This document shows positions 1-24,000 of a stretch of DNA of 24,000 nucleotides, piece after piece. Positions within the stretch are counted from its first letter, which is position 1. Every line of letters starts with the position of its first letter. Both the position numbers and the translations under genes were made by a program. The notes under the pieces are model-generated. The model saw nothing but the letters and a program-made list of their open reading frames with translations. It did not search any database and was not told the origin of the DNA. The DNA is from an uncultured Haemophilus sp. (GTDB lineage Bacteria > Pseudomonadota > Gammaproteobacteria > Enterobacterales > Pasteurellaceae), in assembly GCA_963545995.1 (NCBI GenBank), contig CAUUKJ010000019.1, positions 16,097 through 40,096 of the forward strand. Direction: 5' to 3'.

Positions 1-445
1 TGCCGTTTGCCATTAAATGAGCGATTGCATCGTGCAAGGCAACGCAAGCTCCTGTAATTGACGCGGTACGTGTGCCGCCATCCGCTTGGATCACATCGCA
101 ATCAACCGTAATTGTACGTTCGCCTAACGCTTTTAAATCTACCACCGCACGTAAAGAACGAGCGATTAAACGTTGGATTTCCATCGTTCTGCCCGTTTGT
201 TTACCTTTTGCGGCTTCACGCTGAGTACGAGAGTGCGTTGCACGCGGCAACATACCGTATTCAGCGGTTACCCAACCTTGTTGTTGTCCTTTTAAAAAAC
301 GTGGCACGGTTTCCTCAATGGTCGCATTGCAAAGTACTTTGGTTTCGCCAAATTCAATTAACACAGAGCCTTCAGCATATTTCGTATAGTGACGAGTAAT
401 TTTTACAGGGCGGATTTGGTTTAATTCACGATTATTCGGACGCAT
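1..445 (-). CDS. rph: Ribonuclease PH (N-terminal ~148 codons; the 3' end lies beyond the left window edge)
   Basis: My own minus-strand translation from the ATG at 445-443 reads [133 protein letters not shown]..., which I recognise as RNase PH. It is missing from the ORF track only because it is open at the edge. The + ORF 112..399 is its antisense shadow. Confidence 0.9.
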
Positions 446-528
446 AGTTTTTCTTTCCTTTTTGCTAAAATTCTTGGCTATTTTACAGTACAATAAGGCA
501 ATTTTCATTATAAAACAGGACAATCAAG

Positions 529-1392
529 ATGATTTATAGTATGACTGCCTTCGCTCATTTAGAAATCAAAAAAGAGTGGGGCAATGCAGTGTGGGAAATT
601 CGCTCGGTCAATCAACGCTTTTTAGAAACGTATTTCCGTCTGCCTGAAACCTTTCGCCATTTAGAAATGGGCTTGCGTGAGCGTCTGCGTAATGCACTCA
701 CACGTGGTAAAGTGGAATGTAGTTTACGCCTTGAATTAGCTCAAGCAAATAATAATGCTCTTGCCTTAAATAAAGCTTATGCTGAGCAAGTGATTAGCTC
801 TCTTAAAACCTTGCAAACCCTTGCGGGCGAAGGCGAAATTAACCTTGTTGATGTGTTACGCTACCCTGGAGTGGTGGATGCACAAAGCCAAGATTTAGAC
901 CAAATCGCACAAGATTTATTGGCTGGTTTCGAGCAAATTCTTACTGATTTCATCGCAATGCGTGGACGTGAAGGGGCGAATTTGCAAGCCATTATTCAGC
1001 AACGTTTAGACAGTATCGCAGAGATTGCTCAAAGCGTGCAAAAGCAAATGCCAGAAGTGTTACAATGGCAAAAAGATCGTTTGCAACAACGCTTTGAGGA
1101 ACTTAATCTTCAGCTTGATCCGCAACGTCTTGAGCAAGAAATGGTGCTGACTGCACAACGTGTCGATGTGGCAGAAGAATTAGACCGCTTGCAATTGCAC
1201 GTAAAAGAGACCAGTTCAATCCTCAAAAAAGGCGGTGCCGTGGGGCGTAAATTAGACTTTATGATGCAAGAATTAAACCGCGAATCGAACACGCTCGCAT
1301 CAAAATCGATTAATGCTGACATCACCAATTCTGCGGTGGAATTGAAGGTGTTAATTGAGCAAATGCGTGAGCAAATTCAGAATTTAGAGTAA
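529..1392 (+). CDS. yicC: YicC-family stress-induced protein
   Basis: The 287-aa ORF starts MIYSMTAFAHLEIKKEWGNAVWEIRSVNQRFLETYFRLPE, close to my memory of E. coli YicC (MIRSMTAYARREIKGEWG...). It has the conserved C-terminal LNRESNTLASKS motif. It is divergent from rph, as in E. coli. Confidence 0.9.
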   Translation: MIYSMTAFAHLEIKKEWGNAVWEIRSVNQRFLETYFRLPETFRHLEMGLRERLRNALTRGKVECSLRLELAQANNNALALNKAYAEQVISSLKTLQTLAGEGEINLVDVLRYPGVVDAQSQDLDQIAQDLLAGFEQILTDFIAMRGREGANLQAIIQQRLDSIAEIAQSVQKQMPEVLQWQKDRLQQRFEELNLQLDPQRLEQEMVLTAQRVDVAEELDRLQLHVKETSSILKKGGAVGRKLDFMMQELNRESNTLASKSINADITNSAVELKVLIEQMREQIQNLE

Positions 1393-1433
1393 CCAACCAA
1401 TCGGGAAAACCAAGTAGGGATATAGGTGAAAAA

Positions 1434-2318
1434 ATGAAATGTGAATGTAATCAAGTGAGCAAAATCCACCCCGTTCTTTGCGTGCCATTAACGCAATATC
1501 GCCTGATTGAAATTGCAGGAGTGGATGCAGAAAAATATCTTCAAGGGCAATTAACCTGTGACGTGGCGAAATTGGATGTCGGCACGCACACATTAACCAG
1601 CCATTGTGATCCAAAAGGCAAAATGAGCGGCTTATTCCGCCTTTATCGTGCAACGCCAGAGCAATTTTTTGCTGTTGTACACCAGAGTTTATTGCCTGAA
1701 GCCTTAACGCAGCTTAAAAAATATGCGGTGTTTTCAAAAGTAACTTTCACCGAATTAGACACGCCAATTTTTGGCGTAACAAGCGGTGATATTTTGGCAA
1801 AACTTCACGAAAATACGACCGCTTTAATCATTCCACACGGGCAAAAACGTGCAATGGTTTGGGGCGAAACATTAGAAACCAATGGTTCGCCTGAGCTTTG
1901 GGATTTAATCGATATTCAAGATGGCTTACCGATTTTACTCAAAGCAAACCAATTTGAATTGATTCCACAAGCGGCAAACGTGCAAGCGGTCGAACATGCG
2001 ATTTCGTTTACCAAAGGTTGCTACATCGGGCAAGAAACCGTTGCTCGTGCAAAATATCGCGGAGCGAATAAACGAGCGATGTTCACGCTTGTAGGGAATA
2101 TTGAGGGCGAAATCGAATTGCCAGAACCTGCTAGCAGCGTTGAAATGCAACTCGGTAAAAATTGGCGAGCAACAGGCACAATCTTGGCATCCGTTGCTTA
2201 TCAAGGCAAATTATGGTTGCAAGTCGTGATGAATAAAGACGTTGAACCAGAAACCAAGTTCCGCTTTAATGGTATTGAATTACAAATGTGTGATTTACCG
2301 TATTCGTTGGATGAATAA
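1434..2318 (+). CDS. ygfZ: tRNA-modifying folate-binding protein YgfZ
   Basis: This is a 294-aa ORF with an AGGTGA Shine-Dalgarno upstream of the ATG. It contains KGCYIGQETVARAKYRGANKR, the signature YgfZ/GcvT-fold motif (E. coli [21 protein letters not shown]). It ends in a triple stop, TAATGATAG. Confidence 0.88.
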   Translation: MKCECNQVSKIHPVLCVPLTQYRLIEIAGVDAEKYLQGQLTCDVAKLDVGTHTLTSHCDPKGKMSGLFRLYRATPEQFFAVVHQSLLPEALTQLKKYAVFSKVTFTELDTPIFGVTSGDILAKLHENTTALIIPHGQKRAMVWGETLETNGSPELWDLIDIQDGLPILLKANQFELIPQAANVQAVEHAISFTKGCYIGQETVARAKYRGANKRAMFTLVGNIEGEIELPEPASSVEMQLGKNWRATGTILASVAYQGKLWLQVVMNKDVEPETKFRFNGIELQMCDLPYSLDE

Positions 2319-2489
2319 TGATAGAAATAAGGAGTTGATATGATTCAACTTCTTATTTTATTATTAATATTTAGTGTAAAAAATAATCATGTAGTGTTAG
2401 AGAAGATAGGAATGACAAATCCTGTCGTTTAAAAGTTTAAAAATGATGATATATTATTCTTGTCGATGTTTATGTATAAGAGCAAAATA

Positions 2490-3398
2490 ATGCAAACAAA
2501 CAAACAAACAAACAAACGTCATACTCTCGCTAAACGCTTAGGCACAATTCTTTATCGCCTAAATTGTGGCGAACGTTTAGATCTTCTGCAACTCTCCGAA
2601 GAATTTAACCTCTCTCTTCGCACCCTACAACGTGATATTAATGAACGTCTTGCTTTTCTAACTTGGGAAGAACGTGGCGACCGTTTCTATAAAATCAATC
2701 AACAACAATCTGGCTTTTTAACAGAGGAAGATATTCATCGCTTCGCTTTTTTTGCCAGCATTTCTAATTTATTTCCCAAAATTGATCGTGAGTTTTATCA
2801 GAAGAAACTTTCAGAAAGTGTTCAGGTAAAAGGTTTTCATTATGAAGATATCAGCCATAAACAAGCTGAATTTTCAGCATTGAATAATGCTATAAAACAG
2901 CATCAATTCATTAGTTTTAAATATATAAAAAAGAGCACACAAGAAACAAAATTCTATCAAATAGCTCCTTATAAATTACTCAATAAAAATGGCATTTGGT
3001 ATCTTATTGGTACAGAAAATAATAAGCAAAAAACGTTCTGTTTTACCCAAATAAGTGATCTACTGGTATTAAATGAGTCTTTTACTCCAAATAAACAATT
3101 TTTAAATGAGATAGAAGAGAGTGATAGCTTATATCACGGTAATCAGATTTCAGAAGTAATTATTAAGGTCGATTCTAAAGTGAGTCATTATTTTTTGCGT
3201 AGGAATTTATTACCTAATCAAGAAGTAATGCATAAATCAGACGATAATACTTTATTACTCCTCTGTAAGAATGTAAATGAACAAGAAATCATTCCATTAG
3301 TACAATATTGGATACCTTATGTAACAATCATTAGTCCTGTAGAGCTGCAAGCTAAAATGATTGAAAAAATTCAGAACTATATTTTTAACTTAAAGTAA
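2490..3398 (+). CDS. HTH-WYL-WCX transcriptional regulator (BrxR/CapW-like), first gene of the dynamin-like cassette
   Basis: The N-terminal wHTH is LAKRLGTILYRLNCGERLDLLQLSEEFNLSLRTLQRDINERL. The central WYL domain carries the literal motif (FYQIAPYKLLNKNGIWYLIGTENNKQKTFCFTQISDL). The C-terminal extension ends VTIISPVELQAKMIEKI, typical of the WCX dimerisation domain. I prefer the ATG at 2490 (AAGAG 9 nt upstream). The ORF track opens at a TTG at 2460, and ATGs at 2466 and 2472 are in frame. Confidence 0.8.
   Translation: MQTNKQTNKRHTLAKRLGTILYRLNCGERLDLLQLSEEFNLSLRTLQRDINERLAFLTWEERGDRFYKINQQQSGFLTEEDIHRFAFFASISNLFPKIDREFYQKKLSESVQVKGFHYEDISHKQAEFSALNNAIKQHQFISFKYIKKSTQETKFYQIAPYKLLNKNGIWYLIGTENNKQKTFCFTQISDLLVLNESFTPNKQFLNEIEESDSLYHGNQISEVIIKVDSKVSHYFLRRNLLPNQEVMHKSDDNTLLLLCKNVNEQEIIPLVQYWIPYVTIISPVELQAKMIEKIQNYIFNLK
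2493..2516 (+). repeat. Perfect tetranucleotide simple-sequence repeat (CAAA)x6 at codons 2-9 of the WYL regulator
   Basis: Direct reading gives ATG CAAACAAACAAACAAACAAACAAA CGT, which translates as QTNKQTNK. Confidence 0.95.
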
Positions 3399-3417
3399 TT
3401 GTTTACGGAGAAAACTT

Positions 3418-5190
3418 ATGAACGCAAGAAAAGAGTTAGTCGATGATCTACAAAAAACGAAAGAGATTATTCTTCCTCTTAATTTAAATACTAAAACAAA
3501 AGAGGAGCAGATAAGTCTCTTAGATAAAGATATCAATAATATACAACATTTAGAGTTGATTATTCCTATTATCGGTGGTTTTAGTGTTGGGAAAAGTACG
3601 TTTATCAATCATTATTTAGGTCAAGAAAAATTGCTACCAACAGGCACACTTCCAGTAACAAAACTTGCTACTGAGTTACGTTACACATCTGGAGAAGAAT
3701 ATGCTGAGCTAATTAAAGTAGATGAGCAAGATATCGATAAAATTACAGAAATAAAAAGAATTAAACTCTCAGAATTGTCTTCTTTTGTTGCTGAAAGTGG
3801 GAACAAGGAAGAGGATTTAGACTATAACTATATTAAGTTATATATCAATAATACAAAGTTAAAAGAATTAGAACCTTTTATTATTGCGGATATGCCAGGG
3901 CTTAACTCTGGGAATAAATTACATAATCTTGCAATTGAATTTTACCTTAGAAGAGGTGTGCATTTTATTTTCTTAGAAAATGCTGAATCTGGAGAGATTA
4001 ATAATGATTCATTAAAAGAATTAGAAAATATCTTAAACAGTAATAAAGATTTCTCTTTTTGTTTAACAAGATGTGACAGAACGGATAATGAAACTTTACA
4101 AGAAGTTATAGATAAAATGGTTGATACCTTAGATGTTCAGTTAGGTGAAGATTATAAAATATATAGATCTAATTTAGAAGAAGAACCGGTCTTAGGTAGT
4201 ATCATTCGTGATATTGATCAAGATAAGATCATCAACGATATTTTCTTAGATGAGATAGATTCAAAAATCTGTAAAATCATTGAAATTCTAAAAGATAATG
4301 TTCAAGTGTTAAAAAATGATTCTGATAATATTAAATTAAGCCAAGAATATTTATTAAAACAAAAAGAACGCCTTAAAACACAGCAAAATAGAGAACTCGC
4401 TGAATTAGAGAATAAAAAATTTGATGGTGTTAATCAAATTCTAGAACAGGTTAAGGCAGAGTTACGTTTGAATAAATCACGTTTAATTAGTCGAATGGAA
4501 GGCGATCCGAAACAATTTTCTGAAGAAATAGGTTCTCTTGTTCAATCAAAATTAAGTAGCAGCATAAAAAGTTATCTGGAAAATGTAAGTTCTGAACTAA
4601 CAGAACGTTTTTCAAATATTTTGCATGACATTGCAGATAAAAACACCGATAGAATTGGTCTTGCAAATGAGACTTTAGAGCGTTTAAAAAATGATATTAA
4701 TCGCAATCTCAATAAAACATTGTTAGATATTAGAAATATAGATAGCGATATTAATGATACGGGAAGTGATAACAATATGTTAGGTTCCATTCTAAAAATG
4801 GTCATTTCATTTTTAACTGACAACCCTATTATTAAAAGTGTTGTTTCATTATTGCCTGATTTTATTAGTAATATTTTTTCAAGTTCTAGCCATAGTTCAT
4901 CAGATAGACATATTCAAGAGATGAAACGCCAAGATATGTTAGATAAAATATTTAATGAAAATATTGTACCAAAAGTTATCGGTGACATTAATGCTAAATT
5001 ACCTGAAATTCTTAATGATTTTAAATTAAAATTGATGAGCCAAATTAAAGAAATTTTTGAGAAAGAGTTGCAGCAAAAAGCAGAAGAGATAGATCGTGCT
5101 GTAAAAGAAAAAGGAAATGTAAAAAATAAAGAAAATGAGATTAGTTTATTAAGTCAAGCTATTGATTCATTGCAAGCACTAATTAAATAA
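3418..5190 (+). CDS. Dynamin-like GTPase paralogue 1 (BDLP/LeoA-like, 590 aa)
   Basis: A GGAG Shine-Dalgarno lies 7 nt upstream. The G1 P-loop is GGFSVGKST (aa 53-61), the G2-like motif is LPTGTLPVTKLAT, G3 is DMPG and G4-like is TRCD. A long K/E/N-rich helical stalk follows, with a hydrophobic paddle-like segment MLGSILKMVISFLTDNPIIKSVVSLLPDFISNIF (aa 454-487). Confidence 0.75.
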   Translation: MNARKELVDDLQKTKEIILPLNLNTKTKEEQISLLDKDINNIQHLELIIPIIGGFSVGKSTFINHYLGQEKLLPTGTLPVTKLATELRYTSGEEYAELIKVDEQDIDKITEIKRIKLSELSSFVAESGNKEEDLDYNYIKLYINNTKLKELEPFIIADMPGLNSGNKLHNLAIEFYLRRGVHFIFLENAESGEINNDSLKELENILNSNKDFSFCLTRCDRTDNETLQEVIDKMVDTLDVQLGEDYKIYRSNLEEEPVLGSIIRDIDQDKIINDIFLDEIDSKICKIIEILKDNVQVLKNDSDNIKLSQEYLLKQKERLKTQQNRELAELENKKFDGVNQILEQVKAELRLNKSRLISRMEGDPKQFSEEIGSLVQSKLSSSIKSYLENVSSELTERFSNILHDIADKNTDRIGLANETLERLKNDINRNLNKTLLDIRNIDSDINDTGSDNNMLGSILKMVISFLTDNPIIKSVVSLLPDFISNIFSSSSHSSSDRHIQEMKRQDMLDKIFNENIVPKVIGDINAKLPEILNDFKLKLMSQIKEIFEKELQQKAEEIDRAVKEKGNVKNKENEISLLSQAIDSLQALIK

Positions 5191-5216
5191 ATTTAATACA
5201 ACATTAAGGAACCAAT

Positions 5217-7460
5217 ATGAATATTTTAGATTTTACTAAAAAAGTAGAAAATCTTACTGATTTTGCAGAGAAGTGTAAGGTTGAACAACGCTTGCTACCA
5301 CGCAGTTATACCCCTAGTGCAGAACTCGCTAAAGAAGTAGCTAAACACGAGAAGGAAATGGCACAACAACGCATTCTAAAAATCGGTATTATTGGGCGGG
5401 TTAAAGCTGGTAAAAGCTCGTTATTAAATATGATCTTTTTTGATGGAAGAGGTGTTCTCCCTAAAGCGGTCACGCCAATGACAGCTACATTAACTTGCTT
5501 ACGTTATGGCGAAAAATATCGTGCAGAAATTGATTGTTTTAGCACAGAAGATATTGCCTTAATGAGAGAGAAAGCAAATGAAGTTAAAGAATTATTAGCA
5601 AAGAGAATAGAAGAAATAAAGAATGAATTCTTAGAAAAGAATAAAACCTCACGTAGAAAAATAGATGAATCAGAGATTCCTGAAAGAGCAGAAAGAAAAG
5701 CTAAAAGTGAATTTAAAGAGACTTCTGATTTTAGCATTTATGAGCAGGTTGAAGCATTCAAAAAAGCTGAAAAACCAAATGCGTTAATTATTAATGCTAG
5801 CTCACAAGATGATTTAATGAATAAATTAGCTGATTATGTAGGTGCAGATGGTAAATATACAGCATATACCAAATCCGTTACATTATATTTACCCGAAGAA
5901 GGATTAAAAGGTATTGAAGTTGTTGATACCCCAGGGGTAAACGATCCTGTTCAATCTCGTGAAGCAGTAACAAATAAATTTTTAGAAAACTGTCATGTTG
6001 TGTTAGCTATTCTTCCAACTCAAAATTTTGCTCAAGATGAAGAGTATAAATTTATTGATAAAACAATGAAAGCAGGTCATGTCGCTGATTGTTATCTCAT
6101 TGGAAGTCGATTTGATGGGAATTTACTTGATGCGGTTACTTCAGAGAAAATGGAAGCATTTGCATTAGTAAAAAAACAAAAAGAGGGGTTAATTGATCGA
6201 GCTAATAAAGTATTTTCAAAAATACAAAATACTAATTTTAATAGAATGGTCTTTTCATCAAGTATTGCATTTATTCTATTAAAGAATATCAATGATATAG
6301 AGGCTTGTAATAGCTATGATAAGAAACAGTGGGAAAATCTTTCATCGGCGTTTCCAGAAACATTTTCTAAAAAATCTGAAGTAGAACGATTCTTAAATGA
6401 AATCACAGGGAAGGATGAAATTCATCAGATCATTAAAGAAATAGCAGATGATAAAGATCAAAAGTTAGCGGTTTATGATCATAATTTTGAAAATCAATAT
6501 AAAAATAAGTTGAAAGACTATCTTTCAAATGTTGATAAGTATGCTGAGCAAGAAATTAATAAGCTGGAAACAGGAGATGTAAATCAGCTTCAAGCAGAAA
6601 AAGCCACGATTGAAAAAATGTCTCAGGAAATAAAATCTATTTCTAATAAGGTGTTTAAAGACTCTGTTACAAATTTTTCTTCTTCACTAAAAGAAAAATT
6701 AGTACGTAAAAATAAAGATATTTTCCGTAGTTTTAATGCTGAACAAGGCAGAAAAACCAAGACTGAAACATATACTTATATAGAAAGGGTTAAAAGAAAA
6801 CAGTCAGGGATAAGTGGAAAAATTAAAAGAGGTTTCGGATGGTTAACGAATAACTCAAGCTATGGTTATGATGATGATGAAGTTAAAAGAGAAGGTACTC
6901 GTACGATTAAAGTTTTAATTACTACAGGTGTTTGTGTGGATATTAAGGATATTCATAAAGAGATAGAAGAAAATCTTTCAATACTTGCACAGGAAAATCG
7001 TGCTGCTTGGCAAGATGATATTTGCGAGAAAATTCGTAGTGAATTAAATCGAATGAATACGAGCAAAGATGCTAAAGAAAAATTACCTCAAAAAGAGGTT
7101 ATCGATAATATGATTAAAAATATTATCTCTATGTTACCAATGATTAACTTTAAGTTACCTCCTATTCCTGAATTATTTACAAAACATGTAAGCTTAAGGG
7201 AAGAAGAAGGTAATGAATTTGTTCGTAAAGCGAAAGAATATGTTCAAACTTTAGAGCAATCCGTACATAAAAAAATAGAGAGTTATGTTCAAGAATATAG
7301 CCAGATTTTAGCTAAACAAGATGTGGGTGAAGAACTCATACAAGCATTAAAACAAGCTTTATCTAATACATTAGAGCAGTTGGCAGATAAAGAAAATAGT
7401 ATTAAAAACTTTAGAGAGATGTCTTCTAAAGCAAAAGGGTTACTAGTTGAAATCAACTAA
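5217..7460 (+). CDS. Dynamin-like GTPase paralogue 2 (747 aa)
   Basis: An AAGGA Shine-Dalgarno precedes the start. G1 is GRVKAGKSS, G2-like is LPKAVTPMTATLT, and G3 is DTPGVND after a highly charged insertion. G4-like is GSRFD. About 450 aa of predicted helical, coiled-coil-like stalk follow. Confidence 0.75.
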   Translation: MNILDFTKKVENLTDFAEKCKVEQRLLPRSYTPSAELAKEVAKHEKEMAQQRILKIGIIGRVKAGKSSLLNMIFFDGRGVLPKAVTPMTATLTCLRYGEKYRAEIDCFSTEDIALMREKANEVKELLAKRIEEIKNEFLEKNKTSRRKIDESEIPERAERKAKSEFKETSDFSIYEQVEAFKKAEKPNALIINASSQDDLMNKLADYVGADGKYTAYTKSVTLYLPEEGLKGIEVVDTPGVNDPVQSREAVTNKFLENCHVVLAILPTQNFAQDEEYKFIDKTMKAGHVADCYLIGSRFDGNLLDAVTSEKMEAFALVKKQKEGLIDRANKVFSKIQNTNFNRMVFSSSIAFILLKNINDIEACNSYDKKQWENLSSAFPETFSKKSEVERFLNEITGKDEIHQIIKEIADDKDQKLAVYDHNFENQYKNKLKDYLSNVDKYAEQEINKLETGDVNQLQAEKATIEKMSQEIKSISNKVFKDSVTNFSSSLKEKLVRKNKDIFRSFNAEQGRKTKTETYTYIERVKRKQSGISGKIKRGFGWLTNNSSYGYDDDEVKREGTRTIKVLITTGVCVDIKDIHKEIEENLSILAQENRAAWQDDICEKIRSELNRMNTSKDAKEKLPQKEVIDNMIKNIISMLPMINFKLPPIPELFTKHVSLREEEGNEFVRKAKEYVQTLEQSVHKKIESYVQEYSQILAKQDVGEELIQALKQALSNTLEQLADKENSIKNFREMSSKAKGLLVEIN

Positions 7461-7474
7461 GTATTAATATAAAC

Positions 7475-7510
7475 GTGTGCATTTTTGATATGCACACTTA
7501 TTTCTATTTT
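7475..7510 (+). terminator. Perfect 8-bp stem-loop plus T-rich tail between dynamin-like genes 2 and 3 (possible partial terminator or attenuator, or an mRNA-stabilising hairpin)
   Basis: GTGTGCAT (7475-7482), a 7-nt loop, then ATGCACAC (7490-7497), followed by TTATTTCTATTTT. Confidence 0.35.
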
Positions 7511-7523
7511 AAGAGGTATTTAC

Positions 7524-8909
7524 ATGAGTAAAAGTGAAAATCTAGATGCTATTTATGGTGGTATTGTTTTATTGGTTCCTGTAGCAGCTTATTTTTATGG
7601 ATATAGTTTCTGGGAGAGTGTTGGTATTTTCTTTTCTTTGTTTATTGTTATATTTATGATATCAAGTTTTTTCTCATATCTTTCTGGCAAGGCATCAGAG
7701 AAAAAGATGTCAGAATATATTGATAAATTGGGTATTAGAGAAAAGCTTGTTCTATCTTTAGTCAAAAAAAATCCAAATCATTCTAAATTAATTGATAAAT
7801 ATCACGATTTAGTAAATAAAGATTTTATGAATTTTTATTACAAAGTAGGTATGAAAGAACCATTGGTAATAGAGCAACTGAATCAAATTGAAACTGAGAT
7901 CAAAAAAATTGACTCTTTCCCTCAATTCTTAGGAAAAAGAATAGTTGCTGTAGGAGGTGGTTTTAGTGCAGGTAAGTCTCAATTTTTAATCAATTTATTA
8001 AAAGATGAAAAATTATCACTACCAACAAGCACAGAGCCAACAACAGCGATTCCAACTTATGTAATGCATGATGAAAAATCGGCATTGTATGGTATCGGTG
8101 AAAAAGGCAATATGATTAATTTAACCGATTTTGATCCTGAAATTGGTAAAAAACTGAATCATGACTTTATTCAAGCATTTGGGTTTAATTTAAAACATAT
8201 TATGCCTTATATGGTTATGACTAACCAACTTGCTTATGAAAATATCTGCTTTATTGATACACCAGGATATAATCCATCTTCTAGTGATGACTCTTATACA
8301 AAAGAGGATAGAAAAGAGGCGAAGAAATTTATTCAAAGTGCAGATTCACTCATTTGGCTTATTCCGATTAATACAGGTACTGTTTCTAAAAAAGATTTAG
8401 ATTTTTTAGAAGAGGTTCTATTAGAGGATCAAAAACTTTATATCGTTCTGAATAAAGCTGATCAGTTAGATTCAAATAGTTTAAACAAAGTGCTCGATGA
8501 AGTGGAAACAAGATTAGATGATAATCAGATTGATTATGAGGGGATTTCAGTTTACAGCTCAAAAGATAAAAAAGAATATTTCTTTAAAGAGAAATCTCTA
8601 AATAGTTTCCTGCTAGAGAATAATTTTAATTCATTTGAAACTAATAAGATGATTGATAATACTCAAAGATTAATTTCAGATAGACTTAATGAAATTAAAT
8701 CTAAACAAGAAGAATTTAAACATAAATTAGTTGAAATTCGTAACGTGCTTGCAGCTGATTTTAAATCGAATCATGAAGATATTGTTGATGAGTTAATTGA
8801 ACAATGCGATGATGCAGGTCATGAGGCAGAGTTAAAAGAAATTATGGATAAACTTAGAAAAACAATTAAGGATTTGTATTTATCGTACAAAGATTCAAAT
8901 AAGGAATAA
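7524..8909 (+). CDS. Membrane-anchored dynamin-like GTPase paralogue 3 (~461 aa)
   Basis: AAGAGG lies 7 nt upstream of the ATG at 7524; the track's TTG at 7485 sits inside the upstream hairpin. There are two N-terminal hydrophobic helices (IYGGIVLLVPVAAYFYGYSFW and VGIFFSLFIVIFMISSFFSYL). G1 is GGGFSAGKSQ, G2-like is LPTSTEPTTAIPT, G3 is DTPGYN and G4 is a canonical NKAD. Confidence 0.75.
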   Translation: MSKSENLDAIYGGIVLLVPVAAYFYGYSFWESVGIFFSLFIVIFMISSFFSYLSGKASEKKMSEYIDKLGIREKLVLSLVKKNPNHSKLIDKYHDLVNKDFMNFYYKVGMKEPLVIEQLNQIETEIKKIDSFPQFLGKRIVAVGGGFSAGKSQFLINLLKDEKLSLPTSTEPTTAIPTYVMHDEKSALYGIGEKGNMINLTDFDPEIGKKLNHDFIQAFGFNLKHIMPYMVMTNQLAYENICFIDTPGYNPSSSDDSYTKEDRKEAKKFIQSADSLIWLIPINTGTVSKKDLDFLEEVLLEDQKLYIVLNKADQLDSNSLNKVLDEVETRLDDNQIDYEGISVYSSKDKKEYFFKEKSLNSFLLENNFNSFETNKMIDNTQRLISDRLNEIKSKQEEFKHKLVEIRNVLAADFKSNHEDIVDELIEQCDDAGHEAELKEIMDKLRKTIKDLYLSYKDSNKE

Positions 8910-8956
8910 TTTGTTGCGTAAACAGCCTATTTTAGGTAAATAAAAATTTTAAGAGT

Positions 8957-8995
8957 AAAAATTGCCACTAGATAATTTCAGTGGCAATTTTTTTA
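8957..8995. terminator. Bidirectional intrinsic terminator shared by the convergent dynamin-like gene 3 and ndh
   Basis: AAAAATTGCCACT (8957-8969) pairs with AGTGGCAATTTTT (8980-8992). It is flanked by an A-run and a T-run. Confidence 0.75.
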
Positions 8996-9003
8996 TTTAA
9001 AAA

Positions 9004-10284
9004 TTAATGTAACTTCATCGAAGGACGTAAGAATCGGTTAATTTGTCCTACCAATAAAATCAAGCCTGTTTTAATCCAACCGTGAAGTGCCACTTGGTGC
9101 ATACGGTAAAGTGAAAGGTAAGCAAGGCGTGCGATTTTACCTTCGATAAACATATCACCTTTCACTAAGTTACCCATTAAGTTACCCACAGTACCGAAGT
9201 GTGAGAAAGAAAGTAATGAGCCTTTATCGTTGAATTTAAACGGTTTCATTTCTTTACCTTCTAACAATGCCACAATGTTTTTACCACATTGGGTTGCCAT
9301 TTGGTGTGCAGCTTGTGCTCGTGGCGGGATTGGTTTACCGTTTTGAATCAATGCAGCACAGTCGCCAATCACGAACACATCTTTATCTACCGTAGTTTGC
9401 ATTAAATCGGTGATTTCGATTTGATTTAAGCGGTTGGTTTCAAAACCAAACTCTTTGATAAAATCTGGTGCTTTCACTCCAGCTGCCCATACCATTAAAT
9501 CGGCTTCAATTTTTTCACCATCTTTAGTAATTAAACCATCTTCCATCGCCTCTGTGATCATTGTGTTCAAATGCACATCGACGCCTGCTTTACGTAACTC
9601 TGAAAGAGCTGAAGCAGACACTTTTTCTGTTAATGCAGGAATTAAGCGAGGGCCGGCTTCCACAAGTGCTACTTTTAAGCTTGCACGGTTTAATTTACCG
9701 AAACCGTATTCATTTAAGTGTGAAGCTGCGTTGTAAAGTTCGGCAGAAAGTTCGATCCCTGTTGCCCCACCGCCCACAATTGCGATTTTTACATCTTTAT
9801 CTTGACTATGTGAGAAGCGTAAAAATAGCTCAAGCATACGTTTTTGGAAGTGTTTTGCTTGCTCAGAGCTGTCTAAGAAAATACAGTGCTCTGCGACCCC
9901 TTTAGTGCCGAAATCGTTTGATTTACTGCCAATGGCAAGAATTAATTTGTCGTATGCGATGTGACGCTCAGCAACTAACACTTCACCGTTTTCGTCTAAA
10001 AGCGGCTCTAACACAATCTCTTTTTGCTCACGATTTACACCTGTAAGCGTGCCTTGTTGGAAGTGGAAATAGTGGTTAGTCGCATGAGCACGGTAGCTCA
10101 CTGCGTCTGTACCATCATCTAAAGAACCTGTTGCAACTTCGTGTAATAACGGTTTCCAAAGGTGGGTTGCGTTGCGGTCGATCAAAAGCACCTCTGCTTT
10201 CTTTTTTTTGCCTAATTTATTACCTAAATAGGTGGCAAGCTCTAAACCGCCAGCACCACCGCCGACAATTACGATTTTTTCCAT
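9004..10284 (-). CDS. ndh: Type II NADH dehydrogenase
   Basis: The 426-aa ORF reads [56 protein letters not shown]...[17 protein letters not shown]...RPSMKLH. It is collinear with my memory of E. coli Ndh and has two GxGxxG Rossmann motifs. Confidence 0.93.
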
Positions 10285-10389
10285 TGTATGCTCCGAAATT
10301 TTTTATAAATTAAAAAAATAAAACTGGCGTGAATTGTAAGGACTTTGAGCGGAAAGTCTAGACATTTTAACGTTTTTTTAACGAAAAAC

Positions 10390-10399
10390 GACCGCTTGT
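10390..10399 (-). other. Apl-type DNA uptake signal sequence (GACCGCTTGT = reverse complement of ACAAGCGGTC)
   Basis: Exact 10-mer read in the sequence. Confidence 0.7.
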
Positions 10400-10401
10400 G
10401 G

Positions 10402-10899
10402 TTATTCCGCGTGATTTTTTAAACGTAAAGACTGTTTACATTTTCGACAAATATAGCTGCGTTGATGACGTTGAATCGCATTATGACGACGCACAGAAAG
10501 AAGATGCGTTTGGCAGTCACATTCATAGGGGAATTGCTTTGTCACGCTTGCGGTGCTGAATTGGTGGTAAATTTCTGCAGGTACGCCAAGCACTTGTTCC
10601 ATCATCATTTTCCACTCTTTACCGTGCGGCTGAACCCGCCCAAATTGTTGATAAACCAACAGGTGAGCCAGCTCGTGTGGAACGACTTGCTGAATAAATT
10701 CCGTGCCATTTTCCGCTAATAAAACAGGGCTTAGGCGGATTTCATTTTTCTGTAAATACGCCACGCCTGCTTTTTGTCCGCGTAGTTCGTAATTTATGGG
10801 TGGGGTTGTAAATTCTTTGTTAAAGAATCGATTTGCCTTTTCTAAGCTTTGTTTAAGCTGGCGTTGGGCTTGGAGTTTGAGGATTCGTAGGTCTGACAT
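10402..10899 (-). CDS. sprT: SprT-family zinc metalloprotease-like protein
   Basis: The 165-aa ORF contains [37 protein letters not shown] and a C-terminal Cys cluster (CDC...CRKC). It is collinear with E. coli SprT. Confidence 0.88.
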
Positions 10900-10910
10900 A
10901 ATAATTCAAA

Positions 10911-11004
10911 GTAGGGTGTGTGGATTGAAAATCCACGCACGCAAGCGGTTAAATTTTCATTTTATTTGGCAAAGGCGTGCGTGAACTGCGTTCACACACC
11001 CTAC
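10911..11004. repeat. 94-bp palindromic intergenic element with perfect 12-bp terminal inverted repeats (GTAGGGTGTGTG / CACACACCCTAC)
   Basis: The termini were read directly. Each arm has its own sub-hairpin (GTGGAT..ATCCAC and GTGAAC..GTTCAC), and a USS-like GCAAGCGGT lies in the centre. Confidence 0.7.
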
Positions 11005-11013
11005 AACTTTATA

Positions 11014-11724
11014 TCATCTCGGGCAATCCATCGGTTGCCATTGTTTGTCGTAGCAAATATAAAGCTCGTTTTTACTTGCCCCTAAATACACGCGGTCTAA
11101 TTGTGGGTTATTTTTACGCATCCAGCGGAAAAGCTCATTATTTCGCATCCACGTATCCGGCAAGGTTAAATCATCAAACAAGGCTTTCTGTTTGGCAAAA
11201 TAGCTTTCAGGATCGTTGAACCCACAAGCACCGTGCTTTTCCCATTCGCCTTGTAATAGTGAAGCCCCTGGAGATTCGGGCAAATATTTTTCGATAATTT
11301 GTGGCGAAACAGGCGGCAAGTCGCCTTGGCAAAAACGTGGGTGTTCTTCGACAGATTTTGCATTTTTATTCTGTGCCCAAAGCCCGTGAATGATCCAACC
11401 GAATTGGCGATCGCTTTCACATTGATAAGCTGCCTTCTCAGGGATTTTACCGTGATTTTTTTCGCGCTGCGCTTCACAAAATGCAGGAGACCAAGAGAGT
11501 GCAAGCATATAGTAATCAACAGGTGCAGTGGAGTTTTGTCCGTATTTATCATCCGCCATTGCAATATCGTAATTATTTTTAACCGCTTGTTGAGCTTGAG
11601 AGACAGCACTAGAAGCGGTTATTGTTTGAGTAGGTGTTGATTTTTCTTGCTGATTTAAAAAGTAAGAAACAATAATCGCAAAAAGAAAAATCAATAGATT
11701 AATCGTCTTTTTAGTTAATTTCAT
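11014..11724 (-). CDS. rna: RNase T2-family ribonuclease (RNase I-like), with an N-terminal signal or anchor
   Basis: T2 catalytic motifs are present: CAS I FGWIIHGLWAQ and CAS II EWEKHGAC. The N-terminus is hydrophobic (KKTINLLIFLFAIIVSYFL). Confidence 0.82.
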   Translation of the reverse strand: MKLTKKTINLLIFLFAIIVSYFLNQQEKSTPTQTITASSAVSQAQQAVKNNYDIAMADDKYGQNSTAPVDYYMLALSWSPAFCEAQREKNHGKIPEKAAYQCESDRQFGWIIHGLWAQNKNAKSVEEHPRFCQGDLPPVSPQIIEKYLPESPGASLLQGEWEKHGACGFNDPESYFAKQKALFDDLTLPDTWMRNNELFRWMRKNNPQLDRVYLGASKNELYICYDKQWQPMDCPR

Positions 11725-11769
11725 AAAATAAATAGGTTAAAAGCAAATCATAAAGGTGTGTACTATAAA

Positions 11770-11779
11770 ACAAGCGGTC
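11770..11779 (+). other. Apl-type DNA uptake signal sequence ACAAGCGGTC
   Basis: Exact 10-mer read in the sequence. Confidence 0.7.
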
Positions 11780-11839
11780 GAAAAAACCAAAAACTTTACA
11801 AAGCTGACCAAAATTTCACCAATAGAAACTCAAATGTTA

Positions 11840-11861
11840 AATTTTGTGAAGCAGATCACGG
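11840..11861. promoter_or_regulatory. CRP-cAMP binding site upstream of mglB
   Basis: TGTGA (11845-11849), N6, then TCACG (11856-11860), compared with the consensus TGTGA-N6-TCACA. It lies about 115 bp upstream of the mglB start. The E. coli mgl operon is CRP-activated. Confidence 0.6.
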
Positions 11862-11966
11862 ATTATTCCTCCATAAATCTATATCATCTGGAGCAAGTTG
11901 TTAAGCCATAACAATTTAATGACTCTCTAAAATCTCTCTATGTCATTCCACTTAAGGGGAAATTCT

Positions 11967-12959
11967 ATGAAAAAAATGATTTTAAGTGCTGTAACATTCG
12001 CGGTTGCATTAGGTTCAGCAGTGGGTACTGCTCAAGCGAAAGATCGTATCGGTGTGACCATTTATAAATATGATGATAACTTTATGGCATTAATGCGTAA
12101 AGAGATCGAAAAAGAAGCAGCACAACATAAAGATGTTGAGTTATTAATGAATGACTCACAAAACACTCAATCTATTCAAAACGACCAAGTAGATGGTTTG
12201 CTTTCAAAAGGCGTGAAAGCTTTGGCTATCAACTTAGTTGACCCATCAGCTGCTCCAACCATTATTGGTAAAGCAAAAGGCGATGATGTGCCTGTAATCT
12301 TCTTTAACAAAGATCCAGGTGCGAAAGCAATTGGTAGCTATAAAAACGCTTACTATGTGGGTACTGACCCGAAAGAATCTGGCGTAATTCAAGGTGATTT
12401 AATTGCGAAACAATGGAAAGCGAACCCAGCGTTAGACTTAAACAAAGACGGTAAAATCCAATTTGTATTATTAAAAGGTGAACCTGGTCACCCAGATGCG
12501 GAAGCTCGTACAAAATATGTTGTGGATGAATTAAACAAACAAGGTATTCAAACTGAGCAATTGTTCATCGATACAGGTATGTGGGATGCAGCAATGGCGA
12601 AAGATAAAATGGACGCTTGGTTAACCAGCCCGAAAGCAGACCAAATTGAAGTGATCATTTCAAACAACGATGGTATGGCAATGGGTGCATTAGAAGCGAC
12701 TAAAGCACACGGTAAAAAATTACCAATCTTTGGTGTGGACGCATTACCTGAAGTATTACAACTCATCAAAAAAGGTGAAATTGCGGGTACTGTGTTAAAT
12801 GATGGTGTGGGTCAAGCGAAAGCGGTTATCGCATTATCAACTAACCTTGCTGCTGGTAAAGATGCAACTGCAGGCACTGATCTTAAATTAGAGAAAAATG
12901 TTGTACGTATCCCTTACTTAGGTGTGGATGCAAGCAACTTAGATAAATTCTTAAAATAA
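11967..12959 (+). CDS. mglB: Galactose/glucose ABC transporter periplasmic binding protein
   Basis: I prefer the ATG at 11967, with an AAGGGG Shine-Dalgarno 7 nt upstream. It gives the signal peptide [24 protein letters not shown] followed by [16 protein letters not shown]..., collinear with MglB. The track's start at 11940 adds 9 unsupported residues. Confidence 0.92.
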
Positions 12960-12971
12960 ATCATAAAACAC

Positions 12972-13006
12972 GAGGCACAGGCGTGTTCGCCGTGCCTCAA
13001 TTTTTT
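12972..13006 (+). terminator. Stem-loop plus T-run in the mglB-mglA spacer (partial terminator or mRNA-stabilising hairpin for differential expression)
   Basis: GAGGCAC (12972-12978) pairs with GTGCCTC (12992-12998), followed by AATTTTTT. Confidence 0.5.
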
Positions 13007-13020
13007 AAACGGAGTGAGAT

Positions 13021-14520
13021 ATGACAAGCGAAGTACTGCTCACAATGACAAATGTTAGTAAGTCTTTCCCTGGGGTAAAAGCACTGGATAAAGCGAATCT
13101 AACAGTAAAATCGCATAGTGTTCACGCACTGATGGGTGAAAACGGTGCGGGAAAATCAACACTCTTAAAATGCTTATTTGGTATTTATGCCAAAGATGAA
13201 GGCGAGATCCTGTTTTTAGGTAAGCCCGTTAATTTCAAAACATCTAAAGAGGCACTTGAAAACGGTATTTCAATGGTTCACCAAGAATTGAACCTTGTAA
13301 AACAAGTGAGCGTTATGGATAACCTTTGGCTTGGTCGCTATCCACTAAAAGGTCCGTTTGTTGATCACGATAAAATGTATCGCGACACAAAAGCGATTTT
13401 CGATGAATTGGATATTGATGTTGATCCAAGAGAAAAAGTGGCAAAACTTTCAGTTTCTGAAATGCAGATGATCGAAATTGCGAAAGCCTTCTCTTACAAC
13501 GCTAAAATCGTGATTATGGATGAACCAACTTCTTCACTTTCAGAAAAAGAAGTAGAACATTTATTCAAAATTATCCAAAAATTAAAAGATAGAGGCTGTG
13601 GTATTGTTTACATTTCGCACAAAATGGATGAGATTTTCAAAATCTGTGATGAAATTACTATTTTGCGTGATGGTAAATGGGTCAATACGATGGCAATTAA
13701 AGACACCTCAATGGATCAAGTGGTGTCAATGATGGTAGGGCGTGAATTAACGCAACGTTTCCCAGAAAAAACCAACAAACCGCAAGAAGTTGTTTTACAA
13801 ATTGAACATTTAACTGCGAAAAACCAACCATCTATCCAAGATGTAAGCTTTGAACTACGTAAAGGCGAAGTATTAGGTATCGCAGGTTTGGTGGGGGCGA
13901 AACGTACCGACATCGTAGAAACCATTTTCGGGGTGCGTGAAAAAGCAAGCGGTGTTATTAAACTTCACGGTAAAGAAATTAAAAACCATAATGCCTTTGA
14001 AGCGATTAACAACGGCTTTGCATTAGTGACCGAAGAGCGTCGTTCCACAGGGATTTACGCCAATTTAAGTATCGAATTTAACTCATTGATTTCCAATATG
14101 AAATCTTATTTGGGCAAATTCGGCTTACTCAGCAATAAAAAAATGAAAAGCGATACCCAATGGGTTATCGACTCAATGAACGTAAAAACCCCGTCGCATA
14201 GCACCTCAATTGGCTCGCTTTCAGGCGGTAACCAACAAAAAGTAATTATCGGTCGTTGGTTATTAACCCAACCTGAAGTGTTAATGCTCGACGAACCAAC
14301 TCGTGGTATCGACATCGGGGCAAAATTTGAGATCTACCAACTGATCCTAGAACTTGCCAATAAAGGAAAAGGCATCATTATGATTTCGTCTGAAATGCCA
14401 GAGTTACTTGGCGTAACCGACCGAATTCTTGTAATGAGTAACGGTAGAGTGGCAGGGATTGTCGAAACGGCAAAAACCTCTCAAGAAGAAATTTTACAAC
14501 TTGCGGCAAAATACTTATAA
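13021..14520 (+). CDS. mglA: Galactose/methyl-galactoside ABC transporter ATP-binding protein (two ABC domains)
   Basis: This is a 499-aa ORF. The first domain has Walker [10 protein letters not shown], signature LSVSEMQ and Walker [10 protein letters not shown]. The second domain has LSGGNQQK and [11 protein letters not shown]. Confidence 0.93.
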
Positions 14521-14534
14521 ATCAGGAGTGAATT

Positions 14535-15545
14535 ATGTCTGCTGTCCAACCCAACAAAGCACTTAATTTTCTGAAACAAAATGCCATCTATTTTGTGTTG
14601 TTGATCTTACTCGGTATCATCATCACACAAGACCCGAGCTTTTTGAGTTTACGGAATTTTAGTAACATTTTAACCCAATCTTCTGTTCGTTTAATCATCG
14701 CACTTGGTGTAGCAGGGCTTATCGTTACCCAAGGTACTGACTTATCTGCAGGTCGTCAGGTAGGTTTGGCGGCGGTAATTTCCGCAACGCTCTTGCAAGC
14801 AATGGACAATATGAACAAAGTATTCCCGAACCTTGCTGAAATGCCAATCCCAGTGGTGGTGCTTATCATCTGCGGTATCGGTGCAATTATCGGTTTGTTT
14901 AATGGCTTTGTGATTGCTTACTTAAACGTAACACCATTCATTGCCACAATGGGGACAATGATCATCATCTACGGTATCAACTCACTTTACTATGATGCTG
15001 TAGGTTCATCACCAATCGCAGGCTTTAGCGAAAGTTTCTCCGACTTCACACAAGGTTTCTTCCGAATTGGTGGTTTTAAGCTCTCATACATCACTATTTA
15101 TGCAGCGATTGCAACCGTGATTATGTGGATTTTATGGAACAAAACCCGCTTCGGTAAAAACGTATTCGCTATTGGTGGTAACCCAGAAGCAGCGAAAGTA
15201 TCCGGCGTAAACGTTGCACTGAACTTAATGGGCATCTATATGGTGTCTGGTATCTTCTATGCCTTCGGAGGTATGTTAGAAGCAGGTCGTATTGGTAGTG
15301 CAACCAACAACTTAGGTTTTATGTATGAAATGGATGCGATCGCAGCTTGCGTTGTGGGTGGTGTATCATTCGCAGGTGGTGTGGGGACGATTATCGGTGT
15401 GGTAACTGGGGTGTTAATCTTTACCGTTATCAACTACGGTTTAACCTACATCGGCGTAAACCCTTATTGGCAATACATCATCAAAGGCGGCATCATTGTG
15501 TTAGCCGTTGCGATTGACTCATTGAAATACGCTAAGAAAAAATAG
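14535..15545 (+). CDS. mglC: Galactose/methyl-galactoside ABC transporter permease
   Basis: The 336-aa polytopic hydrophobic ORF lies immediately after mglA. Its sequence is typical of the MglC/RbsC family (TQGTDLSAGRQVGLAAV, GGNPEAAKVSGVNV). Confidence 0.92.
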   Translation: MSAVQPNKALNFLKQNAIYFVLLILLGIIITQDPSFLSLRNFSNILTQSSVRLIIALGVAGLIVTQGTDLSAGRQVGLAAVISATLLQAMDNMNKVFPNLAEMPIPVVVLIICGIGAIIGLFNGFVIAYLNVTPFIATMGTMIIIYGINSLYYDAVGSSPIAGFSESFSDFTQGFFRIGGFKLSYITIYAAIATVIMWILWNKTRFGKNVFAIGGNPEAAKVSGVNVALNLMGIYMVSGIFYAFGGMLEAGRIGSATNNLGFMYEMDAIAACVVGGVSFAGGVGTIIGVVTGVLIFTVINYGLTYIGVNPYWQYIIKGGIIVLAVAIDSLKYAKKK

Positions 15546-15565
15546 TTAATTGAAAGGTTGAAATT

Positions 15566-15590
15566 AAAGGGCGTGTTAAACGCCCTTTTT
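15566..15590 (+). terminator. Intrinsic terminator of the mgl operon
   Basis: AAAGGGCGT, loop GTTAA, ACGCCCTTT, then a T-run. Confidence 0.8.
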
Positions 15591-15649
15591 CGTTTATACA
15601 AGCGGCTAAAATCGTAAAAAATTTTGCAAAACCAACCGCTTGCAACCGT

Positions 15650-15678
15650 TTGCTTTTTTATAAAAAAGGCACTATACT
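15650..15678 (+). promoter_or_regulatory. Sigma70-like promoter (-35 TTGCTT, 17-nt spacer, -10 TATACT)
   Basis: The hexamers were read at 15650-15655 and 15673-15678. Confidence 0.5.
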
Positions 15679-15684
15679 ACGCCC

Positions 15685-15786
15685 CTAGTTTTAGACATAG
15701 AAACTAGAAATGAATCTTCATATATTAACTCCTTATACATTATTTTCTCAGCTACGCATCGTTATTCGAGGCGTAGCTGTTTTTTT
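15685..15786 (+). ncRNA. Candidate ~100-nt leader RNA or sRNA: 5' hairpin, AU-rich single-stranded core, intrinsic terminator
   Basis: The 5' hairpin is CTAGTTT (15685-15691) / AAACTAG (15701-15707). The AU-rich core contains AACUCCUUA. The terminator is CAGCTACGC (15749-15757) / GCGTAGCTG (15771-15779) followed by T7. It lies 80 nt upstream of the amidohydrolase start. Confidence 0.4.
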
Positions 15787-15820
15787 ATTCATTTCGATCT
15801 ATTTTGATTAAATCGCTTTT

Positions 15821-15829
15821 ACAAGCGGT
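15821..15829 (+). other. Apl-type DNA uptake signal sequence core ACAAGCGGT followed by a T-run
   Basis: Exact 9-mer read in the sequence. Confidence 0.65.
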
Positions 15830-15865
15830 TTTTTTTCGCCCAAATTTTACAGAAAGGATAGCAAA

Positions 15866-16852
15866 ATGAGCCAACTTATTCGCACACTTAAAGGTCATAT
15901 TCGTGATGAAATCATCAAAAAAGGTGGCTGGGTAAATGCCCACGCCCACGCAGACCGTGCATTTACAATGACACCAGAGAAGATCACGGTATATCAAAAT
16001 GCAAACCTTCAACAAAAATGGGATTTGGTTGACGAAGTCAAACGTAATTCTACAGTGGACGATTACTACCGCCGTTTTTCACAAGCGATTGAATTGATGA
16101 TTTCTCAAGGGGTAACGGCATTTGGTACTTTTGTGGATATTGATGGGGTATGTGAAGATCGTGCCATTATTGCAGCACACAAAGCCCGTGAAGTGTATAA
16201 AAGCGACATTATTTTGAAATTTGCTAACCAAACGCTAAAAGGCGTAATTGAGCCAACCGCAAAAAAATGGTTCGATATTGGTTCTGAAATGGTGGATATG
16301 ATTGGCGGCTTGCCATATCGTGATGAGCTAGATTATGGCAAAGGTTTGGAAGCGATGGATATTTTGATGGATAAAGCGAAATCTCTAGGCAAAATGTTGC
16401 ACGTTCACGTTGACCAATTCAACACGCCAAAAGAAAAAGAAACTGAGCAACTTTGTGATAAGGCGATTGAACACGGTATGCAAGGTCGTGTTGTAGCAAT
16501 TCACGGCATTTCAATTGGGGCACATCCGAAAGAGTACCGTAAAATGCTTTATCAAAAAATGCGAGATAGCCAAATGATGGTCATTGCTTGCCCAATGGCG
16601 TGGATCGACAGTGGTCGTAAAGAAGATTTACAGCCATTTCATAACGCCCTAACGCCAGCAGATGAGCTGATTCCAGAAGGTATTACTGTGGCAATCGGTA
16701 CGGATAACATTTGTGACTATATGGTGCCACTTTGCGAAGGCGATATGTGGCAAGAACTAAGCTTGCTCTCAGCTGGATGTCGTTTTACCAACCTTGAAGA
16801 GATGTCAAATATCGCCTCAATTAACGGGCGTAAAGTGTTGGGTTTACTTTAA
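15866..16852 (+). CDS. Metal-dependent amidohydrolase, cytosine-deaminase-like (lacks the N-terminal beta-sandwich of CodA)
   Basis: An AAAGGA Shine-Dalgarno precedes the start. The HxH metal motif is WVNAHAHADRAF, followed by LHVHVDQF, AIHGIS and GTDN. This order matches the amidohydrolase TIM-barrel ligands of CodA-type deaminases. Confidence 0.7.
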   Translation: MSQLIRTLKGHIRDEIIKKGGWVNAHAHADRAFTMTPEKITVYQNANLQQKWDLVDEVKRNSTVDDYYRRFSQAIELMISQGVTAFGTFVDIDGVCEDRAIIAAHKAREVYKSDIILKFANQTLKGVIEPTAKKWFDIGSEMVDMIGGLPYRDELDYGKGLEAMDILMDKAKSLGKMLHVHVDQFNTPKEKETEQLCDKAIEHGMQGRVVAIHGISIGAHPKEYRKMLYQKMRDSQMMVIACPMAWIDSGRKEDLQPFHNALTPADELIPEGITVAIGTDNICDYMVPLCEGDMWQELSLLSAGCRFTNLEEMSNIASINGRKVLGLL

Positions 16853-16860
16853 TAAACAAA

Positions 16861-16886
16861 AAGACCGAGTAGAAATACTCGGTCTT
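16861..16886. terminator. Bidirectional intrinsic terminator between the convergent amidohydrolase gene and mltA
   Basis: AAGACCGAGTA, loop GAAA, then TACTCGGTCTT. Confidence 0.75.
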
Positions 16887-16887
16887 A

Positions 16888-16913
16888 CCTTGTATGCGTA
16901 GGGTGCAACTTGT
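16888..16913. repeat. Short member of the GTAGGG...CTAC palindromic element family
   Basis: The sequence is GTAGGGTGCAACTTGTTACACTCTAC. The arms GTAGGGTG and CACTCTAC have one mismatch. Confidence 0.5.
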
Positions 16914-16943
16914 TACACTCTACATAAATCTCTATAAAAGCAG

Positions 16944-18077
16944 TTAGTTTAACACCCAAACACGTCCAAAGTGTTTTAAAAGCCCTGCGGTTTGAGCTGC
17001 TTTTTTATTCACGCTTTCAATGCCTTGATATAAATCGAAGTGGTGCCCTTTTACTGCACCGCCCACATCAAGGGCAACCATCAAACGCATTTCGTGCTTG
17101 CCTGTCCATTCGCCATTGTCATCAATCAATGGCATTTCAACTAACAACACACTGCCCGATGGCACTAAACTTTTATCTGATGCAACAGAGGCTAGAGCCA
17201 CAAGCGGTACGCCTGCAGAACCTTTTACATCGTGCGTTTCGTCAAATTGGAAGAATACGTAAGATGGATTGCGTTCTAGCAAGCTTTGCGTGCGATGAGG
17301 ATTGCGTTTCGCCCAATCTTTGATGGCTTGAGCCGACATTTTTTCTTTCGGAATTTCACCATCTTCGACTAATAAACGTCCAACAGACGCATATTTAAAG
17401 CCATTTTGTCCAGCATAGGCAATGTGGCTTAAACGTCCTTCGCCAAAATCAATAAAGCCGCTGCCTTGTACACCTAAAAAGAAATTATCGACCATTGAGT
17501 TTGAATAGGCTAATTCCAAGCCTCGACCCGCTAAAGCCCCGTTATAAATTTGTGCACGGGTAAAGCGTTTATTTGTCGTTGGCAAACGGTATAAAGGATG
17601 TTGAAACTCGCCTTGTGGCGAGCGACGTGCTTGTAACACAGGAGCGTAATAGCCCGTAAAATTCACGTTTTGATAGCCATCTTGCCCACGCATTAGATTG
17701 ATATTAATGCCGTATTTGCTGAGATCGTTGACATTCGCTCCTGCATCGACCCAGCGTTGCACTTTGCTATAAACGCCTGCATAACTGCCTGTAATGCGGC
17801 TTGAATAGCTGCGAACATAGTTGAGTTGCGAGATAAAATCTCTGCCGTTGACAATGGGTTGCTTATTTTCGACCGCTTGCACTCGAGCGAAATTCATATA
17901 AGAAGGCATAATTTGGCGGTTTTGATAAATCGCTCCCAATTTAGCATTTTCAGCATAAATGCCCGTTACTGAATTTTTTTTTCCTGTTGGTTTTGAAGAA
18001 CAAGCAACAATCAAAGCTGAAAATAGCACTGCACTTGTCCATTTGGCATAAGCTTTCCAATTCATCATAAATTCCAT
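16944..18077 (-). CDS. mltA: Membrane-bound lytic murein transglycosylase A (lipoprotein)
   Basis: The lipobox is SALIVAC|SS. The sequence is MltA-like throughout, including the C-terminal 3D-domain motif DVGGAVKGHHFDLYQGIE. The start is uncertain: ATGs at 18077, 18068 and 18065, and the track's TTG at 18095. Confidence 0.88.
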   Translation of the reverse strand: MEFMMNWKAYAKWTSAVLFSALIVACSSKPTGKKNSVTGIYAENAKLGAIYQNRQIMPSYMNFARVQAVENKQPIVNGRDFISQLNYVRSYSSRITGSYAGVYSKVQRWVDAGANVNDLSKYGININLMRGQDGYQNVNFTGYYAPVLQARRSPQGEFQHPLYRLPTTNKRFTRAQIYNGALAGRGLELAYSNSMVDNFFLGVQGSGFIDFGEGRLSHIAYAGQNGFKYASVGRLLVEDGEIPKEKMSAQAIKDWAKRNPHRTQSLLERNPSYVFFQFDETHDVKGSAGVPLVALASVASDKSLVPSGSVLLVEMPLIDDNGEWTGKHEMRLMVALDVGGAVKGHHFDLYQGIESVNKKAAQTAGLLKHFGRVWVLN

Positions 18078-18235
18078 CGTTTGTAATAAAAACAAGGTGC
18101 ATAATCTAGCAAAATTTAGGCAAAAACGATAGTGAATTCCTCATTATTTTATAAGGCAAGAAAGGGCTGAATTGAGTGATTTATGCTAGATTTGGTTTAT
18201 AAATAGTCAAACAAACGCTTTTTGATAAATTCCAC

Positions 18236-18263
18236 TTGCAATTTATGCTAATGAGCGTATTAT
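18236..18263 (+). promoter_or_regulatory. Promoter of tRNA-fMet (-35 TTGCAA, 16-nt spacer, -10 TATTAT, GC-rich discriminator)
   Basis: The hexamers are at 18236-18241 and 18258-18263. GCATCGC follows the -10, as expected for a stringently controlled stable-RNA promoter. Confidence 0.55.
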
Positions 18264-18276
18264 GCATCGCATCAGA

Positions 18277-18353
<77 letters not shown>

Positions 18354-18360
18354 AATTCTT

Positions 18361-18390
18361 AACCCCTTGATTTATATCAAGGGGTTTTTT
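18361..18390 (+). terminator. Intrinsic terminator after tRNA-fMet
   Basis: AACCCCTTGAT, loop, ATCAAGGGGTT, then TTTT. Confidence 0.8.
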
Positions 18391-18400
18391 CTTATATATC

Positions 18401-18456
18401 AAAAACAAAACCCTCGCCCTCAAGTGGGAGAGTGATTGTAAGGGCGGATTTTTACT
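18401..18456. repeat. Solo copy of the AAAAACAAAACCCTCGCCC..GGGAGAGTGATT.. hairpin module that is arrayed at 21.6-22.2 kb
   Basis: AAAAACAAAACCCTCGCCCTCAAGTGGGAGAGTGATTGTAAGGGCGGATTTTTAC aligns by eye with the modules at 21721-21780 and 22043-22090. Confidence 0.6.
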
Positions 18457-18535
18457 ATAAATAACAAAAATAACCGCTTGCACCTCGCTTTCTCTCTGTT
18501 TTAAACTACCAAAAACGTTTCACTCATTTATTCTT

Positions 18536-20008
18536 ATGCAAAATTCAACCGCCAATATTTTTACTGTTACCCAGCTGAATTATTCCGTTCGTCATCTGCT
18601 TGAATCTGAACTCGGGCAGGTTTGGCTCATGGGGGAAATTTCGAATTTTAGCCAACCTGTTTCGGGGCATTGGTATCTCACGCTTAAAGATGAAAATGCA
18701 CAGGTGCGTTGTGCGATGTTTCGAATGAAAAATATGCGAGTAAATTTCCGCCCACAAAACGGAATGCAAGTGTTGGTTCGAGCAAGTGTCAGCCTTTATG
18801 AGCCTCGTGGCGACTATCAGCTTATCATTGAAAGTATGCAACCCGCAGGCGATGGCTTGTTGCAACAACAATTTGAACAGCTCAAAATGAAACTGGCTGC
18901 TCTTGGGCTTTTTAGTCAAGAGCATAAAAAACCGATTCCGAAATTTGTGAAAACGGTAGGAATTATTACTTCGCCAAGTGGAGCAGCATTACAAGATATT
19001 TTGCATATTTTGCACCGTCGCAATCCCAGTTTAGAGGTCATTATTTACCCAACGTTAGTGCAAGGCAAAGAAGCCACGCAAGATATTGTGGATACCCTTC
19101 AACTTGCGAATCAGCGAAAAGAGTGTGATGTGATTATTCTCGGGCGGGGTGGCGGTTCCCTTGAAGATCTTTGGTGTTTTAATGAAGAAGTGGTGGCTCA
19201 CGCCATTTATCAATCAGAGCTACCGATCATCAGTGCCGTTGGGCACGAAACGGATGTCACCATTGCGGATTTTGTTGCCGATCTTCGTGCCCCCACGCCC
19301 TCTGCAGCGGCGGAATTAGTCAGCCGTGATCAGCAAGAAATTTTGCGACAGCTGCAACATCAGCTCAATATGGTAAATCTTGCGTTTGATCGTTTTTGGT
19401 CAGAAAAAATGGCTCGTTTTCAACAGCTAACGCTTCGCTTAAATGCTCAAAATCCTGCGAAAAAATTAGAGCTTCAGCATTTCAAATTAAACCAAATTTT
19501 TGACCGCTTACAAGGGCAAGTTCTACAGCTTTTCAAAGCTAAAGAACAGAAAATCGCTCAGCTATTTTTATGGATTCAGGCAAAACATCCAAGTCGCCAG
19601 CTTGAGATGCAGAAACTACATTTTAAACAGCAAGAAGCGAAACTCTATCAGCAAATAGAGCAGCTGCTTAACGCACGCGTTCAACGTTTTTCTTTAGCAA
19701 AACAACGTTTAGATAACACCTCATTGCCACATAAAATTCAGCGACAAACACACTATTTGCACCAACTATCGCAACGCTTAAATTATGCGATGGAAAAACA
19801 ATACAGCAAAGAGCAGCAAGCTTTTCAGGCACTGTGTACCAAACTAGATGGACTTAGTCCGCTTAAAATTTTAGGGCGCGGCTATTCCATCACACAAAAC
19901 GATCAACATCACGTATTAACGAATACAAAACAGGTGGCGATCGGGGATCGAATTATTACCCAGCTTTCTGATGGACAAATGATCAGCGAAGTCATTTCGT
20001 TAAAATAG
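18536..20008 (+). CDS. xseA: Exodeoxyribonuclease VII large subunit
   Basis: The N-terminal OB fold reads [44 protein letters not shown]. The catalytic core reads [16 protein letters not shown]...[18 protein letters not shown]...[30 protein letters not shown] long coiled-coil tail follows. Confidence 0.93.
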
Positions 20009-20192
20009 CGTTGTTTCTTTTTTGTGCTAGAGGTAAATGGAAAGAAATAATCCTTTAAAATCAGATAGATAGAAAGTTATTCTATAAGTTACTCACGAGG
20101 TTATCCACAGATCGTGTGCATAACTTCGTGGCTGAATCGTCATTAAGTTGATGAATTTTAGAACGATCAAATATTAAAAGAAAATAAACCGC

Positions 20193-20221
20193 TTGCAATC
20201 ATATAAGAGAATTCCTATAAT
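20193..20221 (+). promoter_or_regulatory. Near-consensus sigma70 promoter of tRNA-Leu (-35 TTGCAA, 17-nt spacer, -10 TATAAT)
   Basis: The hexamers are at 20193-20198 and 20216-20221. The -35 is embedded in the USS-like AACCGCTTGCAA. Confidence 0.65.
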
Positions 20222-20267
20222 TCACGTCATTACATATCCTGTAATATCAACTTAACATTTCAAATTA

Positions 20268-20353
20268 GCCAGTGTGACGAAATTGGTAGACGTAGCGGAT
20301 TCAAAATCCGCCGCCCATAAAGCGTGCCGGTTCGAGTCCGGCCACTGGCACCA
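20268..20353 (+). tRNA. leuX: tRNA-Leu (anticodon CAA), class II with a long variable arm; leuX equivalent
   Basis: The sequence is GCCAGTGTGACGAAATTGGTAGACGTAGCGGATTCAAAATCCGCCGCCCATAAAGCGTGCCGGTTCGAGTCCGGCCACTGGCACCA. The acceptor stem GCCAGTG/CACTGGC pairs, the anticodon loop is TTCAAAA and CCA is encoded. It is similar to E. coli tRNA-Leu(CAA). Confidence 0.95.
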
Positions 20354-20529
20354 TTTACAAGTTTTTAACCGTTCGTAAGCCGTTTAAAATTCTTCAAAAA
20401 TTCCGAAAAATCCATTTAATATCAATATATTACTGTTCTTATTTGTTTGTAACTGTTTTTTTCTGTTCTTCTATATTCACGATTTTTAGGCGACTGTATA
20501 GCTAATAGCAAACACTAAAGACGATCATC

Positions 20530-20590
20530 GTAGGGGCGTGTTGCACGCACCCTTTGAGCGGATATCAGGGCGTGTGTAACACGCCCCTAC
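20530..20590. repeat. 61-bp palindromic element with perfect 13-bp terminal inverted repeats (GTAGGGGCGTGTT / AACACGCCCCTAC)
   Basis: Read directly. It belongs to the same GTAGGG...CCCTAC family as 10911-11004. Confidence 0.7.
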
Positions 20591-20616
20591 GTAAGAACCA
20601 CACAGTTGTTACTAAT

Positions 20617-20645
20617 TTGACAAGCTAAAAAAGCAACAGTATGAT
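20617..20645 (+). promoter_or_regulatory. Sigma70 promoter of the YafO-type TA operon (-35 TTGACA, 17-nt spacer, -10 TATGAT)
   Basis: The hexamers are at 20617-20622 and 20640-20645. An AAGGAGG Shine-Dalgarno lies at 20660-20666. Confidence 0.6.
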
Positions 20646-20671
20646 CCCGATAAATTCCCAAGGAGGTTTAT

Positions 20672-20869
20672 ATGGTGATTTCAATGCTACAGCCCGTTCG
20701 TGCTTTTCCATTGAATGGGATTTTAAGCCTAAATATGCAAATCAAAAGCCAACAAAAGTGCGTGCCAGAATTAAGCCAAGCAGATAAAACCTTGTTTGCT
20801 AACATTGAAGCAAGTGCAAAAAAAATGACACAGCAAGAATTGATGGCAATGATGGGGCTTGTTCATTAA
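20672..20869 (+). CDS. Putative antitoxin partner of the YafO-like toxin (65 aa, family not recognised)
   Basis: It has a strong Shine-Dalgarno. Its stop TAA overlaps the toxin ATG (TAATG), which implies translational coupling. Position and size fit a type II antitoxin, but I do not recognise the sequence itself. Confidence 0.5.
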   Translation: MVISMLQPVRAFPLNGILSLNMQIKSQQKCVPELSQADKTLFANIEASAKKMTQQELMAMMGLVH

Positions 20870-21291
20870 TGAATGTCAGCCACACCCAACTATTTGAACA
20901 ATATGCACAAGTATCAAACATTGATCTTGTGCTTTTTGTTAAGCGTTTCAAAGAGTGGAAACAAGCAGGCGAAGAAAGCAGTTATTTCTTCGGCAAAGAC
21001 GGTTTTTATAGCCCAATTATGCACGGTTTACGCCACGTGCATATTGTACCTGTACTAAGCGTGCTAGATAAGCAACGTTGGGATAAGCATTGGCAAACAG
21101 GACAAAGACGCACAAGTGATACTTGCCTTGTTTATGTGGAAGATAATCAAGATTTTTTACTGGTAAGCATTTTGCCCGAACCGCTTGCCCATAAAATTGC
21201 CCGTCAAGAAACAGCAGATGATCGCCTAATTATGCAAAGGTTTTACCATATCGCAGAACAATTCTATTTTTATCGTAAAATCGTGGCATAA
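20869..21291 (+). CDS. yafO: YafO-family type II toxin (ribosome-dependent mRNA interferase family)
   Basis: The 140-aa ORF aligns by eye with my memory of E. coli YafO. FFGKDGFYS matches IFGRDALYD, LRHVHIV matches VAHIHL, RRTSDTCLVYVED matches SRTNDEAHLVYCQ, and LLVSILPEPLAHKIAR matches LLIAILKPEPHKLAR. Confidence 0.7.
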   Translation: MNVSHTQLFEQYAQVSNIDLVLFVKRFKEWKQAGEESSYFFGKDGFYSPIMHGLRHVHIVPVLSVLDKQRWDKHWQTGQRRTSDTCLVYVEDNQDFLLVSILPEPLAHKIARQETADDRLIMQRFYHIAEQFYFYRKIVA

Positions 21292-21338
21292 CAAAACAAA
21301 GATTATTTTATATTGTATTTTTTCATTATAAACAAAAG

Positions 21339-21620
21339 TTGATAACAGAACACCCGCTACAAGCTATAGCGTGGTTGCATTTAGCTTTTGAAAGTATCCA
21401 TCCTTTTATTGATGGAAACGGTAGAACAGGGCGATTATTATTGAATTTTGAATTACTGAAAAACGGTTATTTGCCCGTAGATATAAAATTCAAAGATAGA
21501 GCGAAATATTATCAATGTTTTGATGATTACCATAAAACAGGCACATCATTAGCATTATGCGATTTAATTGCACATTATGAGAAAAGCGAACTAGAAAGAT
21601 ATATCACTATTTTAAAATAA
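21339..21620 (+). pseudogene. 5'-truncated Fic-domain gene remnant (retains the active-site motif and C-terminal helices only)
   Basis: It contains HPFIDGNGRTGRLLLN (Fic motif HPFxxGNGRxxR) only 21 residues after the ORF opens at a TTG. The in-frame upstream sequence is AT-rich non-coding DNA. About 100 aa of the normal N-terminal Fic fold are missing. Confidence 0.7.
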
Positions 21621-21626
21621 TGGCTT

Positions 21627-22215
21627 CCCCCTCTCTCTGCCAAAATTGCCTTCGCAATTTCGGCTGTCTCTCTCCCTCGAGGGGAGATAGTGATTGCTTC
21701 TTCGATTTAGCATACCTCACAAAAACAAAACCTTCGCTCCTTGGGAGAGAGTGATTTTTCTCCGATTTTACACACCCTACAAAAAACAAAACCCTCGCCC
21801 CTTGAGGGAGAGGGATAATTTCAATTCGTTCAGAATTGAAATTCGGGAGAGGGGTAAGCGGTCAAATCTGACCGCTTATTTACAAAATTTATATCGCAGC
21901 CCCCTCTCTCTGCCAAAATTGCCTTCGCAATTTCGGCTGTCTCTCTCCCTCAAGGGGAGAGAGTGATTTTTCTCTCCGATTTTACGCACCTTACAAAAAA
22001 ACTTCGCTCCTTGTGGGAGAGAGTGATTTTTTCTCCGATTTAGTATATCCCACAAAAACAAAACCCTCGCCCCTTGAGGGAGAGGGATAATTTCAATTCG
22101 TTTAGAATTGAAATTCGGGAGAGGGGAAAGCGGTCAAATTTGACCGCTCATTTACAAAATTAATATCGCAGCCCTCTCTCTGCCAAAATTGCCTTACGCA
22201 ATTTCCGTTGCTTTA
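21627..22215. repeat. Tandem repeat, ~272-bp unit x ~2.2 copies, itself built of ~60-bp hairpin modules (REP/MITE-like)
   Basis: CCCCCTCTCTCTGCCAAAATTGCCTTCGCAATTTCGGCTGTCTCTCTCCCTC starts at both 21627 and 21900, with a shorter third start at 22172. The unit ends are near-identical and the middles are more diverged. Internal hairpins include CTCTCCCTCAAGGGGAGAG, CCCTCGCCCCTTGAGGGAGAGGG, AATTTCAATTC..GAATTGAAATT and the USS dyad AAGCGGTCAAATCTGACCGCTT. Confidence 0.85.
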
Positions 22216-22241
22216 CCTTCGGGGCGGTTGAAAAATAAGTG

Positions 22242-22605
22242 CTATTGTGGGTCGATTAAATCAATCAATTTCATAATCACTTCATCGATTAAATAACTTT
22301 CCGCTTTAGTTGAGAATTTGGCTTGACGTTCTTTTAAGTCTAATGCACGGACTTGATGGCAAAGAATCACACCGTGAATTTTACCTGATTCGGTACTATT
22401 GCCATCAATTGCCACCGTGACACTTTGCGAACGTGATGCTAATGCTCTCGTTGAAATAGGACAACAAATCGCGGTGCCAAGTGCCTTATTAATTTGCTCA
22501 TCGGATACCACAATAAAGTAATGCGGATTTCGCAATTCGTGCCTTTTTGTTGGGTCTGGATCGACATACCAAATTTCGCCTTTTTTTAGCGATACGCTCA
22601 GCCAT
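22242..22605 (-). pseudogene. MazF/PemK/ChpBK-family toxin gene, disrupted by a +1 frameshift in an A7 homopolymer
   Basis: The ATG at 22605-22603 overlaps the antitoxin stop (TAATG). It reads MAERIAKK and then enters A7 (plus-strand T7 at 22581-22587). With A6 the frame would continue as GEIWYVDPDPTKRHELRNPHYFIVVSDEQ...GVILCHQVRALDLKERQAKF..., a full-length ChpBK-like protein of 120 aa. As sequenced, the length is 364 nt (3n+1). Confidence 0.75.
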
Positions 22606-22865
22606 TACCATACCTCTTTGCCTACAGGCTCAAGATCGATAATATCTGCATTTAGCTGCTGAATTTCTTGGCTATCAATCCCCGCCAGCAATTCCGCTAC
22701 GGTTTTCCGCCCTCTTGCTTGACGCTTGATTGGCGTAAGCACCACTTTTTCGCCTTCAGCTTCTAAATTGATTTTATTGCCAATTTGCCAGCCCATTTGT
22801 TGCAAAATCGCCATTGGTACGGTTAAAACTGCCGCTCCACCTTGTTGTCTTAACGTTGCTTGCAT
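22605..22865 (-). CDS. MazE/PemI/ChpS-family (SpoVT-AbrB fold) antitoxin
   Basis: The ATG at 22865 follows an AAGGGAGAG Shine-Dalgarno. The protein reads MQATLRQQGGAAVLTVPMAILQQMGWQIGNKINLEAEGEKVVLTP...TVAELLAGI...EPVGKEVW and ends KEVW like E. coli MazE. The track's start at 22925 falls inside the promoter. Confidence 0.8.
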   Translation of the reverse strand: MQATLRQQGGAAVLTVPMAILQQMGWQIGNKINLEAEGEKVVLTPIKRQARGRKTVAELLAGIDSQEIQQLNADIIDLEPVGKEVW

Positions 22866-22880
22866 AATCTCTCCCTTTAG

Positions 22881-22925
22881 TGTTACTTTGTGTAACATTG
22901 TAGAAGGGAAGTTATTTTTTTGCAA
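22881..22925 (-). promoter_or_regulatory. Promoter plus palindromic operator of the mazEF-like operon
   Basis: On the minus strand the -35 is TTGCAA (22925-22920), the spacer is 17 nt and the -10 is TACAAT (22902-22897). The palindrome TGTTACACAAAGTAACA (22897-22881) follows immediately. Confidence 0.6.
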
Positions 22926-23023
22926 GTTGGCGTGAAATAAAATATTACCTCTGATTTATATTTCAAAAGCGATACGATGAACGAATTCAAAAATAATGAA
23001 TAACCAAACACTTCTACGCATTA

Positions 23024-23467
23024 CTAATATTCTAGCGGAGCTACATAATTATTTAGCTGTTCAAGCTTAGGTTTACCTAAATTAAAAAATTGTGTTTCAC
23101 TTTTATTAATAAGTGCTGGAATAAGGCTGTCAATTCTTTCGTGTGCATCAGGATGAATAATATCAAGAATGCGTACATATTCAGGACAAAGCCAGTGACG
23201 AATAAAAACAACAAAATTATTAGATGTTCTAGACTGACCTTTAGGTTTTCTCCAAGATACAGAGTTTAATTCTTTCTCTGATAGAGCAACATGTAGCTTA
23301 GAAAGTTTATATTCTTTTGCTGAAGGATTATTATCTAATCCACTATAATGACCAAGAAAATTTGGATATATTTCTGCACCGCTTTCTAAAACAAGGGCAA
23401 CACCTTTAGCAATTTTATCAATATGAGGGAAATCAACTAAATCATCGCTTACAGAAACATAAATCAT
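23024..23467 (-). CDS. Second YafO-like protein (putative toxin)
   Basis: It shares the YafO pattern with ORF 20869-21291: KLSKLHVAL, QSRTSNNFVVFI and VRILDIIHPDAHERI. The ATG at 23467 overlaps the upstream stop as ATGA. The track's start at 23479 is 4 codons further upstream. Confidence 0.5.
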   Translation of the reverse strand: MIYVSVSDDLVDFPHIDKIAKGVALVLESGAEIYPNFLGHYSGLDNNPSAKEYKLSKLHVALSEKELNSVSWRKPKGQSRTSNNFVVFIRHWLCPEYVRILDIIHPDAHERIDSLIPALINKSETQFFNLGKPKLEQLNNYVAPLEY

Positions 23468-23988
23468 CTTATAGTACATTCCTTCGCTGCTTGGTTGATT
23501 GCAGTAAGATCAACGGCAGACATTTCTAAATCCCCGACATTACTTACTTTTACTAATCCACTTTTTTCCTTAACTCTAGCAAGAGAATAATCCAATTCCA
23601 CAATGCTATTCGTATAAGCACGATATTGTTTGCTAAATTCAGACATAATACGAGCTTCGTGTTTATCTACAAGAATGGTTGAATTCAGGTCTAATAAAGT
23701 ACGAATTGCCATTAAAATATCAAATTGTTCTGGGCTAATTTTGAATTTGTCTTGGATTAAGCTTGCATTTAATTGATCAATTTTTTGAGAAAGTTGTAAT
23801 ACTTTATTAAATAATTCTCGAACTGAAACATCATCAGCCTTATTTGCTAATGATTGCATCATACTTACAGATTCACGCACGCTATTAAGCTGTTCAGTAT
23901 TATGTTGTTTTGCATAAGCGTTGCCTGTAATCGCAGAGAGTAGACTGGTTGCCACCGTAATTACTTTAGTTGTAGCTGTTTTTTTCAT
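23464..23988 (-). CDS. Hypothetical helical protein with a predicted Sec signal peptide, translationally coupled to the YafO-like gene
   Basis: MKKTATTKVITVATSLLSAITGNAYA|KQ has n-, h- and c-regions with an AxA cleavage site. The remainder is Q/L/S-rich and helical in appearance. I do not recognise a family. Confidence 0.5.
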   Translation of the reverse strand: MKKTATTKVITVATSLLSAITGNAYAKQHNTEQLNSVRESVSMMQSLANKADDVSVRELFNKVLQLSQKIDQLNASLIQDKFKISPEQFDILMAIRTLLDLNSTILVDKHEARIMSEFSKQYRAYTNSIVELDYSLARVKEKSGLVKVSNVGDLEMSAVDLTAINQAAKECTIR

Positions 23989-24000
23989 TTTGATGGGATA

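Follow-up and report, generated by a model that had tools for sequence, protein, structure and literature searches.

A WYL-headed accessory operon of three dynamin-like GTPases in an uncultured Haemophilus species

The bacterial dynamins usually discussed are stand-alone proteins, fusions or pairs. The closest solved relatives of the proteins described here, by profile and fold, are DLP1 and DLP2 of Campylobacter jejuni (Cj-DLP1/2) and the Nostoc BDLP, which are pairs with a tandem operon layout and an architecture of G domain, helical neck/trunk and tip. Eleos (the 'dynamins' system, Millman et al. 2022) and ETEC LeoABC are multi-dynamin operons in accessory DNA; Eleos consists of two proteins, LeoA and LeoBC, LeoC and LeoB being one split protein, and P-loop mutations in either of the two abolish defence. 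Bacillus subtilis DynA is reported to be two-headed, one half binding membranes and the other not, to delay phage-induced lysis, and to cluster at membrane lesions, whether these arise from pore-forming antibiotics or from phage.

We analyzed a stretch of 24,000 nucleotides (the window) from an uncultured Haemophilus sp. (contig CAUUKJ010000019.1), in which a WYL regulator gene precedes the genes for three dynamin-like proteins, DLP-A, DLP-B and DLP-C (A, B and C). This cassette has the tandem layout and domain architecture of Cj-DLP1/2 and BDLP, A resembling BDLP and Cj-DLP2, and B resembling Cj-DLP1 and BDLP, in profile and fold comparisons. However, it adds a conserved third, stalk-less subunit to the pair, and DLP-B differs from these proteins in having a large helical G-domain insert and a beta-hairpin tip. 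The cassette is a multi-dynamin operon in accessory DNA, like Eleos and LeoABC, but it encodes three complete G domains, and Eleos has neither a third mini-DLP nor a WYL regulator nor any described phase variation, all of which are found or predicted here.

Membership of Eleos was rejected on the grounds of the three proteins and an NCBIfam LeoA/HP0731 score of 22.5 bits (cutoff 325). PADLOC 2.0 returned only partial, P-loop-level LeoA/LeoBC matches, which were short and weak for the window proteins, with none for the DLP-B of the window; trios from H. pylori, Pseudomonas and E. coli likewise missed the LeoA/LeoBC models, and LeoA (4AUR) was not among the PDB sequence matches of the trio profiles. 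The best PADLOC match was nevertheless LeoA for DLP-A and LeoBC for DLP-B homologues, which suggests a very distant correspondence between A/B and LeoA/LeoBC. The two halves of DynA may be likened to A and B, but DynA is the product of one housekeeping gene and has its two DLP units fused in a chain of ~1,200 aa, whereas the trio is encoded by separate accessory genes. We rejected membership of this family; trio homologues scored 19-23 bits against NCBIfam DynA NF052648 (cutoff 1600), which gave no match to the window proteins at E<=0.1. CrfC/YjdA was also rejected (36 bits, cutoff 1146, the match covering the N-terminal 100 aa only). No named system for the A-B-C trio was found in the libraries or literature searched, and the literature searched contained no paper combining a WYL domain or BrxR with a dynamin.

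Layout and boundaries of the operon

The four genes lie on the + strand in the order WYL regulator, DLP-A, DLP-B and DLP-C, in a block of ~6.6 kb (2490-3398, 3418-5190, 5217-7460 and 7524-8909, all confirmed by an ORF check), with intergenic gaps of 19, 26 and 63 nt. Each start has a Shine-Dalgarno-like motif ahead of it (GGAG, AAGGA and AGAGG), that of the WYL gene being weaker (AAGAG). A hairpin with an 8-bp stem (7475..7497, +, terminator scan and RNA fold, -11.5 kcal/mol) lies between the DLP-B and DLP-C genes. A predicted bidirectional intrinsic terminator (8957..8995, unstranded) appears to end both the operon and the ndh gene, with an A-run before it, a U-run after it and a fold of -20 kcal/mol for 8945-9003. 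The consensus scan, the loop limit of which is 8 nt, did not pick up this terminator, probably because its loop exceeds that limit. The operon/ndh terminator junction was also present in a 93%-identical relative. These results agree in coordinates and gaps with the original prediction of four co-oriented genes with 19-63 bp gaps, each with its own Shine-Dalgarno sequence, closed by a single terminator.

The same prediction described the block as an AT-rich insertion between ygfZ and ndh, and this description was borne out by its composition and by Pfam identification of the flanking genes as ygfZ and an ndh-type oxidoreductase. The GC content of 2360-8956 is 0.296, as opposed to 0.430 in the left flank and 0.399 in the right flank, and GC3 is ~0.20 in the block and 0.37-0.39 in the flanks. 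A putative ygfZ terminator hairpin (2324..2359, +, terminator scan; -18.1 kcal/mol for the RNA fold of 2318-2372) marks the left edge of the AT-rich block. The cassette is missing downstream of ygfZ in relatives with YgfZ proteins 92%, 75% and 73% identical, and in other Pasteurellaceae and Neisseria the cassette was found at different insertion sites. The low GC content, the absence next to ygfZ in relatives, the varied insertion sites and the existence of plasmid copies thus identify the block, at the sequence level, as a horizontally acquired accessory operon. Neither flanking repeats nor an integrase was found in the window. The predicted lack of a classical effector also held, since a domain search of the window proteins yielded no nuclease or other effector domain, although relatives carry a HEPN-like fifth gene.

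The three GTPases

All three proteins matched Pfam Dynamin_N above the gathering score (DLP-A 3e-16, DLP-B 3e-19 and DLP-C 8e-15), with PDB matches to BDLP and Cj-DLP1/2, which places them in the superfamily to which they had been assigned. Their P-loops (GGFSVGKST, GRVKAGKSS and GGGFSAGKSQ) are accompanied by LPxxxxPxT, DxPG and TRCD/SRFD/NKAD motifs, so the G1-G4 set that had been read from each protein is present. The P-loop, the switch-1 Thr and the DxPG residues do not vary among 32-34 family members for each protein; G4 is kept in the DLP-B and DLP-C families and is loose in the DLP-A family. By these profiles, the three proteins belong to the BDLP/mitofusin class of dynamin-superfamily GTPases, are distinct from one another and diverged anciently, and each retains the catalytic motifs. 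None of the trio proteins has a signal peptide, and they contrast in hydropathy, the tip of DLP-A being hydrophobic, DLP-B lacking a hydrophobic segment and the N-terminus of DLP-C being variable.

DLP-A (3418..5190, +, 590 aa) is a full-length BDLP-like GTPase with a predicted tip or 'paddle' at ~aa 454-489, and its family profile matched BDLP (1e-17) and Cj-DLP2 (5e-16) in the PDB. A stalk and tip are indicated by its full-length hhalign alignment with DLP-B and by the conserved hydrophobic tip, with KD19 values of 2.0-2.4 in most family members and 1.3-1.4 in the window protein. DLP-B (5217..7460, +, 747 aa) is a full-length, predicted soluble BDLP/mitofusin-like GTPase, no hydrophobic segment having been found in its hydropathy profile. 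The AF2 model of DLP-B (pLDDT 81) has a helical neck/trunk, a beta-hairpin as its tip and a helical insert of roughly 75 residues in the G domain (about aa 110-183); its best Foldseek matches, over the full length, were BDLP (3e-14), SynDLP, IniA, Cj-DLP1/2 and mitofusins.

DLP-C (7524..8909, +, 461 aa) has a predicted N-terminal two-helix TM hairpin (~aa 8-55, KD19 maximum 2.38), a complete G domain and a short helical bundle; the G domain is most similar to the one in DLP-A (hhalign 6.7e-26). Its AF2 model (pLDDT 75, pTM 0.69) gave Foldseek matches of ~1e-10 to mini-mitofusin, IniA, BDLP and EHD. Since only a short bundle accompanies its G domain, as in mini-mitofusin, DLP-C is, as modelled, a stalk-less mini-dynamin and a truncated member of the class. 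The original prediction of three complete paralogues was therefore wrong for this protein, and the BDLP layout claimed for all three applies only to DLP-A and DLP-B. Similarly, the TM anchor claimed for one GTPase is found in the DLP-C of the window but is not a general feature: the hairpin is limited to the lineage of the window, and in most homologues its place is taken by a coiled coil or other domains, the variable N- and C-terminal modules of the family including TM hairpin, coiled coil, Sel1 and WG-repeat.

Regulator, candidate operator and repeat tract

The operon is headed, as had been proposed, by a transcription regulator of 302 aa (2490..3398, +; Pfam WYL 9.5e-11, PADLOC WYL 1.4e-25 over aa 13-285). 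Its WCX match (2.7e-4) was slightly below the Pfam cutoff and HTH_11 was weak (0.04); the family profile covered the HTH and WYL regions of PafBC (1e-19), DriD (6e-13) and BrxR (5e-6) in the PDB, and the protein is on this evidence of the HTH-WYL-WCX type, with the expected domain order. WYL regulators with this architecture control BREX and CBASS (PMC9122589). BrxR/CapW and PafBC/DriD share with the regulator studied here the domain order, the position directly upstream of the controlled genes and a palindrome that overlaps or abuts the promoter. A consensus scan indicated a sigma-70-like promoter (2428..2455, +; TTTAAA, 16 nt, TATATT, with TG before the -10), the -35 of which is abutted by an imperfect palindrome, TGACA-N5-TGTCG (2413..2427, unstranded). 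The palindrome is kept ahead of WYL genes in cassettes whose proteins are 29-56% identical (CGACAGTACCTGTCG in Neisseria, CGACACAACCTGACG in Rodentibacter and CGACAAACCCTGTCG in the sister species), which is suggestive of a WYL operator.

A perfect tetranucleotide tract, (CAAA)6, which the original prediction had overlooked, begins right after the ATG of the WYL gene (2493..2516, +; TRF 6.2 copies, 100% match) and is a predicted phase-variation switch. The (CAAA)6 allele of the window is in frame. Contigs of the same species with identical flanks have 5 copies, with a stop after 15 codons; 4 units (three CAAA plus CAAC), out of frame; or at least 7 copies. The tracts of the sister species have 6, 9, 12, 9 and 6 copies, all in one OFF frame with the ORF body intact. 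The WYL gene was OFF in 7/8 readable alleles, with its ORF body still intact. Because the copy number differs among near-identical strains and shifts the frame, the WYL gene is, by tract position and copy variation, a simple-sequence contingency locus. Independent simple-sequence tracts were found at the cassette in Helicobacter and spirochaetes.

The mod 'phasevarions' and the lic genes are examples of simple-sequence contingency loci. In the contingency loci of Pasteurellaceae, Neisseria and Helicobacter, a tetranucleotide tract after the start codon sets the ON/OFF frame, as predicted here; however, the phase-variable mod and lic genes switch a methyltransferase or a surface-structure enzyme, whereas the gene switched here encodes the regulator of a dynamin operon. 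The literature searched contained no description of a WYL regulator that a tetranucleotide repeat in its coding region switches, and we know of no report of contingency control of a stress- or defence-type operon through such a regulator. Since PDB profile comparisons place the WYL protein nearer to PafBC and DriD, which are activators that ssDNA activates, than to BrxR, which is a repressor, an OFF state of this protein could mean either a silent or a constitutive operon.

Distribution and possible roles of the trio

An ordered A-B-C trio was present in 70/80 loci fetched from species-representative genomes. The original prediction that the arrangement matches nothing known thus stands insofar as it is uncatalogued, but the trio is widespread and not a local oddity. 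The median gaps between the trio genes are +4 and -4 nt, the genes mostly overlapping or nearly abutting, and the cassette is apparently translationally coupled. DLP-B has 540 representatives at 50% identity (E<=1e-30). Carriers include Helicobacter, Campylobacter, Treponema, Pseudomonas, Fibrobacter, Neisseria, Haemophilus and Moraxella, and also free-living Pseudomonas, Thiothrix, Latescibacterota, Fervidobacterium and Sulfurovum; as judged from these loci, A, B and C are inherited together in fixed order across many phyla. Only some of the cassettes have the WYL regulator, and outside the lineage of the window and the sister cassette, both of which lack it, WYL-bearing cassettes have a fifth, HEPN-like gene with an invariant RNQxxHGG motif. 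Frameshifts are frequent in the H. pylori cassettes.

Whether cassettes elsewhere lie in defence islands had been raised as a check; most sit alone among housekeeping genes. By raw count, the 133 immediate neighbours in 37 diverse loci were mostly housekeeping genes, the defence-type minority comprising type I MTase (2), zeta toxin (2), E1-E2 (2), WYL (2) and XRE HTH (5). The one clear defence context is a P. aeruginosa megaplasmid, in which the cassette adjoins ZorC/ZorD, IS elements and integrases. Co-localization of Eleos with known defence systems has been reported as 60%.

The explanation that best accounts for the whole, and to which we give an even chance, is an acquired operon for a three-subunit membrane-remodelling machine with a defence-like role. 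A and B would pair heterotypically in the usual DLP manner, like Cj-DLP1/2, LeoA/LeoBC or the DynA halves, and C, through contacts between G domains, would pin the pair to the inner membrane or nucleate it there; we infer the A-B-C complex and this role of C only from gene order and domain anatomy. GTP-driven assembly of the trio would then tether, seal or reshape the membrane. The WYL protein would bind the palindrome and make transcription depend on a nucleic-acid ligand, for example ssDNA from DNA damage or phage replication, and (CAAA)n slippage would toggle the regulator, so that a population would hold cells in two operon expression states. The most likely role would be to protect the cytoplasmic membrane while phages attack or a prophage is induced, a defence-like function of the DynA/Eleos kind rather than housekeeping.

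The candidate defence system originally proposed gains one Zorya-adjacent context, but because the neighbours are mostly housekeeping genes, a defence role for the trio stays plausible but unproven. For defence speak the link of the WYL architecture to BREX/CBASS, the HEPN-like gene in relatives, the Zorya-adjacent megaplasmid cassette, the anti-phage activities reported for Eleos and DynA, and the independent simple-sequence tracts in Helicobacter and spirochaetes; against it, host-interaction genes show phase variation just as typically, the window has no known effector and the trio fails the Eleos models. We hold only tentatively the more specific reading of the trio as a distinct, widespread anti-phage or membrane-guard system of H. 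pylori, commensal Neisseria, Pasteurellaceae and Pseudomonas megaplasmids, in which a paddle-bearing DLP and a soluble DLP would be recruited by a third, stalk-less GTPase, the variable N- and C-terminal modules of this GTPase would target or sense, and a phase-variable, ssDNA-sensing WYL protein would gate the system in some lineages, giving bet-hedging between armed and unarmed cells.

It is unlikely that the trio is instead a host-interaction or vesiculation factor driving outer-membrane-vesicle or toxin release, with phase variation serving immune evasion or niche adaptation on mucosa. Such release was the role first proposed for LeoABC, leo deletion halving vesicle-associated Tat-GFP and OmpA (PMC4159319), and dynamin genes are named among the putative virulence cargo in studies of H. 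pylori genomic islands (PMC8935386). Many carriers are mucosal (Helicobacter, Campylobacter, Neisseria, Haemophilus, Treponema and Moraxella), and simple-sequence contingency tracts are typical of host-interaction genes. However, the trio also occurs in the free-living carriers listed above, its proteins have no signal peptides and lie outside the LeoA family, and the WYL regulator family answers to nucleic-acid ligands.

Somewhat more doubtful is a general module for envelope-stress repair, comparable to IniA/IniC or DynA, which would seal membrane lesions due to antibiotics, bacteriocins or other damage and have no dedicated anti-phage role. Fold similarity to IniA, BDLP and mitofusin, the housekeeping neighbours and the reported gathering of DynA at pore-forming antibiotic damage as well as phage damage are consistent with it, but the patchy, horizontally transferred distribution, foreign GC content, phase variation and frequent H. 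pylori frameshifts disfavour a general maintenance function, and the WYL family senses nucleic acids rather than envelope stress. Finally, the trio is very unlikely to be cargo benefiting mobile elements through entry exclusion, conjugation membrane remodelling or plasmid stability, despite its presence beside partition genes on E. coli IncF plasmids and between IS elements and integrases on P. aeruginosa megaplasmids, given that most copies lie in chromosomes away from transfer genes, that phage genomes yielded none, and that the window lacks flanking repeats and an integrase.

A conserved three-subunit dynamin with a stalk-less GTPase would widen models of heterotypic membrane assembly and bears on mitofusin-type fusion. 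The repeat-switched WYL regulator would offer a simple genetic handle, with natural ON and OFF alleles directly comparable. Should the trio prove to defend against phage, it would constitute a second dynamin-based immune family beside Eleos, and one that occurs in human-associated bacteria, including H. pylori, Neisseria and Haemophilus, and on P. aeruginosa plasmids.

Organisation and composition of the block

The four genes of the block are co-oriented on the forward strand, and encode a WYL regulator (2490-3398, 302 aa; WYL/WCX and a weak HTH in Pfam) and the dynamin-like GTPases DLP-A (3418-5190, 590 aa), DLP-B (5217-7460, 747 aa) and DLP-C (7524-8909, 461 aa). The three GTPases scored above the gathering score for Dynamin_N in Pfam (3e-16, 3e-19 and 8e-15, respectively), so that the original prediction of three dynamin GTPases with a WYL regulator was borne out, and the ORF calls reproduced the coordinates and the predicted gaps of 19-63 bp (19, 26 and 63 nt), with a purine-rich Shine-Dalgarno-like motif 5' of every start. 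The single terminator proposed to close the set (8957-8995) folds at -20 kcal/mol between an A-run and a U-run, and is common to the convergent ndh gene. The GTPase motifs quoted for each protein were also present, in columns invariant in 32-34 homologues each, but G4 was only loosely conserved in DLP-A; the P-loop lysines are K59 in DLP-A, K66 in DLP-B and K151 in DLP-C. A second hairpin (7475-7497), a perfect 8-bp stem (GTGTGCAT...ATGCACAC; -11.5 kcal/mol), separates the stop codon of DLP-B from the start codon of DLP-C, and could serve for attenuation or processing, thereby setting the level of the third subunit. A T-rich stretch was seen directly 3' of this hairpin.

The block was described as an AT-rich insertion between ygfZ and ndh, and Pfam identified the flanking genes as YgfZ and an Ndh-type oxidoreductase. 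The GC content of 2360-8956 is 0.296 versus 0.430 in the left flank and 0.399 in the right flank, and third-position GC is about 0.20 in the block versus 0.37-0.39 in ygfZ and ndh. The block is therefore compositionally foreign. The cassette was absent after ygfZ in relatives with YgfZ proteins 92%, 75% and 73% identical, in agreement with an insertion, but the exact empty junction was not recovered among them. The genes downstream of ygfZ differ in these relatives (leuDC, a ferredoxin gene), and the ygfZ-ndh adjacency is therefore not conserved; the failure to recover an empty site is explained by the synteny break on this side of ygfZ. At the borders of the block in the window, we found neither direct or inverted repeats of at least 10 nt common to both sides, nor an integrase or tRNA. 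Related cassettes occupy other sites: sodB-cysK in H. haemolyticus, cysI-cysJ in Neisseria, glnS-efp in Actinobacillus genomosp. 1 and lpxK-leuC in a sister species.

Anatomy and distribution of the dynamin trio

The family profiles of the three proteins were compared with the PDB, and AlphaFold2 models of DLP-B and DLP-C were compared by Foldseek. DLP-A is a full-length dynamin-like protein with a hydrophobic tip (Nostoc BDLP, 1e-17; C. jejuni DLP2, 5e-16), DLP-B is full-length and soluble, with a helical insert in the G domain (C. jejuni DLP1, 6e-19; BDLP, 1e-14), and DLP-C is stalk-less, with a variable N-terminus (C. jejuni DLP2, 2e-9; EHD2). LeoA was absent from the PDB matches of all three profiles. 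The assignment of the proteins to the bacterial dynamin-like class therefore held over the full length of DLP-A and DLP-B, but DLP-C does not have the complete layout.

In the DLP-B model (pLDDT 81), N-terminal helices lead into a G domain that contains a long helical insert; two long stalk helices then extend to a beta-hairpin/helix tip, after which a return bundle follows. The full-length fold matched BDLP, SynDLP, IniA, Cj-DLP1/2 and the mitofusins. DLP-A could be aligned with DLP-B across 522 columns (hhalign probability 98.7%). At about aa 440-475, the position where the BDLP paddle would sit, a segment of the DLP-A family is strongly hydrophobic, with Kyte-Doolittle means over 19 residues of 2.0-2.4; in the protein from the window it is weaker (1.3-1.4). 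The same hydropathy analysis revealed no hydrophobic segment in DLP-B. In the DLP-C model (pLDDT 75, pTM 0.69), a pair of hydrophobic helices at the N-terminus precedes a complete G domain, and the C-terminus forms a short helical bundle; the best fold matches of DLP-C were stalk-less "mini-mitofusin" constructs, IniA, BDLP and EHD. Its G domain is nearest to that of DLP-A (hhalign 6.7e-26), and, as this domain is complete, the possibility that DLP-C is a LeoC-like split GTPase was rejected.

The variability of the system resides in the N-terminus of DLP-C, which forms a TM hairpin only in the window lineage, in one spirochaete and in the sister lineage (56% identical); in most other homologues, it is a coiled coil. 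Further homologues have Sel1, WG_beta_rep, DUF285 or PF24406 domains, long coiled coils or long C-terminal extensions. Homologues such as P0255, P0301, P0309, P0331 and P0359 share a conserved core of about 300 aa, their total length varying from 313 to 794 aa. On the whole, the cassette looks like a canonical heterotypic pair of dynamin-like proteins, a membrane-binding A and a soluble B, to which a third GTPase of truncated form is added, perhaps for targeting or nucleation of the pair; the three would presumably act as a complex.

A large protein collection contained more than 2,500 DLP-B homologues; there were 540 representatives at 50% identity (E<=1e-30), nearly all of 720-790 aa, and a scan of one genome per species yielded 402 confirmed relatives. 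When the ORFs of the best 80 of these 402 loci were sorted with HMMs from three cassettes, the order DLP-A, DLP-B, DLP-C was found to be kept in 70 (about 550-600, 740-780 and 414-1,029 aa, respectively), the other ten being mostly at contig ends. Median intergenic distances in the trio loci were +4 and -4 nt, as would be expected if the genes were translationally coupled and their products formed a stoichiometric complex. Among the carriers are many H. pylori lineages, in which the genes are frequently frameshifted, and other Helicobacter, Campylobacter, Sulfurovum, Treponema and other spirochaetes, Neisseria, Moraxella, Pelistega, Pasteurellaceae, Pseudomonas, Comamonas/Acidovorax, Thiothrix, Fibrobacter, Bacteroidales, Latescibacterota and Fervidobacterium. 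The trio is also carried by P. aeruginosa megaplasmids and by five of 5,426 complete E. coli genomes, every time on plasmids (IncF); no DLP-B homologue was found in phage genomes. The arrangement of three GTPases predicted to be new is thus not unique to this locus, but the trio, although common, is uncharacterised as a unit. The original finding was real and its molecular reading correct, but uniqueness was overstated in one way and understated in another.

An all-against-all BLAST of 300 neighbours identified no further universally linked genes, only lineage-specific companions. The trio is immediately followed by two conserved ORFs of about 316 and 184 aa in spirochaetes (L011, L015 and L027), and by arrays of Fib_succ_major domain proteins in Fibrobacter (L066, L075 and L077). 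On the E. coli IncF plasmid NZ_CP148279.1 (L099, 39184-53936), the trio (563, 724 and 405 aa) is followed by a gene for an 829-aa CFI-box-CTERM domain protein, which begins before the third dynamin gene has ended. Five loci (L022, L027, L035, L047 and L050) have two consecutive DLP-C-type genes, and hence four dynamin genes.

The WYL regulator and its repeat tract

The regulator matched the PADLOC WYL models across nearly its whole length, and a profile of ten cassette-linked homologues retrieved PafBC (1e-19), DriD (6e-13) and then BrxR (5e-6), indicating the architecture of the BrxR/CapW/PafBC/DriD group. It may repress, as BrxR does, or activate, as PafBC and DriD do. The WYL gene lies directly upstream of the trio in Pasteurellaceae, Neisseria, Comamonadaceae, one Campylobacter MAG locus and a Pseudomonas plasmid, and most other cassettes are without it. 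Comparison of the upstream regions revealed one motif common to cassettes at 29-56% protein identity, the palindrome TGACA-N5-TGTCG, which directly abuts the -35/-10 pair in the window (2413-2427; TGACAAATCCTGTCG) and has counterparts in Neisseria (CGACAGTACCTGTCG) and the sister species (CGACAAACCCTGTCG). The palindrome was also found upstream of the WYL genes of the Rodentibacter and Canicola cassettes, and is a likely candidate for the operator.

In the WYL gene, a (CAAA)6 tract (2493-2516) immediately follows the start codon, ATG. Contigs of the same species, with flanks identical to those of the window, were retrieved through their identical Ndh protein, and the alleles were classified as ON or OFF according to the reading frame of the regulator gene, which is not the expression state of the operon. 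The six copies of the window are in frame (ON), the five of L087 lead to a stop after 15 codons (OFF), and the four units of L088 (three CAAA plus CAAC) are out of frame (OFF). Two further contigs end or break inside the tract and are unreadable (L089, at least 7 copies; L101, from a 93%-identical relative, at least 6). The sister cassette (53-56% identity, lpxK-leuC site, another species) has the tract in the same place, with 6, 9, 12, 9 and 6 copies in five contigs. Here, two ATGs lie in the other two frames, so only lengths with n = 0 (mod 3) are OFF, and all five contigs belong to this class; the chance of this outcome is about 0.4% if lengths fall at random into the three classes, with the proviso that independence of the samples is not certain. 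A metagenome pattern scan for tract alleles added one further contig only. The interpretation of truncated WYL calls in relatives as pseudogene decay was rejected, since the ORF body is intact, also in the sister cassette, and tract length alone differs. The WYL gene therefore has the signature of a simple-sequence contingency gene rather than one of decay. Switching the regulator OFF may render the operon constitutive or silent, depending on the sign of regulation.

Other repeats occur in the cassettes of other lineages. In H. pylori, a polymorphic (TC)5-11 tract is located within a tiny leader ORF, about 130 bp 5' of DLP-A (about 8070-8233 in L026, L032, L033, L037, L040, L044, L061, L068 and L084), and the DLP-A and DLP-B genes of this species are frequently split by frameshifts. 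A G13 tract lies at a frameshift site inside DLP-A in H. salomonis (L023 8594), a spirochaete cassette has a G10 tract (L073 8427), and G9 tracts were seen in Rodentibacter (L010 13333) and Acinetobacter (L007 6045); these four tracts are at or near frameshift sites or the ends of DLP-A or DLP-C. Such homopolymeric G tracts may be independent phase-variation sites. The Rodentibacter locus also contains (CAAT)15 about 240 bp upstream of the WYL gene (L010 6904-6963), in a small ORF reading M-L-(SINQ)n.

Relationship to known systems and possible function

Eleos is a two-gene dynamin operon that guards B. subtilis against jumbo phages in a P-loop-dependent manner, and in ETEC one of its two genes is split into LeoC and LeoB. 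The proteins of the trio matched the Eleos models only weakly and over short stretches (LeoA for A-type proteins, LeoBC for B-type), and scored far below the NCBIfam cut-off (22.5 against 325 bits). The predicted relationship with Eleos is therefore at most very distant, and the trio cannot be filed as Eleos; neither can it be considered Eleos plus one extra gene, because the family models fail for all three proteins. The DynA and CrfC models failed as well. In the literature, the sole mentions found concerned genomic islands of H. pylori, which contain unnamed "dynamin family" genes, and our searches retrieved no publication linking a WYL domain, a WYL regulator or BrxR with dynamins, and no relevant match combining dynamin, HEPN and WYL.

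A fifth, co-oriented gene of about 220 aa lies downstream of the trio in the WYL-bearing cassettes of other lineages (L001 7186-7842; L003 14596-15258; L010, L022, L047, L050 and L102). Among the scanned species-representative loci, it was seen only in cassettes with a WYL regulator, and it is absent from the window lineage and the sister cassette, both with a TM-anchored DLP-C. Its product had no significant match in Pfam, NCBIfam, PADLOC or the PDB, the best matches, below significance, being RiboL-PSP HEPN (0.03) and ApeA (1.5). We call it HEPN-like solely on account of its invariant YTLRNQxxHGG (Rx4H) motif, and specifically of RNQxxHGG.

The neighbourhood evidence for defence was weak. 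Comparison of 133 immediate neighbours from 37 diverse loci with PADLOC and Pfam identified a few of defence-like appearance: five proteins with an XRE-type HTH, and type I methyltransferase, zeta toxin, E1-E2 and WYL proteins, each found twice. The majority were ordinary housekeeping genes, which occupy both cassette flanks in complete Pasteurellaceae genomes. Two loci run counter to this. On the P. aeruginosa megaplasmid NZ_CP133095.1 (L098, 10074-30146), the WYL-A-B-C cassette adjoins ZorC/ZorD (Zorya type I), with IS256/IS30 transposases and integrases on its flanks. In the sister-species contigs L094-L097 (16107-21066), a WYL, PD-(D/E)XK_4, AAA ATPase and SIR2 cluster about 5 kb from the cassette looks like another, separate defence system.

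We would give an even chance to an inducible, phase-variable role in membrane protection or defence. The defence reading, an argument by analogy, is reasonable in view of the type of regulator, the HEPN-like gene of the relatives, the fact that the cassette is mobile and under contingency control, and the precedents of Eleos and DynA. The main rival readings are that the trio is a vesiculation or host-interaction factor, or that it is a general membrane-repair module. Multi-dynamin operons were already known; the one described here is tripartite, includes a mini-DLP as one subunit, and has a WYL regulator subject to phase variation.

Follow-up and report, generated by a model that had tools for sequence, protein, structure and literature searches.

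Does the tetranucleotide repeat right behind the ATG of a gene for a WYL-type regulator act as a phase-variable switch, and what would be switched with it? The gene lies in the window (the whole stretch of DNA that was analysed, 24,000 nt) ahead of three genes for dynamin-like GTPases, and the cassette sits among housekeeping genes, with yicC and ygfZ upstream and ndh, sprT and others downstream. A sequence-only reading of this DNA had proposed an ON/OFF switch. Our comparative analysis supports that proposal: near-clonal loci carry 5 and 6 units, identical alleles are found with 3-12 units, OFF alleles are intact, the gene is under purifying selection, and other SSRs stand at the corresponding place elsewhere. 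As judged from these sequence comparisons, (CAAA)n is likely to be a contingency switch through which slipped-strand events govern the translation of a wHTH-WYL-WCX regulator. The features concerned are as follows.

2324 to 2359, forward strand: terminator-like hairpin and T-run 3' of ygfZ (sequence prediction)
2413 to 2427, no strand assigned: palindromic box TGACA-AATCC-TGTCG, putative operator of the regulator, with no second GWCA-N5-TGWC site in the 24 kb
2428 to 2455, forward strand: sigma-70-like -35 (TTTAAA) and extended -10 (TG-n-TATATT), a weak consensus match (9 of 12)
2478 to 2482, forward strand: AAGAG, resembling a Shine-Dalgarno sequence, 7 nt 5' of ATG 2490, read from the sequence
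2490 to 3398, forward strand: ORF of the wHTH-WYL-WCX transcriptional regulator, 302 aa with 6 units (Pfam WYL 9.5e-11; WCX 21.6 bits)
2493 to 2516, forward strand: (CAAA)6 tetranucleotide tract, regulator codons 2-9 (QTNKQTNK), candidate hypermutable switch
3418 to 5190, forward strand: dynamin-like GTPase 1, 590 aa (Dynamin_N 3.1e-16; LeoA-type matches weak), with its own GGAG, starting 20 nt past the regulator stop
5217 to 7460, forward strand: dynamin-like GTPase 2, 747 aa (Dynamin_N 3.4e-19)
7485 to 8909, forward strand: dynamin-like GTPase 3, 474 aa (Dynamin_N 8.7e-15; LeoBC 2.1e-7, partial)

The repeat tract and the reading frame of the regulator

The start of the regulator gene reads AAGAGCAAAATA ATG (CAAA)6 CGT CAT ACT CTC GCT AAA CGC, with the ATG at 2490-2492. 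Tandem Repeats Finder described the tract as an array of period 4 with 6.2 copies and 100% matches, and it was the sole period-4 array within the 24 kb. Even with up to two mismatches allowed, the 24-mer had no occurrence in 100 dinucleotide-preserving shuffles. The perfect array that had been claimed directly after ATG 2490 is confirmed, and the tract is, as in SSR contingency loci, a perfect repeat longer than expected by chance. Rfam and tRNA scans near the tract returned nothing relevant. For rapid switching by a tetranucleotide tract, six units is a low number.

When the gene was rebuilt in silico with 2-12 units, the ORF was open at 3, 6, 9 and 12 units only (298-310 aa). Five units gave MQTNKQTNVILSLNA and seven units gave MQTNKQTNKQTSYSR, both ending after 15 codons, so that the early stops predicted by hand for these two lengths were reproduced computationally; in general, 3n+1 or 3n-1 units in the window lineage lead to a translation stop after 11-23 codons. 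The earlier statement that no in-frame rescue start precedes the HTH also held, as the nearest in-frame ATG, GTG or TTG 3' of the tract is TTG 2880 at codon 131, past the HTH. OFF alleles therefore yield no DNA-binding protein, and a translation start 3' of the tract was rejected for the same reason. On the 5' side, ATGs 2466 and 2472 and TTG 2460 are in the same frame as ATG 2490; ATGs 2443 and 2446 are out of frame, and their reading ends before the tract. The tract thus occupies the 5' coding frameshift position, without a rescue start, that is typical of SSR contingency loci. Slipped-strand mispairing is the established cause of unit change in tetranucleotide SSRs and would alter the number of CAAA units here; according to the in silico alleles, 3n units in the window lineage would permit translation of the regulator and other lengths would abolish it.

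In the AlphaFold model of the regulator, residues 1-10, which include the repeat-encoded QTNKQTNK, have pLDDT values <50 and are disordered ahead of helix 1; in-frame length changes are therefore probably neutral. The disordered tail and the short array of six units would also suit another explanation, that the tract is no more than a mutational hotspot, lying in an N-terminal tail that can be dispensed with, and that OFF alleles are ordinary loss-of-function alleles under relaxed selection. The loci of related strains bear on this explanation.

Tract length in the window lineage and in its sister lineage

A protein search returned a 172-aa 'remnant' that was 99% identical to the C-terminal part of the regulator. 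Its contig, L001, carries the same locus with 5 CAAA units (OFF), and over 9398 aligned nt it differs from the window by 1 mismatch and one 4-nt gap, which is the repeat unit. In L101, a locus from a third sample, there are 6 units, and 2 SNPs separate it from the window. Exact-protein look-ups with P0121 and with GTPase 1 of the window gave no match, and the comparison within the window lineage is therefore limited to three loci, with 6, 6 and 5 units; a metagenome scan with the flank pattern returned one locus. Counting the units in other isolates, which had been proposed as a check on the switch, thus revealed heterogeneity, with 5 and 6 units at a distance of 1-2 SNPs and 3-12 units in the sister lineage described below; tract length differs among close relatives whose flanks are conserved.

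The closest other lineage has a regulator that is 84% identical, and its named members are Haemophilus parahaemolyticus. The same repeat lies in the same place; the chromosomal context differs, the cassette being located after lpxK. Among 30 fetched loci of this sister lineage, the tract had 3, 5, 6, 7, 9 or 12 units, and one locus had an interrupted 7+6 array. The flanks were constant except in L025 (ATGAAGG before the tract) and L026 (another upstream region). No more than six distinct 867-nt coding alleles were present; one identical allele was associated with 5, 6, 7, 9 and 12 units, and another with 3, 6 and 9 units and the 7+6 array.

The tract is preceded in this lineage by ATGaATG, that is, by two starts in two frames. 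A number of 3n+2 units is in frame with the proximal ATG and 3n+1 with the distal ATG, and the OFF state is therefore restricted to 3n tracts. A third-frame start was rejected as a candidate, because a TGA lies five codons 5' of the tract with no start codon after it. Owing to this frame layout, all 25 loci fetched via truncated gene calls had 3, 6, 9 or 12 units, and those with full-length calls had 5 or 7; the match between gene-call class and unit number stems from the fetching route and is not independent.

It is scarcely credible that the differences in unit number are assembly or sequencing artefacts. The comparative loci come mostly from short-read metagenome assemblies, each of which reports a consensus; however, the tracts of 12-48 nt are below read length, and the flanks agree across 30 independent assemblies from several projects, with L025 and L026 deviating. 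The frame classes also match the gene calls exactly (5/7 full-length, 3n truncated), although the fetching route shapes this agreement.

In all 26 OFF alleles, the 289 codons after the tract were still fully open. Comparison of the window with the sister lineage gave a dN/dS ratio of 0.06-0.08, and comparisons among the sister alleles gave 0.09-0.31. OFF alleles are therefore intact in a gene that is under purifying selection. Given these values and the coding alleles that are shared by tracts of varied length, the tract changes far faster than the neighbouring sequence and moves both ways between frames; the gene itself is maintained.

In the sister cluster, about 59 contigs carried OFF-type fragments and about 10 carried ON-type proteins. 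The OFF:ON ratio expected from the frames alone is 1:2, and the counts run in the opposite direction. This excess hints that OFF is selected for in the niche that was sampled, with the caveats that the samples are related and the assemblies are consensus sequences; it could also reflect relaxed selection on the regulator. The mutational hotspot explanation draws on the same ratio of about 59 to 10, and on a split GTPase-1 gene in some 3-unit strains that hints at decay of the whole locus. However, ordinary decay is hard to reconcile with the lack of a second lesion in any of the 26 OFF alleles over 289 codons, with dN/dS values of 0.06-0.31, with ON and OFF lengths on one identical coding allele, and with the two-ATG, two-frame layout of the sister lineage. 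We therefore consider this explanation unlikely and continue with the contingency switch.

The regulator, its putative operator and the genes behind it

The AlphaFold model of the regulator (mean pLDDT 78) comprises a winged-HTH, a helical linker, and WYL and WCX parts, and the WCX match of 21.6 bits is just under the cut-off of 23.9. The protein thus has the wHTH-WYL-WCX architecture of DdaA/DriD-type activators. A foldseek search against the PDB returned DriD first (6.5e-12) and PafBC at 4e-10, both with a probability of 1.00, whereas BrxR was 16th (1.9e-6) and CapW scored 2.6e-6; these ranks are to be read with a model pTM of 0.40 and fold-match TM-scores of about 0.25. A profile search of the PDB sequences reached PafBC-type chains only and gave no match to BrxR or CapW at E <= 0.01. 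BrxR/CapW as the best-fitting class was rejected on these grounds, namely the better fold scores of DriD and PafBC and the lack of a sequence-profile match.

DriD of Caulobacter and DdaA are ssDNA-activated WYL activators, and the DriD box is CGAC-N7-GTCG. DdaA activates DNA-damage and anti-phage genes in Moraxellaceae via the motif CGWCA-N5-TGWCG, which was also bound by an H. influenzae DdaA homologue in EMSA (PMC12392091). The palindromic box of the window agrees with this motif at 9 of the 10 specified bases, and is in this respect a box of the DdaA/DriD type. Our regulator profile scan, with one genome per species, yielded 69 loci, mostly from Pasteurellaceae, with some from Moraxellaceae and Neisseriaceae and a few from others; the species of the window was not among them, the best match being 74%. 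The palindrome consensus aCGACACAACCTGTCGt was located 40-180 nt 5' of the regulator start in 41 of these loci, against a background of 0.011 sites per 250 nt, and the conserved box CGACA-N5-TGWCG 5' of the orthologues fits the DdaA motif.

The box of the window abuts the weak promoter prediction, and nine promoter-like sites were found where 7.5 were expected from shuffles. We infer a position centred near -42, which would be compatible with activation and is not evidence for it. The predicted hairpin at 2324-2359 would insulate the regulator operon from upstream transcription. The regulator may bind the putative TGACA-N5-TGTCG box at 2413-2427 before its own promoter and thereby control an operon that would consist of its own gene and the three GTPase genes.

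Judging from sequence and the structural model, an autoregulated DdaA/DriD-like activator appears somewhat likelier than a BrxR-like repressor, a call that rests on the box motif and the fold match. The analogy with the BrxR and CapW repressors drawn in the sequence-only reading is probably the wrong model, because the fold is nearer to DriD/PafBC and the upstream box fits the DdaA motif. The 'derepression' that had been envisaged for OFF cells is therefore doubtful, and OFF may instead mean 'not inducible'. With a box and a fold like those of the ssDNA-sensing activators DdaA and DriD, OFF cells would most likely be unable to induce the operon; if the regulator were a repressor, OFF cells would express the operon constitutively.

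The short distance to the next gene raises a further alternative, in which the tract acts mainly via the downstream genes, either through Rho-dependent polarity on the GTPase operon or through in-frame lengths that tune translation initiation. Polarity had already been suggested in the sequence-only reading. GTPase 1 starts 20 nt from the regulator stop, neither a terminator nor a promoter was detected between the two, and about 880 nt are left untranslated in OFF alleles. However, such an effect would add to the loss of the regulator and not replace it, and the upstream intergenic SSRs of other genera cannot work through polarity. We regard this alternative as highly improbable; within the contingency switch for the regulator, the untranslated stretch of about 880 nt could contribute additional Rho-dependent polarity.

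The Dynamin_N domains of the three GTPases are clear. PADLOC models matched these proteins weakly and partially (LeoA, 2.1e-4 over 67 residues; LeoBC, 2.1e-7 over 96 residues), and NCBIfam LeoA/HP0731 reached 22.5 bits against a cut-off of 325. Since the matches to Eleos (LeoA/LeoBC) are weak, the term 'defence system' is derived from context. Regulator identity across the orthologues is 45-84%, and the genes behind it vary. The 84% allele precedes two unrelated GTPase-1 types, which are 34% and 56% identical to GTPase 1 of the window. The orthologue in H. paraphrohaemolyticus is followed by an Eleos-like LeoBC/LeoA pair with a clearly better match (LeoA 5.6e-30). PDC-M09A/B stand behind the orthologue in Gallibacterium, Actinobacillus, Lonepinella and one H. 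parahaemolyticus MAG, which also has BnzB (Bunzi-like), and one Moraxella orthologue is followed by an IetA-like ATPase and a ZorA-like protein. A WYL regulator heading diverse defence systems is a feature of the BrxR/CapW group. Exchangeable cargo behind a constant regulator is typical of defence islands, and the cargo is probably anti-phage. The outcome of the switch would be a population that is mixed for this probably anti-phage cargo.

Repeats at orthologous genes and comparison with known systems

Repeats of other types were present at the same end of the gene in several of the more distant orthologues. Pasteurella sp. PK-2025 has an in-frame ATG CAA CAG ATC (ACAA)10. Runs of G11 and G12 lie within codons 22-26 in Gallibacterium melopsittaci and G. 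trehalosifermentans, both out of frame as assembled, and a related contig carries an interrupted, in-frame GGGAGGGGGG. In three Lonepinella species, CGAATGT is repeated 16, 12 and 28 times about 140 nt 5' of the ATG. An array of (TCAA)10-15 stands right behind an upstream ATG in the H. parahaemolyticus type strain and in Rodentibacter rarus, and Stenoxybacter has (CAAAA)10 upstream. Nearer homologues, at 72-74% identity, start with MKK..QLAQRL and are without the repeat. When the regulator of Pasteurella sp. PK-2025 was used as the query, the search brought up no close homologue, the best being at 74% (MQPNTNKTK).

With fixed thresholds, nine long SSRs were counted in 27 kb of 5' regions versus four in 900 kb of flanks, an enrichment of >70-fold (Poisson P ~1e-14); of the four in the flanks, two are likewise located a short way 5' of the regulator. 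This recurrence of unrelated SSR types at one end of the gene across several genera, enriched to this extent, is a further point against a mere mutational hotspot in the window gene. Unrelated SSRs have evolved in this position in other genera, which is a notable pattern of convergent evolution. Since relatives have different repeats here, it seems that regulation of the neighbouring genes, which are probably anti-phage, is unstable by design.

A broader model can be offered tentatively, and we hold it with slightly less than even confidence. Pasteurellaceae and their neighbours may have repeatedly put a DdaA-like WYL regulator that heads exchangeable defence cassettes under the control of varied SSRs, either coding (CAAA/ACAA, poly-G) or upstream (heptamer, TCAA, CAAAA), so that inducible anti-phage immunity would be bet-hedged at the regulator, with OFF predominant in the human oral niche. 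If the switch in the regulator is real, there are host-adapted bacteria that leave to chance whether a defence operon is regulable and not whether its effectors exist. This would have implications for autoimmunity, for what immunity costs and for the uptake of DNA by naturally competent species. A difference of 4 nt separates ON from OFF alleles, a putative operator is defined, and several genera provide independent replicates of the design.

Surface structures and restriction-modification methyltransferases are well-known targets of phase variation, and phase-variable transcription factors exist in other bacteria. Our search of the literature on phase variation with WYL, BrxR, H. parahaemolyticus, defence regulators and dynamin-like systems found no description of such a switch. 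The locus probably belongs to the SSR contingency loci, and its target class, a WYL regulator heading defence cassettes, is unreported.

The tetranucleotide contingency loci of H. influenzae include lic1A and lic2A (CAAT), mod (AGTC) and hgp (CCAA), with CAAA in YadA-domain genes, and lic1A has alternative ATGs in different frames. As in these loci, a perfect tetranucleotide array stands here within the first codons of the ORF, a unit change shifts the frame, and the peptide from the repeat is hydrophilic and N-terminal; the alternative ATGs of the sister lineage in different frames resemble lic1A. The target, however, is a cytoplasmic transcription factor and not a surface structure, LOS enzyme or methyltransferase, and the tract is short (6 units; 3-12 in relatives). 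CAAA is among the H. influenzae tetranucleotide SSRs in ORFs, for which about 1e-4 unit changes per generation are quoted, and the maximum tetranucleotide repeat expected in H. influenzae Rd is 3 units (PMC2651432).

The likeness to DdaA and DriD consists of the wHTH-WYL-WCX architecture, the top fold match to DriD and an upstream palindrome that fits the DdaA motif. In contrast to these activators, the regulator described here heads a variable cargo cassette and not, as far as visible, a genome-wide damage regulon, and it carries an SSR, which we did not find reported for DdaA or DriD. BrxR and CapW are WYL repressors that head BREX, CBASS and other defence islands. The regulator shares their domain architecture and, like them, is encoded directly 5' of diverse, co-oriented defence cargo; however, its fold match to them is about 5 orders of magnitude weaker than that to DriD, and its putative operator is of the DdaA/DriD type. 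As in LeoABC of enterotoxigenic E. coli and in Eleos, three dynamin-like GTPase genes are clustered, with weak PADLOC LeoA and LeoBC matches, although the matches in the window are partial and far under the NCBIfam family cut-off.

Phase-variable phage-defence genes include type III mod, type I hsd and PglX of the Streptomyces Pgl/BREX system. The phase variation of PglX is cited in PMC9122589. The locus described here would resemble all three in an SSR-driven, stochastic ON/OFF state of a putative defence function. In those systems, the repeat lies in the effector or methyltransferase gene itself, whereas here the SSR is located in a dedicated regulator and the effectors are intact.

GTPase-1 genes behind the sister-lineage regulator

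In the sister lineage, whose named members are Haemophilus parahaemolyticus, GTPase-1, the first dynamin-like GTPase gene, comes in two types behind a single group of regulator alleles (84% identical to the regulator of the window); one type was found in loci L002-L011 and L025 and the other in L012-L024. These types share 34% and 56% identity with GTPase-1 of the window, and the final eight residues of the regulator change together with the GTPase-1 type. Therefore, the cargo appears to have been exchanged behind a constant regulator in this lineage.

GTPase-1 was broken into ORFs of 208 aa and 372 aa in three strains that carry only 3 CAAA units:
L004 2552-4320, split GTPase-1
L009 1421-3189, split GTPase-1
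L011 1190-2958, split GTPase-1
The split gene may be a sign of cassette decay where the switch has shortened.

Two sister-lineage loci had atypical sequence at the tract and before it. The proximal ATG of L025 (1501-1580) is mutated (ATGAAGG), and its array is interrupted, reading (CAAA)7 C (CAAA)6 CAGA CAAA. The upstream region of L026 (400-477) is wholly replaced up to the tract itself, which reads ATGA(CAAA)7 there, and the conserved palindromic box is absent from this replaced region.

Repeat element and small ORFs in the window

The distal part of the window contains the following features:
20268-20353, tRNA-Leu
20869-21291 (+), ORF with a YafO-type toxin domain
21627-22205, tandem repeat (272-bp unit, 2.1 copies, 89% matches) with a 61-bp repeat inside
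23024-23479 (-), ORF with a YafO-type toxin domain
The 272-bp repeat also occurs as an 85-91% identical copy elsewhere in the genome of this lineage, where it lies upstream of rph/yicC (L001 2666-2842); it is probably an intergenic repeat element present in dispersed copies. The two YafO-type ORFs flank the element, the tRNA-Leu gene adjoins this region, and together they may constitute a small integration hotspot.

The position equivalent to a 30-codon ORF called in L001 (window 2340-2432) overlaps the terminator-like hairpin as well as the putative operator; this ORF is probably not a gene.

Repeat arrays of orthologous regulators

Among the orthologous regulators, intergenic repeat arrays were found 5' of the conserved box:
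L053 6745-6856, L054 6773-6856 and L071 6661-6856, (CGAATGT) x16, x12 and x28, Lonepinella
L069 6755-6794, L027 6706-6765 and L070 6664-6713, the (TCAA)10-15 arrays of Rodentibacter and the H. parahaemolyticus type strain and the (CAAAA)10 array of Stenoxybacter
An ATG immediately preceding the TCAA arrays begins a possible upstream ORF of 63-77 aa.

Other orthologues carry repeats other than CAAA near the start, inside the coding region:
L068 6992-7031, (ACAA)10, in frame, Pasteurella sp. PK-2025
L057 7005-7015 and L059 6995-7006, poly-G of 11 and 12, neither in frame as assembled, two Gallibacterium species
L102 725-730, GGGAGGGGGG, interrupted and in frame, a related contig
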